In this document: piece after piece, positions 1-64,000 of the stretch
Layout of the letters: every line of letters starts with the position of its first letter
How positions within the stretch are numbered: position 1 is the first letter of the stretch
DNA from: Thermoleophilia bacterium
GTDB taxonomy: Bacteria > Actinomycetota > Thermoleophilia > BMS3ABIN01
Length of the DNA: 64,000 bases
Reading direction: 5' to 3'
Assembly (NCBI GenBank): GCA_041658605.1
Contig: JBAZZU010000002.1
Location: 1,477 to 65,476 of the forward strand
Made by a program: the position numbers and the translations under genes
The notes under the pieces: model-generated
What the model saw: the letters and a program-made list of their open reading frames with translations, nothing else
Told to the model about the DNA's origin: nothing
Databases searched by the model: none

Positions 1-1
1 A

Positions 2-490
2 GGCGTACTGGCGACTGAAGCGACTGTCGCCAGCGGCAGTTACGAGCGCGCACTGCTGAACCTCGACGCCGGCATCGAGGTCTTTTCGCAGGCATGTCCA
101 AAGCTGGCCTCGATGATCCAGGAAGGCGATGTGTCATCGCCCGAGCTTGTCAAAGCGGTTAAAGCCTATACGGCGCCACTGAAGGAAGAAGGCGTTGATA
201 CGGTCATAATGGGCTGCACGCATTATCCGCTGGTCACTCCAATGTTACAGCGGATTCTTGGCAAGCGCGTGACGCTGGTAAACTCGGCCAGCGAGATCGC
301 ACGTGAAGTTGGCGATATCCTTGAGCGCAAGGATATCGAAAACGATCCGGACCGGGAAGGAAAGTATTCATTCCTCTGCACCGGTGATGTGGATTCATTC
401 GTCAGCGTGGGAGCCCGATTCCTGCAGATGCCCTTCGAGGATGTCACGCGGCTGGAGATACTGGAGCTGGAGAAAGCTGGAGTAACATGA
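2..490 (+). CDS. murI: Glutamate racemase MurI, C-terminal part. The 5' end lies outside the window.
   Basis: The frame is open from position 2. It contains the GCTHYPL motif and a racemase C-terminal fold. The murI-rph-rdgB order is conserved. Confidence 0.8.
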   Translation, partial: GVLATEATVASGSYERALLNLDAGIEVFSQACPKLASMIQEGDVSSPELVKAVKAYTAPLKEEGVDTVIMGCTHYPLVTPMLQRILGKRVTLVNSASEIAREVGDILERKDIENDPDREGKYSFLCTGDVDSFVSVGARFLQMPFEDVTRLEILELEKAGVT

Positions 491-1164
491 AAATAAACGC
501 AAAAGTAATTTTCGGAATAGCGCTGGCAGTGATCGGCAGCCTGGGCCTGATAGTACGGGAGAGCATCGTGGGCAACGCGCTCCCGGAAAACGAGCACGGC
601 ATGTTGATAGTAATGCTGGTATGTGGTCTGTTATACGCGTCAGGAGTGCTGTTCGTGGTCGCCGGCTACATGCGCAACATGACGGTTCTGCAGATAGCCA
701 GGGGAGCCATGATCGCTGCGATGTACGCGGTAATGACCCTGTCGCCGGGGCTGAACGCCATAAGCTATGGCCAGGTCCAGTTCAGGATGTCCGAGATGCT
801 GATGCCGCTGGCGGCTTTTGAGATGGCGGCGGTCCCCGGACTCTGGATCGGCTGTATAATCGCCAACATTGGCAGCCCCTTCGGGGTGATCGATCTGACA
901 TTTGGCGCGGGAATGACGCTTCTGGCTGCGATTATCATGAGATCCATCGGACCCCGCTGGGAAGGGATGGCGGCTCCGGTGATCGTCAACGCTTTCGGAG
1001 TGGCGCTGGTCCTGAACGTTGCCGGAGAGCTTCCGTACCTGTCGTCGGCACTCTGGGTGGGTCTCGGCGAGCTTGGTGTCATGGCGGTTCTGGGAGCGCC
1101 GCTGTTTGTCTTACTGAAAAATAATCCGGCCATAATCGGCCTGGGACAAGAGAAGGGTATTTAA
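487..1164 (+). CDS. QueT-like / ECF-type S-component membrane protein.
   Basis: About 6 TM segments and 225 aa. The glycine-rich hydrophobic pattern resembles the QueT transporter family. Confidence 0.45.
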   Translation: MKINAKVIFGIALAVIGSLGLIVRESIVGNALPENEHGMLIVMLVCGLLYASGVLFVVAGYMRNMTVLQIARGAMIAAMYAVMTLSPGLNAISYGQVQFRMSEMLMPLAAFEMAAVPGLWIGCIIANIGSPFGVIDLTFGAGMTLLAAIIMRSIGPRWEGMAAPVIVNAFGVALVLNVAGELPYLSSALWVGLGELGVMAVLGAPLFVLLKNNPAIIGLGQEKGI

Positions 1165-1898
1165 TGGCAATTGAAAGACCGGACGGGCGCGGACCCGGCG
1201 AGATCAGGCCCATGAAGTTCACGCCCCACTTCATAGAATGGGCGGACGGCTCGGTACTGATAGAAGCAGGCAAGACCAAGGTCATCTGTTGCGCCAAGAT
1301 CCAGGACGGTGTTCCCGCCTGGATGCGAGGTCAGGGCAGCGGCTGGGTGACGGCCGAATACAGCATGCTTCCCGCCTCCACGCCTGACCGTACGTTTCGT
1401 GAAGCGGTCAAGGGCAAGCAGGGCGGCCGCACGCTCGAGATACAGCGGCTTGTAGGCCGAAGCCTGCGCAGCGTCGTGGACTTGAGGGGACTGGCCGATC
1501 GCACCATCTGGGTCGACTGCGATGTCATCCAGGCGGACGGCGGTACGCGCTGCGCCTCGGTCTCGGGCGCCTATGTGGCGCTCCATCTGGCCCTGGCGAG
1601 CCTGGTCGACCGTGACCTGATCGCCGAGATCCCGCTCAAGGACTCGCTGGCAGCGGTGAGCGTTGGTATCTGGGAAGGAGAGCCGGTGCTCGACCTCGAT
1701 TACATCGAGGATAGCAGCGCCGAGGTGGACATGAACGTGATAATGTCCGGAGCCGGCAATATTGTGGAGCTTCAGGCGACTGCGGAGAAGACAGCCTTCT
1801 CCCGCGAATCGCTCGATCAGCTGATCGATCTTGCCGCGTCCGGTATTGGACAGATCAGCGCTGAACAGTTAAAGATCACAGCGGCCCCCCGCGGCTGA
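1164..1898 (+). CDS. rph: Ribonuclease PH.
   Basis: The N-terminus reads RPDGR...IRP, followed by the conserved RNase PH core. It is 244 aa and sits directly before rdgB. Confidence 0.9.
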   Translation: MAIERPDGRGPGEIRPMKFTPHFIEWADGSVLIEAGKTKVICCAKIQDGVPAWMRGQGSGWVTAEYSMLPASTPDRTFREAVKGKQGGRTLEIQRLVGRSLRSVVDLRGLADRTIWVDCDVIQADGGTRCASVSGAYVALHLALASLVDRDLIAEIPLKDSLAAVSVGIWEGEPVLDLDYIEDSSAEVDMNVIMSGAGNIVELQATAEKTAFSRESLDQLIDLAASGIGQISAEQLKITAAPRG

Positions 1899-1913
1899 CA
1901 GGAGCACAGGGAC

Positions 1914-2522
1914 GTGCTGCCGGAAAAAATTATCCTCGCCACTGGCAATGCCAACAAGGCCCGCGAGTTTGAGCAGCTGCTCGACGGTTTGCATGTTGAG
2001 GCGATGCCCGCTGGTTTTGAACTTCCCCCAGAGACGGGTTCCACCTTTGAGGAGAACGCCCGCCTGAAAGTCGAGTCGGTGCGGGCGCAGTATCTTGCGA
2101 AAACAACAGCAACTGGAGAGGTCCCCCCCTGGATCATGGCCGACGACTCGGGTATCGAGATCAAGGCCTTCGCGGGAGCGCCAGGTATCTACTCTGCCCG
2201 CTACGCCGGTGAGGACGCAACCGACGTCGACAACGTCAACAAGCTGCTGGCCGAGCTTAAGGACAGCGATGACCGCCGCGCCCGCTTCGTCTGTGTCATC
2301 GTCTGCTGCTCACCCGATGGCGGCGAGATAGTTGCCCGCGGCGATTTCGACGGCACCATCGCCTCGGAGCCGTACGGGGAGTTCGGCTTCGGTTACGACC
2401 CGGTATTTGTCCCGGATAATTATTCGCTAACGGTTTCCCAGCTTTCTGCCGAAGAGAAAAATCGTATCAGTCACCGTGCCCGGGCAGCCCACAGCCTGCT
2501 TGCTCAGCTTCGGGGAGGCTAA
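1914..2522 (+). CDS. rdgB: Non-canonical purine NTP pyrophosphatase (dITP/XTP), RdgB/Ham1 family.
   Basis: GTG start. The ATGNANK motif is present and overall similarity to the Ham1 family is clear. Confidence 0.85.
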   Translation: MLPEKIILATGNANKAREFEQLLDGLHVEAMPAGFELPPETGSTFEENARLKVESVRAQYLAKTTATGEVPPWIMADDSGIEIKAFAGAPGIYSARYAGEDATDVDNVNKLLAELKDSDDRRARFVCVIVCCSPDGGEIVARGDFDGTIASEPYGEFGFGYDPVFVPDNYSLTVSQLSAEEKNRISHRARAAHSLLAQLRGG

Positions 2523-2550
2523 TCTCAGAAGCGGGGCTTTCCAAGGGGGG

Positions 2551-2617
2551 GTGGAAGGCAACTTTTAGGGAAGGCAAATGCCTTGAAAGTTTTACCACCT
2601 TTTTTTCGCAGAGCGTG
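2551..2617 (+). terminator. Rho-independent terminator after rdgB. A second hairpin plus T-run lies at about 2653-2680.
   Basis: A GGTGG...CCACC stem with an inner AAGGCA-AA-TGCCTT palindrome is followed by T7. The second hairpin is CGGCC-GGAA-GGCCG followed by T6. Confidence 0.5.
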
Positions 2618-2774
2618 GGCTCCCGGACCGGACGAACATAAGAATCGTGGAATATAAAGCTGGCGGCCGGAAGGCCGTTTTTTAATGCCTGTTATCAGCC
2701 ACAAGGCCGGAGTAAAAAAAGTCCGGCGCATGCTTTTGGTTTTGGTTGTTCATCCATATGGGTAAATATCATTT

Positions 2775-3896
2775 ATGAAGTGGTCTTTTAAAGTAGCGCG
2801 CGTTTTCGGCATCGAGCTACGCATCCATATAACCTTTTTCCTCATCATCGCCTGGGCCGCCTACATCTGGGGCGTACAATTAAATGGCGGCACTCCTGGT
2901 GCGGTTTACGGCGCATTCCTTGTTTCCCTGCTGTTTATTTGTGTGATTATCCACGAACTCTGCCATTCAAGGATGGCCCAGCATTACGGCGCGGACGTGG
3001 CCAGTATAACCTTGCTGCCGATCGGCGGTGTCTCCCTGCTGAAGAACATGCCTGAGGAGCCACGCAAGGAGCTCTGGGTATCGCTCGTGGGGCCTCTCAG
3101 CAATGTCGTCATAGCCATGATGCTGGCCGTCGTGTATGTGGTTCTGCCCGGCAAGGTCATAGCTTCAACCGCCGAGCAGGCGACCGATATCCTCATGGGC
3201 ATCAGCCTGCAGGGCCTGATCGAATACTTGTTTATCATCAACCTGATGCTGGCTGTGTTCAATCTCCTGCCGGCGTTTCCGCTGGACGGCGGCCGCGTCC
3301 TGAGAAGCATTCTCGCCCAGCGCATGTCTTATGTGAGAGCGACCCGCATTGCTGTAGTCATAGGACAGTCCTTTGCTTTTATCCTTGGCATCGTTGGGCT
3401 GCTTTCCTACCAGTGGCTCTGGATCCTCATCGCCATATTCATTTACATGGGCGCCGAGCAGGAAGGCGCGGGGGCGCAGATGAAGACTGTGCTGTCACAG
3501 CTCAAGGTCGGCCAGGCGGTAACCGGAAATGTTCAGCTGCTTTCACCCGAACAAAATCTGAGCCAGGTGGTCACGCTGGTTTTACACGGATTCCAGGAAG
3601 ATTTTCCGGTTGTGGATGAGACGGGACAGGTCGTCGGCGTCCTCACGAGGGCGAATCTCATCAACGGCCTGCATGTAAAGGGAACCGGGGCGCTGGTCGG
3701 CGATGTCATGGAAAGAAATTTTCCGGTGGTTGAGGCCGACGAGCCCTTTTCGAGGGTCTATGAGAAGATGAACGACAGCGGGATCAAGGCGGTTCCGGTT
3801 ATGGAAAACGGCCACCTGCTGGGGATGGTGACCCTGGAGCATTTAAGCGAAGTCTTCATGCTGCTGAGCTCGACCGACGCACCGCTGGCGCCGTAA
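2775..3896 (+). CDS. Site-2 protease family (M50) zinc metalloprotease with a C-terminal CBS pair.
   Basis: HELCH HExxH motif and the FPLDGGRVL LDG motif, with multiple TM segments and two CBS domains at the C-terminus. Confidence 0.8.
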   Translation: MKWSFKVARVFGIELRIHITFFLIIAWAAYIWGVQLNGGTPGAVYGAFLVSLLFICVIIHELCHSRMAQHYGADVASITLLPIGGVSLLKNMPEEPRKELWVSLVGPLSNVVIAMMLAVVYVVLPGKVIASTAEQATDILMGISLQGLIEYLFIINLMLAVFNLLPAFPLDGGRVLRSILAQRMSYVRATRIAVVIGQSFAFILGIVGLLSYQWLWILIAIFIYMGAEQEGAGAQMKTVLSQLKVGQAVTGNVQLLSPEQNLSQVVTLVLHGFQEDFPVVDETGQVVGVLTRANLINGLHVKGTGALVGDVMERNFPVVEADEPFSRVYEKMNDSGIKAVPVMENGHLLGMVTLEHLSEVFMLLSSTDAPLAP

Positions 3897-4314
3897 CAGT
3901 CTCCCTGCGGAGCCAGTTGCTGGTTAGCTAAACGTAGAGGCGCTTCTTTTAACGCCTCTACATTCAAAACACGGATGTCTTTTCACCATTCAATCATTAC
4001 CACCTGTCCCCTCTTTGCCCCCATGCTCATTGCGGTGCTTTTGCCGGTGGCCTCCGGCATCCGCACCCCTTATCTTCACTTCGAGAACGCCATCCTCGAA
4101 GACACCTTGAACACAATGCCAGTTGTTCTTTTTCTAAAACACCTGCTCATATTGTCTGTTTCATGAATCAAAATACAAACCCCTACTATTAATATTTCCT
4201 TTTTATGGCAAATCTAACATGAACTAAAACTCAGAACAGGGCCTGTGTTGAATTGTGGTTATTATTCCATTAGTATGAAATAACATACTTATTACACAAA
4301 ACGGGGTTAGAAAA

Positions 4315-4566
4315 ATGACAAAGGAAAACATACCCGACCCGCAGTTCTGGGGATCGGCAACCGTAGGTGAGCGGGGGCAGATAGTCATTCCCGCCGACGC
4401 GCGCCAGGAGATGGACATCAAGCCGGGCGACAAGCTTCTGATATTCTCAGGCATGCACGGAGGTTCGCTCAATGTCATCAAGGCCGAGCAGGTGACCGAG
4501 TTTGTCTCGCGCGCAATGGCAAGGCTCACAAAGATGGAAGAGATAGCCCGCAAGGAGGAAAAGTGA
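4315..4566 (+). CDS. AbrB/MazE/SpoVT-family DNA-binding small protein.
   Basis: GQIVIPADARQEMDIKPGDKL swapped-hairpin motif. It is 83 aa and is preceded by an AT-rich island. Confidence 0.6.
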   Translation: MTKENIPDPQFWGSATVGERGQIVIPADARQEMDIKPGDKLLIFSGMHGGSLNVIKAEQVTEFVSRAMARLTKMEEIARKEEK

Positions 4567-5651
4567 ACGCGCTCGACAAGTCGGCCGCGGCGACGGCCCA
4601 GGTAATCGCGGCGCGTCCTCCTGCGTCCGTGGGGCCGGTTATCGAGGTCGAGAACCTGACACGCAGGTTCAAGGATTTTACCGCGGTCGATGAAGTGAGT
4701 TTTAAAGTCGGCCGCAAGGAGATCTTCGGGTTCCTCGGACCCAACGGCGCCGGCAAGACCACTACCATCAGCATGCTCTGTACGCTGCTGAAGCCGACTT
4801 CGGGCCGCGCGACCCTCAACGGTTTTGACGTCGCCAGCCAGCAGGACGCCGTGCGGCAGTCCATCGGCATAGTCTTTCAGGATCCGACGCTCGACGATCA
4901 GTTGACTGCGTGGGAGAACCTGCAGTTCCACGCCATGCTCTATAACGTACCAGCTTCTGAACGTTTGTCGCGCGCGACGCGTGTGCTCGACATGGTGGGG
5001 CTCGTCGACCGGGCCGGCGACCGGGTGGAGACCTATTCGGGCGGCATGAAGCGGCGGCTGGAGATTGCGCGCGGCCTGATGCATTATCCGCACGTGCTTT
5101 TTCTGGACGAACCGACCCTGGGGCTCGACCCGCAGACGCGCAGCGCCATCTGGGAACACGTGCACGAGCTGAGGGCTGAGTATGACATCACAGTATTTTT
5201 GACAACTCATTACATGGACGAAGCCGAGAATTGCGACCGCATCGCCATCATCGACTCGGGGAAGATCGTGGCGCTGGACACGCCGGGCTCGCTGAAGCAC
5301 GGCGTTGGCGGTGACATCATCACCCTGCGCTCAGCGGACGCGGGCGCGACGGTCGCGGAACTGAAGGAAAAGTTCAACCTTGATGCCGCGATTCAGCCGG
5401 CGCCGGCCGACACGTCGGGCCCCGCGGGGGAACGTATCTACCTGGAGGTTCCCAGCGGCCGAACGCTGCTGCCGCAGATACTAAAGAGCATTACCACGGA
5501 GATACTTTCCGTCACCGTGCGCGAGCCGACGCTCGACGATGTCTTCCTCAGCCTGACCGGAAAGCAGATACGCGACGAGTCGGTCGACAAGATGGACGCG
5601 ATGAAGACACGTGTGCGCCGTCGCCGCTCGCAGAAAGGGATGGGGCATTGA
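4563..5651 (+). CDS. ABC transporter ATP-binding protein, DrrA-like, with a C-terminal extension.
   Basis: Walker A GPNGAGKTT, signature YSGGMKRRL and Walker B LFLDEPT. The GTG start overlaps the AbrB stop. Confidence 0.85.
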   Translation: MNALDKSAAATAQVIAARPPASVGPVIEVENLTRRFKDFTAVDEVSFKVGRKEIFGFLGPNGAGKTTTISMLCTLLKPTSGRATLNGFDVASQQDAVRQSIGIVFQDPTLDDQLTAWENLQFHAMLYNVPASERLSRATRVLDMVGLVDRAGDRVETYSGGMKRRLEIARGLMHYPHVLFLDEPTLGLDPQTRSAIWEHVHELRAEYDITVFLTTHYMDEAENCDRIAIIDSGKIVALDTPGSLKHGVGGDIITLRSADAGATVAELKEKFNLDAAIQPAPADTSGPAGERIYLEVPSGRTLLPQILKSITTEILSVTVREPTLDDVFLSLTGKQIRDESVDKMDAMKTRVRRRRSQKGMGH

Positions 5652-6418
5652 AACGTTTTCGCGCCACATACATAATCTGGCTGCGCGACCTCAAGCGGCA
5701 TTTTCGGGACCGCGCCCGCATATTCGGCTCGCTGGCCACCCCGATCATCTTTATTTTCATACTGGGGCAGGGGCTGGGTTCCTCCATCAGCGGCGGCATC
5801 CCCGCAGCCGGCGGCGCCCTGGACTACAAGACCTTCATGTTCCCGGGTATCCTGGGGATGACGGTGCTTTTTGCAGGTGTATTCTCGGCCGTCTCCATCG
5901 TCTGGGACCGTGAGTTCGGCTTCCTCAAGGAGATGCTGGTGGCGCCGGTTCCCAGCTGGAGTATCGCCCTCGGCAAAGTGATAAGCGGCGCCACGATAGC
6001 TTCGTTCCAGGGCTGCCTGATGCTTATTCTGGCCCCATTCGCCGGGGTCAGCCTGTCGCCGCTGATGATCGCCAAACTGTTGCCGACGCTCTTTCTGGTC
6101 TCGTTCTCGATGACCGGCATGGGGGTGCTGGTGGCTACGCGGCTTAAGAGCATGCAGGGCTTTCAGATGATAATGAACTTCATCATGATGCCGATGTTCT
6201 TCCTCTCCGGAGCCATGTTCCCGCTGGCAAACGCCCCCGCCTGGATGGACATCCTGTCGAAACTGGACCCGCTCACCTACGGGGTCGACGCGCTGCGCTC
6301 GATAATGCTAACCGATGTACCGTCACGGTATTCGTTCACAACCGACATCGCGTTGATCACGCTGATTTCCGCAGTCATGCTGACCGTTGCCATTTCCACC
6401 TTCAGCCGGCAATCATGA
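5648..6418 (+). CDS. ABC-2 type transporter permease.
   Basis: Six TM segments with the ABC-2 family pattern. The TTG start overlaps the ATPase stop. Confidence 0.75.
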   Translation: MKRFRATYIIWLRDLKRHFRDRARIFGSLATPIIFIFILGQGLGSSISGGIPAAGGALDYKTFMFPGILGMTVLFAGVFSAVSIVWDREFGFLKEMLVAPVPSWSIALGKVISGATIASFQGCLMLILAPFAGVSLSPLMIAKLLPTLFLVSFSMTGMGVLVATRLKSMQGFQMIMNFIMMPMFFLSGAMFPLANAPAWMDILSKLDPLTYGVDALRSIMLTDVPSRYSFTTDIALITLISAVMLTVAISTFSRQS

Positions 6419-6440
6419 CGCAAAAAGAGCGGAGCACCTG

Positions 6441-7955
6441 ATGGGACGGCGCTCCCGCCTGCAGGCGCATCCCCGTTACCGCTGGCTGGTTCTGGTCACG
6501 GTAGCGGGTGGCATGATGATGGCGATCTTAAGCTCTTCCATCGTCAACATCGCTCTGCCGACTATAACCGCCGAGTTCGGCTCCACGATCACGACCATGA
6601 CCTGGGTGGTCACCATTTTCATGATCACGCAGGCGACGCTGATGCCGGTCTGGGGCCGCGCCGGCGATATCTACGGCCATAAGAAAATCTTCATCATCGG
6701 GCTGCTGCTTTTCTCGGCGACGTCGATCCTCTGTGCCGTCGCCTGGAATCCGTACAGCCTGATCGTCGGCCGCGCCCTGCAGGCGATCGGTTCCAGCGCC
6801 CTGGCGCCGATGGCGCTGGCTTTTGTTTTTGAAGCCTTCCCGCAGAAGCATCGTGCCCAGGCGCTGGGAATCATGGGCGGGGTCATCGGCGCCGCGCCTG
6901 TGCTCGGACTGACGGGAGGCGGTCTGCTGGTCGAGGCCTTCGGATGGCGCAGCGTCTTTTTTATATATATCCCGCTTTGCGCCATCATCGTGCCGGCGGC
7001 GCTCTACATACTTAAGGAGTCGCCGCCGAACGAGCAGCGCGGATTCGATATCGCGGGCGCCGTGCTGCTAACCACGGGGCTCTTCAGCGGCCTGCTCGGG
7101 TTGAACCAGGGAAGAAACTGGGGCTGGAGCGATCCGCGCGTGCTCGGATGTTTCGCCCTGATGGCATTGCTGCTGTCGTTCTTTATTTTCTGGGAAAGCA
7201 GGACCCCGCGGCCGATGCTCGACCTTCAGCTGCTCAGGATCAGGTCGCTGGCGGCGGCCAATATCGCGGGCTTTTTCTCGTCGGGCGCCATGTTTGGCTC
7301 ACTTGTGCTGCTGCCGTACTTCTTCCAGTCGGTGCTCGGCGACGAGCCGGCGGCTACCGGCTTCGAGCTGGCGCCGCTGGCGCTGATGTTCGTGCTGGTA
7401 GCGCCCATCGGCGGCAGGCTGACCGCGAGGATCGGTCCGCGAAAGACGGCTTCATGCGGCCTGGCTGTCGCGGCCGCCGGTTTTGTCATCCTGGCAAGCC
7501 AGCTTTCCGCGGAGGCTTCCGCCCTGAGGCTGGGGCTCTCGATCGTGGTGCTGGGCATTGGCCTGGGCTTGACCATGGCACCGCTTACTACGGCCGCCGT
7601 TCATGACGCGCCGCTCGACAAACGCGGAATCGCCTCGTCGTTGCCGAACATGAGCCGCTTCATCGGCGGTTCGTTTGCAATCGCCATTTTCAGCACGGTG
7701 CTTTCTTCGCGTATTAGCTCACACATGCTAGCCGCCGGGATACAGGGCGACGGCATAACGGCAGGTGCGTCTTCAGGGGAAACGGATACCGCCGGCAGCG
7801 CCGCCTTTAAACAGGCGCTGTCGTCATCATTCCGGGATGTTTTCCTGTTCGCGATTTCTTTCATCGTTTTATCTTTTATATTCGTCCAGTTGATCCCCCG
7901 CTTGCGCAACGATATGGATGCCGCCCCGAAAACCATGTCAGACGACACCATGTGA
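6441..7955 (+). CDS. MFS transporter, DHA2 (14-TM) drug/H+ antiporter family.
   Basis: About 14 TM segments with the MFS motif GRxGDxxGxKK. I prefer the ATG at 6441, which has an RBS, over the track start at 6387 that overlaps the permease. Confidence 0.75.
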   Translation: MGRRSRLQAHPRYRWLVLVTVAGGMMMAILSSSIVNIALPTITAEFGSTITTMTWVVTIFMITQATLMPVWGRAGDIYGHKKIFIIGLLLFSATSILCAVAWNPYSLIVGRALQAIGSSALAPMALAFVFEAFPQKHRAQALGIMGGVIGAAPVLGLTGGGLLVEAFGWRSVFFIYIPLCAIIVPAALYILKESPPNEQRGFDIAGAVLLTTGLFSGLLGLNQGRNWGWSDPRVLGCFALMALLLSFFIFWESRTPRPMLDLQLLRIRSLAAANIAGFFSSGAMFGSLVLLPYFFQSVLGDEPAATGFELAPLALMFVLVAPIGGRLTARIGPRKTASCGLAVAAAGFVILASQLSAEASALRLGLSIVVLGIGLGLTMAPLTTAAVHDAPLDKRGIASSLPNMSRFIGGSFAIAIFSTVLSSRISSHMLAAGIQGDGITAGASSGETDTAGSAAFKQALSSSFRDVFLFAISFIVLSFIFVQLIPRLRNDMDAAPKTMSDDTM

Positions 7956-8336
7956 ATACTTCAAAATCGGCTTGTTAGAGCAAGAAGCTGCTTCAGAGGA
8001 CGGGACAGGAATCCTTGCCCGGGATGCCGTGGAGATGACAGCCGAAAAGCCAGGACCACAGTCGCATGCAAGATCAAGAATTGCGGGTTCCTGGCTGCGG
8101 GTAAAGCCAGATTCTGTTTCACTTGCCCGGATTTTCCCTGCGACAGCCTGATGCATTTGGACAAGCGTTACCGGACAAAATACGGCATGAGTATGATCGA
8201 GAATCTCGAGATTATCAGGCAGGTGGGCGTGAGGGATATCTTCAGGCGGGAAAAGCAACGATGGGCCTGTCCGAAATGCGGTTAGACGCTCTGTGTGCAT
8301 GACACAGGCTGCGCCAATTGCGGTCACAATTGGCGC
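7956..8336 (+). pseudogene. Decayed cysteine-rich small-protein gene with multiple CxxC pairs. It has no start codon and carries an internal TAG.
   Basis: The frame is open from directly after the MFS TGA and has no ATG, GTG or TTG. It encodes ...CPGCRG...CKIKNC...FCFTCPDFPC...RYRTKYGMSMIENL...ACPKCG. A TAG at 8283-8285 is followed by 17 more in-frame codons reading LCVHDTGCANCGHNW. Confidence 0.35.
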
Positions 8337-8371
8337 TGAGGCGCCGATCCTGCAGGAAATCCCGTCCGCTA

Positions 8372-9679
8372 TTACCCGAAGATACTGGTCACAACCAGCA
8401 GCAGGCTCAGTATGATCAAACCCGCGGTCGTCAGGCCGGCGACCACGTTATGCCTCCTGCTGTTGGCGTACTCGCCCATGATTCCCTTGTCGTTAATTAT
8501 GATCATCACGAATATCAATATGAGCGGAAGCAGGATTCCGTTCACGTCCTGCGCCAGGACCATGATCTTCAATAGCGGCAGGTTGGGGATGAGCGCGACC
8601 CCGGCGCCGATGACGATTGATGCCGTAAAGAGACCGTGGAAGATGGGCGCTTCCCTAAAGGAGCGGTTAACGCCCGACTCGAAACCGAAGGCCTCACAGA
8701 TTGCGTAGGCCGTGGCCAGGGGCAGGATACATGCGGCCAGCACTGACGCGTTGAGCAGTCCGAAGGCGAAAAGCCTTGATGCCCACTCCCCCGCCAGCGG
8801 GACAAGCGCCTCGGCCGCCTGCTCGGCACTGTCTACATCCCCCCCAGTTGCGTGGATCGTAGCCGCGCAGGAAATGATGATGAACAGCGCCACCAGGTCA
8901 GTGATTACGGCCCCCATTATCACCTCTGCTTTTGTATAGCGGAAATGCTTGATCGAGATGCCTTTATCCACCACGTAGGCCTGGATAAAGAACTGGCCCC
9001 AGGGGGTGATGGTGGTGCCGATTACGGCGATGAAGAGCAGGATATAGCCGGCGTTCATCTCAAACGATGGCACCACCGTGCTGTGCAGCGCCTCGCCCCA
9101 GTCCGGGTGGGCCATGAAACCCGACACAACGTACGCGAGGTAAAAACTGGAGAAGACAAGGAAGGCCCGCTCGGCGATCTTGTAGGAGCCGCGCACGACC
9201 AGCAGCCAGATGAAGACGGCCACGAACGGCACCGTGTAATACTTGGACGCCCCGAATAGCTGAAAGCTCGATGCGATGCCGGAGAACTCGGAGATGGTCG
9301 TTCCCAGGTTCGCCACCAGCATCGCCGCCATCGCGAACAGGGTCAGTTTCAGCCGGAAGCGTTCACGGATCAGCGCCGCCAGCCCCTGGCCGGTCACCAC
9401 TCCCATGCGCGCACCCATCTCCTGGGTGACCGCTAGGCTGAACGTTATCAGCAGCAGCATCCACAACATGCTGTAGCCGAAACGCCCGCCCGCCATGGAA
9501 TATGTGGCGATGCCGCCGGCGTCGTTGTCGGCGTTGGCGGTGATCAGGCCCGGGCCCAGGATTGACAGAAACAGCAGCAGGCGCGTCCTGCCGATGCGCG
9601 GCAGCCGTGGCATGCGGGGGGTGGGGAGACGTGAAAGCCGCCTGCGGCCGATGCGGTGAAATGCTCTGAGGCGGCGCAT
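8372..9679 (-). CDS. NRAMP-family divalent cation transporter, NRMT-like (Mg2+-type signature).
   Basis: GPG...FGY core with 11-12 TM segments. The DPGN motif is replaced by DAGG, and the TM6 MPH motif reads TIH, so the methionine is missing. The gene is downstream of an M-box riboswitch. Confidence 0.8.
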   Translation of the reverse strand: MRRLRAFHRIGRRRLSRLPTPRMPRLPRIGRTRLLLFLSILGPGLITANADNDAGGIATYSMAGGRFGYSMLWMLLLITFSLAVTQEMGARMGVVTGQGLAALIRERFRLKLTLFAMAAMLVANLGTTISEFSGIASSFQLFGASKYYTVPFVAVFIWLLVVRGSYKIAERAFLVFSSFYLAYVVSGFMAHPDWGEALHSTVVPSFEMNAGYILLFIAVIGTTITPWGQFFIQAYVVDKGISIKHFRYTKAEVIMGAVITDLVALFIIISCAATIHATGGDVDSAEQAAEALVPLAGEWASRLFAFGLLNASVLAACILPLATAYAICEAFGFESGVNRSFREAPIFHGLFTASIVIGAGVALIPNLPLLKIMVLAQDVNGILLPLILIFVMIIINDKGIMGEYANSRRHNVVAGLTTAGLIILSLLLVVTSIFG

Positions 9680-9694
9680 GAAGTTAACTTAAGA

Positions 9695-10936
9695 CTAGCC
9701 GAAAATCTTCGGCAGCCTCTTCTTCCAGCTCAGGGGGAGGATTATATCTATGGCGTCATCGACGGTGACTATCCCGCGCAGCACGTTTTCCCCGTCGGTT
9801 ATCGGCAGCGCCAGCAGGTTGTATTTGGCGACCACATGGGCTACTTCGTCCAGCGATGCGTCGGCGCGCATGCTGATGAGGTGATGCTCCATGAATTCCT
9901 CGACCTTCTGGTCGCGTCGGGCCAGGATCAGGTCGCGTAGCGAGAAGACTCCCGCGAGATGGCCGTCGTCATCGACGACGTAGATGTAATAGATGGTCTC
10001 GGCGTCCGGTTCCAGCTCACGCAGGCGGCCGATGGCCTGGCCGGCAGTCATCCCCGGAGGCACTGAAACGAATTCGGTGGTCATTACACCGCCGGCTGTG
10101 TCCTCCTCGTACCTGAGCAGGTGCTGGACGTCCCGCGCCTCTTTCGTCCTCATCGAGGCCAGCAGCGACGCGGCTTTTTCCTCCGGCAGGTCGGCCAGCA
10201 GGTCGGCTGCGTCATCCGGGTCCATGTTGGAGAGGATAGTCGCCGCTTTCTTTTCGTCCATGTCATTGAGCAGGATGGCCTGTAAGTTCGGGTGCATCTC
10301 CTCGACCGTGTCGGCCGCGACCTCGTCCTCGAGCGCTTCGACGACCGCGACCCGCTCTTCAGGAGAAAGCTCGTTGGCGATGTCGGCGATATCGGCCGGA
10401 TGGAGCAAAGCCAGTTTGTCGTGGGTCAGCTGAAGCTTCATGCCGCTGGATTCACCACTGACAGGCTCGACGGTTTTCCAGTCGATCAGGCGCGGTTCCA
10501 CTCTGCGGGAAAACCGTTCTGCCAGTCTCGAGAGTCCGAGCCGGCGCATGATGGCGCCGCCCGATATGTCCACACCCACGACCCTCAGGGAACCGTTAGC
10601 GCGCGCAAGCTGCAGGTCGTTGACACGGATGAGCTTGTGGCCCTCGGTATCGACTATCTGCTTGTCGAGGATGTCTCCAGCCAGGAAGATCTCGCCCTCG
10701 CCGGGTTCGACCGCCTCAAGCTGGTCGAGCGGCAGGCGCAGCAGCGTCTGGGATTCCTCAAAATTGCGCACCAGCTCCCAGGGCAGCAGTATTTTCTTGC
10801 GCCCCTGTTTTACCACCAGCTTTGTGGCCGAGGGATACTTGCGCTTGATGGTCACCACTATGTCGTCGAGCACGCCCACAGTGCGGGATCTCGAGTCCTT
10901 GACCTGCTGTCCCAGGATCTTGCTGAGAAAAAACAC
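9695..10936 (-). CDS. MgtE N-terminal domain plus CBS-pair protein without a membrane domain. An N-terminal PRC-barrel-like region is present.
   Basis: MgtE_N helical repeats followed by two CBS domains, with no TM segment. The GTG start at about 10936 has a GGAGGT RBS, which is why I trim the track start at 11068. Confidence 0.7.
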   Translation of the reverse strand: MFFLSKILGQQVKDSRSRTVGVLDDIVVTIKRKYPSATKLVVKQGRKKILLPWELVRNFEESQTLLRLPLDQLEAVEPGEGEIFLAGDILDKQIVDTEGHKLIRVNDLQLARANGSLRVVGVDISGGAIMRRLGLSRLAERFSRRVEPRLIDWKTVEPVSGESSGMKLQLTHDKLALLHPADIADIANELSPEERVAVVEALEDEVAADTVEEMHPNLQAILLNDMDEKKAATILSNMDPDDAADLLADLPEEKAASLLASMRTKEARDVQHLLRYEEDTAGGVMTTEFVSVPPGMTAGQAIGRLRELEPDAETIYYIYVVDDDGHLAGVFSLRDLILARRDQKVEEFMEHHLISMRADASLDEVAHVVAKYNLLALPITDGENVLRGIVTVDDAIDIILPLSWKKRLPKIFG

Positions 10937-10956
10937 GGTTATTACCTCCGGCCAAT

Positions 10957-11240
10957 AAAAAAACCTTCCCCAAAGGGAAGGTTTGCATGCGCACGAAAAC
11001 GTCACTGTCCGGCGCTTATGGATTTGCAGCCTTATCCAAAGCACTACGGCAGTACCGTCTACAGTCACATGGCCTTCCCCAACTCATACAAGCTTTGGCA
11101 CAGCGCATCGTAGAGATTTCTCTCAGCCGTTTCGGGCAAAACCTTATGCCGGTAATGCCTGTTCTACCCGTTGGGGTCTTTGGACCTTTCCGGGCAACGG
11201 CCTGTGTCCGCGCTGGAGCCTCACCTAACGAGGATTAGCT
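10957..11240 (-). ncRNA. M-box (ykoK-leader) Mg2+ riboswitch with its terminator expression platform.
   Basis: The minus strand reads CGUUAGGUGAGGCUCC...UUGCCCGGAAAGGUCCAAAGACCCCAACGGGU...CAUAAGGUU...GUGCCAAAGCUUG, which matches the conserved M-box segments. The terminator CCUUCCC-UUUG-GGGAAGG plus U7 at 10985-10957 lies about 20 nt before the gene start. Confidence 0.8.
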
Positions 11241-11347
11241 ATGTACCAGTAAACTAGACCCGCGCGGGGGGGATTGTCAAGCCTGAAGGCGGTGCTGCCT
11301 GTTGACGTGTGACTGCTGATGGCGGCCGTCTCTGATAAAATCAAAGC

Positions 11348-12064
11348 ATGATGGATAATGGCGAAGTGCCCGCACGCATACTGGTTGTTGAAGACGATGA
11401 GAGCATCTCCGAGGCGATTGTTTTCAGCCTTGGAAAGAAGGGCTTCCGCTGCCTGGCCGCGGCCGATGGTCTGGAGGGTCTGCGGCTGCTGCGGCGTGAA
11501 AAACCCGACCTTATGATTCTGGATCTCATGCTTCCCGGCCTTGATGGCTGGAAGCTGTGCGAGACGGTCCGGCAGGAGGGATACAGCCTTCCCATAATCG
11601 TGGTGAGCGCCCGCACAAGCGAATTCGACAAGGTGCAAGTCCTGTCGCTCGGGGCGGATGATTATCTGACAAAGCCTTTCGGCATGGGCGAGCTTGTGGC
11701 CAGGGTGCAGGCCAACCTGCGGCGCGCTTCGCGTTCGGAGGTTGCGCCTCAAGGCATCGTCGAGGCTGGTCCGCTGGTTGTTGACCCCGACAGAAAGGAA
11801 GCCTTCAGCAGAGATGAACCGCTGGAGCTGACCTCCAGGGAATTCGCGGTGCTTTATCTATTGGCGAAGTCGGCCCCGCTTGTGATTTCCAGGGAAGATA
11901 TTTACAAGGCTGTCTGGGGGTACGAGATGATGCACGGTGACCGTTCTGTGGATGTCTTTGTCAGAAGAATAAGGAAGAAGATAGCCGCTGGTATCCAAGG
12001 GTATACTTTCGTACAGACCCACTATGGTTTCGGTTACAAGTTCGAGGCAAGGAAGACAGACTGA
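11348..12064 (+). CDS. OmpR/PhoB-family response regulator.
   Basis: Receiver domain (the D at LMILDLMLPG, KPF) followed by a winged-helix domain containing GYKF. Confidence 0.9.
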   Translation: MMDNGEVPARILVVEDDESISEAIVFSLGKKGFRCLAAADGLEGLRLLRREKPDLMILDLMLPGLDGWKLCETVRQEGYSLPIIVVSARTSEFDKVQVLSLGADDYLTKPFGMGELVARVQANLRRASRSEVAPQGIVEAGPLVVDPDRKEAFSRDEPLELTSREFAVLYLLAKSAPLVISREDIYKAVWGYEMMHGDRSVDVFVRRIRKKIAAGIQGYTFVQTHYGFGYKFEARKTD

Positions 12065-12136
12065 AGCTTCAGTCTGAGCGGCATCAGGGGCAGAGTTCGA
12101 TGATTTCTGCCCATCTGACAGGATCGCTGCGTCGGC

Positions 12137-13390
<1,254 letters not shown>

Positions 13391-13417
13391 AACGGCGCTG
13401 CTGGCAACCTGAAGCCG

Positions 13418-14113
13418 CTATTCGCCAAAACGCTTGTCGGGTTCGTTGTCAAAATACCTTCCATCGAGTTTGCCGGTAACGAGAAAATCTATACGCGCCC
13501 CCATATCCACGACCTGGTCGGCTATGCGCTCGATATAGCGGCTTGCCAGCGCGATATGAGTAGCCCATTCGGTTGATTCAACCGCCTCCAATTCTCCCTT
13601 GGGGTGTAAAAGCCGCGTAAGGATCTCCTTGTACATCTCATCGATGGGCTCATCGATCTCGACCAGGGAATTAGCCAGCCGCGCATCGCGGTCCGCGAAA
13701 GCCTTGATGCCCTGGCGCAATACTTCGAGGGCCTGCGCCGACATCTTGCCCAGTAGCTCCAGATAGGGCTCCGCCGCCTCGGTGCGCTCCAGGCGTTTGG
13801 CTATCTTGGCTATGTTGACAGCCAGGTCACCGACGCGCTCCAGGTGCAGGCTCACCAGCAGGCAGGTGTGGAGCAGCCGCAGGTCACGCGCCACCGGCTG
13901 TTGCTGTGCCTGCAGGGCCAGGCAGTTGCCTTCGATCCTGAGCGTCAGCTCGTTGATGTCATCATCCCCGGCGATAACGGAGTTCGCCAGCGAGCGGTCA
14001 CTTTTCAGCAGCGCCTGCGTCGAGAGGTCGACGGCCTCGACTACCAGGCTCGCTTCGCGCAGGATCTCCTCGTTAAGCTGTTTCAGCCCTTCATGAAAAG
14101 ACTGTCTGGTCAT
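13418..14113 (-). CDS. phoU: Phosphate signalling complex protein PhoU.
   Basis: Duplicated PhoU domain, 231 aa. Confidence 0.9.
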   Translation of the reverse strand: MTRQSFHEGLKQLNEEILREASLVVEAVDLSTQALLKSDRSLANSVIAGDDDINELTLRIEGNCLALQAQQQPVARDLRLLHTCLLVSLHLERVGDLAVNIAKIAKRLERTEAAEPYLELLGKMSAQALEVLRQGIKAFADRDARLANSLVEIDEPIDEMYKEILTRLLHPKGELEAVESTEWATHIALASRYIERIADQVVDMGARIDFLVTGKLDGRYFDNEPDKRFGE

Positions 14114-14115
14114 GG

Positions 14116-14898
14116 TTAACCGAACCTTCCCGTGATGTAATTTTCAGTTTCCTTGCGGTCTGGCATTGTGAAGATCTTGCTTGTAGGTCCATATTCCACG
14201 AGCCGCCCCGGCTCCCCTGTCTCCGTGATCAGCATAAAGCCTGTAAACTGCGAGACCCTGGCGGCCTGTTGCATGTTGTGGGTCACTATAACAATGGTGT
14301 AATTCTCCTTGAGTCTGTCCATCGTGTCCTCGATCTGTTGTGTCGCCACAGGGTCCAGGGCAGAACATGGTTCGTCCATCAGGATAACTTCGGGTTCCAC
14401 CGCCAGCGTCCGGGCGATGCAGAGCCGCTGCTGCTGGCCGCCGGAAAGCTCCAGAGCGGAATGCTTGAGCTTATTCTTTACTTCCTTCCAGAGAGCCGCC
14501 TGCCTGAGAGCTTTCTCAACTATGCCGTCCAGTTCGTCATTGCTCCTTCTGCCCTGGATGCGTGGTCCGTAAGCCACATTATCGTAAATTGATTTGGGGA
14601 ACGGATTCGGCTTCTGGAATATCTCCCCGACACGGGAACGCAGCTCGACGACATCGACATCGGCCGCATAGATATCCTTTCCGTCCAGCAGAACGCTGCC
14701 CTCGACCCTGGTTTTCCCCATAACTTCGTGCATGCGATTCATCAATCTGAGCACCGTGGACTTGCCGCAGCCGGAAGGGCCGATCAGTGCCGTGACCTGG
14801 TTAGGCTCGATATCGAGGTTGATGTCCTCAAGAGCCTTAAAACTGCCGTAGTAGAAATTCACCCCATGAAGCTGCGCCTTTTTTTGAAGCTCTGCCGT
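14116..14898 (-). CDS. pstB: Phosphate ABC transporter ATP-binding protein PstB.
   Basis: Walker [10 protein letters not shown], signature LSGGQQQRL and the PstB-specific N-terminus. The likely start is the GTG overlapping the pstA stop; the track start extends into pstA. Confidence 0.9.
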
Positions 14899-14900
14899 TT

Positions 14901-15758
14901 TTACCACCTTTTCTTTCTCCGAAAACGGGCACGAATTATCGCAGCCGTTAGCGTAAACATCAGGACCAGTAACAAAAGTACCAGTGCCGTACCCCATTTT
15001 ATCTCATCGGGCATGCCTGGCACCTGTGTGGAAATCGTGTAGAGATGGTATGGCAGGGCCATCGCCTGGCTGAATGGTGAGTCAGGCAGCGTGGGCAGGA
15101 AGAAGGCGGCGACGGTGAACATTATCGCGGCTGTCTCTCCGGCGGCGCGTCCCACCGCCAGGACCGTACCTGTGATTATGCCGGGGACGGCGTTTGGGAG
15201 GACCACGCGCCGTATCGTCTGCCAGCGTGTAGCGCCCAGCGCCAGTGAAGCCTGGCGGAAAGACTGGGGCACGGCGAGCAGCGCCTCTTCGGCCGCGGTG
15301 ATGACAACCGGCAGCACCAGCAGCCCCAGCGTCAGCGAGCCCGAGAGCAGCGAGGTCCCGAATTGCATCAGCAGCACGAACAGGCCCAGGCCGAACAGTC
15401 CATAGACAACCGATGGTACGCCGGCCATGTTGGCGATCGCCAGCCTGATCGCCCGGGTGAGCCGGCCCTGGGTGGCGTACTCGGTCAGGTATACGGCCGC
15501 CAGCGTCCCAACGGGAACCGCGAAGACTATGGTGCCGAGAACCAGGTAGAAGGTACCGACGATTGCCGGGAAGATGCCACCGGCCTTCATGCCGTTCCTT
15601 GGCATTTCGGTCAGGAATTCCAGCGTGATGGCCGGTGCACCCTTGATGACAAGAAAAATGATGATGGCGATGACCGGCGCCACGGCGATGGCGGTCAGCA
15701 GCGCCATAAGGCCGTGCGCCGCTTTTTCATAAACAAGCTGCTTGCGGTGGCCGGCCAT
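14901..15758 (-). CDS. pstA: Phosphate ABC transporter permease PstA.
   Basis: Six TM segments with an EAA-like motif, in operon position. Confidence 0.85.
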
Positions 15759-15759
15759 T

Positions 15760-16689
15760 CTATTCCCCTTCCTGGAAGCGTCGAAGGATCAGGTCGGCGA
15801 AAAGGTTTACTGCAAAGGTGATGATGAAAAGCACCAGGCCGACAGCAAAGAGCGCAAAGTAATGAGGGCTCTGGAAGACGGTCTCGCCCATCTCCTGGGC
15901 GATGGTGCCGGTAAGCGTGCGGACAGGCTTCAGGACCGAATCGACCGAAGTGGGCATGACGGCGGCGTTACCGGTCACCATCAGAACCACCATCGTCTCA
16001 CCTATCGCCCGGCCGATCCCCAGCATGATCGATGCCGAGATGCCTGACATCGCAGCTGGGACGACCACGCGTCTGGTAGTCTGCCAGCGGGTTGCTCCCA
16101 TCGCCAGTGATCCCTCGCGGTAGGAGCGCGGTACGGCGTTGATCGCATCCTCGGCGATCGACACGATCGTGGGCAGCGCCATGAAGGCCAGCATGATACC
16201 ACCGGTCAGTGCTGTCAGCCCCGTGTTCAGGTGTAGCAGTCCCTGCAGATATGGCGCCAGCAGCGTGAGGCCGATGAACGCCAGCACCACAGAGGGGATG
16301 GCCGCTACTATCTCCATCAGCGGTTTCAGGATCTCCTTGAGCCAGCCCGGCGCGATTTCGGCGATATAGACGGCCGTCCCGATTCCCATCGGTATGGCGA
16401 TGATGATCGCTATTGCAGTTACCAGCATGGAGCCAAGTACCAGCGGCAGGATGCCGAAGACCGGCGGTTCGGAGATCGGATACCAGTTGCGGCCGGTGAG
16501 GAAATCGATTGGCGAATAACTGCCGAACAGCAGGAAGGCGTCTCTCAGAAGATACGCGAAGATAAGGACCACCACGGCGATTGACAGGATGCCGCAGGCA
16601 AGGATGATCTTGCCGATGAGGCCTTCCTTAAATTTTTGTGCGGTCTTCATTCTGTCTGGTCCTGCTCCTGTTTCTATATGCCGAAACAT
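15760..16689 (-). CDS. pstC: Phosphate ABC transporter permease PstC.
   Basis: Six TM segments with the PstC family pattern. Confidence 0.85.
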   Translation of the reverse strand: MFRHIETGAGPDRMKTAQKFKEGLIGKIILACGILSIAVVVLIFAYLLRDAFLLFGSYSPIDFLTGRNWYPISEPPVFGILPLVLGSMLVTAIAIIIAIPMGIGTAVYIAEIAPGWLKEILKPLMEIVAAIPSVVLAFIGLTLLAPYLQGLLHLNTGLTALTGGIMLAFMALPTIVSIAEDAINAVPRSYREGSLAMGATRWQTTRRVVVPAAMSGISASIMLGIGRAIGETMVVLMVTGNAAVMPTSVDSVLKPVRTLTGTIAQEMGETVFQSPHYFALFAVGLVLFIITFAVNLFADLILRRFQEGE

Positions 16690-16755
16690 CCCAGGCGCCG
16701 TGTGGCCCGGGATGTTTCATTTGCTATTCCGCTTAAACAGCGCCAACTGACGCTG

Positions 16756-17688
16756 CTATTTTTTCAGCGGCACGAACTCGAGATCCTCGACGACCTTCTG
16801 TCCCGCGGGGCTCTTGATCCAGGCGAGGTAATCCTGCACCGTCTGCGAAGCGCCCTGCTTGGTGTACATGTACAGCGGCCTAGATACCGGATAACTGCCG
16901 TCCTGTACCGAGGCGACCGTGGCTGTGACCGCGGCCGAAGCGTCGTCCTTTTTGACCTTCAGCGACTTGAGGTCGCCCTTGACATATCCCAGCCCGACAT
17001 AACCGATGCCCCTGGGGTTCTGTTTGACCTCGTCTACGATAGCCTGCGATGAGGGCAGCAGCAGGGCGCTCGACGCGTACTCGACCTTGCCGTCGCTCTT
17101 GCCCTTGTTGAGGATATGCTCCTTGAAGAAAACGTGTGTTCCCGAGTTGCTCTCACGGGAGAGGATGACGATCTGCCCGGGGGTGCCGCCGACGTCCTTC
17201 CAGTCGGTGACCTTGCCGGAGAAGATGTCGGCCAGCTGGTCGATGCTCAGCTCGCTGATCCCGTTATCCATATTTACGACGATGGCGATGCCGTCCAGGG
17301 CCACCTTGTTCTCGACCACCTCGACGCCATTGGCTTTGGCGTCATCCTTTTCTTTCTGCTTCATCTCGCGGGACGCGTCGGCGATGTCGGTCGTGCCGTT
17401 GATGATGGCGGTGATGCCGGTGCCGGAGCCGCCGCCGGTCACGGCGATATTGACCTGGGGGTTATCCTTCATGTAGTCCTCGGCCCACATCTGGGCGAGG
17501 TTCACCATCGTGTCTGAACCCTTGACCTGGATGGAGCCGCTCTTGCCGCCACCCGCAGATGAATTCTGATTGCCACAGCCGGCAACAGCGAACATGAAGG
17601 CAGCCATCAGGCCGGCCGCCAGAAGTGCGAAGAAGCCTTTCGTAAATCGTTTTGCTGTCATTTCTTTGAGTCTCCTTTTATTGATCAT
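16756..17688 (-). CDS. pstS: Phosphate-binding lipoprotein PstS.
   Basis: VAGC lipobox and the PBP fold motifs SGSGTG/TDIAD. Confidence 0.85.
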   Translation of the reverse strand: MINKRRLKEMTAKRFTKGFFALLAAGLMAAFMFAVAGCGNQNSSAGGGKSGSIQVKGSDTMVNLAQMWAEDYMKDNPQVNIAVTGGGSGTGITAIINGTTDIADASREMKQKEKDDAKANGVEVVENKVALDGIAIVVNMDNGISELSIDQLADIFSGKVTDWKDVGGTPGQIVILSRESNSGTHVFFKEHILNKGKSDGKVEYASSALLLPSSQAIVDEVKQNPRGIGYVGLGYVKGDLKSLKVKKDDASAAVTATVASVQDGSYPVSRPLYMYTKQGASQTVQDYLAWIKSPAGQKVVEDLEFVPLKK

Positions 17689-17724
17689 GGTAATTGCAGG
17701 TTAGCAGATGAAAAATCCGCGCAG

Positions 17725-17763
17725 GTTACAATGAGGTGAATGAAATGTGAATAAAATGTGAAC
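17725..17763 (-). promoter_or_regulatory. Pho box: 3-4 direct GTTCAC-type repeats at 10-12 bp spacing, upstream of pstS.
   Basis: The minus strand reads GTTCACATTTT ATTCACATTTC ATTCACCTCAT TGTAAC, 40-70 bp before the pstS start. Confidence 0.55.
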
Positions 17764-17818
17764 GGGCGGTGCGACCGCCCTGAATCATTCAGAGGATAAA
17801 ATGGTAAATGGCCGTACA

Positions 17819-18079
17819 TCAGGAGATGTATACGGCCTTGCTGGAGCAGCTTGCCTTGTGCAGATACGCGATTTCCCCGTCGCCGTTTCCGGTAATGTAG
17901 CCTTCGAGATCGCTGATGGCTTTTTCGACTCGCCATAACGGTATCTGCAGAGCCTCGCTGATGTCTGCGATTTCGATGGGGTAATCCGCATTGTCCTTCA
18001 GCATATAAAGAACATAGATCCGGTCCTCGTTGCTGCTGACTTCCTTTTCCGGAAGTATTGTTGTGGTGCTCACTTTCAC
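17819..18079 (-). CDS. Small hypothetical protein (86 aa, possibly winged-helix) preceded by a Pho box.
   Basis: GTG start with a GAGGAGG RBS. There is no confident family match. Confidence 0.45.
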   Translation of the reverse strand: MKVSTTTILPEKEVSSNEDRIYVLYMLKDNADYPIEIADISEALQIPLWRVEKAISDLEGYITGNGDGEIAYLHKASCSSKAVYIS

Positions 18080-18137
18080 CTCCTCTCATCAGTTCCAGTC
18101 TTCCCTACGTATGCTAGAGGGTTTTTTAAGCAGGCAG

Positions 18138-18176
18138 GTTAATAGGTGGTGAACAGAATGTGACAAACCGGTGAAT
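18138..18176 (-). promoter_or_regulatory. Second Pho-box-like array: 4 units at exact 11-bp periodicity.
   Basis: On the plus strand, GTTAAT / GTGAAC / GTGACA / GTGAAT begin at 18138, 18149, 18160 and 18171. The array is about 65 bp upstream of the small gene. Confidence 0.5.
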
Positions 18177-18260
18177 GGGCCGAAGCGGCCCGCCGTACGG
18201 GTCGGGGAGGGTGAGTTGCGGCACGGATACCGGGGCTGGGCGAAACGCCAGCACTGGAGT

Positions 18261-18980
18261 CTAGCCCAGAACCAGCGCTGTCGCCAGCATCAGGGCAAAG
18301 CCTGCGGTGAAGGCGGCGGGAACGCCGTAGTCGCGCCAGTTTGTTTCGTGGGCGATCGGCAGCAGATCGCTGGTGGAGATATAGACAAAAGTGCCGGCGG
18401 AGAGGCCGATGGCAAAGCCGAGTACCGCCTCGCTGGCTTCCGCGAAGAAAAGTCCCACGACGGCGCCGACAACCGCCTGCAGGGCGAGGATTATCAGCAC
18501 GATCCACGCCTTTTTGCGTCTGTAGCCGCAGGAGAGCATCACCCCGGCTACCGAGACGCCGCTGGGAAAACTGTGGGCGAGTACCGCAAAGGCGACGATC
18601 AATCCCAGAGATGCGCGTACCGAGCCGCTGACGGCGATTGAAAAGCCGTCCAGCATCGTGTGAAAACCGATGCCGACCAGTGCGAAGAAACCGAAGGGGT
18701 GTACCTTGCAACCATGCTCGCGGCAGGCATGCACCATTGTGACTTTTTCCATGAGGTAAAGGAGAATAAAGCCGACGCTCACTCCGATGGCAGCCGTGCT
18801 TCCCGCCAGCGCGAAACTTTCCGGCAGCATGTCGTTGACGCCGGCGGAGAGGAGCACTCCGGCGGAGAACGCCACCAGCAGCGAAATCCCGCGTTCCCCC
18901 ATCTCCCGGCTCAGCAGCGGCAGACTGCCGCCGGCGATGGTGAAGAAGGAGGCAAGCAGGGCCAGCAGCAGGGCCGTCAT
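18261..18980 (-). CDS. ZIP-family metal transporter, ZupT-like.
   Basis: Eight TM segments with His-rich HxxxD/HSxPxG motifs. Confidence 0.8.
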   Translation of the reverse strand: MTALLLALLASFFTIAGGSLPLLSREMGERGISLLVAFSAGVLLSAGVNDMLPESFALAGSTAAIGVSVGFILLYLMEKVTMVHACREHGCKVHPFGFFALVGIGFHTMLDGFSIAVSGSVRASLGLIVAFAVLAHSFPSGVSVAGVMLSCGYRRKKAWIVLIILALQAVVGAVVGLFFAEASEAVLGFAIGLSAGTFVYISTSDLLPIAHETNWRDYGVPAAFTAGFALMLATALVLG

Positions 18981-19061
18981 AGTCCGCGCTTCCGGAATGT
19001 CGAAATCAATTGGCTCAATCTGTGGGGGCAGGTTTCGTTAATCATACTGGTGCGAAACCTA

Positions 19062-19457
19062 TCAGTCCGGGGTTACTTTTACCAACACTTTCCGCGTCCG
19101 CGGCCCGTCGAACTCACAGAAGTAAATCGCCTGCCAGGTTCCGAGAACCAGCTGTCCGTCGCTGACCAGAACTGTTTCAGAGGAGCCCACCAGGCTGGTT
19201 TTAATATGGGCGGCGGAATTTCCTTCAGCATGCGAGTAAGCGTCGTTCCAGGGAATGGCCTTGTCCAGGCCGGCTATCACGTCGAGTTTAACCGCGGGGT
19301 CCGCACCCTCGTTGATGGTCACAGCGGCAGTTGTGTGAGGGACGAAAACGATGCAGACACCGTCAACGACGCCACTGTCACCGACCGCCTGCATAACTTC
19401 AGCCGTTATGTCCACAAGTTCACTGCGTGAGCCGGTCGATACCGTGAATTTCCGCAT
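19062..19457 (-). CDS. YjbQ/UPF0047 family protein (secondary thiamine-phosphate synthase-like).
   Basis: Conserved YjbQ core. The likely start is MRKFTV. Confidence 0.7.
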   Translation of the reverse strand: MRKFTVSTGSRSELVDITAEVMQAVGDSGVVDGVCIVFVPHTTAAVTINEGADPAVKLDVIAGLDKAIPWNDAYSHAEGNSAAHIKTSLVGSSETVLVSDGQLVLGTWQAIYFCEFDGPRTRKVLVKVTPD

Positions 19458-19539
19458 ACCTTTCGTCCTCCAGACCCAGATCAACTGTCTTTTGCCCAGA
19501 TTACGTGTTCTCACAGCTTACGAACCCGATCCAAACATA

Positions 19540-19730
19540 TATTAACTGTCATTCTGAGGAGCAAAATTAACTGTCATCCTGAGGAGCAAACATCAGCTCA
19601 GGTTGACTGTCACATTGGCTGTCATTCTGAGGAGCAAAGCGACGAAGAATCTGCTTTTCGGGTTCCTCATAGCCAAAGCAGATTCTTCGGCACTCTCCGC
19701 TTCGCTCCGAGTGCCTCAGAATGACAATTT
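19540..19730. repeat. Composite palindromic repeat element. Two truncated tandem units are followed by a ~110-bp nested inverted repeat.
   Basis: TTAACTGTCATYCTGAGGAGCAAA occurs twice. Then TGTCATTCTGAGG...ACGAAGAATCTGCTTT-17nt-AAAGCAGATTCTTCG...CCTCAGAATGACA, with a perfect 13-bp outer arm and a perfect 15-bp inner arm. Confidence 0.7.
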
Positions 19731-19764
19731 CTGATGGAATTGCAGGCAGTACAGGCGCCCGCAT

Positions 19765-20352
19765 TTAAAAAACAATAAAGAAAAGCGTCCATAGCGCTCC
19801 TGTGAGCAGACCGACCGCGGTGCCCGCCAGAACGTCCGAGGGATAGTGAACTCCGACGTAGACGCGCGACCACGACATCAGTAAAGCCAGGCCATAAAAC
19901 AGAGGCGCCAGCGAAGGCTGGATATATGTGAGGATCGTCGCCGCGCCAAAGGACATCGCCGCATGTGACGAGGGGAACGACTTGCTGGACGGAACACCTA
20001 CGAGCGGTTTTAAGGCCGGGTCATCGGAAGCGGGCCTTTCGCGCCGGAGGGATTCCTTTAAAAAAGAATTGAACACCATGGTGGAAAAGACCACCACGGG
20101 GACGGAGACGATCATGGGCCTGCCGTGTTCGGAGCCGGAGCGCCAGTAAGCCAGCGCAAAAACCGATGCCAGCGCCACCCAGAAAATTCCCCAGTTGCCG
20201 GTTCTGGAAAACATGGATATCGCGAGCTCCAGTGGGCGTGAGTGGCACTTCGTCCTGAAGGCGCGGTAAACGCGGTAATCGAGGCTTTCACTCTTGTCAG
20301 CGGCGGGTTGCGACAGGTTCATATTGATTTCACTTTCAGGGTTAGAGTTCAA
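19765..20352 (-). CDS. PAP2-family phosphatase, membrane-bound.
   Basis: KxxxxxxRP, PSGH-like PSSHAA and SRxxxxxHxxxD motifs. Confidence 0.75.
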   Translation of the reverse strand: MNSNPESEINMNLSQPAADKSESLDYRVYRAFRTKCHSRPLELAISMFSRTGNWGIFWVALASVFALAYWRSGSEHGRPMIVSVPVVVFSTMVFNSFLKESLRRERPASDDPALKPLVGVPSSKSFPSSHAAMSFGAATILTYIQPSLAPLFYGLALLMSWSRVYVGVHYPSDVLAGTAVGLLTGALWTLFFIVF

Positions 20353-20621
20353 TGTGCTTCCACTTCCGGTTGGTAGATTTCAAAAGGAATACCCTCTGAG
20401 ATTAACAAATTACGGACGTCTTTGACGTCAACCGCCGTCACCTCGATGGCCAGTCCGCACAGCGAAGTCATCGTGCCCGGAGGCCGCGGGACGACATCGC
20501 ACCAGAAACCGGCGTCGATTACCAGCTGTTCGGCCGCCATGGCCGCGTGGGTGGTATCGAACAGAAAAATAGCTCTCCCGCCGGGGGAGGATGTCGATGA
20601 ATTGTCGCTGCCGGGTGGCAC
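20349..20621 (-). CDS. DUF3343-like small protein (putative Se/S carrier-like fold).
   Basis: 90 aa. The pattern IFLFDTTHAAMAAEQ...DVVPRP...CGLAIE matches DUF3343. Confidence 0.55.
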   Translation of the reverse strand: MPPGSDNSSTSSPGGRAIFLFDTTHAAMAAEQLVIDAGFWCDVVPRPPGTMTSLCGLAIEVTAVDVKDVRNLLISEGIPFEIYQPEVEAH

Positions 20622-20628
20622 TTATGCC

Positions 20629-21441
20629 CTACCGGGCACGGAAACGCATCTGGTTGCCCGGGGTTATCTGGAACACTCTCGCGGCGTCACCCTGGTTTAC
20701 CGCAAAAGAGATCTGCCTGTAGGAATCCTCATAGACGAGGATATTTTCCTGGTCGACGTCTGCGAAAGACTGCACGAAAGGAACTTCCCAGCGCTCATCG
20801 CCGTGCGTAACCTCGACTTTTCCTCCCAGCCCGGCGCCGATGCTTTCAAGCTCACCCCTTGTGAGGTTGAGCTGTACGTTGCCGAAGCGGTCGGTGTAAA
20901 CAACGGTGGCTATTACGCCACCATCCGCCATCAGGGGTTCCGGCAAAGTCACGCGCTGGAGTGTATCGACATCGACCGGCGCTCCCAGTTTTTCGATCGC
21001 CACGCCCCGCGAAAGGTGGGCCGCCGCCGGGGAAAACAGGTCCCGGCCTTCGAAGGTCTTGCAGACTTCAGGCAGGCTGTAGGTTGAGCAGGCCAGCTCC
21101 ACCGCCATATCGGCTCCGCCGAGGGCGTCGGCCGCCAGCGAGAGCAGTCCGTTATCCGGTCCCACGAGATAGCGGCCCTGGGCCGTGCGGATGGCCAGCG
21201 GCTTGCGGTCACCGCCGACACCGGGGTCGACTACGCCCAGGATGACGCTCTCCGGCATATAGGGAAGCGTGTTCTTTATGACGATGGCGCCCTCGAGGAT
21301 ATGATGGCGCGTGATCTCATGGGTGAGGTCGATGATCTGCACTTCGGGGGCGATCTTCTTGATGACCCCGTGGCAGGTGCCGACGAAATCGTCGGTGAGG
21401 CCGAAATCGCTTAAAAAGGTTATGAATCTATGTTCCGTCAT
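20629..21441 (-). CDS. SAM hydroxide adenosyltransferase / SAM hydrolase family (DUF62).
   Basis: N-terminus ITFLSDFGLTDDFVGTCHGVI and the C-terminal beta domain typical of DUF62. The start is taken at MTEHRF. Confidence 0.75.
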   Translation of the reverse strand: MTEHRFITFLSDFGLTDDFVGTCHGVIKKIAPEVQIIDLTHEITRHHILEGAIVIKNTLPYMPESVILGVVDPGVGGDRKPLAIRTAQGRYLVGPDNGLLSLAADALGGADMAVELACSTYSLPEVCKTFEGRDLFSPAAAHLSRGVAIEKLGAPVDVDTLQRVTLPEPLMADGGVIATVVYTDRFGNVQLNLTRGELESIGAGLGGKVEVTHGDERWEVPFVQSFADVDQENILVYEDSYRQISFAVNQGDAARVFQITPGNQMRFRAR

Positions 21442-21486
21442 GACGACTCCCAATGAAGTGAAGGCCAAATATGCGTAGCACTCCGC

Positions 21487-21522
21487 ATTGTCATCCTGAG
21501 GCGCGCAGCGCCGAAGGATCTC
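21487..21522. repeat. Dispersed short copy of the TGTCATCCTGAGG...GAAGGATCT motif.
   Basis: ATTGTCATCCTGAGGCGCGCAGCGCCGAAGGATCTC. A third copy lies at 48634-48666. Confidence 0.5.
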
Positions 21523-21603
21523 AACAATACCACTCCAGCATTCGCCCCACCCTGCAAGTATATCAAATCAAATCTTTCCACTTTTACCGCAACATTCGTC
21601 AGT

Positions 21604-22404
21604 TCACCCAAGCTGAAAACCAAGCGACCCCAGCGTCACGCTCGCGGCGATGTCCAGCACTGGCGTTACTCCGTCCATCGCGGCTTTCGTCCAGAAGGCG
21701 CCCTCCTGCTTGGTAAATCCGTCGCCTACATCCAGTCCGCCGATCACCGAGCTCGGCGTGATCTTCGCGGCTGTCGCCGCCGGGACGGTGATTTTGACAG
21801 CGGCCATGCCGACGTCGATCCTGACGCTGGCGTCACGCTTCAGCTCGCCGCCGAAATCGAACTCGTACGAGGAGGCGCCGCCGTTCATCCGCATCTCGGC
21901 GAAGTTGGCGTTGGCCAGGTTGCGCATCGAGAGGCTAACCGCGCCGGTATCGATGTCGATCAGCCCCATTTCCTGCGGGTTGGGTTTGGAGAAATCAAAC
22001 GAGCTCTTGCCCGCCCCCTGTCTGACGGTGAGGCCGGTCACCGGCAGCCCGCCAAGCTCGAAACTGTTGTTGCTGGCGCCGCCCTCGAGCGTCAGCCGGT
22101 AGGGGGTTTTATCCCCCAGCCTGAGCGCCATCCGCGGTGCTCCGGAAAAAGCCGTCTTGAAGCGCGACAGGCTGGATTTCTGGGTTACCCTGACGGTGTC
22201 GCCTTCCTGCACGACTTTGGATTCCAGGCCGCCAGTCGGGTCTTCATATGTCCCGCTGACCAACGCGATCTCTTCCCCCGGCGTGACCTCCAGATGGCAG
22301 GCGCCGACGCTGATCTTCAGATGCGGTTCTCCGGAGGCCGGCCATCCGGCGACGAGTTGTTCGGTTTGCAGCTCAGACATATCCATCTCCTTTTTGGAAT
22401 CCAA
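21604..22404 (-). CDS. DUF4097/LiaG-like beta-strand repeat protein (putative adhesin / toast-rack fold).
   Basis: Repetitive G/T/V-rich beta-strand segments. The family assignment is tentative. Confidence 0.45.
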   Translation of the reverse strand: MDSKKEMDMSELQTEQLVAGWPASGEPHLKISVGACHLEVTPGEEIALVSGTYEDPTGGLESKVVQEGDTVRVTQKSSLSRFKTAFSGAPRMALRLGDKTPYRLTLEGGASNNSFELGGLPVTGLTVRQGAGKSSFDFSKPNPQEMGLIDIDTGAVSLSMRNLANANFAEMRMNGGASSYEFDFGGELKRDASVRIDVGMAAVKITVPAATAAKITPSSVIGGLDVGDGFTKQEGAFWTKAAMDGVTPVLDIAASVTLGSLGFQLG

Positions 22405-22603
22405 TCAATTTCAAGCTCGGTCCGGATAATTCATATATTCTGTATGGCAGTCTTTATGTGTAGCAGATGCCCCGCGCTGAGCGAGTTCAAACACGGGCTT
22501 CGGATGTTATACCGCCCCGAATTTATTCCGTCCACCGCTTCTGCTATACTCTTTTCTTCCTCAAACAGAAGAATATCTTCCACTCCTGCTCCATGCCAGA
22601 CGC

Positions 22604-22942
22604 ATGGGGCCGCCCAGACCGAAGGAGGTGAGAACCACGAGCAATTACGAAATAATGCTTCTGCTGAACCCGGAAGCGGAGCCCGAGCGCCAGAAGGAAA
22701 TCCTGGAGCGCATCACAAAAACGGCCGACGACGGCCAGGGCAAGGTTGAAAAGGTCGAGGAATGGGGCAAGAGACGCCTCGCCTACGAGATCAACCACAT
22801 CCGCGACGCCTTCTATTATGTAATCACTCTCACCGCACCTGCGGCTGCGCTTGACGAAATCTCGCGCATCCTGAGAATAACCGACGAGGTCATCCGCTTC
22901 ATGCCGGTGGCACTCAAGGAAAAAGTAGCCAGTGAGAGTTAA
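22604..22942 (+). CDS. rpsF: 30S ribosomal protein S6. The exact start is uncertain.
   Basis: NYEIMLLLNP...WGKRRLAY signature. Confidence 0.85.
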   Translation: MGPPRPKEVRTTSNYEIMLLLNPEAEPERQKEILERITKTADDGQGKVEKVEEWGKRRLAYEINHIRDAFYYVITLTAPAAALDEISRILRITDEVIRFMPVALKEKVASES

Positions 22943-22954
22943 AGGAGGCCCAAA

Positions 22955-23407
22955 ATGGCCAGCATCAACAGAGTAGTACTGGTAGGAAACCTGACCCGCG
23001 ACCCCGAGCTGAGGACTACGCCGAACGGCAAGTCCGTCTGCACGCTGGGATTGGCGGTCAACGAAGGTTACAAGAACGACGCCGGACAGTGGGTCGAGAA
23101 ACCCAACTTCTTCGACATCGTCGTCTGGGGAGCGCAGGCGGAGAACTGCAGCCGCTACCTGGCCAAGGGACGGCCAATCGCCGTAGACGGACGTTTGAGC
23201 TACCGCGCCTGGGAAGCCCAGGACGGGAGCAAGCGCTCGAAGGTCGAAGTCATCGCCAACACCGTGCAGTTCCTCGGTTCGAAGCAGGACTCGGGTTCTT
23301 CGGCGGGCGCTCCGGTAGCGGCGGGCGCGCCTTCAGGGCTGGAGCCGGACACGTCCGACTTCAACGCTCCGGCAGCCGCGTCCAGCGACGACGACATACC
23401 GTTCTAG
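22955..23407 (+). CDS. ssb: Single-stranded DNA-binding protein.
   Basis: OB fold with a Gly/Ala-rich tail ending in DDDIPF. Confidence 0.9.
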   Translation: MASINRVVLVGNLTRDPELRTTPNGKSVCTLGLAVNEGYKNDAGQWVEKPNFFDIVVWGAQAENCSRYLAKGRPIAVDGRLSYRAWEAQDGSKRSKVEVIANTVQFLGSKQDSGSSAGAPVAAGAPSGLEPDTSDFNAPAAASSDDDIPF

Positions 23408-23532
23408 CGAAAGCGTAATAAACCGGTTTCCGGGATAAATGGAACCTGCCGGGCTTCGGCTGATCGAAGTGGAAAAGCCGTGCCTGGCCGGAAACCGGAT
23501 TCACATTAATAACGAATCGAAGGTAAGGATAT

Positions 23533-23808
23533 ATGCCACCATCAAAAGGACCGCGCAAAAGCGGCACCAAGCGCCCTTCCTGGCGGAGCGGAGCCGGCTC
23601 CCAGAGGCGTAAGTACTGCTACTTCTGCAAGGAAAAAATCGTAGAGATCGACTACAAGAACTACAACCAGCTGCGGCGTTACGTTTCCGACCGCGGCAAG
23701 ATACGTGCCCGTCGGGTAACCGGAACCTGCCGGCGCCATCAGGCCCAGCTGGCAATCGCGGTCAAGCGTTCCCGCGAGATGGCGCTGCTGCCCTACGTGG
23801 CCAGATAG
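23533..23808 (+). CDS. rpsR: 30S ribosomal protein S18.
   Basis: Conserved YCYFC...[10 protein letters not shown] core. Confidence 0.9.
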
Positions 23809-23836
23809 CTCCGGTCCTGGTGTTTGCGGGAGCGGC

Positions 23837-24832
23837 ATGAGCGATGGAACCGAACCGGTATTGCCGGACAGCGGCAAGGCACTGGCGGCATCGACGGGCC
23901 TTGGGATAATGATTGCTTTCATGCCGCTGCTGGCGGTTGTGGCCGTACCGGCGCTTCCGGTCCCGGTGGCTTACATCACCTCGCGCCATGGATTCCTTTC
24001 AGGATTCCTCGTCAGCATGCTGGCGGGAGCGATATGCATGGGGCTGACCGTACCGCTGCTCGGTGTTTACGCGGGGCTGCTGATCTTCGTTGTCCTGGTG
24101 TTCGCGGGCATCGGCGGCGGATTTGCCATAAAAAGCGGCATGCCCCAGTTCAGGCTGTTCATGTTAATGGTCGGGATCTTTTTCGTGACGCTGTTTATCT
24201 GGCTGGGCGCCCTGCTGCTGGTCACAGGCAATGATCCGGTGAGCGCTGCCAATGCCATGTTTGATACGGCACTGGAGCCGAGCCGGGAGATTTACCAGCA
24301 GATTGGCCTGAGCGAACAGGACATCGACTCGAATATCTCGGATGCGCGGGATTTCGCCTCGTCACTGCCTTATATGGCGCCGTCACTGGTATTGCTGGTT
24401 TCCTTCCTGTTTTCAGGAGTCAACCTGGCCTTAGCGAGGCGGTCATTTGAGCGGTTGCACCAGCCGTTCCCGGTGGATTTCCTTTTCCGGGATTTCCGGG
24501 TGCACTGGACGTTCGCCTACGTGTTTATATTCGGGCTGTTATGCCAGCTGATGGTGCCGTACGCGCCCGACACATATTCGTACGCGCTCGAGCTGACTGG
24601 TGCCAATGTCTACCTCGTTACATCGGTGCTTTTTTTCATACAGGGCCTGGCGGTGGCGAGTTTCTTCCTCCGGGCATACAAGCTTACGCGAGGGAAACGG
24701 CTGGCGGTCTACGCGGGCCTTTTCCTTCTGGAGCTGGCCTTATCGCTGACGATGTGGATGGGCCTTTTCGACACGTGGCTGGACTATCGGCATCGCTTTG
24801 GCAAGAACAAGATGCAGGGAACGCAGCTCTGA
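23837..24832 (+). CDS. YybS-like DUF2232 membrane protein.
   Basis: Polytopic membrane protein in the conserved rpsR-yybS-rplI position. Confidence 0.6.
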   Translation: MSDGTEPVLPDSGKALAASTGLGIMIAFMPLLAVVAVPALPVPVAYITSRHGFLSGFLVSMLAGAICMGLTVPLLGVYAGLLIFVVLVFAGIGGGFAIKSGMPQFRLFMLMVGIFFVTLFIWLGALLLVTGNDPVSAANAMFDTALEPSREIYQQIGLSEQDIDSNISDARDFASSLPYMAPSLVLLVSFLFSGVNLALARRSFERLHQPFPVDFLFRDFRVHWTFAYVFIFGLLCQLMVPYAPDTYSYALELTGANVYLVTSVLFFIQGLAVASFFLRAYKLTRGKRLAVYAGLFLLELALSLTMWMGLFDTWLDYRHRFGKNKMQGTQL

Positions 24833-24906
24833 AAACCGCAAAGAGCGGCATAAAAAAATATCTGTAAATAGCTGATTTAACTGGAATAGAGAGGAGACCG
24901 GAAGGC

Positions 24907-25356
24907 ATGGACGTGATATTGTTGCAGGACGTTGAGAACCTTGGCGACAAGGGTAAGGTTGTTTCCGTCTCAGACGGATACGTGCGAAATTACCTGCTGC
25001 CGCGCAAGCTGGTAGAGGTGGCTTCGCCCGGCAGGATCGAAGAGATAAGGCGCAGGCAGGAAGCCGAGGAGGCCAAAAAGATCAAGGATGTCGAGCGCGC
25101 CGGCGAGACGGCGGAGGTTCTCGGCAAGACCGTTATAACCGTAACCGCCAAGGCCGGCGAGGATGGCAAGCTGTTCGGTTCGGTCACATCCGCGGACATC
25201 TCCAAGGGGATCCTGCAGGCCCGCGACGTCAAGATCGACAAGAAGAAGATCAACCTCGAGGAGCCCATCAAGGAGCTCGGCGACTACATGGTTGAAGTGG
25301 AAGTCAATACAGGCGTCATAACCAAAGTGAAAGTCATAGTCGCGGCCGAAGTCTGA
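24907..25356 (+). CDS. rplI: 50S ribosomal protein L9.
   Basis: MDVILLQDVENLG N-terminus. Confidence 0.9.
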   Translation: MDVILLQDVENLGDKGKVVSVSDGYVRNYLLPRKLVEVASPGRIEEIRRRQEAEEAKKIKDVERAGETAEVLGKTVITVTAKAGEDGKLFGSVTSADISKGILQARDVKIDKKKINLEEPIKELGDYMVEVEVNTGVITKVKVIVAAEV

Positions 25357-25414
25357 AACCGCCCGGAGGTATCAGGGATACGGTAAGCCGCAAACAGGAC
25401 GACCCGGGAATAGA

Positions 25415-26755
25415 TTGGCACAAAATCTGAAAAATGCCGTGGCAACCGGCCTGCCTCCCCAGAACCTGGAGGCGGAAGAGTCGGTGCTGGGCGCGATGAT
25501 GATCTCGCCCGGGGCCATCTCCGCCTTGATAGAGCTCGTGCACGAGCAGGACTTCTACCGCGACTCGCACCGGGCGATATTCAGCAGCATCGTCGATCTT
25601 TTTAACAAGGGCGAGCCGGCAGACCCCGTCACGGTAGCCGAGCATCTCACCAGCCGCGGCAAGCTGGAACAGGTCGGCGGCACGCCTTACATCCATACCC
25701 TGATATCAACAGTGCCTGCGGCCTCGAACGCCTCGCGCTACGCCGGTATCGTCAGGGAGAACGCCGTCCTCAGGTCACTTATCGAGGTAGGCAACCGGAT
25801 AGCACAACTCGGTTACGAGCGTCCTGGCGAAGTCAGGGATCTGCTGGACGAGTGCGAGAAGATGGTTTTCGACATCTCGCAGAACCAGCTGCGCGGCGAA
25901 GTGCGAAGTTTGAACGAGCTCATGAACGAGCAGTTCTCAAAGATAGAGAAGATGCACGAGGCGGGCAAAGCCATCACCGGAACTCCCTCGGGCTTCATCG
26001 ACCTCGACAAGGTCACTTCGGGGTTTCAGCCATCCAACCTAATCATCCTTGCGGCAAGGCCATCCATGGGCAAGACCGCCCTGGCCCTGGACATTGCCCA
26101 GAATGTGGCGCTCAAGGAAAAAAAGCACGTCGTCTTCTTCAGCCTGGAGATGAGCGACAGCGAACTTGCCCAGAGGCTCATGTGTACCCAGGCAAGGGTG
26201 GACAGCCACCGCATGCGCACCGGAGCTCTCGGCTCCGACGACTGGGCCAAGCTGACCGACGCCTGCAATCGCCTGGAGGGCGCGCCGATGACTATCGTCG
26301 ATTGCCCGGGCGCCAACATGCTCGAGATCAGGGCGCAGTCACGGCGACTGGCCAGCAAACACGACCTCGGGCTGGTGATAATCGACTACATGCAGCTGAT
26401 GGAGTCAGACAGCCGCTCGCAGAGCCGGGAACAGGAAGTCGCGAAGATGTCACGTTCGCTCAAGTTTCTGGCGCGCGATCTGAAAGTGCCGGTGCTGGCC
26501 CTTTCGCAGCTGTCACGCGCGACGGAATCGCGCACGCCGCCACGGCCGGTCCTCTCCGACCTGCGTGAGTCCGGCTCCATCGAACAGGACGCCGATCTCG
26601 TGATGTTCATCTATCGGCCCCGCAACGAGGATAACCACCTTGAGAATACCGCGGAGCTTCATCTGGCCAAGCACCGTAACGGTCCGACCCGGACTCTCGA
26701 TCTTGTGTTCCAGGAAAAGTACGCCTCTTTCAGCAGCGCGGCCTCCCGGGGCTGA
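25415..26755 (+). CDS. dnaB: Replicative DNA helicase DnaB. No intein.
   Basis: LPPQNLEAEESVLG N-terminus plus Walker A/B and the RecA-like core. Confidence 0.9.
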   Translation: MAQNLKNAVATGLPPQNLEAEESVLGAMMISPGAISALIELVHEQDFYRDSHRAIFSSIVDLFNKGEPADPVTVAEHLTSRGKLEQVGGTPYIHTLISTVPAASNASRYAGIVRENAVLRSLIEVGNRIAQLGYERPGEVRDLLDECEKMVFDISQNQLRGEVRSLNELMNEQFSKIEKMHEAGKAITGTPSGFIDLDKVTSGFQPSNLIILAARPSMGKTALALDIAQNVALKEKKHVVFFSLEMSDSELAQRLMCTQARVDSHRMRTGALGSDDWAKLTDACNRLEGAPMTIVDCPGANMLEIRAQSRRLASKHDLGLVIIDYMQLMESDSRSQSREQEVAKMSRSLKFLARDLKVPVLALSQLSRATESRTPPRPVLSDLRESGSIEQDADLVMFIYRPRNEDNHLENTAELHLAKHRNGPTRTLDLVFQEKYASFSSAASRG

Positions 26756-26794
26756 CAGCCGCCCCGGCGCCGATCATGTGAACCGGGTTCAAAC

Positions 26795-28297
26795 GTGAGC
26801 CGGATTTATGAAAAACGCATCCAGGGGGCACACTCGGTGTCTCACAGCGCTGTTCCAGCGCAATGGATCTCTCCCACGCGCCTCATCAGGGAACTCGGGC
26901 TGCCCGGCGGCGGCAAATATATTCTTCTCGATAGCGCCGGCGGCAATCCCCACCTGTGCCGTTATTCCTTTCTTGCCTGGGACCCAAGGCTTGAACTGAC
27001 TCTGCACAGCGGCAGCGCGGCGATTACCCTTTCAGAAGGGCCGGGCTCCATGGAGATGGATACAGACTACATCGAAGTTACCGACCCCTTCGCTCTTCTC
27101 AGACAGTTGCTTCACGACCTGGCTCCGGAAGCATCGGCCGGCGCAGACGCGACAGGCTTCCCGGTTTCCGGCGGCGCTTTCGGCATGCTGGGATATGACG
27201 CCGGCCGCTATATCGAGAAGCTTCCCAGTCTTGCGAATGACGACCTCGACCTGCCTGAATTCCACTTCATCTTCCCCCGGAAACTGATCTGTTTCGATCA
27301 TGAGACCGGAACCGCCAACCTGTTCTTCGAGGACGCCGCTCCCGGCGAGCTGGCCGCCGCCGAAGAGGCCCTGCGCATGCAGTCGCCGGACAGCGAAACT
27401 TCCGCCGACGCCTCTGCTGGCAGGCACGAATTCAGCCTCAGCCATGAAACGCAGTCAAACATGACGCAGGAGGGTTTTACGAGGATCGTCCGGCGCGCGA
27501 AGGAATATATACTCGCTGGCGACATCTTTCAGTCCAACCTCTCACAGCGCCTCGAGCTCGAATATGACGGCGACAGCCTCGCGCTCTATGACGCGCTCAG
27601 GGCTGTAAATCCGTCGCCCTTCGCCGGGTTCCTCGATATGGGCGATTACCAGATCATCTCGTCGTCACCGGAGCGGCTCGTGCAGCTGGACGGCCGCGAA
27701 GCCCAGACCCGCCCTATCGCCGGCACCCGTCGCCGGGGTGTCGATAACGCCGAGGACGACGATCTCAGGGAGGAGCTCAACCTCGACCCCAAGGAGCGCG
27801 CCGAGCACATCATGCTGGTGGACCTGGAGAGGAACGACATGGGCCGGGTCTGCGATTACGGCAGCGTGCGGGTCGACGAGCTGATGGTCAACGAGGCGTA
27901 CTCGCACGTCACGCATATCGTCTCCAACGTCCAGGGCGAGCTTTACAGAACCAGGGACGCCATCGACCTTCTGAAAGCCATGTTTCCCGGCGGCACCATC
28001 ACCGGCTGCCCCAAGGTCCGCTGCATGGAGATCATCGACGAGCTGGAGCCGGTCCGACGTGGCCCCTACACCGGCAGCTTCGGCTACATCGGTTACAATG
28101 GCAACATGGACATGAATATAATCATCAGGACCCTGGTCCGCATCGGAAGCTTTGTTTTCGTCCAGGCGGGCGCCGGCATTGTCGCCGACTCCGACCCCGA
28201 ACGCGAGTACCGCGAGACCCTCCGCAAGGCGGAGGCCATGGTGCGGGCGGTCCAGCTGGCGAAAAAAACCGTCCCCGACTCCGGGCCGATTGTCTGA
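26795..28297 (+). CDS. pabB: Aminodeoxychorismate / anthranilate synthase component I (chorismate-binding).
   Basis: Chorismate-binding domain motifs: PFAGFLD, SSSPERL, GTRRRG. Confidence 0.75.
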   Translation: MSRIYEKRIQGAHSVSHSAVPAQWISPTRLIRELGLPGGGKYILLDSAGGNPHLCRYSFLAWDPRLELTLHSGSAAITLSEGPGSMEMDTDYIEVTDPFALLRQLLHDLAPEASAGADATGFPVSGGAFGMLGYDAGRYIEKLPSLANDDLDLPEFHFIFPRKLICFDHETGTANLFFEDAAPGELAAAEEALRMQSPDSETSADASAGRHEFSLSHETQSNMTQEGFTRIVRRAKEYILAGDIFQSNLSQRLELEYDGDSLALYDALRAVNPSPFAGFLDMGDYQIISSSPERLVQLDGREAQTRPIAGTRRRGVDNAEDDDLREELNLDPKERAEHIMLVDLERNDMGRVCDYGSVRVDELMVNEAYSHVTHIVSNVQGELYRTRDAIDLLKAMFPGGTITGCPKVRCMEIIDELEPVRRGPYTGSFGYIGYNGNMDMNIIIRTLVRIGSFVFVQAGAGIVADSDPEREYRETLRKAEAMVRAVQLAKKTVPDSGPIV

Positions 28298-28340
28298 TGG
28301 GAGAGAGCAGCCATGAAGAGCCTGTGGGAAAAACCAAAGG

Positions 28341-29222
28341 TTGCCTGATCCGTTGAGCTTCGTATGTCTGAATAACGAAATAATCAAGGCTTCCGAGGCG
28401 AAGGTCTCTGTTTTCGATCGCGGCTTTCTCTATGGCGACGCCCTTTTCGAGACGCTTAAGGTCATGAGCGGGAAACCGGTTTTTCTGAGCGAACACTACG
28501 GGCGCCTGAAAACAGGGATCAGGGACGCGGGTTTCGGCGCCGTCCCCGGACTGGCGGAGATGAGCAGGCAGGCGGTTCTGCTGGCGCAGAAGAACGAGGT
28601 GGAGCTGGGACGGCTTCGCATCCTTGTGACCAGGGGGGCCACGGAAGAATCATCCGGGCCTGACCCGGTCGAAGGTATGGAGCCCACGGTGCTGATCACG
28701 CTCGAGGCGTTCCAGGGATTCCCGGGGGAGATCTACGAAACCGGCGTGGCCGTAAAGACGGTTCCGGCTAACCGCGGAAGATACGCCGGCCTCAAGTCAT
28801 CGGGGCTGATGGGAGCGATCATGGCCAGAAAACTGGCTCAGGACGCGGGTGCCCACGAGGCCATTCTGACGACCGGCCACGGCCGTATCCTCGAGGGGGC
28901 CTATTCCAACATCTTCTTCCTCGCGGGAAATATACTGGTCACAGCGGCGGCATCAGACCCGATCCTTCCCGGAGTGACAAGGCAGAAGGTTATTGACATG
29001 GCTCCGGAAATGGGATTCATCGTGGAGGAGCACGCGCCAAAAATAGAAGCGCTGGGTTTTGGCGAAACCACCGCTTTTCTGACCAGCAGCCTGCTGGGTG
29101 TCTGCCCGGTCAGCGAGATAAATGGAACGCCGCTCAGGCTGGATCAGGAAGTCTGCGGCCGGCTGGCCGGCAAACTCACGGCACTGGAGCTGAGGGATAT
29201 CGAGGGCATCCCGCTCCCCTGA
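28341..29222 (+). CDS. pabC: Class IV aminotransferase / aminodeoxychorismate lyase.
   Basis: DRGFLYGDALFET motif. TTG start. Confidence 0.7.
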   Translation: MPDPLSFVCLNNEIIKASEAKVSVFDRGFLYGDALFETLKVMSGKPVFLSEHYGRLKTGIRDAGFGAVPGLAEMSRQAVLLAQKNEVELGRLRILVTRGATEESSGPDPVEGMEPTVLITLEAFQGFPGEIYETGVAVKTVPANRGRYAGLKSSGLMGAIMARKLAQDAGAHEAILTTGHGRILEGAYSNIFFLAGNILVTAAASDPILPGVTRQKVIDMAPEMGFIVEEHAPKIEALGFGETTAFLTSSLLGVCPVSEINGTPLRLDQEVCGRLAGKLTALELRDIEGIPLP

Positions 29223-29228
29223 TTCCCA

Positions 29229-30221
<993 letters not shown>

Positions 30222-30272
30222 CTTCCTTCGTCTAGTTTGCTTGCCGCCAAGCGGCGCCGGCCTTCGTCTCTT

Positions 30273-31238
30273 CTATTTTTCCCTGACCTGCTGCCGCCAG
30301 TAATCAAGGGTGTCTTCAAGACTCTGCCTGAGCGTTATGTCGGCAGCCCAGGGATGAAGCGACTTCAGCTTTGATGAGTCACCTTCAACAACCGGTGTAT
30401 CCGACGGTCGCATCAGTTCGGGGATATTCTCTATTTTGGGTGAGATTCCCGCGATATCGAGCATCATTTCGAGTATCTCACTGATCGTGTGTGACTCTCC
30501 CGACGCTATATTATATACCTCTCCCGCCAGCCCGTGCGCCACCAGCAGATAGTATGCCCTGACGATATCCCTGACGTCGGTAAAATCACGCCGCGACTCA
30601 AGATTACCCACCCTGATGACCGGTTCGCGCATGCCCGCTTCGATCTCGGCTATCTGCGCGGCGAACGCCGGCACGACGAAATTGCCCACCTGCATCGGCC
30701 CGATGTGGTTGAACGGCCTGGCGACCACCACGTTCATGTCAAAGGCCTCATGATAGGCCAGGCCGACAAACTCCTGCGCCGCCTTGCTGACCGAATACGG
30801 ATTGTTTGGTCTCAGCGCCGCCGTCTCAGCCAGCGGCAGCTCCTGCGGGGTCACCCTGCCATAGACTTCGCTGGAGCTGATCAGCAGAACCTTTGCCTTG
30901 GGAGCGGCCTCCTGGACGGCCTGCATGAGTATCTGCGTGCCGACGACGTTCGTCTCCAGTATGGCGCCCGCCTGCTGCCAGGCGCCGGCTACCTGCGCGC
31001 GCGCCGCCAGATGGATGATGGCATCGGGATTCTCGATCCGAAGTATCTCATCCAGAAGTCCTCCGTCCGCCATATCGCAACCATGGACGTTCGGACCACC
31101 ATCATCAAACAGGCTCCTGAACCGGTCAGTCGGACCCAGCAGGTCCAGGCCGGCGACCTCAATACCATCAATGCCGCGAAGATACGAAGTCAGATGGCTG
31201 CCCGCGAAACCGGTTATGCCTGTGATCAGGATTTTCAA
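30273..31238 (-). CDS. NAD-dependent epimerase/dehydratase, probably GDP-4-keto-6-deoxy-D-mannose reductase (Rmd-like).
   Basis: ILITGITGFAGSHL Rossmann motif and YxxxK. It is adjacent to gmd. Confidence 0.6.
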   Translation of the reverse strand: MKILITGITGFAGSHLTSYLRGIDGIEVAGLDLLGPTDRFRSLFDDGGPNVHGCDMADGGLLDEILRIENPDAIIHLAARAQVAGAWQQAGAILETNVVGTQILMQAVQEAAPKAKVLLISSSEVYGRVTPQELPLAETAALRPNNPYSVSKAAQEFVGLAYHEAFDMNVVVARPFNHIGPMQVGNFVVPAFAAQIAEIEAGMREPVIRVGNLESRRDFTDVRDIVRAYYLLVAHGLAGEVYNIASGESHTISEILEMMLDIAGISPKIENIPELMRPSDTPVVEGDSSKLKSLHPWAADITLRQSLEDTLDYWRQQVREK

Positions 31239-31343
31239 AAATATCTCCCATTTGTTTCATCAACCCGGATGTGCCGAGTAGTGGGCACGAATTGAGATTA
31301 TAGCAACTCGCATTGTGTATTGAAGCCAGCGGGGGTGATATAT

Positions 31344-31371
31344 TATAATCATGCAAATATTTGAATATTCA
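31344..31371 (+). promoter_or_regulatory. Candidate -10 box plus a palindromic operator for the ArsR-family regulator.
   Basis: TATAAT at 31344-31349. A perfect 10-bp palindrome TGAATATTCA lies at 31362-31371, about 25 bp before the arsR-like start. ArsR/SmtB operators typically carry a TGAA...TTCA core. Confidence 0.4.
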
Positions 31372-31393
31372 CATATACACAGGGGCGTAGAAC

Positions 31394-31753
31394 ATGACTG
31401 ACGAGTTAAACCGAAAGCTATACGAGATGCACGCGGAGATCTGCAAGGTGCTGACCAATCCGAAGCGCATCGAGATCCTCAATCTCCTGCGCGATGGTGA
31501 AAGGTCCGTGGGCGACCTGGCGCTGCTTGCCGAACTGCCGCAGACCAGCGTGTCCCAGCACCTCTCCTTTTTGCGGCAGAAGGGCATGGTTGTATCGAGG
31601 CGCGACGGTTCGAGCATTTATTACACCGTCGCCAACGAAAAGATATTCAGTGCGATGGACATCATGAAGGAGCTGTTGCTGGAAAGACTGCAGGCGGACC
31701 AGGAACTTGTGGCCGGTCTTGCGGGGAGTCCGGCCTCAGCGGGGCGACCGTAA
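31394..31753 (+). CDS. ArsR/SmtB-family transcriptional regulator.
   Basis: HTH region ILNLL...SVGDLA...QTSVSQHLSFLRQKGMV. A single Cys. Confidence 0.8.
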   Translation: MTDELNRKLYEMHAEICKVLTNPKRIEILNLLRDGERSVGDLALLAELPQTSVSQHLSFLRQKGMVVSRRDGSSIYYTVANEKIFSAMDIMKELLLERLQADQELVAGLAGSPASAGRP

Positions 31754-31778
31754 AAAATTACAGGAGAAAGGCGGCACA

Positions 31779-32033
31779 ATGATGGATCCGGTTGTTATTT
31801 ATACCAGCTCTACGTGACACGACTGCCAAAAAGCGAAAGAGTTCTTTTCGCAAAGCGGGGTAGAGTACATAGAACGTAACCTGGAGGAGCCTGGAGTTCC
31901 CGAGGAATGCTTCGAGAGAACCGGGCTTATGACAAAGACTACTATGATAATCAGCGGCGAGGTTGTCAGCGGTTATGCAGCCAACGCCCAGCATGTCAGC
32001 GAATTGATCAATGACCTGAAAGCACGGGATTGA
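31779..32033 (+). CDS. Glutaredoxin-like thioredoxin-fold protein with an in-frame TGA at the first active-site Cys. This is a candidate selenoprotein with a UxxC motif.
   Basis: It translates as MMDPVVIYTSST-[TGA 31815-31817]-HDCQKAKEFFSQSGVEYIERNL...TTMIISGEVVSGY. This aligns to Grx/NrdH (VxIYT...CxxC...K...G; PxIxIxG..IGG). An AGGAGA RBS is present. A hairpin lies 16 nt after the TGA. Confidence 0.55.
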
Positions 32034-32100
32034 CAGAAGCGGGACTCAGCCGGAAGAACATGATCATTCAACTGGAAGAAAAAACGCGGGAGGTCGCGGG

Positions 32101-33255
32101 ATGGCTGGAAAAACTGTAATAGTTCTGGGTGGCGGCATCGGCGGCCTGGTGGCCGCCAACAGGCTTCATCATCTCCTCGGGCGTGATCACAGGGTCATCG
32201 TGGTCGACAAAAACTCCCGGCACAGTTTCACGGGCTCCTATTTATGGATTCTCAACGGGAAGCGTACAACCGGACAGGTTGAACGGGAATTATCCCGGCT
32301 CGAGCGCAAGGGCATCGATTTCATCAGGGGCGAAGTAACCTCGATCGACCCGGCGGCATCGAAAGTCACTGTCGGGGGAAAAGACCTGGATTACGATTAC
32401 CTGGTGGTTTCGCTCGGAGCCGAGCTGGACATGGGCTCAATCCCCGGCCTCTCCCGTGCGGCCATCAATATCTATGGGACCGACGGCCTGACCGAAGCCA
32501 GCAAGGCGCTGAAGTCTTTCAGCGGAGGCCGGCTGGTAATAGCCATCTGCCGCATGCCTTACAAATGCCCCGCCGCGCCCTACGAGACAGCCCTGATCGC
32601 GGACAACGTCCTGCGTTCCACGGGTGCGCGCGACACGACCGAGATCGAGATTGTCACATGGGAGCCGGCGCCCATGCCCGTGGCCGGTCCGGTGATGGGC
32701 CAGGCGATCCTGTCCCTGACTGAACCAAGGGGCATCAAATACCGGCCTAATTCCACGATCAATTCGGTCGATCCGGACACCAGACAGGTTTTGCTGGAAG
32801 GCGATGAGCCGGCGCCATATGATCTGCTCCTGACTGTGCCGCCGCACAAGTGTCCCCAGGTCATCAAGGACGCCGGGCTGACCGGCGATGCTCCCTGGGT
32901 GCCGGTGGATCCCGGTACGCTGGCCACGCAGCACGAAAACATATTCGTTATCGGCGACGCCACCATGATCAAGCTTCCCAACGGCAAGATGCTTCCCAAG
33001 GCGGGAGTTTTTGCCCACAAGCACGCCGAGACCGTGGCGCACGGGATAGCCGCGAGCATAAAAGGCAAGCCGCAGCCGAAACCGTACGACGGCGAAGGAT
33101 TTTGTTTCGTCGAGGTCGGCGACGGATCGGCGGGTTTCGCAAAAGGCAATTTCTACGCGGAACCCGATCCCGCCGTGAACGCGCGCAAACCCTCCAGGAG
33201 ACTGCACTGGGGCAAGGTCGCCTTCGAAAAGTACTGGTTCTGGAAGTACCTGTAA
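32101..33255 (+). CDS. FAD-dependent pyridine nucleotide-disulfide oxidoreductase, sulfide:quinone oxidoreductase-like.
   Basis: VIVLGGGIGG FAD motif. Conserved Cys in KCPAAPYE and a C-terminal Cys. About 384 aa. Confidence 0.55.
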   Translation: MAGKTVIVLGGGIGGLVAANRLHHLLGRDHRVIVVDKNSRHSFTGSYLWILNGKRTTGQVERELSRLERKGIDFIRGEVTSIDPAASKVTVGGKDLDYDYLVVSLGAELDMGSIPGLSRAAINIYGTDGLTEASKALKSFSGGRLVIAICRMPYKCPAAPYETALIADNVLRSTGARDTTEIEIVTWEPAPMPVAGPVMGQAILSLTEPRGIKYRPNSTINSVDPDTRQVLLEGDEPAPYDLLLTVPPHKCPQVIKDAGLTGDAPWVPVDPGTLATQHENIFVIGDATMIKLPNGKMLPKAGVFAHKHAETVAHGIAASIKGKPQPKPYDGEGFCFVEVGDGSAGFAKGNFYAEPDPAVNARKPSRRLHWGKVAFEKYWFWKYL

Positions 33256-33284
33256 GCTAAAGGCGCATCAGATTTCCAGAGTTA

Positions 33285-33310
33285 AGGGGCGCGCCTTCGG
33301 CGCGCCCCTC
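33285..33310. terminator. Bidirectional GC-rich hairpin terminator between convergent genes.
   Basis: AGGGGCGCGCC-TTCG-GGCGCGCCCCT: a perfect 11-bp stem with a UUCG loop. Confidence 0.6.
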
Positions 33311-33341
33311 TTAATTCAGGTCCAGTTACCTCGCCCGGCGG

Positions 33342-34031
33342 CTATTCCCTGCTGATCAGAATCATTCGTACCAGGGTCAGGATGGACATCAGCGCAGCCG
33401 CGACATATGTGAGCGCCGCCGCGGACAGCACCTTGCGGGCGCTTTTCGCTTCCTCGCCGACGATGATGCCGTTGTTCTGCAGGAGCTTCATGGCGCGGCT
33501 GGATGCGTCGAATTCAACCGGCAGGGTCACGATCTGGAATATCACGGCTGCCGTGAAAAGTACGATGCCTACGGTCATCAGTGGACGAAAAGAGCTGATG
33601 AAAATACCTGCCAGGAAAATCATCGGTCCCAGGCTGGAGCCGAAAGAAGCCGCGGGAACCACAGCCGAGCGGATCTTCATCGGGACATAACCATTCGCAT
33701 GCTGGATCGCATGCCCGGCCTCATGAGCGGCTACCCCGAGTGAAGCCAGTGAATCCTTGCTGGCAACCGCCTCGCTCAGCCTCAGGACACGCTTGCGGGG
33801 GTCGTAATGGTCCGACAGGTTACCGGGAATCACTTCGATCGGCACATCGGTCAGCCCTGCCTGGTCAAGCAGCCGCCGGCTCGCCTGGGCGCCGGTCATG
33901 CCGCTTGCGGCCTTGACCTGCGAGTATTTCTTAAACGTACTCTTGACCTTGAACTGCGCATACAGGCTCAGGATTATCGCCGGCACAAGCAGCAGCAAGC
34001 TGGTAAAGAAGATTGGTGATGCTGGAAACAT
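33342..34031 (-). CDS. YugP-family putative neutral zinc metallopeptidase.
   Basis: HEAGHAIQH HExxH motif and TM segments. Confidence 0.7.
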   Translation of the reverse strand: MFPASPIFFTSLLLLVPAIILSLYAQFKVKSTFKKYSQVKAASGMTGAQASRRLLDQAGLTDVPIEVIPGNLSDHYDPRKRVLRLSEAVASKDSLASLGVAAHEAGHAIQHANGYVPMKIRSAVVPAASFGSSLGPMIFLAGIFISSFRPLMTVGIVLFTAAVIFQIVTLPVEFDASSRAMKLLQNNGIIVGEEAKSARKVLSAAALTYVAAALMSILTLVRMILISRE

Positions 34032-34109
34032 ACTTGATTCCTCCTGGATGGTCTTGTCCCGCGGGAGCGGTCAAAGCAGATACATAAAATTATATCACAG
34101 AGGCGCCGT

Positions 34110-35027
34110 CTATCCAGCTGGCGGTTTCTTTATCGGAGCTGTCTTTCCAGACCCGGGTTCCAGCCTGTTCTTGAAATGGCCGTACTTGACTATCGCCATG
34201 AGTGTCGCGGCAAGACCGACTTCGATCAGCGTCTGCCAGAATCTTACCAGGATGGCGAAAGCCGTTGCGATCGCCACCGACGGTTCGCCATTATTGCCAA
34301 GGAAAACAAAGTCGAGAGTGAATGCGTAGACTCCTTCACGCACGCCAAGCCCGCTGGGAGAGATAAAGAAAAGAACCGAAGTCAGCCACGCCAGGGATGT
34401 GCTGGCGATAACGATGGGCAGATCGGTCCATGCGATCCCGGTGACGGTCCGCACGCTTGCGAAGAGCGCCAGACCGGATACGATCCAGAAAATACAGTAA
34501 TAGAAAAAGACCCAGATTATTTCCCGAAACGGCAGGAATACTTCGATAGTCTCCCGGCCTAGCTTTCTGAAGACAAAGTTGCCTACCCGTCCCAGGACCG
34601 CCGGATGCAATCCGATGATTGCCAGCGGCGGGATGATCAGCACGAGCCAGATGAGCTCAGAGAAACTCTGCAACTTGGGCCACAGGGGCAGCGCGATCGC
34701 CAGTACGGTTGTCGCCGACGCTGCCAGCAGCGCCTGCTCATAGGCCACACTGGTAAGCGTGACGCGTTTCGGCACGCCGTAGGGTTCGGTCATCATGACC
34801 CTGCCTACGATCATGAGCACGTTGCCGGGCACATACCTGGCCAGCAGCGATTTAAACCAGATATAGACACCGGGCAGGAAGGGCACGGAGTGATGAAATC
34901 GCCAGAGGATGATAAGCCAGCCGGAAGCATGTCCAATATAAAGGCCGCAGAAAAAAACAAATGAAAGGGCCAGCCAGGTAAAATCGAATTGCCAGTCATG
35001 GGATCTTATTTCATCCCAGTCAGACAT
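34110..35027 (-). CDS. UPF0104 / LPG_synthase_TM-like membrane protein. The true N-terminus probably lies upstream; see findings.
   Basis: Seven to eight TM segments. The frame stays open upstream of the annotated Met and encodes a TM1-like segment, KKALRLAVQVILVGIVFFFLGRKI, with no canonical start codon. Confidence 0.65.
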   Translation of the reverse strand: MSDWDEIRSHDWQFDFTWLALSFVFFCGLYIGHASGWLIILWRFHHSVPFLPGVYIWFKSLLARYVPGNVLMIVGRVMMTEPYGVPKRVTLTSVAYEQALLAASATTVLAIALPLWPKLQSFSELIWLVLIIPPLAIIGLHPAVLGRVGNFVFRKLGRETIEVFLPFREIIWVFFYYCIFWIVSGLALFASVRTVTGIAWTDLPIVIASTSLAWLTSVLFFISPSGLGVREGVYAFTLDFVFLGNNGEPSVAIATAFAILVRFWQTLIEVGLAATLMAIVKYGHFKNRLEPGSGKTAPIKKPPAG

Positions 35028-35225
35028 GATCTTCCTGCCCAGGAAGAAGAATACGATGCCGACAAGGATGACCTGAACCGCCAGACGCAGCGCTTTTTTT
35101 GATTTAGGAGTGATCTTTCCTCCCGGGAATTTGACACGCAGGCTTGTTGAGGACGCCGCAAAGTATATACTAATCTCGTCAGGAAAATCCCCTAAGACTG
35201 GTTGGGTCGGATAGAGGTATGGATA

Positions 35226-36173
35226 ATGTCTGAAGCTGAAATTAAGAAAACACGCGTCGGCGTCCTCATGGGAGGGTTCTCCCGGGAGAGGGAAATATCA
35301 CTTCGCTCGGGGCAGAACTGCCTTGAGGCGATACAGGAACTCGGCTATGAGGCGGTCGGCATCGACGTGGACCGTTCGATTGCCGAAACGCTGCGGCGCG
35401 AAAAAATCGGTTTTGCGTTTCTGGCCCTGCATGGCAAGTATGGAGAGGATGGCTCGATCCAGGGCCTGCTCGAAATGATGCAGATCCCGTATACGGGATC
35501 ACGAGTTCTGGCGAGCGCCATTGGCATGAACAAGGTCAGGACCAAACAGATCGCGTCCTATCAGGGAGTTCCCACAGCGCCCTTCGAGAGTTTCAGCAGC
35601 AAGCAGGACATGGCGGAGATAGTTCAAAAGGCCAAGGAGAAGCTCAGGTTCCCCGTCATGATCAAGCCCTGCGAGGAGGGTTCGAGCCTCGGTGTTTCCA
35701 AAGTCGACAGCCCGGATGATTTTGATGCCGCCATCACGAAGGCAAGAAGTGATTTCGGAGAAGTCATGGCCGAGGAGTTTATCGAGGGAGACGAGGTCAC
35801 GGTCGGGATGCTTGAAACGCGTCGCAGCCTCACGGCCCTGCCGGTGCTCCAGCTTAAGCCCAAGACGGATTTTTATGACTTCGAGGCCAAGTACAGCCAC
35901 GGCATGACGGAGTTTGTCGTGCCGGCGCTGATTCCCGACGAGACAGCCATGCTGGTACAGGAGCAGGCTATGAAAGTACACACTATCATAGGCTGCCGCG
36001 GTTTCAGCCGGGTTGATTTCATCATCGACAGTAGCGGCATCCCGCAGCTTACTGAGATCAATACGTTGCCCGGCATGACCGATACGTCCGATTTTCCAGC
36101 GCAGGCAAAAGCGGCAGGCATCAGTTATTCGGATCTGGTCGAGAAGATGCTGCGTTCAGCGATTCTGCCCTAA
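35226..36173 (+). CDS. ddl: D-alanine--D-alanine ligase.
   Basis: ATP-grasp motifs and the N-terminus VGVLMGGFSREREISLRSG. Confidence 0.9.
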   Translation: MSEAEIKKTRVGVLMGGFSREREISLRSGQNCLEAIQELGYEAVGIDVDRSIAETLRREKIGFAFLALHGKYGEDGSIQGLLEMMQIPYTGSRVLASAIGMNKVRTKQIASYQGVPTAPFESFSSKQDMAEIVQKAKEKLRFPVMIKPCEEGSSLGVSKVDSPDDFDAAITKARSDFGEVMAEEFIEGDEVTVGMLETRRSLTALPVLQLKPKTDFYDFEAKYSHGMTEFVVPALIPDETAMLVQEQAMKVHTIIGCRGFSRVDFIIDSSGIPQLTEINTLPGMTDTSDFPAQAKAAGISYSDLVEKMLRSAILP

Positions 36174-36205
36174 AGCCCCCGGCCGTCCTTTGAGAAAATC
36201 CGGGG

Positions 36206-36397
36206 TCAGTCGTCAGCCGGACGGTGCGACGCGGTTTCTTCCCAGGCTTCCCGCAGGATACCGCTGGCAACCTGGTCGTAATTGACCTCGTACCTGTTTT
36301 GCTCGAGCGACCTTTTAATGCGTTCCAGCCTGCGCTTGCGCTCAGCATGGTTTTGCGGGGAAATTTCTCTTACGTCAATTAGGGGCATTTTGTTCAC
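36206..36397 (-). CDS. Small FlgM-like anti-sigma-factor-family protein. Tentative.
   Basis: The C-terminal pattern RIKRSLEQNRYEVNYDQVASGIL resembles the FlgM C-terminal domain. There is no flagellar context. Confidence 0.3.
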   Translation of the reverse strand: MNKMPLIDVREISPQNHAERKRRLERIKRSLEQNRYEVNYDQVASGILREAWEETASHRPADD

Positions 36398-36566
36398 TTG
36401 TCCAAAGCGACTTCAAGTATCAGGCGTGTGGGCAATTTCCATCTGTTGTCGCCTCTCATAATTGATATCGGAGTCTGGTGCCCAATAAGTAGGATACTGC
36501 GAAATACCTTAAGAAAAAGACCACCGGATCTTTTGGCTCTGAAACGGTAATACAGGTACAATAATC

Positions 36567-37325
36567 TTGGTTTTGCAGGATAATAAAACACATCAGAGCA
36601 ATTTCAGATTTGGCGGCCAGTCCGCCAGTCTCGAAGGAATCAACTTCCTCGCCGGCAACGGTTTTGACTTCGCGGATCTGAACCTGAACGAGCTGGGCAA
36701 GATCCGCCGGGAAGAGTCAGCCATGCTGGAGGCAGCCGCGCGCGGCGGGATCTTTTTCGTCGCCCATGCTCCCGATCTTCGTGTGGACAACAAGGAAGGG
36801 CTTGCCAGGATAAAGGAAGCCGTCATGTATTCCGCCCGCTTCAGGCCCAGGACCATAACAATTCATCCGATCCTTGCCTCGCCATCGAACACGCCTGAAA
36901 TAATCAGGGTCAAGATCAGGGAGATCGTGAAGCTCGCGGAACTTGCCGCGCAGTTCGGCGCGAAGATCGCCTGCGAGAACACGGCCGAAGTCGCGGCCGA
37001 CATGGCCGACGTGCTGGCGGCCGATCCCGGAATCGTACTGACACTGGACATCGGCCATGGCGAGCTGCTCGGCGAAGAGAATAAATCCCTGGGTTTTATC
37101 AGAACCTGGCCGGACCGGATCGCCCATGTCCATATCCATGACAACGTGGGCGGCAGCACTCACTTCGAAGACCTGCATCTTCCCCTTGGCGAGGGCAGGA
37201 TCGATTTCAAACCGATCATGGAAGCGCTGGCGCTTCTTCCCCAGGAAGTCACGATCACTTTTGAGATGCCGCGGCACAAGGCCCTGGAGGGACTTGAGTG
37301 GTTGCGCGAACGTGGACTCGCATGA
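36567..37325 (+). CDS. Sugar phosphate isomerase/epimerase, xylose-isomerase-like TIM barrel.
   Basis: AP_endonuc_2-type motifs: ENT, HxHD, and HVHIHDN. The start is uncertain. Confidence 0.6.
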   Translation: MVLQDNKTHQSNFRFGGQSASLEGINFLAGNGFDFADLNLNELGKIRREESAMLEAAARGGIFFVAHAPDLRVDNKEGLARIKEAVMYSARFRPRTITIHPILASPSNTPEIIRVKIREIVKLAELAAQFGAKIACENTAEVAADMADVLAADPGIVLTLDIGHGELLGEENKSLGFIRTWPDRIAHVHIHDNVGGSTHFEDLHLPLGEGRIDFKPIMEALALLPQEVTITFEMPRHKALEGLEWLRERGLA

Positions 37326-37951
37326 CGGCCATGAATTACATATACAGGGCCAGGGGCAATATATACCTCAATATCACCAACCGCTGTTCATCGGACTGCA
37401 CGTTCTGCCTGGCGAAATTCACCGACAAGGTATTCGGTTATGATTTGAAGCTCGAGGTCGAGCCCGAGCTGGAAGACATTCTGCGTGACCTGGAGCTCGA
37501 ATTCATCGAAGGGTCCGTGGAAGAAGTCGTCTTCTGCGGCCTGGGAGAGCCCACCATGCGTTTCGAGGAATTACTGAAGATCGTGGAATGGCTCAGGCTG
37601 AGGAGAATCCCGTCCAGGCTCGACACCAACGGCCACGGCCAGCTGCTCAATCCCGGGCATGATGTCGCCATGGAACTGGCCGCCGCCGGGCTGGATTCCG
37701 TTTCCATCAGCCTTGTGGCCCACAATTCGGAAGTTTACAATCAGATCAGCAGGCCCATATTTAGTAAGGCATTCAGGGCTGTGCTGAAATTCGCAGAGGA
37801 TTGTATCCGCGAAGGGATAAAGGTAACCATGAGCGTGGTTGACCTTCCTGAGGTCGATATCGAAGCCTGCAGAAGCATTGCGGGAAAAATCGGAGCACAA
37901 TTCCGTATCCGGAAGCTGATCACGCCGGAGTCGGAGGAGGTAAAGGCTTGA
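37322..37951 (+). CDS. Small radical SAM protein.
   Basis: CSSDCTFC CX3CX2C motif. About 200 aa. The ATGA start overlaps the upstream stop. Confidence 0.6.
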   Translation: MTAMNYIYRARGNIYLNITNRCSSDCTFCLAKFTDKVFGYDLKLEVEPELEDILRDLELEFIEGSVEEVVFCGLGEPTMRFEELLKIVEWLRLRRIPSRLDTNGHGQLLNPGHDVAMELAAAGLDSVSISLVAHNSEVYNQISRPIFSKAFRAVLKFAEDCIREGIKVTMSVVDLPEVDIEACRSIAGKIGAQFRIRKLITPESEEVKA

Positions 37952-38655
37952 ACGAGAACAGGGCGCCGCGTATATTGCTGGTCGATGATGAAGAAGCCAT
38001 CCAGAAGCTGCTTACATATCCCATGGAAAAAGAGGGTTACGACATCGTGCAAGCCATGGACGGGGAATCCGCGCTGGAGAAGTTCCGCGAGCAACCGTTC
38101 GACCTGGTGGTGCTGGATATCATGTTGCCGGGGATCGACGGCACCGATGTCTGCCGTATCATCCGCGCCGAAAGCACGGTGCCGATCATAATGCTCACGG
38201 CCAAGTCGGATGAGTTCGACAAGGTCCTGGGCCTCGAGATAGGCGCCGACGACTATATCACGAAACCATTCAGCATCCGCGAGTTCCGCAGCCGCGTAAA
38301 GGCCCAGCTGCGCCGCATGCAGATGGTGGCCCAGCCGGCCGACTCGAAACGCGAAGTGCTAGAGATTGAAAAGCTGCGCATAGATTTTCTCAAGCGCAAC
38401 GTGTATATCTCCGAACAGAAGGTGGATCTTACCTACAAGGAGTTCGAGCTGCTGAAAACGCTGGTCAGCCATCCCGGCCGTGTTTTCGGAAGGGACTCGC
38501 TGTTGCAGCTGGTCTGGGGCGACGCCGACTTCCGTGACCCGAGGACGGTAGACGTGCACATACGGCATTTAAGGGAAAAGATCGAACCCGACCCGCATGA
38601 CCCCGAGTACATATTCACTGTCCGGGGCGCGGGCTACAAATTCAGGGATATGTAA
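37948..38655 (+). CDS. OmpR-family response regulator.
   Basis: Receiver domain plus a winged-helix domain containing GYKF. Confidence 0.9.
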   Translation: MNENRAPRILLVDDEEAIQKLLTYPMEKEGYDIVQAMDGESALEKFREQPFDLVVLDIMLPGIDGTDVCRIIRAESTVPIIMLTAKSDEFDKVLGLEIGADDYITKPFSIREFRSRVKAQLRRMQMVAQPADSKREVLEIEKLRIDFLKRNVYISEQKVDLTYKEFELLKTLVSHPGRVFGRDSLLQLVWGDADFRDPRTVDVHIRHLREKIEPDPHDPEYIFTVRGAGYKFRDM

Positions 38656-38688
38656 TATACCGTCCGCCTGCGGGCGGGCAAACAGTCC

Positions 38689-40470
38689 ATGTCATCGCTT
38701 CGAAATAAAATCCGTTTCAGCATCGCCAACAAACTGAGCCTGGTCTTCTTCTCGGTTTTCATTCTGGCCGTGGGCCTGATCTTCGTGGTAGTTGTGCCTC
38801 AGCTGGAAAACCGGCTCAACGAGCAGAAGAAAGCCGAGCTGGAGCGGTACGCGCAGCTCTACTCCGAGAGCTACCTGGCCGCCTACAACCAGGGCGCTTC
38901 CCCGGTATATCTCGATCTGCTCGCTCAGCAGTACGCCGAACGCGCGGATGCGCGGATCCTGCTGATCGACAGCTCCGGCAACCTGCTTGCCGATTCGCTG
39001 AAAGGCCAGGCCTACGATGCGGCGGACTATGAGGTGTCGAGCCGCGCCATCCAGTCCCGCAATGCCGCGACGGATGTCGTCAGGATCGGCGAAAAAAACT
39101 ACGCCATGGCGGCGGTGCCGCTGTTTGCCATGGCGACGACGCAGTCCGGTGTCAACAACCAGGTGTCGCGGGTGGTCGTGGTCTCCTCATCGACCTCCGA
39201 CGTGGAGTCGGCCGTCAAGCTTGTCTGGCTGCTGATGGGAATCGCCGCTTCGGCCTCACTGGTCCTGGCCCTGGTGGCCATCTACACGGTATCGCATATC
39301 CTCGCCCGGCGCATCCAGAGAATCGAGAGGGGCGCCAAACGCATCTCCGAGAACGACTTTGCGACGGACCTGCCGGTCACCTCCCAGGATGAGCTGGGCC
39401 AGCTGGCGAACACTTTTAACGAAATGGGCGAACGGCTGGGTTCGGCCTTCCAGCAGATTGATATTGAAAAGCGCCGCGCCAAGCTGCTGCTCGATGATCT
39501 GAGCGAGGGCGTCGTCGGTGTCGACATCGAGGGCAATATCATCGTCGCTAATCCGGCCGCCGAACAGCTCCTGGGACACTCGATCAATACGCCATGCCCC
39601 CTTACAAACTGTGTACCGGAGGAGATCTTCGACCTCTGGAACTCGATGAACCTTGAGCATCCCAACCGCGAGGATACGTTCATGCTCGAGGATGAGCAGG
39701 CGCTCTCCGTCCACAGTTCCTACCTGTCAGATCAGGCGGAGCTTTCCTCGCTCATCGTGCTGCGCGACGTGAGCCAGGAAGTCAAGATGGAGCGCTCGCG
39801 CCGCGATTTTATCGCCAACGCATCCCATGAGCTGAAGACACCGCTTTTTTCCCTGTCGGGATTTCTTGAGATCCTTCAGGACGAGGACGTGGATGAAAGC
39901 ACCAAGAAGGAGTTCGTAGCCACCATGCGTGAGCAGGTGGACCGCCTGGCCGAGCTGGCGCGGAACCTGCTTAACCTTTCGCAGATGGATTCCGGCGCCG
40001 TCAGCCTGCAGACCACTAGCGTCGAACTCAAGGGCGTCATTGATTCGGTGGCCCGTGAGTTTGCGGCTCAATCGGTCAGCCAGGATTCGAGGATCGTCAC
40101 CGACGCCCTGCCTGTCGATCTGGTCGCGCGTTGCGATCAGGAGCGCACAGCCCAGCTGGTTCGCATCCTGCTCGACAACGCCCTGAAATATTCACCGGCC
40201 GGCGCGACCGTCGAAGTCGCCGGCAGCAGCAACGGCGGATGGGCAAGCTTCTCCGTATCCGACAGCGGGCCGGGCATCCCCAGGGATGAGCTGACGCGCG
40301 TCTTCGAACGCTTTTACCGGGGCAAGAGCGCCGGCCGTGTGCGTGGCACCGGCCTCGGGCTTTCGATTGCCAGGGAGCTGGTCAGGCTGATGAACGGCGC
40401 CATCGAAGTTGATTCATCTGGCAAGGGCACGGTTTTCACCGTCACCCTGCCGGGCGGACAGTCCGGCTGA
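38689..40470 (+). CDS. Sensor histidine kinase with HAMP and PAS domains.
   Basis: Two TM segments, HAMP, PAS, the H-box ASHELKTPL and the HATPase motif GTGLGLSIA. Confidence 0.85.
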   Translation: MSSLRNKIRFSIANKLSLVFFSVFILAVGLIFVVVVPQLENRLNEQKKAELERYAQLYSESYLAAYNQGASPVYLDLLAQQYAERADARILLIDSSGNLLADSLKGQAYDAADYEVSSRAIQSRNAATDVVRIGEKNYAMAAVPLFAMATTQSGVNNQVSRVVVVSSSTSDVESAVKLVWLLMGIAASASLVLALVAIYTVSHILARRIQRIERGAKRISENDFATDLPVTSQDELGQLANTFNEMGERLGSAFQQIDIEKRRAKLLLDDLSEGVVGVDIEGNIIVANPAAEQLLGHSINTPCPLTNCVPEEIFDLWNSMNLEHPNREDTFMLEDEQALSVHSSYLSDQAELSSLIVLRDVSQEVKMERSRRDFIANASHELKTPLFSLSGFLEILQDEDVDESTKKEFVATMREQVDRLAELARNLLNLSQMDSGAVSLQTTSVELKGVIDSVAREFAAQSVSQDSRIVTDALPVDLVARCDQERTAQLVRILLDNALKYSPAGATVEVAGSSNGGWASFSVSDSGPGIPRDELTRVFERFYRGKSAGRVRGTGLGLSIARELVRLMNGAIEVDSSGKGTVFTVTLPGGQSG

Positions 40471-40688
40471 CAGGCAGAAGGTAAATCGCCGCCGTTTTCC
40501 CGGCGGGCCGGTTAATATAAGTTAACCTGGCTTAACGCGTTCTTTGTTGGCATTTTCCCTTAAGCGGGTATAATTACATCAGGTTTGAGTTTGTAAAGGC
40601 TCGGCCTGGGTCAGCGGGAAACCGCTAAAGATTTAAGTCGGGTGGTCTGGTCGCCGCCCGATTTTTGTTCGAATGAGAGGAATCCACA

Positions 40689-41846
40689 GTGAAGAGATTT
40701 CTGGAAAGCCTGATGAGTCTGGCGGCAGGTCTTGCCGGGGCGGTTTTATTCTTTATGGTGGCGCTCAGCCTTCACTGGGGTGGTCTGGGGCAGCAGACCG
40801 GTACTGATACGATTCCTGCCGCAACTCCCGAAGTAAGCTCGATTCCTGTATCGACCGGGAATTTCGCTGGTCCCGAACAGGTCTACGCCAAGTATGCGGA
40901 CTCTGTCGTCCAGATCGTCTCCACTTTCGAAGGACAGGGTTCAGGTTTTTATCATTCTTCCAGCCAGAGCGAGCAGGGTATCGGCTCGGGCTTCGTGGCT
41001 TCTCCCGACGGATATATACTCACGAACGCCCATGTTGTTACCAGTGACACCACGCAGCAGGCGGTCAAGGCATCCGATATCGAAGTCAAATTCAAGAACG
41101 GAAAGACGACCAAGGCCAGCATCGTCGGCTATGACCTGACCAGCAGTGACGTTGCTGTCATCAAGATCGATCCCCAGGGTCTGGACCTGACACCGGTAAT
41201 TCTGGGAGATTCAGACGCGGTCAAGGTTGGCGAGTCGGTCTTTGCCATAGGCAGCCCGTTCGGGGTTTACGAAAGCACGATGACGGCCGGTATCGTCAGC
41301 GCCACCAGGCGCACGGTTGAGTCACCCGAGGCCGGTTTCACCATCCAGGACGCTATACAGACCGACGCCGCCATCAATCGCGGCAACAGCGGCGGCCCCC
41401 TTTTCAACTCCAGGTCCGAAGTCATAGGGCTCAATGAACAGATAGCGTCGACGAGCGGCGGCTCGGAGGGTGTCGGCTTCGCGGTCCCTATCAATACCGC
41501 CAAGAAGGTAATGGAACAGATCATCTCCAACGGTTCGGTTGAATACGCATGGATGGGCGTAGTAGGACAAAGCGTCGACCAGGCTGCTGCAACACGACTG
41601 AGCCTTACTGTTAATAAGGGCGCCCTCATCTCCGAGGTTCAGGCGGGAGGCCCGTCTGAAAAGGCGGGGCTCAAGTCCAGCGACGTCATCGTGAAGATTG
41701 ATGACCAGGATGTGGCTTCCATGGAGAACGTGACCAGCATACTGGTGACGCACCGCCCCGGAGACAAGGTGAAGGTCACCTACGTACGGGGGAGCGAAAC
41801 CGGTGAAGTGGAAGTCGAGCTTGGCAAGAGGCCCGAGCGGCTTTAG
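40689..41846 (+). CDS. HtrA/DegP-family serine protease with a PDZ domain.
   Basis: The catalytic triad context (TNAHVV, the Ser in GNSGGPL) plus a PDZ domain. GTG start. The TCS-plus-htrA arrangement resembles MprAB-PepD. Confidence 0.9.
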   Translation: MKRFLESLMSLAAGLAGAVLFFMVALSLHWGGLGQQTGTDTIPAATPEVSSIPVSTGNFAGPEQVYAKYADSVVQIVSTFEGQGSGFYHSSSQSEQGIGSGFVASPDGYILTNAHVVTSDTTQQAVKASDIEVKFKNGKTTKASIVGYDLTSSDVAVIKIDPQGLDLTPVILGDSDAVKVGESVFAIGSPFGVYESTMTAGIVSATRRTVESPEAGFTIQDAIQTDAAINRGNSGGPLFNSRSEVIGLNEQIASTSGGSEGVGFAVPINTAKKVMEQIISNGSVEYAWMGVVGQSVDQAAATRLSLTVNKGALISEVQAGGPSEKAGLKSSDVIVKIDDQDVASMENVTSILVTHRPGDKVKVTYVRGSETGEVEVELGKRPERL

Positions 41847-41946
41847 TGGCGCGTAACATCGGGATCATCATCCATGATTCCGCATAGAGGATGGTTTTAC
41901 CGGCAATCATGTTAATGCTCCAGCAGGTTGCTGTTTTAGAGTAAAG

Positions 41947-41985
41947 GACCGGCCCGGCGCCGGTCCTTTTTTGATTCTTTTTGTA
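41947..41985 (+). terminator. Rho-independent terminator after htrA.
   Basis: GGACCGG-CCCGGCG-CCGGTCC followed by T6. Confidence 0.55.
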
Positions 41986-42010
41986 TTCACCGTGGTACTA
42001 TTACTCCGTT

Positions 42011-43192
42011 ATGTCAGAGGCGTGCGCCCTCATATACAGCGAAAGCTACCAGGATTACAGCTTCAGCCCGTGGCATCCCATGAAGCCTGAGCGGCTGATG
42101 CTGAGCGCGGAGCTGATGCGGTCTTATGGCCTGTTTGAGCTCGGCAATATCAGGGTTGTCGAGCCCCGTCTTGCCAGTGACGACGAGCTCGCACTGGTTC
42201 ATGATCCTGCCTACATAGAAAAAGTCAGGGAGCTCAGCGAACCCGGGGTAAGTGAGATCGGCGCCGGCAAGTGGGGTCTTGGAACTGGCGACAACCCGGT
42301 TTTTCCCAGAATGCACGATGCCGCCGGCACCATCGCCGGTGGCGCTCTCGTTGCGGCGGACATGATCATGGAAGGCGAACTGGATCATGCCTTTCACATC
42401 GGCGGCGGCCTGCATCATGCGCAGCGGGCGAGAGCTTCGGGTTTCTGTGTGTACAACGATGTCGCTCTGGCCGCGGCCTTGCTGAGGGAAAAATACCAGG
42501 CTCGTGTCCTCTATCTGGATTTTGACGCTCATCACGGCGATGGCGTACAGGGATTCTTCTTTGGCGATCCTGGCGTCATGACTGTTTCCTTTCACGAATC
42601 CGGTCATTACCTGTTCCCGGGTACCGGTTTCCCCGATGAGGCCGGCGATGGGGCCGGCCTCGGCTACGCGATCAATCTGCCGCTTGCCCCCCACACCACA
42701 GATGATATTTTCCTCAAGGCTTACGACGAGCTGGTGCCGGCGCTTGCGCGATCTTTCAAACCGGATGTCATCATCACCCAGAACGGCTGTGACGCCCACT
42801 TCAGCGATCCGCTGACACACATGTCGCTGACGCTATCAGGCTTTCGGGCGCTCGCGGCCAGGCTGCACCGGCTGGTCCATGATGTTGCCGGCGGCCGCTG
42901 GCTGGCCTCAGGCGGCGGCGGTTATCAGGCATATACAGTGGTCCCCCGAGCCTGGACTTCGCTCATGGCCGAGATGGGCGGTGTGCCTCTGCCCGAAGAG
43001 TTGCCCGCAGAGTGGCGCACGCTCTGCGCCCGGTTCGCCGACAATGAGGTGCCGCTTTACCTGACGCGTGAGCACCCGCCCGAAATCGAGCCGGCTTCCC
43101 TTGAGGCCGCGGCGGAGATTGCCATCAAAGGTACGGTGGAGATCAAAAGAACCATTTTCCCGCTCGTAGGCACGAAGGCTCCGGGTGAATAA
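42011..43192 (+). CDS. Histone deacetylase superfamily / acetoin utilization AcuC-like protein.
   Basis: HDAC motifs (DxH...D, GGGGY-like). The likely start is MSEACAL. Confidence 0.75.
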   Translation: MSEACALIYSESYQDYSFSPWHPMKPERLMLSAELMRSYGLFELGNIRVVEPRLASDDELALVHDPAYIEKVRELSEPGVSEIGAGKWGLGTGDNPVFPRMHDAAGTIAGGALVAADMIMEGELDHAFHIGGGLHHAQRARASGFCVYNDVALAAALLREKYQARVLYLDFDAHHGDGVQGFFFGDPGVMTVSFHESGHYLFPGTGFPDEAGDGAGLGYAINLPLAPHTTDDIFLKAYDELVPALARSFKPDVIITQNGCDAHFSDPLTHMSLTLSGFRALAARLHRLVHDVAGGRWLASGGGGYQAYTVVPRAWTSLMAEMGGVPLPEELPAEWRTLCARFADNEVPLYLTREHPPEIEPASLEAAAEIAIKGTVEIKRTIFPLVGTKAPGE

Positions 43193-43247
43193 AAGCAAGC
43201 GGGGCAACCGGGAACCAGGTACCGCCTTTTTGCTATACTAACCGCCT

Positions 43248-44216
43248 ATGGCCAACGGTAAAACAGACATGCTGGAGCTCGCCGTCGATCTCACAAAAGG
43301 GATCCGCGAACTGGTTCTGCCCCAGATCGGCAGCGCGGCAGCGCGAACTCATGCCGGCACCGCCGTGGGCGGCGATGTCACTTTCGGCATCGATGAGGTG
43401 GCGGAGGACTTTCTTGTCGGCTACTTAAAGGAAAGCGGCGCCAATGTCGCCATGTATTCCGAGGACCGCGGCCTGCTTAATTTCGGCGAGCCTGAATACG
43501 TTCTGATAGTAGATCCCGTCGACGGCACCAGGCCGGCTGCGGCGGGGCTGGAGGGCGCCATGGTCTCGGTGGCCGTAGCCGAATACAGCGATCAGCCAAC
43601 CATGGGCGATGTCATTTTTGGCTGTCTTATGGAAATAAAGAGCGGCACGCTGTTTACCGCCCGGCGGGGCGGGGGCGTGACGATCATGACGGCTGACGGC
43701 GAACCCGTGCCCGTGATTCTCTCGCAGAATACCGATCTCTCGAAACTCTTCTGGACGATAGGTTTCAGGGGGCGTCCGGCGCGCGTGCTCATCGAGGCCA
43801 TGGGCGACCTGGTTGATATCTCTTCTGTGGATGGAGCGGTCTTCGACCTCGGCAGCGCGACCTACTCGATCACCCGTATCCTCACCGGCCAGCTGGACGC
43901 CTATATCGATATCGGCCCCCGCATGATCGACGAGGTTCCCGAAATCAAGAGCCTTTTCGAGGAAGTGGGCAAGGGCGCCGTCCTGAACAACTCACCCCAC
44001 GATCTTGCGGCCGCCGGCCTCATATGTTCGGAAGCCGGCGCCATTTTCGGCGACGGCTGGGGCAAGTCCCTGGAGAAGAGGCTGCTGCTTGGATCTGACC
44101 ATTCTTTTCAGATGTCGTGCGTGGCGGCTGCGAACCCCGGGATGCACGCAGGCATCATCGAGGCCATGGACGCGGGTATAAAACAGCTGAAGTCCAAGTT
44201 TGGAAAAGGAAGCTAA
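43248..44216 (+). CDS. Inositol monophosphatase / FBPase family protein.
   Basis: DPVDGT motif in the IMPase fold. Confidence 0.7.
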   Translation: MANGKTDMLELAVDLTKGIRELVLPQIGSAAARTHAGTAVGGDVTFGIDEVAEDFLVGYLKESGANVAMYSEDRGLLNFGEPEYVLIVDPVDGTRPAAAGLEGAMVSVAVAEYSDQPTMGDVIFGCLMEIKSGTLFTARRGGGVTIMTADGEPVPVILSQNTDLSKLFWTIGFRGRPARVLIEAMGDLVDISSVDGAVFDLGSATYSITRILTGQLDAYIDIGPRMIDEVPEIKSLFEEVGKGAVLNNSPHDLAAAGLICSEAGAIFGDGWGKSLEKRLLLGSDHSFQMSCVAAANPGMHAGIIEAMDAGIKQLKSKFGKGS

Positions 44217-44240
44217 CGGGCAGCAACAGCCATACCCTCC

Positions 44241-45317
44241 TTGGTACGGCGAGGTATTTCTCTGGGCATGACAGACACTTTGCATGAAGGACTTCTCTAT
44301 GAATCACGCCCCGGCGGGAAAGTCCGCTGCCGGGTCTGTCCGCGGTTGTGCGTCATCGCGGAGGGCAAGCTCGGCATCTGCCGGACGAGGAAAAACGTCG
44401 GCGGCAAGTGCTACACACTGACGTACGGCAAGACGATTTCCGTCGCCGCCGACCCGATCGAGAAGAAGCCCCTGTTCCATTTCCATCCGGGGACCAGTGT
44501 GCTTTCGCTGGGAGGCCTGGGCTGTAACATGAGGTGCATCCACTGCCAGAACTGGCAGATCGCTCACGCGGACGCGCAGGAGGAAGGCGACCAGATGCGG
44601 GTCCTGCCGGCACAGAAGCTGCCGCAGATAGCGAAGCAAAATGATTGCGCCGGCGTCGCCTGGACATACAACGAGCCTACAATCTGGCTGGAGTACGCGC
44701 TCGAGGGCGCCCTCGCCTGCCATGAGAATGGTTTATATACTGCCTTTATCACAAACGGTTATATTACCAGCGAGGCCCTCGACATCATCGGGCCCCATCT
44801 GGACGCATACCGGGTTGATATCAAGGGCTGGCGTCCGGAGACATACAAGTTTCTAGCAAAGGTCAACGATGTAACACCTATCTTTGAGGCGGCGGTCAGA
44901 GCAAAGAAAGACCACGGCTGCCATGTGGAGATAGTGACCAATATAATACCTACGGTGAATGACGACGAGGAGACGCTGCGTTCAATAGCGGCCTGGGTGG
45001 CGCGGGAGCTTGGCGATAAAACCCCCTGGCATGTGACCAGGTTCTTTCCCTATATGGAGCTGTCGCATCTGCCGCCCACTCCGATTGAGACGCTGGAGAG
45101 GGCCATGGCCATAGGTCACGCGGAGGGACTGAAGTTCGTCTATATAGGAAATGTTCCAGGACACGAGGGTGAAAACACTGTTTGCCCGCAATGCAGGCGG
45201 GTGGTAATCCGCCGCGACGGCTACCTCATCCGGGATATGAAGGTCGAGGCAGGTTACTGTACCTTTTGCGGCGAAGATTTAAAGATCGTGCAATCCGTTG
45301 GATCCGGTGGGAGTTAG
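44241..45317 (+). CDS. Radical SAM enzyme, AmmeMemoRadiSam-system type (PFL-activase-like).
   Basis: N-terminal Cys cluster CRVCPRLC...GIC plus GCNMRCIHCQNW. Confidence 0.55.
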   Translation: MVRRGISLGMTDTLHEGLLYESRPGGKVRCRVCPRLCVIAEGKLGICRTRKNVGGKCYTLTYGKTISVAADPIEKKPLFHFHPGTSVLSLGGLGCNMRCIHCQNWQIAHADAQEEGDQMRVLPAQKLPQIAKQNDCAGVAWTYNEPTIWLEYALEGALACHENGLYTAFITNGYITSEALDIIGPHLDAYRVDIKGWRPETYKFLAKVNDVTPIFEAAVRAKKDHGCHVEIVTNIIPTVNDDEETLRSIAAWVARELGDKTPWHVTRFFPYMELSHLPPTPIETLERAMAIGHAEGLKFVYIGNVPGHEGENTVCPQCRRVVIRRDGYLIRDMKVEAGYCTFCGEDLKIVQSVGSGGS

Positions 45318-45485
45318 GTTGGCCCGGGTAGTCGCTACCGGTCTGCTTAACAATTACCAGAGCCCGGCCGATAGATTGCCGGCGGTTTCGATCCTGGGGT
45401 TTAGCTGGACGCGCGGGGCAATGCTGCAATATGCCCCAAATGCCATCCGGCTTGCCCCGTTTCCATTGGGAGGAGGTTCGCTCAT

Positions 45486-46718
45486 TTGCTACAGGAAGTC
45501 CATGTAGGTCACAAATCACTGGCGGATTACCAGAGCGTGGTAGTGCGTCCGCTTATCGAGGAGATACGCGAGCTGGCTGAAGGCCTGAAGGGCGCCCGCG
45601 TGCTGCATATCAACGCCACCTCTTTCGGAGGCGGTGTTGCCGAGATCCTTTACACCCTCGTTCCGCTGATGCGGGATGTCGGTCTCGACGCCGACTGGCG
45701 TGTCATCATGGCGGCCCAGGAATTCTACGAGGGCACCAAGATCACCCATAACGCCCTGCAGGGAAACCCGCTGGGGCTGAGTCAGTCACAAAAGGAGATT
45801 TACGAGGAGAACAACCGTATCGCCAGCGAATCGCTCGGTCACGGTTTCGACTTCATCGTCGTCCATGATCCCCAGCCTCTGTTGCTCAGGCATTTTTCAG
45901 GCGACCTGGGGGCCAAATGGATCTGGCGCTGCCACATCGACACGTCTACGCCAAACCAGGATGTGGGCGATTATCTCCTACCTTATGTACAGATGTACGA
46001 TACGGCCCTGTTCACAATGGAAGATTATATTTTCAAAGGGCTGAAGATCCCCATCAAGGTGATCGCGCCTGCCATCGACCCTCTTTCAACAAAAAACATG
46101 GCGCTCTCGCCCGAAGACGCCGATTACGTCGTCAGCCAGTTCGGGGTGGAAAGCGACCGCCCACTGCTGCTTCAGATCTCACGGTTCGATCCCTGGAAAG
46201 ACCCGCTCGGAGTCATCGATGCCTACCGCATTGTGAAAAAAGAATTCGCCGCGGTGCGTCTGGCGCTGGTCGGCTCCATGGCCACGGACGATCCCGAGGG
46301 CTGGACGTTCTTCACCCAGACGGTCGAGCATGCCGGTGACGACAGCGACATCCTCATCCTTTCCAACCTGAACAATGTCGGCAACCTGGAAGTGAACGCG
46401 TTCCAGTCGAGGGCGGACGTCGTGATCCAGAAATCGATACGCGAGGGATTCGGACTTACGATCAGTGAAGGTCTGTGGAAAGCCAAACCAACAATCGGCG
46501 GCAACGTCGGCGGCATCCCTACCCAGATCGATGACGGCGAATCGGGCTTCCTGGTCGACTCGGTCGAACAGTGCGCCCAGCGCTGCATGTACATGCTCGA
46601 TAACCCTGACAAGGCCAAGGCGATGGGCCGGGCCGGCAAGGAGCACGTGCGGGCCAACTTCCTGACCCCCCGTCTGCTCAGGGATTATCTGAAGCTGTTC
46701 ACAGAACTCAAGGGATAG
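45486..46718 (+). CDS. Family 4 glycosyltransferase, trehalose synthase (TreT)-like.
   Basis: INATSFGGGVAEIL and a C-terminal GT-B EX7E-like region. Confidence 0.6.
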   Translation: MLQEVHVGHKSLADYQSVVVRPLIEEIRELAEGLKGARVLHINATSFGGGVAEILYTLVPLMRDVGLDADWRVIMAAQEFYEGTKITHNALQGNPLGLSQSQKEIYEENNRIASESLGHGFDFIVVHDPQPLLLRHFSGDLGAKWIWRCHIDTSTPNQDVGDYLLPYVQMYDTALFTMEDYIFKGLKIPIKVIAPAIDPLSTKNMALSPEDADYVVSQFGVESDRPLLLQISRFDPWKDPLGVIDAYRIVKKEFAAVRLALVGSMATDDPEGWTFFTQTVEHAGDDSDILILSNLNNVGNLEVNAFQSRADVVIQKSIREGFGLTISEGLWKAKPTIGGNVGGIPTQIDDGESGFLVDSVEQCAQRCMYMLDNPDKAKAMGRAGKEHVRANFLTPRLLRDYLKLFTELKG

Positions 46719-46726
46719 ACGACTTC

Positions 46727-48238
46727 GTGGAGCAGAATATATTCGACAACGAACTCATCCTGGTTTCGAACCGGGGGCCGATGTCTTACACCCGCGATCG
46801 GCATGGCGAGCTCACCACCGTGCGCGGCGGCGGCGGTCTGGTGACCGCCCTGCTGGGAGTTGCGGCCTCATGTGACATCACCTGGATTGCCAGCGCCATG
46901 ACCCAGGAGGATGCCGAGGTCAGCCTGCGCATGGGCGGCCAGGCGGCGAAGGTAAGCCACGGCGAACACAAGCTTGGCCTGCGCTTCGTGATATCGGAAC
47001 CCGCAGCCTACGACATGTTCTACAACGTCATCGCCAATCCGATGATCTGGTTCATCCAGCACTATCTCTGGGACCTTTCCGTAGCGCCCGATATCCGCAG
47101 CAACGAGACCGAGGCGTGGGAAAAGGGTTATCTGGTTGTCAACCAGCAGTTCGCGGACGCGGTCTGTGACGAACTCGCCCAGCGCGAAGGGACCAGACCG
47201 GTGGTCATGCTGCACGATTACCATCTTTATACCTGTCCCAGCCAGGTGAGAAAAAGATATCCGGACGCATTTTTGCACCAGTTTATCCATATCCCCTGGC
47301 CGCAGTCGGATTCGTGGAGGGTGCTGCCGCGGCCCATCCGCCAGGCGATTGTGCGGGGGTTGCTCGCCAATGACATCGTCGCCTTCCATACGAGAAAATA
47401 CGTGCGCAATTTCCTGGTCTGCTGCGAAGAACTGGTCGGGTGCCCGGTTGATTACGAGCGTTCGACAGTGAGCTTCGAGGGCCGGGAGGTGTGGGTGCGC
47501 GCCTATCCCATTTCCATCGATTGCGCCGACTTCGAGCGTCTGGCGGAAAGCGGGCCGGTTTGCCTTGAAGAGGAAAAGATCGAGGAGATGCGCCGTGAAT
47601 ACCTGATCATGCGCGTCGACCGCATGGACCTTTCGAAAAACATCGTCCGCGGTTTCAAGGCTTTCGACATATTCCTCGACGAGCACCCGGAGTTCAAACA
47701 ACGGATAACCTTTCTGGCGCTGCTGCAGCCCTCACGAGAGGACGTAAAGGAATATGTGAGCTACCGCGAGCAGATCATGCGTGTCGTCGAGGTCATCAAC
47801 ACCAAACACGGTACGGCCAACTGGATGCCGGTCGATCTGCGCATGCAGGACAATTTCAATCGTTCGGTGGCGGCGTACAAACAGTTCGACGTGTTACTGG
47901 TGAACGCTATCTATGATGGCATGAACCTGATCGCCAAGGAGGCGGGTCTCATCAACCGCCGCGACGGTGTCATCATCCTCTCGGAGAACACGGGCGCTCA
48001 TGAGGAGCTGGGCGAGTACTGCCTTACGGTGAGCCCCTTTGATCTTGTCAGCCAGGCACAGGCCATCTACGAAGCGCTCACGATGGAAAAGGATGAGAAA
48101 AAGCGCAGGGCGGGTATGATAAAGGATGCCGTCAAAAGTAACGATATCCGCAAATGGATCGAGTCTCAGTTCGTTGATATCAAGGCGAAGATGGGTGAGT
48201 TAAGCCAAACTGCCGGACAGGGAGGGCAAAATGAATGA
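46727..48238 (+). CDS. GT20 family alpha,alpha-trehalose-phosphate synthase-like (OtsA/GgpS-type).
   Basis: LILVSNRGP...GGLVTAL N-terminus and the GT20 core. Confidence 0.75.
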   Translation: MEQNIFDNELILVSNRGPMSYTRDRHGELTTVRGGGGLVTALLGVAASCDITWIASAMTQEDAEVSLRMGGQAAKVSHGEHKLGLRFVISEPAAYDMFYNVIANPMIWFIQHYLWDLSVAPDIRSNETEAWEKGYLVVNQQFADAVCDELAQREGTRPVVMLHDYHLYTCPSQVRKRYPDAFLHQFIHIPWPQSDSWRVLPRPIRQAIVRGLLANDIVAFHTRKYVRNFLVCCEELVGCPVDYERSTVSFEGREVWVRAYPISIDCADFERLAESGPVCLEEEKIEEMRREYLIMRVDRMDLSKNIVRGFKAFDIFLDEHPEFKQRITFLALLQPSREDVKEYVSYREQIMRVVEVINTKHGTANWMPVDLRMQDNFNRSVAAYKQFDVLLVNAIYDGMNLIAKEAGLINRRDGVIILSENTGAHEELGEYCLTVSPFDLVSQAQAIYEALTMEKDEKKRRAGMIKDAVKSNDIRKWIESQFVDIKAKMGELSQTAGQGGQNE

Positions 48239-48614
48239 CAGGTTGCCGATGAGCGACATGCTTGAACGGGTTTTTCTTCTCGGGGTCGGGGCCGCCTCAA
48301 TTACCAGGGAAAAGGTCCAGGAGCTCGTCGACGAGCTCGTCAAAAAAGGACAGCTTACGAAGGAAGAGGGCGAAGCCCTGCTGGACAAGACAGCCGAGCG
48401 CGCCAAAGAGCAGAGCGTCAATATCAAGGAGATGGCCTCCGACGCGTACGAAGACACCCTGAGGACCATGAATATCGCCAGCCGGGAACAGATCGAGCAG
48501 CTGGAGCATCGCATCGCTGTACTGGAATCAAAGGTTTACGGCAAACCGACGCGCGCTGAAGAGCCTCAGACCGGCTTTGTCATCACGCCGACCGAGGATG
48601 AAGAGCCGAGGTAG
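48231..48614 (+). CDS. Phasin-family / PHA-granule-associated-like protein.
   Basis: Coiled-coil, 127 aa, TIGR01837-like pattern. Confidence 0.5.
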   Translation: MNDRLPMSDMLERVFLLGVGAASITREKVQELVDELVKKGQLTKEEGEALLDKTAERAKEQSVNIKEMASDAYEDTLRTMNIASREQIEQLEHRIAVLESKVYGKPTRAEEPQTGFVITPTEDEEPR

Positions 48615-48665
48615 GGTCGTGGCGAACCGCAGGCAGTCATCCTGAGGCAAAGCCGAAGGATCTTG

Positions 48666-48700
48666 AAGGGCGCGCTTTTTTCAGCGCGTCCTTTTAATGT
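48666..48700 (+). terminator. Rho-independent terminator after the phasin gene. It is preceded by a repeat-family copy at 48634-48666.
   Basis: GGGCGCGCT-TTTTTC-AGCGCGTCC followed by T4. Confidence 0.5.
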
Positions 48701-48791
48701 GACCCGGTAATCAATAATGAAATTCTGGGACACCGCTCTGCCAGGTATCCGGTTGGCTCAAGGTGACCCGACGGGTCACGACGGACTAGTC

Positions 48792-50270
48792 TCATCCGGG
48801 TTTCTTTTCCGCCTGCGGCACCCACATCGTGACCGGAGGCCACGCTTCGCTGTGCCAGTCAACCATGTAACGCGTGTCAAGTTCTGGCCCGACAATGTCC
48901 AGCATCGGCTGAGCAGATTCGAATACCGCCAGCGGGGGCTTTACCTCGTCAAGCTCCTGCCTGAGGCCGTCCATCATTGCTACCGCATCGTTATCGCCGC
49001 GCCTGTATTTTTCCTCCCACAGAAACTGGTCGAAGAAATTCAGCGTCACCGGGCGGTTGGCCTCCAGTGCGTAACAGCCTGGTAGCAGCACCGGCTGGCA
49101 GTCCGTACTGAGGTTCTGCGCCTCGGCGACGATGACGGCGACATCGCCGGCGTTGCTCCGGGAAAAGAAATCCGAGTCGCGTTCCACGGTCACCGGCACG
49201 GCCAGCACCAGCCACACCGCCGCCAGCAGTATGCCGGGCAGGGAGTATTTGCCGGTATCGGAAGACTCTCCGTCCGTGGTGCGTCTCTCCGTCAGGCCGA
49301 TGATACCCCAGGCCGCAAGCAGGGCCACGGCCGGTTCCGCCAGCAGGAACAGGTTGGTGTCATGCCCCTCGGCCGGCAGAGTCGCGAGTATTACGAGCGC
49401 GGCGCCCAGCCATCCAAACAGGAGGAATTCCTTCTCCGGGATCTTATGGTTTTCTGAACTTCTGGCATGGAAATAGCGCAGGGCGAACCAGAGGCCGATA
49501 ACCGCTGGAACCAGCAGTGGCCAGTCGATCTGCCAGATGCGGTGCAGGCTGTCGACCAGATTGGTCACGCTGTAACCCTTGCTAGCCTGCGATCCCAGGA
49601 TGTTGTCCAGGAATGCGCCGCCGGTTGCCAGCTGGAGGGCCGCATAGGAAGCGACAGTGCCGCCGGCCCCCACGGCGAGGAAAAGCTTCAGGGACTCACG
49701 CCGGTAGATCAGGACAAAAGCCGTCGCCAGAACAAAAAAAGGCAGAAACGTCAATTTCGTAAGCATGCCGAGAACGCACAGCAGAGCGGCAACCCCCCTG
49801 CGCCACCGGGGTTTTCCCATCAGGAGCAGCGCCGTGGCCGCCATCAGCAGTGAGGTCAGCGAGTCGTTCAGGAACGTTTTGGAAAAGTACAGGCCCAGGG
49901 GCGCGAACAGGGAAAAAGTGCCCGCGAGGATCGCAACCCTCTTGTCCCTCGTCATGTATAGCGCAAGCTTCCAGACAAGGAAGCCCAGCGCCGCCGTGAC
50001 CAGAAGGCTGAAAACCCTGAAGGGCAGAACACCGAGTCCCAGCTTCGCCAGCGGTGCGCCCGCCAGGTACAGCATGGGAGGATGGGCCGCAAGAAAATCC
50101 CGGTAGGGCATGAGGCCGCGCGCGATGGCGTCGGAGGAGATTACGTAGGCGCTGTCGGCGGCGTCCAGACAGCTGTGGTCGAGGCCCAGAAAACCCAGGC
50201 TCAGGAACGCGATCAGGATAACGGGGAAGATCAGCTTGTTTAAGCGGGCGAGGCTGGCACGGCCGCCCAT
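48792..50270 (-). CDS. GT39/GT83-like (ArnT/PMT-type) polytopic membrane glycosyltransferase.
   Basis: About 12 TM segments with a conserved N-terminal loop D/E motif. Confidence 0.55.
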   Translation of the reverse strand: MGGRASLARLNKLIFPVILIAFLSLGFLGLDHSCLDAADSAYVISSDAIARGLMPYRDFLAAHPPMLYLAGAPLAKLGLGVLPFRVFSLLVTAALGFLVWKLALYMTRDKRVAILAGTFSLFAPLGLYFSKTFLNDSLTSLLMAATALLLMGKPRWRRGVAALLCVLGMLTKLTFLPFFVLATAFVLIYRRESLKLFLAVGAGGTVASYAALQLATGGAFLDNILGSQASKGYSVTNLVDSLHRIWQIDWPLLVPAVIGLWFALRYFHARSSENHKIPEKEFLLFGWLGAALVILATLPAEGHDTNLFLLAEPAVALLAAWGIIGLTERRTTDGESSDTGKYSLPGILLAAVWLVLAVPVTVERDSDFFSRSNAGDVAVIVAEAQNLSTDCQPVLLPGCYALEANRPVTLNFFDQFLWEEKYRRGDNDAVAMMDGLRQELDEVKPPLAVFESAQPMLDIVGPELDTRYMVDWHSEAWPPVTMWVPQAEKKPG

Positions 50271-50274
50271 GGCC

Positions 50275-50934
50275 TCAGGAACAGGCCCGGGTTCGTTCCC
50301 TGCCGCCCGTTAATGACGAGCACATTGCCGCCGGCACCGGCTTGGGCGAGGGCCGTTTTATTCTTTCAAGTATGCGACGGTGAGTCTTTCGGGGTTCGCT
50401 TGCCACTTCGGCCTTTTCCGTCCCGCCTAGCTCGAACCGCATAAGCTGCAGCCCCCGGGAGGCCCGCACGGGATAAAATCCGCAATCCCGCAGGAACTTG
50501 TCTTCAAAGAGGCGACAGTCATGTTCCGGCCAGGGAGCCTGGCGTGAATACGCTTCCACAGATTCGATCTCGAGCATCTTCATCTCACCAAGGACCGCAA
50601 GCACCAGGCTTTTTCTTACTGATTCGAGTGAGCCGCTTTCGACGGTGCTGCAGGTAAGGAGCAGCGAATCGGAACTGACCGGTCCGCACGCAAGCTTTCG
50701 CGCGCGGGGAAACAGGTTCGATGGACCATACTGGATCATGCCAAGCAGCTTTTCATCACCCAGGGCCAGCTTGCCCCAGCCGCCGAAGTTCTCTTCAGCG
50801 GTATCTATCCAGTTTTCCGTAGCCTCGACAGATGGCCAGCCACCTTCATAACCCTGCCACCATCCACAATTATTACAGTCGTCCGGCAGGCATGAGGAGC
50901 TGCTTCTGTCGAGCTCCTGAAGTTGAAAAATCAT
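50275..50934 (-). CDS. Hypothetical protein, possibly GNAT-like, co-directional with the GT39 gene.
   Basis: 219-aa ORF with good codon usage. N-terminal CLPDDCNNCGWW segment. No confident family. Confidence 0.35.
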   Translation of the reverse strand: MIFQLQELDRSSSSCLPDDCNNCGWWQGYEGGWPSVEATENWIDTAEENFGGWGKLALGDEKLLGMIQYGPSNLFPRARKLACGPVSSDSLLLTCSTVESGSLESVRKSLVLAVLGEMKMLEIESVEAYSRQAPWPEHDCRLFEDKFLRDCGFYPVRASRGLQLMRFELGGTEKAEVASEPRKTHRRILERIKRPSPKPVPAAMCSSLTGGRERTRACS

Positions 50935-51019
50935 CTTTTCTTAACCCGTCCTCGAGAATCAGACATTCCGGGCAAACGGCTCACATGTCACCTGTTACCC
51001 ATCCTGCAGATATTATAAC

Positions 51020-51997
51020 TTATGGAGAGCTTCCAGTGGAGATATCAGGGTCTGCCCTGAGTTCGAGCAGGGTCGCCTCCGGGCGGCTGAAGAGGCGGAA
51101 GGGGAGAAGTGTGGTTCCCACTCCCCGGGAGACGTGCATCGTCAGGTTCGGCAGGCTGTACAGTCCGTCCGCGTATTGCGCACCTGAAGTCGAGAGCATT
51201 ATCTTGCCGCCGGGCTTCGGTATACATATCTGGCCGCCATGGGTATGTCCGGCCAGGATGAGCTGAAAATCGCCATTGGTAACGCAATCAGCGACATTGG
51301 GGCTGTGTGACAGGAGAATCCTCAAAGGCGCCTCGTGGTCGATCTGTGCCGAGGTTGTTTCCAGATCAGAGTACCCGTAATAAAAATCATCTATCCCACA
51401 TACCTGTACCTTCCGGGAACCTGCATCGACCAGGCGGCACTCGTTCTCCAGCAGTCTGATGCCCGCCTGCGCCAGCAGCCTGCGGTTGGTATTTACCGTC
51501 TGATCAAGATCCTCATACAGGACCTCAGCCTTGCCCGCGCCTCCCCACTGGCCTGTAAAACGCGCGGCCAGATCCTGCAAGACTGTTTTTCTCAGCCCGT
51601 GGTCATGGTTGCCGAGTACCGCGAACTTGCCATGCCTGGCTTCGATCTTCTCCAGCAGTTCGATATGGGGTTTGAGGTCCTTTTTCTTGTCGACCATGTC
51701 GCCGGTGAAGAGGACGATATCGGGTTCGGCCTGCCTGGAAGCTTCCACGAGCTTGTCCATGGCGCGGGCTCCAGGTCCGGGCGCGCCGGCATGAAGGTCG
51801 CTTATGTGAAGAAGTTTAAGGCCATCAAGGGAAGCAGGAACGCCGGGCAGCGCAACGGTCAAACGCCTGAGGCGGAGCCACTGGGCTTCGAACAGCATAT
51901 AGGCGGTACCACTCACGCCGCCCGCCGCGGCAAGCAGCAGGGCCTTCAGGGCGGACTTGCGCAGGGACCGGCGGTTATGTCTACTGGAACAAGCCAT
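51020..51997 (-). CDS. Metallophosphoesterase (calcineurin-like) with an N-terminal TM segment.
   Basis: DLH...GDxxD...GNHD motifs. Confidence 0.8.
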   Translation of the reverse strand: MACSSRHNRRSLRKSALKALLLAAAGGVSGTAYMLFEAQWLRLRRLTVALPGVPASLDGLKLLHISDLHAGAPGPGARAMDKLVEASRQAEPDIVLFTGDMVDKKKDLKPHIELLEKIEARHGKFAVLGNHDHGLRKTVLQDLAARFTGQWGGAGKAEVLYEDLDQTVNTNRRLLAQAGIRLLENECRLVDAGSRKVQVCGIDDFYYGYSDLETTSAQIDHEAPLRILLSHSPNVADCVTNGDFQLILAGHTHGGQICIPKPGGKIMLSTSGAQYADGLYSLPNLTMHVSRGVGTTLLPFRLFSRPEATLLELRADPDISTGSSP

Positions 51998-52112
51998 AGT
52001 TCAAAGGCGGCCGCATGGGAGGGATAAAAAATGAAAGATATGCACTAAAACCGGCCGTGTCTGCCTTCGGCTCCATGCGCCGGGCGCTTGAGCCCGGCTG
52101 CGGGGGGACAGG

Positions 52113-52370
52113 CTATTCTTCCTGCTGACTTTCTATCTCTGCCTTCAGGCGGGTCCTTGCCTCCTCGATCTTTTCCTTGAGGTCTTCCTCGGTGGCCATC
52201 TCTTCATTCATCGGGGCATTCGTTTCCGTACCCGGCTCGGCCATCACGTCGAGCTGGCCTCCGAAAAGCTCCCGCCTTATCTCGCGTCCGGATTTGGGGG
52301 CAAGCAGGACTCCGGCCACCGCACCGATGCCGACACCGAATAAAAAGCCTCTACATTTTCTGCAAGCCAT
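52113..52370 (-). CDS. YtxH-domain protein.
   Basis: GFLFGVGIGAVAGVLLAPKSGREIR motif. Confidence 0.6.
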   Translation of the reverse strand: MACRKCRGFLFGVGIGAVAGVLLAPKSGREIRRELFGGQLDVMAEPGTETNAPMNEEMATEEDLKEKIEEARTRLKAEIESQQEE

Positions 52371-52593
52371 CAGACTACCTCCTCAATCGCAGAGACGTCA
52401 TGTTCATGGACTCCGCGAGGCGCTTTTTATAACCTTTCTTTAATTCATTGTATTCACTTGATCAGGGAGCCGCAAGGAAGATGAAAAGTCGCCGGGTTTG
52501 CCCCGGCCCGGCATTGGTAAGACTATTGATGGATCTGTGCGATGATATGCAGATATTCGCATCCGCAACCTGTCCGGAAGGAGTAAGCGAATA

Positions 52594-52800
52594 ATGGAAG
52601 AAAGAAAGATAACCGGTGATATGGTCATCAACGAGGTTATCAGGCTCTACCCCTGGACGCTGCCCGTCTTCCACAGTCTGGATGTGGATTCATGCTGTGG
52701 CGGCGCCCGGACTGTGGCCACCATGGCCCGGGAGCACGGGCTTGAACTCGATGGGGTCCTCGACAAGCTTGAAGCCGCGGCGGAAACATCTCAATCGTAA
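52594..52800 (+). CDS. DUF1858 domain protein.
   Basis: 68 aa with the pattern I..YP...VF...CCGG...L. Confidence 0.5.
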   Translation: MEERKITGDMVINEVIRLYPWTLPVFHSLDVDSCCGGARTVATMAREHGLELDGVLDKLEAAAETSQS

Positions 52801-52844
52801 ACGCTGACTGAAAGGCCCCCCGGAAGGGGCGGAAAGGAGAGCAT

Positions 52845-53402
52845 ATGGCAATCGGAGCAATAATCGCTGTCGTGCTGGTCGTCGTCTTCCTGGGCGGGAT
52901 CATCATGATTTATAACAGCCTTGTGAGGCAGCGCAACAAGGTGGATAATTCGTGGAAACAGATCGACGTCCAGCTCAAGCGCCGCCACGATCTCATACCC
53001 AACCTGGTCGAGGTCGTCAAGGATTACATGTCCTATGAGAAAGAAGTCCTGGAGAACGTCACAAAAGCCCGCTCTCAGGCGATGCAGGCCTCGGGTCCCG
53101 CGGAAGCCGGCAAGGCTGAGAACATGCTCAGCGGAGCGCTCAAATCGCTCTTTGCCGTCGCGGAGAACTACCCCGACCTCAAGGCCAACCAGAACGTCTC
53201 CCAGCTGCAGGAAGAGCTGACCTCCACTGAGAACAAGATCGCCTTCGCGCGCCAGCTCTATAACGACGTGGTCATGTATTTCAACAACAAGGTCCAGACT
53301 TTTCCGTCGAACATCATCGCCGGTGCTTTCGGTTTCAAGGCCCGCGAGTTCTTCGAGGTGCCGGAAGAGGAAAAGGAAGCCGTCAAGGTGGACCTGCGCT
53401 AG
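52845..53402 (+). CDS. lemA: LemA family protein.
   Basis: N-terminal TM segment plus the LemA core [13 protein letters not shown]. Confidence 0.85.
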
Positions 53403-53423
53403 GCAGGCTCCGGGCGCGTCTGA

Positions 53424-54344
53424 ATGTACGAACAGATATCAAAAAACAAGCGTTTGTCGTACGTCCTGATTGTTGTTATGACGGCGCTGGTGATGGTGCT
53501 GGGCTACGTGATCGGCTACGCGGCAACCGGCGTCGGCTGGTTCGGGCTGGTGATCGCGGTGGTAATCGCGGTTGCGATGTCACTGACCAGCTATTACAGC
53601 GGTGACAAGATCGCGCTCGCCACGAGCCATGCCCGCAAGGTGACTCACGAGGAAGCCCCGCAGCTTTTCAACGTGGTCGAGGAAATGGCAATCGCCTCTG
53701 GCAATCCGATGCCGGCGGTTTACATCATCGACGATTCGGCGCCTAATGCTTTCGCTACCGGGCGCAACCCGGAGAAGTCGTCGATCGCTGTCACCCAGGG
53801 GCTGCTGGACAAGATGAACCGCGACGAGCTTCAGGGTGTCATCGCTCACGAGATGTCGCACGTGCGCAACTACGACATCCTGTTCGCGACGCTGGTCGGC
53901 GTCATGGTGGGGGCCATAGCTCTCATGGCCGACTTCTTCCTGCGCTGGAGCATTTTCGGTGGCAGCCGCCGCAGCAATGACAACGGCGGTATCTTTGGCG
54001 TGATAATGATAGTAGTCGCCCTGGTTCTGGCGATACTCGCACCTATTGCCGCCCGCATGGTGCAGCTGGCCATCTCGCGTAAAAGGGAATATCTGGCCGA
54101 TGCCTCTGCTGTCGAACTCACCCGTAATCCCAACGGCCTGGCAAACGCCCTTGAGAAGATCTCCGGCGATACGGAACAGCTCGAGGTTGCCAACCGGGCG
54201 ACGGCGCATCTTTATATCGCCCAGCCGATCAAGAAATTTGAAAAACGCAGGCGCGGACTCTTCGATACGCATCCGCCTATCGGTGAGAGGATCGCAATCC
54301 TTCGCGCCATGGCATCGGGTGGTACGGGCGAGGCCGCGGGTTAG
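53424..54344 (+). CDS. htpX: M48 zinc metalloprotease, HtpX-like.
   Basis: HEMSHV HExxH motif and TM segments. It is paired with lemA. Confidence 0.85.
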   Translation: MYEQISKNKRLSYVLIVVMTALVMVLGYVIGYAATGVGWFGLVIAVVIAVAMSLTSYYSGDKIALATSHARKVTHEEAPQLFNVVEEMAIASGNPMPAVYIIDDSAPNAFATGRNPEKSSIAVTQGLLDKMNRDELQGVIAHEMSHVRNYDILFATLVGVMVGAIALMADFFLRWSIFGGSRRSNDNGGIFGVIMIVVALVLAILAPIAARMVQLAISRKREYLADASAVELTRNPNGLANALEKISGDTEQLEVANRATAHLYIAQPIKKFEKRRRGLFDTHPPIGERIAILRAMASGGTGEAAG

Positions 54345-54484
54345 CGGCTTCGCGTAAACCAGCTTTAAGTGTACATTCAACGACATAAATCCGGACTTGA
54401 CCACAGGTTGATTTCCGGATAATATCTCAAAACCCACTCTGCTTTTTTCCCGCCTGCGTCTCTCTCTTCTCCAACGGTGCCCAA

Positions 54485-55159
54485 TTGACACACGGATATT
54501 TTTCTTCTGAAAAGAACGCCGGTTCCACTGCCCGTGAAGCCGCAGCATCCGCGGCGGGCGCGATGTTCGACCACGAGCTGGTGGGTATGATCCTTGGTCA
54601 GGAAACAGCCGGGTCCGGGCTTGCCGGCATAAGCGAGGATATTTTCATGCTCTTCTCGGGCAGGGCGCTCTCGCCTGTCAGCGCCGAGGAGATTAGCTCA
54701 AAGTGCGGCCTGCCGGAGCAGGAATCATCGCGCCTCGCAGCATCGATCGAGCTCGCGCGGCGGCTCCTGATGCCGGACGAGGGGCAGGGCCCGATCCGTT
54801 CTCCGCGAGACGCCTGCCAGGCGGCGGCATCTATCCGGTTTGAAGAGAAGGAACACTTCCTCACCCTTTACCTGAATGCCCGTAACGTCATGATTCACAA
54901 GGAGACGGTTTCCATCGGCAGCTTAAACGCCAACATCGTGCATCCCCGCGAGGTGTTCCGCCCCGCGATAGCAAGGGCCGCCGCCGCCCTGATCCTGATC
55001 CATAATCACCCGTCCGGCGATGTCACACCGAGCCAGGAAGACCTGAATCTGACCGCGCGGCTGGTCGAAGCCGGACGTCTGCTCGGCATAGAAGTGCTGG
55101 ATCATGTTATTGTTTCCAGCAGGAGTTATCTCAGTTTTCGCAGCGAATCTTACATCTAG
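54485..55159 (+). CDS. radC: RadC-family JAB-domain protein.
   Basis: HNHPSGDVTPSQED JAMM motif. Confidence 0.85.
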   Translation: MTHGYFSSEKNAGSTAREAAASAAGAMFDHELVGMILGQETAGSGLAGISEDIFMLFSGRALSPVSAEEISSKCGLPEQESSRLAASIELARRLLMPDEGQGPIRSPRDACQAAASIRFEEKEHFLTLYLNARNVMIHKETVSIGSLNANIVHPREVFRPAIARAAAALILIHNHPSGDVTPSQEDLNLTARLVEAGRLLGIEVLDHVIVSSRSYLSFRSESYI

Positions 55160-55259
55160 ACATGGTTATATTCACCCGCAAATGTTGCTCATCGCATGGA
55201 ATTCATGTGAAAAATCATCAAAAACCCGAGGATTTCAAATATGAAATTACACTTATCTT

Positions 55260-55495
55260 TGTGGAAAACAGCCGTGCGTCCGATTTCAGCGTCCGCAACT
55301 GACCGGCTGGCTGTACATTCTTAAAGACAAAAAACATTATACAAATGGCTTGCTTTGAAAATATCTCTATTAGCAGGTCCTTTGCTCAAAAATAGGGTTC
55401 CTGACTCTCTTTGTCATAATTTGGCCGCCAAGCATTGTCAACCCCATTGATGCTTTTAAGGATGCGGAATCCGGGAGTTATCCACATTTTCCACA
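55260..55495. promoter_or_regulatory. DnaA-box cluster in an AT-rich 440-bp intergenic region. Candidate oriC or DnaA-regulated region.
   Basis: A perfect TTATCCACA at 55478-55486 sits in tandem with TTTTCCACA at 55487-55495. TGTGGAAAA at 55260-55268 is the reverse complement. Two further boxes carry 2 mismatches. A/T-rich tracts lie at 55200-55260. Confidence 0.45.
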
Positions 55496-55534
55496 GTTCT
55501 GTATAAGATCGACAAACGCCGATCCGCGCATTTA

Positions 55535-55564
55535 TTGACTTTGTTTGAAATCTGCCTGTATACT
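55535..55564 (+). promoter_or_regulatory. Sigma-70-like promoter of rpmH.
   Basis: TTGACT, an 18-bp spacer, TATACT, about 33 bp before the TTG start. Confidence 0.5.
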
Positions 55565-55597
55565 AGCAAGTCGGTTTAACCGAAAAAGGACAATTCG

Positions 55598-55732
55598 TTG
55601 AAGCGTACATATCAGCCAAACAAGAGAAAAAGAAAGAAAGCCCACGGTTTCCGGATCCGGATGAGTACGAAGGCCGGTCGCCGTGTATTGAAAAGACGCA
55701 GGGCCAAGGGCAGGAAGAGGCTATCGGCCTAG
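55598..55732 (+). CDS. rpmH: 50S ribosomal protein L34. Missed by the ORF track because it is under 60 aa.
   Basis: TTG start. It encodes [44 protein letters not shown]. Confidence 0.9.
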
Positions 55733-55749
55733 GTTCCACGACGGTTCCA

Positions 55750-56118
55750 GTGGAGAAAAAAACCCGGCTAACCAAGTCGGCCGATTTCCAGCGGGTCTAC
55801 CGTCACGGCAAGTCAGTTGCCGGCCGGTATGCGGTGCTGTACTACTTTGAACGCGCCGGGGATTCAGTCGAAGGAGTATCCAGGCTGGGCCTGTCGGTAT
55901 CGAAAAAAGTCGGCACGGCTACAGTCAGGAACCTGGTAAAGCGGACGCTGAAGGAATGTTTCCGCGCTCGCCAGGAGCAGATTGCTTCAAACTATGACTA
56001 TGTAATTATCGCCCGTCCCGGGCTGGCGGATTTTATGGAGAAGAGCCAGTTTGAGGAGGTCGTCGAGATGATGATCGAACTCTTTCGGCGGGCTAACCTG
56101 ATTCAGGAAACAGAATAA
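55750..56118 (+). CDS. rnpA: Ribonuclease P protein component.
   Basis: GTG start. RNR-like basic motif and the conserved RnpA core. Confidence 0.9.
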   Translation: MEKKTRLTKSADFQRVYRHGKSVAGRYAVLYYFERAGDSVEGVSRLGLSVSKKVGTATVRNLVKRTLKECFRARQEQIASNYDYVIIARPGLADFMEKSQFEEVVEMMIELFRRANLIQETE

Positions 56119-56119
56119 A

Positions 56120-56341
56120 TTGAAACGCATACCCATTCTGATAATCGGTCTCTACCAGAGGCTGGTATCACCGCTCATACCGCAGCGCTGTAAATACTAC
56201 CCGTCCTGTTCGGCCTATTCCATTCAGGCTGTGAAGGAGTGGGGCATATTCAGGGGCTCCGCCATGTCGGTATGGCGCCTGCTTCGATGCAATCCTTTCT
56301 CGCACGGCGGCCATGACCCAGTAAGGAAGCGGCAACCATGA
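56120..56341 (+). CDS. yidD: Membrane protein insertion efficiency factor YidD.
   Basis: YQRLVSPLIPQRCKYYPSCSAY motif. Confidence 0.85.
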   Translation: MKRIPILIIGLYQRLVSPLIPQRCKYYPSCSAYSIQAVKEWGIFRGSAMSVWRLLRCNPFSHGGHDPVRKRQP

Positions 56342-57090
56342 ACCTGACAGATATGCTGGATTTTATAATCGAACCACTGGACGCGCTCCTGACGCTCATC
56401 CACGACAACCTGGGTGTTTCATGGGCTATCTCCATCATCATCCTGACGATCATTGTGCGTATCGTACTCATCCCGCTTACGGTGAAGCAGTATACGTCGA
56501 TGCGCGCCATGCAGAAGCTTCAGCCGAAGATCAAGGAGCTGCAGGCCAAATACAAGGAAGACAAGCAGAAGCTTAACGAAGAGATGATGAAGTTCTACAA
56601 GGAGAACAAGGTAAATCCCTTCGGCTCCTGTCTTCCACTGCTTTTACAGATGCCTATTTTCATGGCCCTCTATATCATGCTTTCCAACAAGGTTTTCCCG
56701 GAGGGCGATTCCCTTGCGTTCCTCTGGATCGACAGCATAAAGGACCCGGACAAGATTCTGGTTTTTGTTTATATGGCCACCCAGCTGTTTTCAAGTCTGC
56801 TGATGTCCGCTACGGTTGATAAGTCCCAGAGGATGATAATGATCCTGATGCCGCTGGGCCTCGGTGTATTCTTTCTCATCAATCCATTCCCGTCAGGCGT
56901 GCTTCTCTACTGGGTCACGACAAACGTATGGACGATCGGCCAGCAGCTGATCGTAAAACAGATTATCCAGGCTAAAGAGGGAGCGCTGGAGCCGGAGACG
57001 GTCCCGGCGATAGCGCCGCAAAAGTCTAAAAAAGTCCCTCAAAAGGCCAAGAAGACCGGAGGCAAAGGTGGAGGAAAACAAAAAAAGTAA
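56338..57090 (+). CDS. yidC: Membrane insertase YidC/Oxa1, short Gram-positive-type form with a Lys-rich tail.
   Basis: Five TM segments in the YidC core. The C-terminus ends KKTGGKGGGKQKK. Confidence 0.9.
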   Translation: MNLTDMLDFIIEPLDALLTLIHDNLGVSWAISIIILTIIVRIVLIPLTVKQYTSMRAMQKLQPKIKELQAKYKEDKQKLNEEMMKFYKENKVNPFGSCLPLLLQMPIFMALYIMLSNKVFPEGDSLAFLWIDSIKDPDKILVFVYMATQLFSSLLMSATVDKSQRMIMILMPLGLGVFFLINPFPSGVLLYWVTTNVWTIGQQLIVKQIIQAKEGALEPETVPAIAPQKSKKVPQKAKKTGGKGGGKQKK

Positions 57091-57826
57091 CGGTAATGTT
57101 CTGACGGCCAGAGGGGAAGGGAAAACCCTTCAGGAGGCCAAGTCGATAGCCCTTGAGAAACTTGAGGCACAGGTGGGCCAGCTGGATCCGGACAAGGTGG
57201 AGATAATCGTCATGTCCGAAGGCTCGAAGGGCTTTCTTGGCATGGGTTCGGCTATGGCGCGGGTTGAGGTCAGGATGCCTGGTGTAAAAATCGCCGATGA
57301 AAAAACAGAATCCCAGGCGAAGACGGATTCAGGTTCCGATGCAGTTGATACCAGGAGCACCGGCAAGGTAAATCCCGAGGCCGAAGCCCGGCTCAGGGAG
57401 CTTCTGGAAAAGGTAATAGACTCCATGGGCCTTGACGCAAGTGTCAGCATCACTGATGGGGATGAAGAAATCATCGCTAACATCGCCGGCGACGACCTGG
57501 GCCTCTTCATAGGCAGGCACGGTCAGACCATGGACGCTGTCCAGTACCTGTCGAATATCATCACCTTCCGGGGTCTTGACGAACGTAAGCGCATAGTAAT
57601 TGACGCGGAAGATTATCGCGACCGGCGGGTGGAAGTACTCGAGTCGATGGCCGACAGGGGCGCATCAGATGTGCTCAAGGGCAAAAACGATTACGAACTA
57701 AAACCGATGAGCGCCGCCGAGCGGCGCATCGTACACATGTATCTTCAGGACAGGGATGGAATTGAGACCTTCAGCGAGGGCAGGGAACCTTTCCGCCGGG
57801 TGATCATAACCCAAGCCGGCAGCTAG
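57068..57826 (+). CDS. jag: Jag/KhpB RNA-binding protein (Jag_N, KH, R3H).
   Basis: Conserved position after yidC. The R3H/KH motifs are present. The GTG start overlaps the yidC tail. Confidence 0.8.
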   Translation: MEENKKSNGNVLTARGEGKTLQEAKSIALEKLEAQVGQLDPDKVEIIVMSEGSKGFLGMGSAMARVEVRMPGVKIADEKTESQAKTDSGSDAVDTRSTGKVNPEAEARLRELLEKVIDSMGLDASVSITDGDEEIIANIAGDDLGLFIGRHGQTMDAVQYLSNIITFRGLDERKRIVIDAEDYRDRRVEVLESMADRGASDVLKGKNDYELKPMSAAERRIVHMYLQDRDGIETFSEGREPFRRVIITQAGS

Positions 57827-58036
57827 CTAGAGTTCGGTGGGATACCCCGCCTCTTCAATAGCCTTCCTGATCGTCTCCAGGTCGATAGTGCTTTCATCGT
57901 AGGAAACAACGACCTTTTTTGATTCCGGGTCCGCGTTGATCGAGCTCACACCCGTGAGCGCTGAACCTGCGCTTTCAATCGCCATCTTGCAATGACCACA
58001 AGACATCTTCTGTGCTATGAGTGTCACCTGTTCCAT
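57827..58036 (-). CDS. copZ: Heavy-metal-associated domain protein / copper chaperone CopZ-like.
   Basis: MSCGHC MxCxxC motif, 69 aa. Confidence 0.8.
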   Translation of the reverse strand: MEQVTLIAQKMSCGHCKMAIESAGSALTGVSSINADPESKKVVVSYDESTIDLETIRKAIEEAGYPTEL

Positions 58037-58146
58037 TTATGCTCCTTTGCCTTCAGGAGTTAATTCCCTGGCCGCGTCACGAAAGCCTTCCATGTCTAAA
58101 GGATAACAGAGCCATATGGAGAAAATAAGGGAACTGTTTTCGCGTA

Positions 58147-58437
58147 TTGACAATAGATGAGATGAAAGGAAATCAAATGCTGGCAGAGATCGCGTCAAGA
58201 GGAGCAACGAAACGCCATCCACTCTCCGTTAAATTGGCATGCTCCTGGTGCGGCTCAGATGTTCCCCTGCCATCAGGTGATTTCAGCGGAGTCTGCATAG
58301 ACTGCGGAACTGTCATGTTTCGTGACCCCGGGATTCCGAGTCTTATAAATCACCCTGATTTTGAGCAATGCATAAGGAGCATGGAAGAAAGCATCGCCAG
58401 CCACATCGGGAGACCCACTCCCGTGCCGGCTGTCTAG
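58147..58437 (+). CDS. Hypothetical zinc-ribbon-like small protein.
   Basis: Two CxxC pairs (CSWCG...CIDCG). Weak support. Confidence 0.3.
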   Translation: MTIDEMKGNQMLAEIASRGATKRHPLSVKLACSWCGSDVPLPSGDFSGVCIDCGTVMFRDPGIPSLINHPDFEQCIRSMEESIASHIGRPTPVPAV

Positions 58438-58466
58438 CTCTTTATCGCTGTAGTCGGGCGTCCCAC

Positions 58467-60779
58467 TCAGTGGTTGGTCACTACACTCGTGCCGCCGCCA
58501 AAATAATCCCAGACAATGTATCCACCCTGGAAATTGGTGCGCCTGCCTCCAGGTATCCCGTATTCATCCGAGACTGGTAACCCCAGTGGTCCGGCCGGTC
58601 CGCCTCCGAGCAGGTACCTGGCGAGAATTGCTCCGTAGACCTGGCTGGTTCCCGTTGCTGGAGACCAGTATATCCTGCCTCGCTCGAACTGGCCTTCGCG
58701 AGCCCCGGGCTTGCCATTTACGTCCCTTTCTTCAGCTACCGGCAATCCATAGGTCTGGGACGCGCCTACAGCCTTGTACTTGGCCAGGATGGCTCCATAT
58801 ACGGCGATGCTGCCAGCGGTCGGCGACCAGTAGATGCGCCCCCTGGAAAACTCACTCATCCTGCCGCCGGAAACACCCGGGGCACTGGTCTCATCCGTAA
58901 GAGGGAAGCCCATGCCGGCTGTGCCGCCCAGCTGGTCGAACTTTGTCATGATCGCTCCGCGAATATGATGCGGACCAGATTCCGGCGACCAGTAGATTCT
59001 GCCTGACTGCAGATTGGAGACCCTGCCGCCCGGCGTTGCATATTCGTCCGAAGTCGGTAATCCCAGGCTTGCCGGGCCGCCCATGGCCAGGTATCTGCCG
59101 AGGATGGCTCCATTCATGAACTGGGACCCGGTAGCCGCCGACCAGAAGATCTTTCCCTTCTGGAAATCCGATGCGCGTCCGCCGCTTACGGCATATTCGT
59201 CTGATGTGGGTAACCCCGCTCCGGCAGGTCCGCCCATGGCGAGATATCTGGCAAGTATCGCGCCGTTAACCAGCCGTGGGCCATAGCCAGGCGACCAGTA
59301 GATCACCCCACCTTCGAAACTGGAGGCCCGTCCGCCGGGTACATCATATTCGTCTGTTGTCGGCAGGCCTGTGGAAGCCGCTCCGCCCAACGCCAGATAC
59401 CGGTTAAGGATGCCGCCAATCACAACATGCGGGCCGCCCGCAGCCGACCAGTAGATCCTGCCGCGCTCAAATATCGTCATCCGCGCTCCGGGTTTGCCGG
59501 GGACGTCTGACTCATCGGTCGTCGGCAGGCCCATACCGCCCGCGCCCCCCATCTGGTCATATTTGACCATGATCGCACCCAGCACCCAGTGAGTCCTGCC
59601 GGTAGAACGGTTCCAGGTGATCCTTCCGGAGCTGAAATCCTGCGCCCGCCCTCCCGCTACGTCGTGCTCGGCGTTGGTGGGTTGGCCGGGGGCTCCACCC
59701 AGCTGGTCATACTTGGTCCTTATCGCTCCATAAACAGGTATGCCCGGTGCGGGCACGGGCGTGTTCTCCCAATTGAACGTGACGGTAACCCAGCCGCTGA
59801 CCAGGTAACCAAGCCCGAGCTGAACACCGGCTTTAGGTGAGAGGTCGATGCCCGCCGGGTTTGAGACCATGCGGCCAAACTGATCGAGGCCGCCGTTGTA
59901 ATCGTCGAAGTACGCGGCCTGGGCTCCCGGCAGACCTGTGGCTAGTCCGGCAAAGAGACGCCGCGGTCTCGATCCGCCAGTAGTGTTCCAGTAATTGTCA
60001 TCGATGTTCCACGGGCCGCAATCCTTAACGCGGACACCATTGAGCTGGTGACCGTTGTACCCGAGGTTCACTGAGTAGTTCGCGCCTGCCGGGTATCCGG
60101 CATGATATTCCCAGCCGAGGCTGGCGAACTTCGCGTACTTGTCCGGAACCGCAACGTCGATGCTGTCCGCACCGAAGTTGGAATAATACTGGGTTGCATA
60201 AACTCGATAGGAGCCGCTGGCTCCGGTTGTCATGGGACCAAGCGCCGCCGTGGCGGCCGCATCCGCAAAAGTCTTCCGCTGTGCTTTCATCTGGACGGAT
60301 ACCCATTCGGGCAACCTGGATTTCTGGTCGGCGTCGAACAGCGATTCAGTCTTCATTCTGGAAGAAGCGACTATCCCGCTGACCCGGCTGTTGTAGTCCA
60401 TGCCGGAGATGGCGACCTGCTTCTGATCGACACTAAGGTCTTCGCGATCCACCACCGCTTCTGATTCCTGCTTCAACTGAGCCAGGGCCGCGGTCTCCCC
60501 GATCCCGATTTCCCTGAGGATGGTTTTCTGTTCTGCGGAAAGTCCGAAATCTTCAGCGAGCAAATCCACCACGGCATCATTGGTAAACAGGAAGGATGCC
60601 ACCGGTTTGTCATCCAGCCAGGCTGACTGGGCTGTTGCGCCGCTGCCGTGCGGGAGCGGCAGGATTATCATAAGTGCCAGTAATGTCAGGACGCACGGCA
60701 TGATGACCCCGCGTACGGCAAACCACATCCGTTTCCGCGGGTGTCCTGATACGTTTTTCTTTTTCTGGAAGATAATCAT
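58467..60779 (-). CDS. Large secreted LGFP-repeat protein with a signal/TM N-terminus.
   Basis: At least eight ~54-aa repeats of the G..LG.P...E......G....F..G.IYWS type, plus an unassigned N-terminal domain. Confidence 0.7.
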   Translation of the reverse strand: MIIFQKKKNVSGHPRKRMWFAVRGVIMPCVLTLLALMIILPLPHGSGATAQSAWLDDKPVASFLFTNDAVVDLLAEDFGLSAEQKTILREIGIGETAALAQLKQESEAVVDREDLSVDQKQVAISGMDYNSRVSGIVASSRMKTESLFDADQKSRLPEWVSVQMKAQRKTFADAAATAALGPMTTGASGSYRVYATQYYSNFGADSIDVAVPDKYAKFASLGWEYHAGYPAGANYSVNLGYNGHQLNGVRVKDCGPWNIDDNYWNTTGGSRPRRLFAGLATGLPGAQAAYFDDYNGGLDQFGRMVSNPAGIDLSPKAGVQLGLGYLVSGWVTVTFNWENTPVPAPGIPVYGAIRTKYDQLGGAPGQPTNAEHDVAGGRAQDFSSGRITWNRSTGRTHWVLGAIMVKYDQMGGAGGMGLPTTDESDVPGKPGARMTIFERGRIYWSAAGGPHVVIGGILNRYLALGGAASTGLPTTDEYDVPGGRASSFEGGVIYWSPGYGPRLVNGAILARYLAMGGPAGAGLPTSDEYAVSGGRASDFQKGKIFWSAATGSQFMNGAILGRYLAMGGPASLGLPTSDEYATPGGRVSNLQSGRIYWSPESGPHHIRGAIMTKFDQLGGTAGMGFPLTDETSAPGVSGGRMSEFSRGRIYWSPTAGSIAVYGAILAKYKAVGASQTYGLPVAEERDVNGKPGAREGQFERGRIYWSPATGTSQVYGAILARYLLGGGPAGPLGLPVSDEYGIPGGRRTNFQGGYIVWDYFGGGTSVVTNH

Positions 60780-61036
60780 TGAGGTAAATATATATCTGTC
60801 TATCTATCTCTCTGCTCCGGCTGTTTACCCGCTGCCGGCGTTTAAGTAACCACTGCTATCGGCAGCAGCGGTATTTACTGAAGGAACAGGCAAACGAAGG
60901 AAGGGCGGTCCGAAGGCTATGATAGGATCGACAAAAAGGTTGCTCAGGGATTCAAATTGCCATGGTGAGGGAGAATTTCTCCTCTGGCGGCGGCTTCAAT
61001 ATCGACTAGGAAAAACACTATGCAGAATCTGGATAA

Positions 61037-61990
61037 ATGAAGAAGTCATTCATATGTGACATTTCAGAGGGCGCTTTAGTCGACGACGTCTTCTTCCTTG
61101 GAGATATCAGCAGGCGCGTTACGCGCACGGGTCATCCTTATCTGACCCTTGGGCTGAATGACAGGAGCGGCGTCATCGGCGGCCGTGTATGGCAGGATGC
61201 GGACGTTCTTGTTCACAGCCTAACTGCGGAGTCGTTCGTGCGGGTGCGCGGCAAGGCAGAGAGTTACAGGAACAGGCTATATATCAAAGTCGACGGGGTG
61301 GAAGCCGTAGACATCTCCCTGATCGACCAGCAACACTTTTTGCCAGGCACCTATCGCGATATGGAAGAACTGACTGGATATATAAGATACTTTTTGACCG
61401 AGGTTTTCGACGTCGATTATTCACGTTTGCTAGAATCGTTTTTCAGCGATGAGATCTTCATGGAGAGGTTCTGCCGGGCGCCCGGAGACGAGCGTTCACA
61501 TCACGCCTATCTGGGGGGGCTCCTCGAACACACGGTCTCCGTAGCCACCCTATGCCAGCACGTCGCGGTACAACATCCACGTCTGAACAGTGACCTGTTA
61601 TTGACAGCCGCCCTGCTGCACGACATTGGCAAGGTGGATGAGTTCAATTATCGGGGGCGTATCACCCTCAGCCGCGAAGGAGAGCTGCTTGGCCATGTAC
61701 TCCTCGGTCAGAAGATGATCGAGCAGAGGATAATGCGGCTGGGTGGGTTCCCGCCGGAGAAAGAGCTGCAGCTGATTCACGCCCTCGTCAGTCACCACGG
61801 AGAGCTGGAGTGGGGCGCTCCAAAAAGGCCACAGAGCGCTGAAGCGCTCGCGTTGCACCACCTGGATAATCTCGACGCCAGGGTGAAGGGCTTTTACGAG
61901 GTCGTCGACGGTAGTGGAGAAGTCCCCTGGGGAGAATTACAAAACCTGTTTCGCCGGCCGCTGACCGAACCCAGGGCAGCCGACCGCTAG
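61037..61990 (+). CDS. yhaM: 3'-5' exoribonuclease YhaM-like (OB-fold plus HD domain).
   Basis: N-terminal OB fold, the HD motif LLHDIGK, and conserved His residues. Confidence 0.8.
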   Translation: MKKSFICDISEGALVDDVFFLGDISRRVTRTGHPYLTLGLNDRSGVIGGRVWQDADVLVHSLTAESFVRVRGKAESYRNRLYIKVDGVEAVDISLIDQQHFLPGTYRDMEELTGYIRYFLTEVFDVDYSRLLESFFSDEIFMERFCRAPGDERSHHAYLGGLLEHTVSVATLCQHVAVQHPRLNSDLLLTAALLHDIGKVDEFNYRGRITLSREGELLGHVLLGQKMIEQRIMRLGGFPPEKELQLIHALVSHHGELEWGAPKRPQSAEALALHHLDNLDARVKGFYEVVDGSGEVPWGELQNLFRRPLTEPRAADR

Positions 61991-62895
61991 TCTGCTTCCT
62001 TCAGGGACCGGTTGATCTGGTCGCCGGTTTCCTCGTCGATATCGACACCGGGCTCTGTGGCCTTGATCGGTTCCCCCGTTTCGGGAGTGACGAAGGTTTC
62101 ACCGCTGACCATGGCATCGAAAGCTTTTGCCTTGAGCCGCGCTCGCGTCTCGTCTATCCGCTTCTTCATTTCATCGCGGTCCAGTCTCGTGGGTTCGGGT
62201 TTGGCCGGCGGCTCGGGAGTGCTGACGGCCTCATCTCCTGAATCGCCCATTGTAGGCTCTCCCTCGGCCGGTGTGCTCAGCGCCGCGAATCCTCCCTCAT
62301 CAGAAGCAGCTTCATCCGCCCCGGTTTCATCAGGCATTACCCTTGCCGATTTGGGAGCCTCACGCGGTATAGTCGTATCTTCGTCGGCGGCGACATCCTC
62401 AGGCTGTTCTTCCTCTATCGATATTTCCTCGACAACAGTCTCAGCGGTTTCGCCGGGAACGAAATCTTCAAGTGTTTCTGTAACTTCGACGGCTTCAGCG
62501 GAGCCCTCTTGTGTCGTGTCTGATATGACATCTTCCTCAACGGTCGGCGGGGCTGCTGTTTCTGTGGTTTTGGCATACTCATCAACCGGGGCGGCGACGG
62601 CCGGCTCGCCGATGACGGCTTCCGGGGTATCTGCACCCTTTTCATCCGCAGCCGTTTTGGTAAACGGCTTTTCCAGGCTGGCCTCAACCTGGCGTTTGCT
62701 CTCCTCTATTCTCGCCTCGAGGTCAATCGATGTGGTTGCGGATCCGGTAGCCGCACCCGCAGCCGGTTCATGTGCCGCCGGCAGCTGGGCCTGTCCACCA
62801 CCCATAAGCCTGCGTCTGACATCTTTTCGTGACAATAAAAACGCCAACCCGGCGCCGATAGCTCCGCCAAGCAGTAAACGTGAAAACTTTGCCAT
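61987..62895 (-). CDS. Acidic, E/T/A-rich low-complexity protein with a YtxH-like N-terminal anchor.
   Basis: The N-terminus GGAIGAGLAFLLSRK is followed by about 250 aa that look disordered. I prefer this frame over the S-rich antisense ORF. Confidence 0.45.
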   Translation of the reverse strand: MAKFSRLLLGGAIGAGLAFLLSRKDVRRRLMGGGQAQLPAAHEPAAGAATGSATTSIDLEARIEESKRQVEASLEKPFTKTAADEKGADTPEAVIGEPAVAAPVDEYAKTTETAAPPTVEEDVISDTTQEGSAEAVEVTETLEDFVPGETAETVVEEISIEEEQPEDVAADEDTTIPREAPKSARVMPDETGADEAASDEGGFAALSTPAEGEPTMGDSGDEAVSTPEPPAKPEPTRLDRDEMKKRIDETRARLKAKAFDAMVSGETFVTPETGEPIKATEPGVDIDEETGDQINRSLKEAD

Positions 62896-62992
62896 TGGAT
62901 CATACCTCCAGCATCAATAGTGAGGACAACATCATATTACCAGTGTCGGTCAAATCAAAGGATATCAGGAAAAAGTGTTCCCCCCGTATTCC

Positions 62993-64000
62993 TCATGAGT
63001 CCTTTTCCAGCCCCTCGCCCATGAACTTTCTCAACTCTTCTAATCTCCCTGACAGCTCCTTCTCAAACCCCCTGTCGCCGGGTTTGTAATAACGCTCCGG
63101 CTTCTTGCCGGGCGGGAAGTAATCCTGCGGCACGACACCACCCGGAAAGCTGTGAGGGTATTTGTAACCCGCACCGTGTCCAAGGTCTTTCGCGCCGGCA
63201 TAGCTGGAATCCCTGAGGTGTTTTGGCGGCCGCTTTGTACCCTCACGCTCGACGTCTTTAATCGCCGCGCCGATCGCTTCACAGGAGGCGTTGCTTTTAG
63301 GCGCCAGTGCCAGATAGGTGACCCCCTGGGCCAGGTTCAGCTGGCATTCCGGCAAACCGACGAATTCAACCGCACGCGAAACAGCCGTCGCGACAACAAG
63401 CGCCTGGGGGTCTGCGTTTCCAATATCCTCCGATGCAAAGATGATCATGCGGCGCACGATGAACTTCGGGTCCTCCCCACCGGCAAGCATGACTGCCAGC
63501 CAGTATATGGCGGCATCGGGATCGCTGCCTCTCATGCTTTTGATGAATGCGGAGACGGCATCGTAATGAAGGTCGCCGCCCTTCTGGTAGAAGACCGGCT
63601 TGCGGCGGATCGCCTCGCTCAGGATCTCTTCCGGTATCTCGTCTTTTTGATCTGGAGGAACAAGTCCCGCCACGGTCTCCAGGATGATCAATGCCGCTCT
63701 TGCGTCCCCGCCGCTGGCGCGCGCGATTGCATCAATACCCTGTTTGCCCAGGACAAGCTGACGATCTCCCAGGCCCCGTTCAGTGTCACCCAGGGCCTTG
63801 CTCAATACCAGCTCAAGATCGGCTGTTGTCAGCGGCTTGAATTCGTAAAGTTCGCATCGGGATATGAGCGGCCCGATAACTTCAAAATAAGGGTTCTCGG
63901 TTGTCGCCCCCACGAGTGTCACCACGCCGCTTTCCACAACAGGGAGCAGAGCGTCCTGCTGTCCCTTGCTGAAGCGGTGGATCTCATCGACGAAAAGGAT
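62993..64000 (-). CDS. rarA: Replication-associated recombination protein RarA/MgsA (AAA+). The N-terminus lies beyond the window end.
   Basis: [10 protein letters not shown]...ALLP..E.G...[11 protein letters not shown] and the C-terminal MgsA domain. The frame is open to 64000. Confidence 0.85.

What the first reader, a model, noticed from the sequence alone, without database searches (positions are those of the whole stretch)
31344..33255. ArsR-type regulator, seleno-glutaredoxin and SQR-like flavoprotein form a compact putative sulfide/persulfide-responsive module
Three co-directional genes sit in short order: arsR-like at 31394-31753, Grx(U) at 31779-32033, and an FAD-dependent disulfide oxidoreductase at 32101-33255. 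The gaps are 25 and 67 bp.

The last gene carries the KCPAAPYE Cys motif typical of sulfide:quinone oxidoreductases. Its upstream region has a -10 box at 31344-31349. A perfect palindrome TGAATATTCA at 31362-31371 fits the TGAA..TTCA core of ArsR/SmtB operators.

ArsR-family persulfide sensors of the SqrR/BigR/CstR type control sqr genes in other bacteria. An SQR partnered with a Sec-containing Grx-like thiol/selenol carrier would be an unusual arrangement. A terminator hairpin at 33285-33310 closes the unit.
Basis: inference. Interest (0 to 1): 0.6.

Follow-up and report, generated by a model that had tools for sequence, protein, structure and literature searches.

The report
Selenoprotein redoxin in sulfide-oxidation operon
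An uncultured actinobacterium (class Thermoleophilia) carries a compact, probably self-regulated three-gene unit in which a selenocysteine-containing glutaredoxin-like protein that gene callers miss sits between a repressor and a sulfide:quinone-reductase-type enzyme, which suggests the enzyme hands sulfur to a dedicated protein partner.

Summary

**Glutaredoxin-like gene.** It is a real selenoprotein gene. Eleven related loci keep the in-frame TGA (T-U-x-D-C). A hairpin 15 nt downstream is invariant even at synonymous sites, with one compensatory G-C to A-U change. Databases hold only truncated 50-60 aa forms.

**Flavoprotein.** It belongs to the SQR family, not to NDH-2 or CoA-disulfide reductases. 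Both catalytic Cys and both quinone-site Phe are conserved. The predicted fold is closest to Aquifex SQR, and the nearest curated model is type III SQR, but below its cutoff.

**Regulator.** It is neither a metal sensor nor an SqrR/BigR-type dithiol sensor. It has one invariant Cys, in helix α1.

**Operator.** The conserved candidate is AT[G/T]C-N8-G[C/A]AT at 31351-31366, just after the -10 box, with the spacing of the SqrR operator.

**Wider context.** About half of 77 related SQR loci have a YchN/DsrE-like gene directly upstream. Three Grx(U) loci have both genes. Three genomes fuse a Sec-containing TlpA-like domain to the SQR.

**Most likely function.** This is a sulfide-oxidation and sulfane-sulfur-handling operon with a selenoprotein redoxin as acceptor or resolver. 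I rate it a new variant of a known kind, of moderate interest.

The parts
31320..31349 (+). σ70-type promoter: -35 TTGAAG (31320-31325), 18-nt spacer, -10 TATAAT (31344-31349)
   Evidence: 10 of 12 matches, and the only + strand promoter-like site in 31100-33500. Equivalent TTGAC-type -35 and TATA-type -10 elements stand upstream of the arsR orthologues in the related loci.
31351..31366 (.). Candidate operator: imperfect inverted repeat ATGC-AAATATTT-GAAT (4-8-4), directly after the -10 box and over the expected transcription start
   Evidence: A box of the form AT[G/T]C-N8-G[C/A]AT occupies the same place in most orthologous promoters, and the right half-site is degenerate in some (TCAT, AAAT, GCAC). 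L091 carries the exact reverse complement, ATTCAAATATTTGCAT. Only one other match with up to 3 mismatches exists in the 64-kb window, against 0.29 expected. The spacing matches the SqrR core operator ATTC-N8-GAAT (bioRxiv 10.64898/2026.05.15.721447, read). Binding has not been tested.
31362..31371 (.).
   Evidence: Present in the window. Not conserved: L002 and L093 read TGAATATCAA, and it is absent from the other orthologous promoters. It is probably a by-product of the AT-rich box.
31394..31753 (+). ArsR-family winged-helix regulator, 119 aa. Its single Cys is Cys17 (codon 31442-31444) in helix α1. It has no metal sites and no α2/α5 Cys pair.
   Evidence: Pfam HTH_5 E = 1.1e-13. NCBIfam HTH_metalloreg subfamily 81.7 bits; BigR equivalog 49.5 bits against a cutoff of 155. 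Closest solved structures are Rv0081 and HlyU. Cys17 is invariant in all 11 orthologues and in all window-like ('group A') relatives from other phyla.
31779..32033 (+). Glutaredoxin-like selenoprotein gene, 84 aa, with active site T-U-H-D-C. The RBS AGGAGA is at 31762-31767.
   Evidence: The Pfam Glutaredoxin match (36.2 bits, cutoff 22.9) spans the TGA position. The closest solved structure is Grx 7C10, whose CPHC Cys aligns with U. TGA is kept in 11 of 11 loci, and the peptide is conserved on both sides of it. Gene callers skipped or truncated the gene.
31815..31817 (+). In-frame UGA read as selenocysteine (residue 13)
   Evidence: TGA is otherwise the commonest ordinary stop codon in the window (25 of 61 ORFs). 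This is therefore site-specific recoding, not codon reassignment.
31833..31851 (+). SECIS-like hairpin GCGAAAG-AGUUC-UUUUCGC (7-bp stem, 5-nt loop containing GU), starting 15 nt after the UGA
   Evidence: The hairpin is invariant at synonymous sites. None of the 5 amino-acid-invariant codons inside it vary, against 30 of 36 elsewhere in the gene (Fisher p = 6e-4). Across 9 sequences 98% of cells pair, with one compensatory G-C to A-U change (L091) and one mismatch (L082). The single-sequence fold is not significant on its own (z = -0.92). No Rfam family matched.
32101..33255 (+). SQR-family FAD flavoprotein, 384 aa. Catalytic Cys156 (32566-32568) and Cys335 (33103-33105). N-terminal GGGIGG FAD motif. 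C-terminal amphipathic helix.
   Evidence: The closest NCBIfam model is NF049943, type III SQR selenoprotein subtype: 243.8 bits, E = 2.8e-72, cutoff 525. By sequence, PDB SQR chains score 1e-29 and NDH-2 about 1e-21, the latter over only part of the protein. The AF2 model has pLDDT 91.6. Foldseek TM-scores are 0.88 to Aquifex SQR 3HYV, 0.78 to NDH-2 and 0.69 to CoA-persulfide reductase. C156, C335 and F375 are invariant and F336 nearly invariant.
33285..33309 (.). GC-rich hairpin between the convergent genes sqr (+) and a Zn-peptidase gene (-); probable bidirectional terminator
   Evidence: -30.8 kcal/mol, z = -6.7, and none of 200 shuffles folds as well. It has no T-run of 5 or more, so the scan did not call it.

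Best explanation
This is an autoregulated three-gene operon (arsR-like, grxU, sqr-like) of an uncultured Thermoleophilia-type actinobacterium. It most likely deals with sulfide and sulfane sulfur.

**Proposed mechanism**
1. The ArsR-family repressor binds the ATGC-N8-GAAT box that overlaps the transcription start of a σ70-type promoter. It is released when its single conserved Cys17 is modified by a reactive sulfur (or other oxidising) species.
2. The SQR-family flavoprotein oxidises sulfide on its Cys156/Cys335 pair and passes the electrons through FAD to a membrane quinone.
3. The Sec-containing glutaredoxin-like protein (UxxC) acts as the enzyme's protein partner. It either takes the sulfane sulfur off the enzyme as a selenenyl-sulfide or persulfide adduct, or it reductively resolves the enzyme-bound polysulfide.

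In most relatives a YchN/DsrE-like Cys (or Sec) protein is encoded directly upstream of the SQR gene. Some relatives have both it and Grx(U). This lineage has kept only Grx(U).

**Shown by the data:** gene identities, Sec recoding, conserved gene order, the conserved operator-like box, and the SQR family assignment.

**Inferred:** co-transcription, repressor binding, the inducer, the direction of sulfur or electron flow, and the exact role of Grx(U).
For: **Conserved linkage.** ArsR-Grx(U)-[DsrE]-SQR is found in the 10 of 11 distinct Grx(U) loci whose contig reaches the SQR gene. The eleventh (L094) ends after Grx. SQR identity to the window protein falls to about 68% across this set.

**Genuine selenoprotein.**
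- TGA is conserved and the peptide is conserved on both sides of it.
- Cys homologues exist with a CxDC motif.
- A hairpin under synonymous-site constraint carries one compensatory change.

**SQR identity.**
- Closest curated HMM, sequence matches and fold all point to SQR.
- Cys156/Cys335 match the positions published as the canonical type III pair, Cys159/Cys339 (PMC13047784).
- Phe336 and Phe375 align with the quinone-site Phe of Aquifex and A. ferrooxidans SQR (PMC9666304).
- Residues 143-162 show no second GxGxxG, so there is no NAD(P)H site (read).

**Protein partners recur next to this SQR family.**
- 38 of 77 genome loci have a YchN/DsrE-like gene directly upstream.
- L034 has ArsR-thioredoxin-DsrE-...-SQR.
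- L003, L013, L047 and protein P0118 fuse a TlpA/AhpC-like W-x-x-U-x-x-C domain to an SQR-like protein. This is a Rosetta-stone link between a Sec redoxin and this enzyme family.

**Sec has been recruited repeatedly at the reactive Cys positions of the module.**
- At the DsrE-like UGxC motif in 10 loci.
- At SQR C156 in L038.
- At SQR C335 in L027 and L077.

**Regulation.**
- One promoter lies upstream of arsR, and the scan found no intergenic promoter or terminator sites.
- The conserved box follows the -10 element.
- The box has the geometry of the SqrR operator.

**Precedent.** A type III SQR operon with TusA and DsrE2 is induced by sulfide in Methylacidiphilum (PMC10205796).
Against: - No experiment bears on any step.
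- The regulator lacks the cysteine pair that defines known ArsR-type persulfide sensors, so its inducer is unknown.
- The type III assignment rests on the nearest curated HMM, which scores below its cutoff. I could not run a tree against references of types I-VI. The whole 80-locus family scores only 225-245 bits against a cutoff of 525.
- The window contains no other sulfur-oxidation genes (persulfide dioxygenase, rhodanese, TauE) and no Sec-insertion machinery.
- The nearest Cys homologue of the Grx sits next to a copper ATPase, not an SQR.
- The Grx lacks the cis-proline usual in the thioredoxin fold: it has K-T-T-M where relatives have V-P-T.
- Covariation in the hairpin is a single event, and 61 of 500 shuffles reach the same score.
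Confidence: 0.6

Rival explanations
1. The Sec-glutaredoxin serves the regulator rather than the enzyme. It would act as a redox relay or reset factor for the one-Cys ArsR repressor, forming or reducing a mixed Se-S bond or a persulfide on Cys17, much as peroxidase-to-transcription-factor relays work.
For: - grxU lies immediately after arsR, 25 bp away.
- Window-like ('group A') ArsR proteins from other phyla usually carry a second Cys at position 87 in α5. That holds for 7 of 9 such proteins: L066, L004, L051, L060, L059, L034 and L017.
- All Grx(U)-linked regulators have Met at that position and keep only Cys17.
- Loss of a possible resolving Cys therefore coincides with the presence of Grx(U).
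Against: - The coincidence is probably a single evolutionary event within one clade.
- Fusions of a Sec redoxin domain directly to SQR-like proteins, and the thioredoxin gene in the L034 operon, point to the enzyme as the partner.
- The two roles do not exclude each other.
Confidence: 0.13
2. The flavoprotein is not primarily a sulfide oxidase. It would be a quinone-linked oxidoreductase whose substrate is the small protein itself: Grx(U), a YchN/DsrE-like protein or a fused TlpA-like domain. It would then couple protein dithiol, selenol-thiol or protein-persulfide redox chemistry to the quinone pool.
For: - A small Cys/Sec protein is near-constantly encoded beside this SQR-like family, or fused to it.
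- The family is distinct from biochemically characterised SQRs, at no more than 27% identity to any solved SQR.
- It falls below the cutoff of the only curated type III model.
Against: - The full SQR catalytic apparatus is conserved: the Cys pair, the quinone-site Phe residues and the fold.
- Characterised type III SQRs oxidise sulfide, and Methylacidiphilum induces such an operon with sulfide (PMC10205796).
Confidence: 0.15
3. The module handles selenium rather than sulfur, for example by oxidising or trafficking selenide.
For: - There is a weak match to TIGR03169, the oxidoreductase domain found fused to SelD: 79.7 bits against a cutoff of 310.
- Sec recurs in several components of the module.
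- A. ferrooxidans SQR has been crystallised with selenide bound (3SZ0, listed).
Against: - The TIGR03169 match is far below its cutoff and reflects general family similarity.
- No SelD or other selenium-metabolism gene is nearby.
- Most members of the wider family and their carrier proteins use Cys.
Confidence: 0.06

Closest known systems
Type III sulfide:quinone oxidoreductase operons with sulfur-carrier genes (for example Methylacidiphilum fumariolicum MFUM_v2_0219-0221: SQR, TusA, DsrE2; PMC10205796)
   Same: - An SQR-family flavoprotein with two catalytic Cys at about positions 156 and 335.
- No signal peptide-like N-terminus; the protein begins directly with the FAD motif.
- Co-encoded with small Cys-based sulfur-handling proteins.
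- The nearest curated HMM is a type III SQR model.
   Different: - The partner here is a Sec-containing glutaredoxin-fold protein, not TusA or DsrE. DsrE/YchN has been lost in this lineage.
- The operon begins with its own ArsR-family regulator.
- The flavoprotein is below the cutoff of the curated type III model, and I did not place it on a tree.
Selenoprotein glutaredoxins (PF00462, UxxC; for example Clostridium/Alkaliphilus oremlandii Grx; listed in PMC13188914)
   Same: - Glutaredoxin fold.
- Sec occupies the N-terminal position of the CxxC motif.
- A SECIS-like hairpin lies just downstream of the UGA within the coding sequence.
   Different: - This is a divergent, narrow clade. A search of 1.84 billion representative proteins found only truncated Thermoleophilia forms at high identity. 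The nearest Cys homologues are 33-38% identical.
- The motif is U-x-D-C, with a third invariant Cys (Cys44).
- There is no cis-Pro.
- It is fixed in an SQR operon rather than paired with MsrA or similar partners.
SqrR/BigR/HlyU persulfide-sensing ArsR repressors (SSN cluster 4; PMC10054925)
   Same: - ArsR winged-helix fold.
- Sulfur-metabolism gene neighbourhood.
- A 4-8-4 operator geometry close to ATTC-N8-GAAT.
- HlyU is among the two closest solved relatives.
   Different: - It lacks both sensing cysteines (α2 and C-terminal α5).
- Its conserved Cys is in α1.
- It scores far below the BigR equivalog cutoff.
- It is as close to Rv0081, from an uncharacterised cluster linked to hypoxia, as it is to HlyU.
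YchN/DsrE-like small sulfur-related proteins, including the known DsrE-like selenoproteins (PF02635, UxxC)
   Same: These occupy the equivalent slot, directly upstream of the SQR-like gene, in 38 of 77 related loci. They sit alongside Grx(U) in L082, L087 and L091. They use Cys or Sec at one reactive position.
   Different: No such gene exists in the window. Grx(U) has a different fold.

Membership tests
Sulfide:quinone oxidoreductase (SQR) family | N-terminal FAD-binding GxGxxG Rossmann motif and the two-dinucleotide-binding-domain flavoprotein fold | tested here: met
   GGGIGG at residues 10-15 is invariant. Pfam Pyr_redox_2 and FCSD_central match. The AF2 model (pLDDT 91.6) has TM 0.88 to Aquifex SQR 3HYV.
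Sulfide:quinone oxidoreductase (SQR) family | Two redox-active cysteines facing the flavin (Aquifex C156/C347; A. ferrooxidans C160/C356) | tested here: met
   C156 aligns with the Aquifex 'vsCfgpaYE' Cys and C335 with 'saiCiadfg'. Both are invariant in 22 homologues. In relatives these same positions are occupied by Sec.
Sulfide:quinone oxidoreductase (SQR) family | Quinone-site aromatic residues (A. ferrooxidans Phe357/Phe394; Aquifex Phe385) | tested here: met
   F336 (next to C335) is nearly invariant. F375 aligns with Aquifex F385 and is invariant (residue roles from PMC9666304).
Sulfide:quinone oxidoreductase (SQR) family | Sulfide-dependent quinone reduction | not testable with these tools
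   This is a biochemical assay.
Type III SQR specifically | Clusters with type III references in a phylogeny of types I-VI, or passes a curated type III model | tested here: inconclusive
   The best NCBIfam hit is NF049943 (type III, selenoprotein subtype) at 243.8 bits, against a cutoff of 525. No other SQR-type model matched. Related loci all score 226-242 bits. Reference sequences for types III, IV and VI could not be obtained: the papers were not held and afdb50 was unavailable.
Type II NADH dehydrogenase (NDH-2) | Second GxGxxG NAD(H)-binding motif; no catalytic Cys pair | tested here: not met
   Residues 143-162 read GGRLVIAICRMPYKCPAAPYE, with no GxGxxG. PDB NDH-2 chains match only part of the protein (E = 1e-21, 2 stretches). 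The structural TM-score is lower, 0.78 against 0.88.
CoA-disulfide / persulfide reductases | Single N-terminal active-site Cys near the FAD motif; NAD(P)H site; passes TIGR03385 | tested here: not met
   TIGR03385 scores 31.6 bits against a cutoff of 578.8. TM is 0.69 to CoAPR 8A56.
Bacterial selenoprotein (Grx-type, UxxC) | In-frame UGA aligned with an active-site Cys of homologues, with coding conservation on both sides | tested here: met
   U13 aligns with the first Cys of CPHC in Grx 7C10 and of CxDC in P0129, P0131, P0132 and P0138. TGA is kept in 11 of 11 loci, with a conserved peptide before and after it.
Bacterial selenoprotein (Grx-type, UxxC) | SECIS hairpin within about 11-40 nt downstream of the UGA | tested here: met
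   The 7-bp stem and 5-nt loop (AGUUC) start 15 nt after the UGA. The hairpin shows no synonymous variation (p = 6e-4) and one compensatory pair. SelB binding is untested.
Bacterial selenoprotein (Grx-type, UxxC) | Genome encodes SelA, SelB, SelD and tRNA-Sec | not testable with these tools
   None of these is in the 64-kb window: no tRNA, and the Pfam survey found none. The rest of the MAG could not be queried.
Glutaredoxin (PF00462) | Passes the Pfam gathering threshold; thioredoxin fold with a cis-Pro before β3 | tested here: inconclusive
   The Pfam score is 36.2 against a cutoff of 22.9. However, the cis-Pro position (V-P-T in P0129 and others) reads K-T-T here and in all Grx(U) orthologues. 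All narrower NCBIfam Grx models are below their cutoffs.
SqrR/BigR/HlyU-type persulfide-sensing ArsR | Conserved Cys pair in α2 and α5 that forms an intraprotomer polysulfide bridge | tested here: not met
   Asn30 aligns with HlyU's α2 Cys ('RLQILCML' against 'RIEILNLL'). α5 has no Cys. The only Cys is Cys17 in α1. The family definition is from PMC10054925.
SqrR/BigR/HlyU-type persulfide-sensing ArsR | Operator with core ATTC-N8-GAAT | tested here: inconclusive
   A conserved box ATGC-N8-GAAT (and variants ATGC-N8-GCAT, ATTC-N8-GCAT) lies at the promoter. The operator definition is from bioRxiv 10.64898/2026.05.15.721447. Binding is not tested.
Metal- or metalloid-sensing ArsR/SmtB | α3 CxC (or α3N) site, α5 Asp/His site, or α4 Cys site | tested here: not met
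   α3 reads SVGDLA, not CVC. α5 (FSAMDIMKELLLERL) has no His or Cys. α4 (TSVSQHLSFL) has no Cys.
CstR | CsoR-family all-helical fold | tested here: not met
   The protein is an HTH_5/ArsR winged-helix protein. CstR-type sensors belong to the CsoR family (PMC10054925).

The most novel reading that the evidence does not exclude
The selenoprotein glutaredoxin would be the dedicated protein acceptor of sulfane sulfur from a type III-like SQR, carrying it as a Se-S adduct. It would also relay that signal to the one-Cys ArsR repressor, which has lost its second cysteine. A single selenoprotein would then couple catalysis to transcriptional control of its own operon.
Probability: 0.12. Interest if true: 0.75.

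Novelty: new variant of a known kind. Interest (0 to 1): 0.5.

Why it matters
**An open question becomes testable.** The physiological acceptor of the sulfane sulfur made by bacterial SQRs, particularly the little-studied type III-like enzymes, is poorly defined. Across many phyla this enzyme family is encoded beside, or fused to, a small Cys/Sec protein: YchN/DsrE-like, thioredoxin, TlpA-like, or here a seleno-glutaredoxin. That points to protein-mediated sulfur or electron hand-off, and it supplies defined protein pairs for an in vitro test.

**A missed selenoprotein subfamily.** This glutaredoxin-like subfamily is truncated or missing in every database entry I found.

**Selenium use clusters around one catalytic module.** Sec has been recruited independently at several reactive Cys positions of the module: DsrE-like, SQR C156, SQR C335, the fused TlpA-like domain, and Grx.

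**A new regulator group.** The operon exposes an ArsR subgroup with a conserved α1 Cys whose signal is unknown.

Tried and rejected
- **Rfam.** A gathering-threshold scan of the whole window found only an M-box riboswitch and no SECIS family.
- **Single-sequence fold.** Folding the region downstream of the UGA gave no significant result (z = -0.92). The SECIS case rests on comparative data instead.
- **SQR type references.** Reference type III SQR information could not be obtained. The two Caldivirga papers are not held, the Sulfolobales paper had nothing relevant, and the afdb50 fold library was unavailable. No type I-VI tree was built.
- **Cys-homologue context.** The nearest Cys homologue of the Grx (P0129) lies next to a copper P-type ATPase. 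This gives no support for a link to SQR.
- **Pfam survey.** About 40 other window ORFs include no sulfur-oxidation, selenium-metabolism or Sec-insertion genes.
- **'Grx replaces DsrE'.** I rejected simple replacement, because L082, L087 and L091 carry both genes. Loss of DsrE in the window's sublineage is more likely.
- **TGA reassignment.** Rejected, because TGA ends 25 of 61 ORFs in the window.
Rejected, because it is not conserved.
- **Metagenome scan.** A scan for more Grx(U) loci added two (L093, L094). The other 14 hits were distant Grx-like genes and were not pursued.


Full report
**Observation**

- The ArsR-like ORF is at 31394-31753.
- The glutaredoxin-like ORF is at 31779-32033. It is interrupted by TGA at 31815-31817 and translates as MMDPVVIYTSST*HDCQKAKEFF....
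- The 384-aa flavoprotein is at 32101-33255.
- The gaps are 25 and 67 bp.
- The promoter scan finds a single + strand σ70-like site in 31100-33500: TTGAAG, an 18-nt spacer, then TATAAT, ending at 31349.
- TGAATATTCA is at 31362-31371.
- The hairpin at 33285-33309 folds at -30.8 kcal/mol (z = -6.7). It lies between convergent genes and has no clean T-run.

**Source organism**

The flavoprotein is found on one 148.8-kb ENA metagenome contig. Its closest relatives, at 68-94% identity, come from MAGs labelled Thermoleophilia or Actinobacteria. The gene caller used for that contig left the Grx region uncalled.

**The glutaredoxin-like gene is a selenoprotein gene**

*Homology across the TGA.* With U replaced by C, the protein passes Pfam Glutaredoxin (36.2 bits, cutoff 22.9). 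The match spans the TGA position. Its best solved relative is the 84-aa Grx 7C10, whose CPHC first Cys aligns with U.

*Database coverage.* A search of 5.8 billion proteins found only seven relatives. All are 50-60 aa fragments that start downstream of the TGA, and the few that carry any annotation are labelled 'hypothetical protein' from Thermoleophilia. An exhaustive HMMER search of 1.84 billion representatives found the nearest full-length relatives at 33-38% identity. They carry Cys at the U position, for example TIYTSSTCADCQSAKEF.

*Conservation of the TGA.* I recovered 11 distinct loci: window, L002, L082, L084, L086, L087, L089, L091, L092, L093 and L094. All keep TGA at the same codon. 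All show a conserved peptide before it (PV.IYT..T) and after it (.DC..AKEFF...EEPGVPEEC...KTTMII.GEVVSGF). TGA is otherwise the commonest normal stop in the window (25 of 61 ORFs).

*SECIS-like hairpin.* Fifteen nucleotides after the UGA lies the hairpin GCGAAAG-AGUUC-UUUUCGC (31833-31851).
- Among amino-acid-invariant degenerate codons in the gene, 30 of 36 outside the hairpin show synonymous variation. None of the 5 inside it does (Fisher p = 6e-4).
- L091 carries a compensatory G-C to A-U change that costs a Ser-to-Leu substitution. L082 has one mismatch.
- The position and form fit a bacterial SECIS element, judged from established knowledge of SelB-dependent recoding.
- No Rfam family matched, and the single-sequence fold is unremarkable.
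- Whether the genome encodes the Sec-insertion machinery could not be checked.

**The flavoprotein is SQR-family**

[quoted passage not shown] This is below its cutoff of 525. CoA-disulfide reductase models score about 30 bits. PDB sequence matches are led by Aquifex, human and A. ferrooxidans SQR (about 1e-29 to 1e-25). NDH-2 matches are weaker and partial.

*Structure.* An AlphaFold model (pLDDT 91.6) superposes best on Aquifex SQR (TM 0.88). NDH-2 scores 0.78 and CoA-persulfide reductase 0.69.

*Catalytic residues.*
- Cys156 (in KCPAAPYE) and Cys335 (in GFCFVE) align with the two catalytic Cys of Aquifex SQR.
- Both are invariant in 22 homologues.
- They match the published canonical type III positions Cys159/Cys339 (PMC13047784).
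- Phe336 and Phe375 align with the quinone-site phenylalanines (PMC9666304).
- There is no second GxGxxG, so an NAD(P)H-dependent reductase is unlikely.

*Type assignment.* I could not obtain type III, IV or VI reference sequences. 'Type III-like' therefore rests on the closest curated model only. The whole family of related loci scores 226-242 bits against that model.

**The regulator**

It is an ArsR/SmtB-fold protein. Its closest solved relatives are Rv0081 and HlyU (E = 2e-14 each).

It has none of the known metal sites. It also lacks the α2/α5 cysteine pair that defines all known ArsR-type persulfide sensors (PMC10054925). Asn30 stands where HlyU has its α2 Cys.

Its only Cys, Cys17 in α1, is invariant in all 11 orthologues. 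It is also invariant in a set of window-like ('group A') ArsR genes that stand co-directionally upstream of DsrE-SQR pairs. These occur in Chloroflexota, Calditrichota, Gemmatimonadota, Saccharibacteria, other Actinomycetota and two archaeal MAGs.

Seven of the nine non-Thermoleophilia group A members have a second Cys at position 87 (α5). All Grx(U)-linked regulators have Met there. The regulator is therefore neither a metal sensor nor a member of the SqrR/BigR class. Its signal is unknown. A thiol-based response through Cys17 is an inference.

**The operator**

A box directly after the -10 element is conserved in the orthologous promoters, although the right half-site is degenerate in some of them:

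| Locus | Box |
|---|---|
| window, L002, L093 | ATGCAAATATTTGAAT |
| L082 | ATGCAAATATACGCAT |
| L084, L086, L094 | ATGCGAACATCTGCAC |
| L087 | ATGCAAATATCATCAT |
| L089 | ATGCAAATATCAAAAT |
| L092 | ATGCGCATGTATGCAC |
| L091 | ATTCAAATATTTGCAT (exact reverse complement of the window box) |

The archaeal group A locus L004 has a perfect ATTC-N8-GAAT.

This 4-8-4 geometry equals the SqrR core operator ATTC-N8-GAAT (bioRxiv 10.64898/2026.05.15.721447). Its position over the expected transcription start fits repression by occlusion.

In the whole window only one other site matches with up to 3 mismatches, against 0.29 expected by chance. That site is ATGCAGATATTCGCAT at 52547-52562. It lies 31 nt upstream of a small ScdA_N/DUF542 gene.

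**Wider context**

A scan of one genome per species returned at least 590 loci that encode relatives of the flavoprotein. I examined the best 80.
- About 37 of these have an ArsR-family gene within 4 kb upstream.
- 38 of 77 eligible loci have a YchN/DsrE-like gene directly upstream and co-directional. In total 51 of 77 have one somewhere in the locus. Pfam DsrE matches, and the closest structure is E. coli YchN 1JX7.
- Three of the Grx(U) loci (L082, L087, L091) carry ArsR-Grx(U)-DsrE-SQR. The others, including the window, lack DsrE. Grx(U) is therefore an addition specific to this Thermoleophilia clade, and DsrE was probably lost later.

Sec recurs in this module.
- Ten DsrE-like genes have TGA at the reactive Cys (A-U-G-x-C).
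- SQR genes have TGA at the C156 position (L038) or the C335 position (L027, L077).

Thioredoxin-fold partners also recur.
- L034 has ArsR-thioredoxin-DsrE-...-SQR.
- L003 is a sister genome whose SQR is 96% identical to that of L084. It encodes a TlpA/AhpC-like domain with VFWKGQ-U-QGC fused to an SQR-like paralogue.
- L013 and L047 carry the same fusion, and protein P0118 is the same fusion truncated at the Sec codon.

These fusions are Rosetta-stone evidence that a UxxC redoxin works directly with this enzyme family.

A sulfide-induced type III SQR operon with TusA and DsrE2 has already been described in Methylacidiphilum (PMC10205796). Grx, DsrE-like and type III SQR selenoproteins are each listed in a 2026 review (PMC13188914).

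**Interpretation**

The best-supported reading is a self-regulated operon for sulfide oxidation and sulfane-sulfur handling. The SQR-like enzyme passes electrons to quinone. The seleno-glutaredoxin acts as its protein acceptor or resolving partner. I give this a confidence of about 0.6.

The rivals are:
- Grx(U) as a relay or reset factor for the one-Cys repressor;
- the flavoprotein as a quinone-linked oxidoreductase of the small protein itself;
- a role in selenium handling.

None of these is excluded by the data, and the first is compatible with the main model.

Co-transcription, repressor binding, the inducer and enzyme activity are all untested. The window holds no other sulfur or selenium genes.

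**Verdict**

Gene identities, Sec and SQR are right. The regulator class and the operator are wrong.
- The Grx(U) subfamily and its fixed place in an SQR operon appear undescribed. I found no paper describing the arrangement in the library.
- Each component belongs to a known kind, so I rate this a new variant of a known kind, with interest about 0.5.

Noticed in passing
window 52547-52562 and 52594-52800: A second ATGC-N8-GCAT inverted repeat (ATGCAGATATTCGCAT) is the only other near-match in the window to the arsR-promoter box. It lies 31 nt upstream of a 68-aa ScdA_N/DUF542 'CCGG' protein gene, which is followed by a LemA-like ORF and an M48/HtpX-like peptidase ORF (both named from reading the sequence only). 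It may be a second target of the regulator.
   Followed up: partly
L007, L015, L030, L046, L051, L053, L055, L062, L066 and L004:3569-3970: YchN/DsrE-like genes next to SQR-like genes carry an in-frame stop exactly at the reactive Cys (A-U-G-x-C). The stop is TGA in the nine loci; I did not read the codon in L004. These are Sec forms of the carrier, found in Chloroflexota, Nitrospirota and an archaeal MAG. Ordinary ORF calling truncates them.
   Followed up: partly
L038 (SQR C156 position); L027 and L077 (SQR C335 position): SQR-like genes have TGA replacing one or the other catalytic cysteine (K-U-PAAPYE; GY-U-ILE). With U changed to C, L027 and L038 score only 227-242 bits against NF049943 (cutoff 525, motif listed as HxxU); L077 was not scored. 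They may therefore be Sec subtypes that this model does not cover.
   Followed up: partly
L003:2206-3846, L013:3470 onward, L047:2118 onward; protein P0118: A TlpA/AhpC-like thioredoxin-fold domain with W-K-G-Q-U-Q-G-C is fused N-terminally to an SQR-like flavoprotein. TGA was read directly in L003 at 2326-2328. The in-frame stops in L013 and L047 were seen only in the tblastn alignment. Databases hold the product truncated after the Sec codon (481-482 aa).
   Followed up: partly
ArsR orthologue alignment: Window-like ArsR regulators from other phyla usually have a second Cys at position 87 (α5). Every regulator that is followed by Grx(U) has Met there. The loss of this Cys coincides with the presence of the seleno-glutaredoxin.
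   Followed up: partly
window 31779-32033 and its orthologues: The Grx(U) family has K-T-T-M where its Cys homologues have the thioredoxin-fold cis-Pro (V-P-T). It also has a third invariant Cys (Cys44, in EEPGVPEEC). I have no explanation for either feature.
   Followed up: no
window 11071-11239 (-): An M-box (Mg2+) riboswitch scores 139.5 bits. It lies directly upstream of an MgtE-N/CBS-domain gene (9695-11068, - strand), which is followed by an Nramp transporter gene.
   Followed up: no
L051, L060, L066 (between the DsrE-like and SQR genes): In Chloroflexota versions of the module, a small ORF of about 80-95 aa rich in CxxC motifs (...CRACRRCLAA..C...CYDCRLCVPACPF...) is inserted between the Sec-DsrE-like gene and the SQR gene. 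By eye it looks like a 4Fe-4S ferredoxin. I did not scan it against any family library.
   Followed up: no

What the first reader, a model, noticed from the sequence alone, without database searches (positions are those of the whole stretch)
31779..32033. Glutaredoxin-like gene with an in-frame TGA replacing the first active-site cysteine: a candidate UxxC selenoprotein hidden from the ORF track
The 6-frame track shows nothing on this strand because of a stop codon. Reading through the TGA at 31815-31817 gives an 84-codon ORF that starts at the ATG at 31779 and ends at the TGA at 32031-32033. It is preceded by an AGGAGA RBS.

The product is MMDPVVIYTSST-U-HDCQKAKEFFSQSGVEYIERNLEEPGVPEECFERTGLMTKTTMIISGEVVSGYAANAQHVSELINDLKARD. 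This aligns residue by residue with classical glutaredoxin and NrdH proteins, for example Grx3 MANVEIYTKETCPYCHRAKALLSSKGV..., and it keeps the TxP..(I/F)I.G..IGG hallmark.

The TGA sits exactly where the first Cys of CxxC belongs, giving U-H-D-C. The 12 codons upstream of the TGA are conserved Grx sequence. That would not be expected if they were non-coding.

A hairpin GCGAAAG-AGUUC-UUUUCGC at 31833-31851 begins 16 nt after the UGA. That is the position where bacterial SECIS elements lie.

The gene sits between an ArsR-family regulator and an SQR-like flavoprotein.
Basis: partly seen in the sequence, partly recalled or inferred. Interest (0 to 1): 0.85.

Follow-up and report, generated by a model that had tools for sequence, protein, structure and literature searches.

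The report
Unannotated selenocysteine glutaredoxin-like gene
A small glutaredoxin-like gene that gene callers truncate or miss at an in-frame TGA is almost certainly a real selenoprotein (selenocysteine in place of the first active-site cysteine), conserved in a narrow group of uncultured Thermoleophilia next to a sulfide:quinone reductase; it is a new subfamily of an already known class of selenoproteins.

Summary
ORF 31779-32033 (+) has an in-frame TGA at 31815-31817 where the first Cys of CxxC belongs, and scores as Glutaredoxin (PF00462). I recovered 14 further distinct orthologs from independent MAG and metagenome assemblies, all Thermoleophilia where named. Every one has TGA at this codon, never TAA, TAG or a Cys codon.

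Purifying selection is the same upstream (pN/pS 0.23) and downstream (0.20) of the TGA, so both sides are translated as one protein. The hairpin at 31833-31851 is the most nucleotide-conserved stretch of the gene. Synonymous change collapses there (pS 0.05 versus 0.65-0.99), and it meets all four published bacterial SECIS criteria in all 15 sequences. TGA is a normal stop elsewhere in the window, so the code is not reassigned. The nearest full-length relatives (at most 42% identity) carry Cys at the aligned position.

Not shown: Sec machinery in the same genome. It is present in a cultured Thermoleophilia species.

The conserved ArsR-GrxU-(DsrE)-SQR operon suggests a role in sulfide or persulfide handling; that is inference only.

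Verdict: a new member of a known kind, of moderate interest.

The parts
31320..31349 (+). Sigma-70-like promoter match (TTGAAG-18 nt-TATAAT) upstream of the ArsR gene; possible operon promoter
   Evidence: This is a consensus match only (2 found versus 1.3 expected in shuffles). It lies in the 155-nt divergent intergenic region.
31394..31753 (+). ArsR/SmtB-family HTH regulator (119 aa) with one invariant Cys (MHAEICKVL); first gene of the conserved cluster
   Evidence: Pfam HTH_5 E=1e-13. NCBIfam HTH_metalloreg scores 81.7 bits, above its cut-off of 55. BigR (49.5 versus 155) and TsoR (41.5 versus 115) are below cut-off. It is found immediately upstream of the Grx gene in all 14 other loci.
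31762..31767 (+). Shine-Dalgarno sequence AGGAGA, 11 nt before the ATG
   Evidence: Orthologs have GGAGG/GGAGA-type sites 5-9 nt before their ATG.
31779..32033 (+). grxU: 84-codon glutaredoxin-like selenoprotein gene (MMDPVVIYTSST-U-HDC...), not listed as one ORF and truncated or missed in public annotation
   Evidence: No gene is called here on the overlapping ENA contig. Orthologs are called as 50-60 aa 'hypothetical proteins'.
31815..31817 (+). UGA read as selenocysteine; first position of the U-x-D-C redox motif
   Evidence: TGA is present in 15 of 15 orthologs, while their true terminators vary between TGA and TAG. It aligns with Cys in YruB-like homologs and in Grx3.
31833..31851 (+). 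Core of the putative bacterial SECIS element: a 7-bp stem (GCGAAAG/UUUUCGC) with apical loop AGUUC at 31840-31844
   Evidence: It is present in all 15 orthologs, with one compensatory G-C to A-U change (L005) and one mismatch (L001). It is the most conserved 19-nt window of the gene. Codons are invariant at 4 of 5 hairpin positions versus 1 of 28 elsewhere (Fisher p=6e-4). pS is 0.05 there versus 0.65-0.99 elsewhere.
31820..31863 (+). Possible lower stem extending the SECIS (31820-31827 pairing with 31857-31863)
   Evidence: RNAalifold consensus. 88% of cells are paired and 2 pairs change on both sides, but this is not significant against shuffles. Tentative.
32101..33255 (+). Sulfide:quinone reductase-like flavoprotein (384 aa, Cys form, true TAA stop); last gene of the cluster
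   Evidence: Pfam Pyr_redox_2 plus FCSD_central. The best PDB relatives are SQRs over the full length (3HYV E=1e-29). The best NCBIfam hit is type III SQR (selenoprotein subtype model) at 244 bits, below the cut-off of 525. The stop is TAA. It is conserved downstream of grxU in every locus long enough to show it.
33286..33308 (.). GC-rich hairpin (GGGGCGCGCC-TTCG-GCGCGCCCC) between the convergent SQR and Zn-peptidase genes; probable terminator that ends the operon
   Evidence: Read directly from the sequence. The consensus terminator scan did not list it, because the T-run is short.

Best explanation
The ORF 31779-32033 is one gene for an 84-residue glutaredoxin-fold selenoprotein ('GrxU').

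How the UGA is read:
- The UGA at 31815 is decoded as selenocysteine, giving a U-x-D-C redox centre at the start of helix 1.
- Decoding is directed by a SECIS stem-loop inside the coding sequence. It has a 7-bp stem and an AGUUC loop that starts 22 nt after the UGA.
- By analogy with all studied bacteria, this stem-loop would be bound by SelB carrying Sec-tRNA(Sec).

Shown here:
- The UGA is conserved, and both sides of it are translated under equal purifying selection.
- There is a strong RNA-level constraint on the hairpin, and the hairpin fits the bSECIS model.
- Homologs carry Cys at the aligned position.
- UGA is otherwise a stop in this genome.

Inferred:
- SelB binding and actual selenium incorporation are inferred, not shown.
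- Function is inferred from gene neighbourhood only, with about 0.5 confidence. The gene is co-transcribed with an ArsR-type regulator, an SQR-like flavoprotein and, in a third of lineages, a DsrE-family sulfur-carrier protein.
- The selenol/thiol pair most likely handles the sulfane-sulfur products of sulfide oxidation. It could accept sulfur from the SQR persulfide, or reduce persulfides and polysulfides.
For: - Pfam Glutaredoxin, 36.2 bits versus a gathering score of 22.9.
- All 7 database homologs are 50-60 aa truncated calls.
- Extending them shows TGA at the same codon in every locus. The same holds in 2 more genomes and in metagenome contigs, giving 15 distinct sequences in all.
- pN/pS is 0.23 upstream versus 0.20 downstream.
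- Synonymous diversity collapses in the hairpin codons (pS 0.05). Codons are invariant at 4 of 5 hairpin positions versus 1 of 28 elsewhere, p=6e-4. The most conserved 19-nt window starts at +18, which is the hairpin.
- All four bSECIS constraints are met in 15 of 15 sequences (criteria in PMC13188914): loop of 3-9 nt and stem of 4-16 bp; G in the first two loop positions followed by U; spacing of 16-37 nt (here 22); MFE at or below -7.5 kcal/mol (here -8.1 to -13.2).
- There is one compensatory G-C to A-U change in the stem.
- Sec/Cys pairing: P0009 (42% identity, E=6e-23) has IYTSSTCADC. 7C10 and Grx3 align in the same way.
- TGA terminates 9 of 34 Pfam-supported genes in the window.
- Sec machinery exists in the class: M. 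oceani has selD-selA-selB-tRNA-SeC. selA-selB clusters occur in related actinobacterial MAGs.
- Operon synteny holds in all loci.
- UxxC glutaredoxins are an experimentally verified selenoprotein family (PMC13188914).
Against: - No selA, selB, selD or tRNA-Sec is in the window or in any Grx-carrying locus. I could not reach the rest of these genomes.
- The hairpin's folding energy is unremarkable, with z from +0.2 to -1.3.
- Covariation is not significant: 63 of 500 shuffles reach the observed score, and 5 of 7 stem pairs never vary.
- No Rfam family matches, even at E up to 10.
- The bSECIS criteria are loose, so meeting them is weak evidence on its own.
- L001 has a mismatch in the stem.
- The functional assignment rests only on gene neighbourhood. 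The regulator is below the cut-off for the known persulfide or sulfite sensors and has one conserved Cys rather than two.
Confidence: 0.87

Rival explanations
1. The TGA is a real stop. The region holds a 12-codon leader peptide, or nothing, plus a shorter protein that starts at a downstream codon, as the public gene calls have it.
For: Gene callers annotate 50-60 aa products that start after the TGA. No Sec machinery was found in the sequence I hold.
Against: - The annotated starts differ between orthologs: GTG or TTG at codons +11 to +27, or ATG at +18, +32 or +38. None is conserved.
- The only in-frame ATG shared by all is at +43, which gives a 29-residue peptide.
- Codons -10 to -1 and +1 to +37 are under the same purifying selection as the rest.
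- Together they rebuild strand 1 and the CxxC helix of the Grx fold, residue for residue with Cys homologs.
- A strong Shine-Dalgarno site sits before the upstream ATG in the orthologs shown.
Confidence: 0.04
2. The UGA is read through as a standard amino acid (Cys, Trp or Gly) without selenium. This could happen by leaky termination, a suppressor tRNA or a lineage-specific code change.
For: Same-genome Sec machinery is unverified. The conserved UGA and the coding conservation would also fit any efficient read-through mechanism.
Against: - TGA is an ordinary terminator for 9 of 34 well-supported genes in the window, and for this gene itself.
- No other TGA-interrupted coding region exists in the 64 kb.
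- The position is the catalytic Cys of a CxxC motif. Sec is the known isosteric replacement there, and Trp or Gly would abolish redox activity.
- A conserved stem-loop at the SECIS position is explained by SelB-dependent decoding.
- Sec machinery occurs in the class.
Confidence: 0.05
3. It is a pseudogene or an assembly or sequencing error (TGC or TGT miscalled as TGA).
For: A single-base difference separates TGA from the Cys codons.
Against: - There are 15 distinct sequences from independent projects and assemblers (NCBI MAGs, JGI, ENA, Logan), and all have TGA.
- Sequences have diverged heavily at synonymous sites (pS about 0.65-0.7), yet pN/pS is 0.2 on both sides.
- No Cys-codon ortholog was found in 185,579 species genomes or in 1.84 billion cluster representatives.
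Confidence: 0.01
4. The conserved hairpin serves something other than Sec insertion, for example a minus-strand terminator, an mRNA stability element or a regulator-binding element. Under this reading its position after the UGA is a coincidence.
For: The scan flags it as terminator-like on the minus strand in the window. Covariation and energy statistics are weak. There is no Rfam match.
Against: - The minus-strand T-run exists only in the window's own sub-clade (4 of 15 sequences), whereas the hairpin is conserved in all.
- No minus-strand gene ends there.
- The element sits at the canonical distance from a conserved UGA that must be decoded, and it has G-U at loop positions 2-3 as the bSECIS model requires.
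Confidence: 0.05

Closest known systems
Selenoprotein glutaredoxins (PF00462, UxxC), e.g. Clostridium oremlandii Grx1 and the Geobacter sulfurreducens Grx
   Same: Both are small Grx-fold proteins with Sec replacing the first Cys of CxxC, and both have a SECIS inside the coding region just after the UGA. The family is listed as experimentally verified in PMC13188914.
   Different: The sequence relationship is remote: C. oremlandii Grx (4TR0) matches at E=0.012, 18.8 bits. This family lacks the cis-Pro, has an extra invariant Cys (GVPEEC), has no close Cys-form orthologs, occurs in Actinomycetota (Thermoleophilia), and sits in an SQR operon.
YruB-family glutaredoxin-like proteins (TIGR02196), e.g. 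PDB 7C10 and database proteins P0009 and P0013
   Same: These are the best sequence relatives: TIGR02196 41.5 bits; 7C10 E=2e-9; P0009 42% identity. They share the length (about 80 aa), the IYTSxTCxxC start and the C-terminal EVVxGF motif.
   Different: They have Cys rather than Sec, and they keep the cis-Pro (VPT/VPV) where this family has KTT. The score is below the family cut-off (41.5 versus 88.55). The one context examined (A. caldus) is a metal-efflux cluster, not SQR.
Uxx-star glutaredoxin-like (seleno)proteins (NF041212, NF041211)
   Same: They are distant Grx-like selenoproteins defined by NCBI and give weak similarity: 31.6 and 21.6 bits.
   Different: Both scores are below cut-off (66 and 100). 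By their name and the review's table, those families carry a second Sec near the C-terminus. This protein has a single UGA and a normal C-terminus.
Sulfide-responsive sqr operons under a persulfide- or sulfite-sensing repressor (SqrR/BigR of the ArsR family; the S. aureus cst operon with a DsrE-like domain); recalled from my own knowledge
   Same: The gene content is similar: an ArsR-family regulator, an SQR and, in some lineages, a DsrE-family sulfur carrier in one cluster.
   Different: The regulator scores below the BigR cut-off (49.5 versus 155) and has one conserved Cys rather than two. No persulfide dioxygenase or rhodanese is present. To my knowledge, a Sec-containing Grx-like component is not part of the described operons.
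Type III SQR, selenoprotein subtype (NF049943)
   Same: The neighbouring flavoprotein's best NCBIfam hit is this model. This shows that Sec is already known in this branch of sulfide metabolism.
   Different: The window's SQR is a Cys form that ends at a true TAA and scores 244 bits against a cut-off of 525. Here the selenoprotein is the small Grx-like partner, not the SQR.

Membership tests
Bacterial selenoprotein (UGA decoded as Sec) | In-frame UGA aligned with a Cys in non-selenoprotein homologs (Sec/Cys pair) | tested here: met
   P0009 has IYTSSTCADC and 7C10 has YTSNTCPHC. In both, and in E. coli Grx3, the Cys aligns with the UGA.
Bacterial selenoprotein (UGA decoded as Sec) | UGA conserved in orthologs, with protein-coding conservation on both sides | tested here: met
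   15 of 15 distinct orthologs have TGA. pN/pS is 0.23 upstream and 0.20 downstream.
Bacterial selenoprotein (UGA decoded as Sec) | bSECIS stem-loop just downstream: loop 3-9 nt, stem 4-16 bp, G in the first two loop positions, 16-37 nt from the UGA, MFE at or below -7.5 kcal/mol | tested here: met
   The loop is AGUUC (5 nt), the stem is 7 bp, G-U occupy loop positions 2-3, the spacing is 22 nt, and the MFE is -8.1 to -13.2 kcal/mol in all 15 sequences. Criteria come from PMC13188914. Synonymous-site suppression supports it (p=6e-4). Covariation is not significant.
Bacterial selenoprotein (UGA decoded as Sec) | selA, selB, selD and tRNA-Sec in the same genome | not testable with these tools
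   They are absent from the window and from all Grx-carrying loci. SelA searches reached only other lineages. They are present in the class: M. oceani has selD-selA-selB-tRNA-SeC.
Bacterial selenoprotein (UGA decoded as Sec) | Selenium physically incorporated at the UGA position | not testable with these tools
   This needs 75Se labelling or mass spectrometry.
Glutaredoxin domain (Pfam PF00462) | Score above the Pfam gathering threshold | tested here: met
   36.2 bits versus 22.9, with U replaced by C. Only residues 5-48 (model positions 1-45 of 60) are matched.
Glutaredoxin domain (Pfam PF00462) | Redox motif C/U-x-x-C at the N-terminus of helix 1, after strand 1 | tested here: met
   U-[HGN]-D-C is invariant after (V/I)IYTS[SP]T.
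Glutaredoxin domain (Pfam PF00462) | cis-Proline (TVP/VPT) before strand 3, and the GG motif of glutathione-dependent Grx | tested here: not met
   An invariant K-T-T-M aligns with VPT/VPV of the homologs, and S-G-(F/Y) replaces GG. The protein therefore works like a Grx/NrdH-type redoxin but is atypical. Glutathione dependence is doubtful.
YruB-family glutaredoxin-like protein (TIGR02196) | Score above the NCBIfam cut-off | tested here: not met
   41.5 bits versus 88.55. It is the best of all NCBIfam hits but is sub-threshold.
NrdH redoxin (TIGR02194) | Score above the cut-off | tested here: not met
   22.9 bits versus 85.75. No ribonucleotide reductase genes are nearby.
Uxx-star Grx-like selenoproteins (NF041212, NF041211) | Score above the cut-off | tested here: not met
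   31.6 bits versus 66, and 21.6 bits versus 100.
SqrR/BigR-type persulfide- or sulfite-sensing ArsR repressor (for the upstream regulator) | Family score above the cut-off and the two sensing cysteines | tested here: not met
   BigR model: 49.5 bits versus 155. Only one Cys (C17) is present, and it is conserved across the orthologs.
Sulfide:quinone reductase (for the downstream flavoprotein) | Full-length similarity to characterised SQRs, with the two redox cysteines | tested here: met
   Aquifex, human and A. ferrooxidans SQRs match over residues 4-382 with E=1e-25 to 1e-29. Cysteines are present at 156 (KCPAAPYE) and 335. Their equivalence to the catalytic pair is my reading and was not aligned explicitly. 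The subtype model NF049943 is below cut-off.

The most novel reading that the evidence does not exclude
GrxU is an obligately selenium-dependent partner of a type-III-like SQR. Its selenolate would be the dedicated acceptor or reductant for the sulfane sulfur made by sulfide oxidation, handing it on to DsrE where that gene is present. If so, sulfide detoxification in these anaerobic Thermoleophilia would depend on selenium. The loss of the otherwise near-universal cis-proline and the gain of a third Cys would mark a mechanistically distinct thioredoxin-fold redox centre.
Probability: 0.3. Interest if true: 0.6.

Novelty: new member of a known kind. Interest (0 to 1): 0.38.

Why it matters
- **Annotation.** The gene is truncated to a 50-60 aa 'hypothetical protein' or missed altogether in every public record I saw. 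No NCBIfam model reaches its cut-off, so a dedicated model would fix a recurring error.
- **Distribution.** It adds a Sec-containing redoxin subfamily in Thermoleophilia, a class I found no published selenoprotein analysis of in the held library.
- **Sec versus Cys.** It is one of the less common cases with no close Cys-form ortholog in very large databases. That makes it a clean system for asking why Sec is retained.
- **Possible function.** Its fixed position between a redox-type regulator and an SQR gives a testable lead for a selenium-sulfur link in sulfide or persulfide metabolism.
- **Limit.** The recoding mechanism and the protein class are well known, so this extends existing knowledge and does not change it.

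Tried and rejected
1. **Second selenoprotein in the SQR gene.** Its best NCBIfam hit is a selenoprotein-subtype model that stops short of the model's end. Rejected: the ORF ends at TAA, followed by a terminator hairpin.
2. **sel genes, tRNA-Sec or other TGA-split genes in the window and loci.** None found.
3. **Linking SelA to the Grx-carrying MAGs.**
   - An E. coli SelA query returned only Enterobacterales.
   - A Miltoncostaea SelA query returned 120 actinobacterial SelA proteins, none named as coming from those MAGs.
   - Cluster look-up gave no accessions.
   - Four contig look-ups landed in other assemblies.
   - The BSepDB supplements are not held.
4. **Rfam match for the hairpin.** None, even with a permissive E-value.
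5. **Structure prediction.** No 3D test was possible of whether Cys44 lies near Sec13.
6. **Minus-strand terminator reading of the hairpin.** Rejected, because the T-run is not conserved.
7. **Selenium-handling link through the oxidoreductase next to selB in M. oceani.** Rejected: it is unrelated to the window's SQR beyond the FAD motif.
8. **Context of Cys homologs on plasmids.** The A. caldus copy lies in a metal-efflux cluster, and the Acetoanaerobium copy is an ordinary CSYC glutaredoxin in an unannotated record. Neither helps with function.
9. **Literature.** I found no paper in the held library that describes this subfamily or Sec use in Thermoleophilia. Haft & Tolstoy 2025 is not held.
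Full report
**1. Observation**

- An ATG at 31779 follows AGGAGA (31762-31767) and opens a frame that runs to TGA at 32031-32033.
- The frame has one internal TGA, at 31815-31817. The mechanical ORF list has no entry for the whole gene.
- With the TGA read as Cys, the 84-residue product scores 36.2 bits on Pfam Glutaredoxin, against a gathering score of 22.9.
- It aligns with E. coli Grx3 so that the TGA falls on the first Cys of CPYC.
- The gene lies 26 nt after an ArsR-family regulator (31394-31753) and 67 nt before a flavoprotein (32101-33255). That flavoprotein's closest solved relatives are sulfide:quinone reductases over its full length.

The cis-proline motif is not kept: where relatives have VPT or VPV, this protein has K-T-T-M, and the 'GG' is S-G-Y/F.

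**2. Comparative evidence that the UGA is decoded**

*Orthologs.* A search of 5.8 billion proteins found only seven related clusters. All are 50-60 residue 'hypothetical proteins' that cover just the C-terminal two thirds, and the named ones come from Thermoleophilia MAGs. I fetched their contigs and extended the frames upstream. Every one has an in-frame stop at the same codon, inside the conserved context IYTS[SP]T-*-xDC.
- The codon is TGA in every case, while the genuine terminators vary between TGA and TAG.
- Scans of one genome per species and of JGI metagenomes added further loci, again all with TGA.
- In total there are 15 distinct sequences from NCBI, JGI, ENA and Logan assemblies.

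*Selection.* These sequences have diverged heavily at synonymous sites (pS about 0.65-0.7 outside the hairpin). Even so, pN/pS is 0.23 for the ten codons before the TGA and 0.20 for codons +12 to +62 after it. Both parts are therefore translated, in this frame, under equal constraint.

*What this excludes.*
- It rules out a sequencing error and a pseudogene.
- It also rules out a shorter protein that starts downstream. The annotated downstream starts differ from locus to locus. The only ATG shared by all orthologs after the TGA is at codon +43, which would give 29 residues.
- A reassigned genetic code is excluded. TGA terminates 9 of 34 Pfam-supported genes in the window, and no other coding region in the 64 kb is interrupted by TGA.

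**3. Sec/Cys pairing**

An exhaustive HMMER search of 1.84 billion cluster representatives, using the exact post-TGA sequence, found no close full-length relative.
- The nearest full-length proteins are YruB-type glutaredoxin-like proteins of about 80 residues, at 30-40% identity. They have Cys where this family has the UGA. For example, P0009 has IYTSSTCADCQSAKEF, at 42% identity and E=6e-23 in a pairwise comparison.
- The genome scan used a pattern that back-translates a Cys codon at this position. It still recovered only TGA-bearing genes.
- So within reach of these databases the family exists only in the Sec form.

**4. The SECIS candidate**

The hairpin at 31833-31851 has a 7-bp stem and the loop AGUUC. 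It is present in all 15 sequences.

*Fit to the published model.* The bSECIS model is taken from PMC13188914; the results are.

| Published criterion | This element |
|---|---|
| Apical loop 3-9 nt | 5 nt (AGUUC) |
| Upper stem 4-16 bp | 7 bp |
| G in the first two loop positions, usually followed by G or U | G-U at loop positions 2-3 |
| 16-37 nt between the UGA and the loop | 22 nt |
| MFE at or below -7.5 kcal/mol | -8.1 to -13.2 kcal/mol |

These criteria are loose, so I looked for independent evidence of an RNA-level constraint.

*Conservation.*
- pS drops to 0.05 in the six hairpin codons, against 0.65-0.99 elsewhere.
- Among amino-acid-invariant degenerate codons, 4 of 5 in the hairpin never change codon, against 1 of 28 elsewhere (Fisher p=6e-4).
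- The two adjacent Phe codons are fixed as TTC then TTT, which codon bias cannot explain.
- The most conserved 19-nt window of the whole gene starts at +18, which is exactly the hairpin.

*Weaker points.*
- One sequence (L005) has a compensatory G-C to A-U change and one (L001) has a mismatch.
- Formal covariation is not significant, because the stem hardly varies.
- Folding energy is unremarkable for the composition.
- No Rfam family matches.
- The terminator-like appearance on the minus strand depends on a T-run found only in the window's own sub-clade, so it is not the conserved feature.

**5. Sec machinery**

This is the one test I could not complete. The window and all Grx-carrying loci lack sel genes and tRNA-Sec.
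- A tblastn search of plasmid records turned up Miltoncostaea oceani, a cultured member of the class Thermoleophilia. It has selD-selA-selB followed by a tRNA-SeC.
- Its SelA retrieves many actinobacterial selA-selB clusters.
- Sec decoding is therefore established for the class but not for this genome.

**6. What the protein is and what it may do**

*Classification.* It is a thioredoxin-fold redoxin, closest to the YruB subgroup: TIGR02196 at 41.5 bits, and PDB 7C10 at E=2e-9.
- It is below the cut-off of every NCBIfam model, including the Uxx-star selenoprotein models.
- It is only remotely related to the characterised Sec-glutaredoxin of C. oremlandii (4TR0, E=0.012).

*Family-specific features*:
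- the U-x-D-C centre;
- Thr in place of the cis-Pro;
- an extra invariant Cys in GVPEEC, where homologs have Leu.

*Gene context.* The order ArsR-GrxU-SQR is kept in every locus long enough to show it. A DsrE-family gene lies between GrxU and SQR in five of fourteen loci.
- The SQR-like protein has cysteines at 156 (KCPAAPYE) and 335, and an aromatic, amphipathic C-terminus.
- The regulator has a single invariant Cys and is sub-threshold for BigR and TsoR.

*Inference.* From this I infer, with about even odds, that GrxU handles the sulfane sulfur produced by the SQR, as an acceptor or as a persulfide/polysulfide reductase. Nothing beyond gene neighbourhood supports this.

**7. Comparison with what is known, and verdict**

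UxxC glutaredoxins have been a recognised selenoprotein family since the first prokaryotic selenoproteome surveys, and are experimentally verified. Sec forms of DsrE-like proteins and of type III SQR are also on record.

The recoding mechanism proposed here is the standard bacterial one. What is new:
- the subfamily itself;
- its restriction to a narrow Thermoleophilia lineage;
- the lack of Cys-form orthologs;
- the missing cis-Pro;
- the fixed SQR context;
- the fact that it is missed or truncated in all public annotation I saw.

I rate it a new member of a known kind, of moderate interest. My confidence that it is a genuine selenoprotein gene is about 0.87.

Noticed in passing
window 11071-11239 (-), with 9695-11068 (-) and 8372-9679 (-): An M-box (Mg2+) riboswitch (139.5 bits) lies directly upstream of an MgtE-like gene (MgtE_N plus CBS domains). 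An Nramp transporter gene follows on the same strand. This looks like a standard metal-homeostasis arrangement.
   Followed up: partly
window 55150-55600, next to 55750-57826 (+): An AT-rich stretch (GC 0.40 versus 0.58 for the window) has three perfect DnaA boxes (55260, 55478, 55487). It sits just upstream of an rpmH-like small ORF and of rnpA-yidC-jag. It is probably the chromosomal origin region. No dnaA was recognised beside it.
   Followed up: partly
window 32101-33255 (+): The SQR-like gene's best NCBIfam hit is the 'type III SQR, selenoprotein subtype' model (244 bits, cut-off 525), matched only to model position 381 of 406. I checked whether its stop is a second Sec codon. It is a true TAA, followed by a GC-rich hairpin.
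   Followed up: yes
L001 2546-2896, L005 1220-1570, L006 5258-5608, L007 2574-2900 (cut by the contig end), L019 928-1275: A 116-residue DsrE-family gene lies between the Grx and SQR genes in five related loci. It is absent from the window and its closest relatives, where only a 67-nt spacer remains.
   Followed up: partly
L022 8893-13139 (Miltoncostaea oceani NZ_CP064357.1): The complete Sec machinery operon selD-selA-selB plus tRNA-SeC of this cultured Thermoleophilia species lies on an 816-kb replicon labelled a plasmid. The tRNA is not in the plasmid gene table but corresponds to a skipped locus tag.
   Followed up: yes
L023, L025 and L031-L034 (with the TPR gene); L029 and L030 (without it): In several actinobacterial MAGs, selA overlaps the end of moaE in a thiS-moaE-selA-selB cluster. 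In most of them a small TPR gene sits between selA and selB. ARAGORN finds no tRNA-Sec in the five of these loci that I scanned (L023, L025, L029, L031, L032), although there is a gap of about 220 nt after selB in several of them.
   Followed up: no
window 52594-52800 (+): A 68-codon ORF lies in an 847-bp gap that has no long ORF: MEERKITGDMVINEVIRLYPWTLPVFHSLDVDSCCGG... From memory it resembles small 'redox disulfide' DUF1858-type domains. I did not test this.
   Followed up: no
window 31394-31753 (+) and orthologs: The ArsR-family regulator has exactly one Cys, in MHAEICKVL, and it is invariant in all 15 loci. That differs from the two-Cys persulfide sensors SqrR and BigR.
   Followed up: partly
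window 26800-64000: The window overlaps ENA metagenome contig ERZ27247322 k141_35975 (148.8 kb). By my coordinate arithmetic, that contig would extend about 111 kb beyond the window's right end and stop near window position 26800. Its gene calls leave the Grx region empty.
   Followed up: partly
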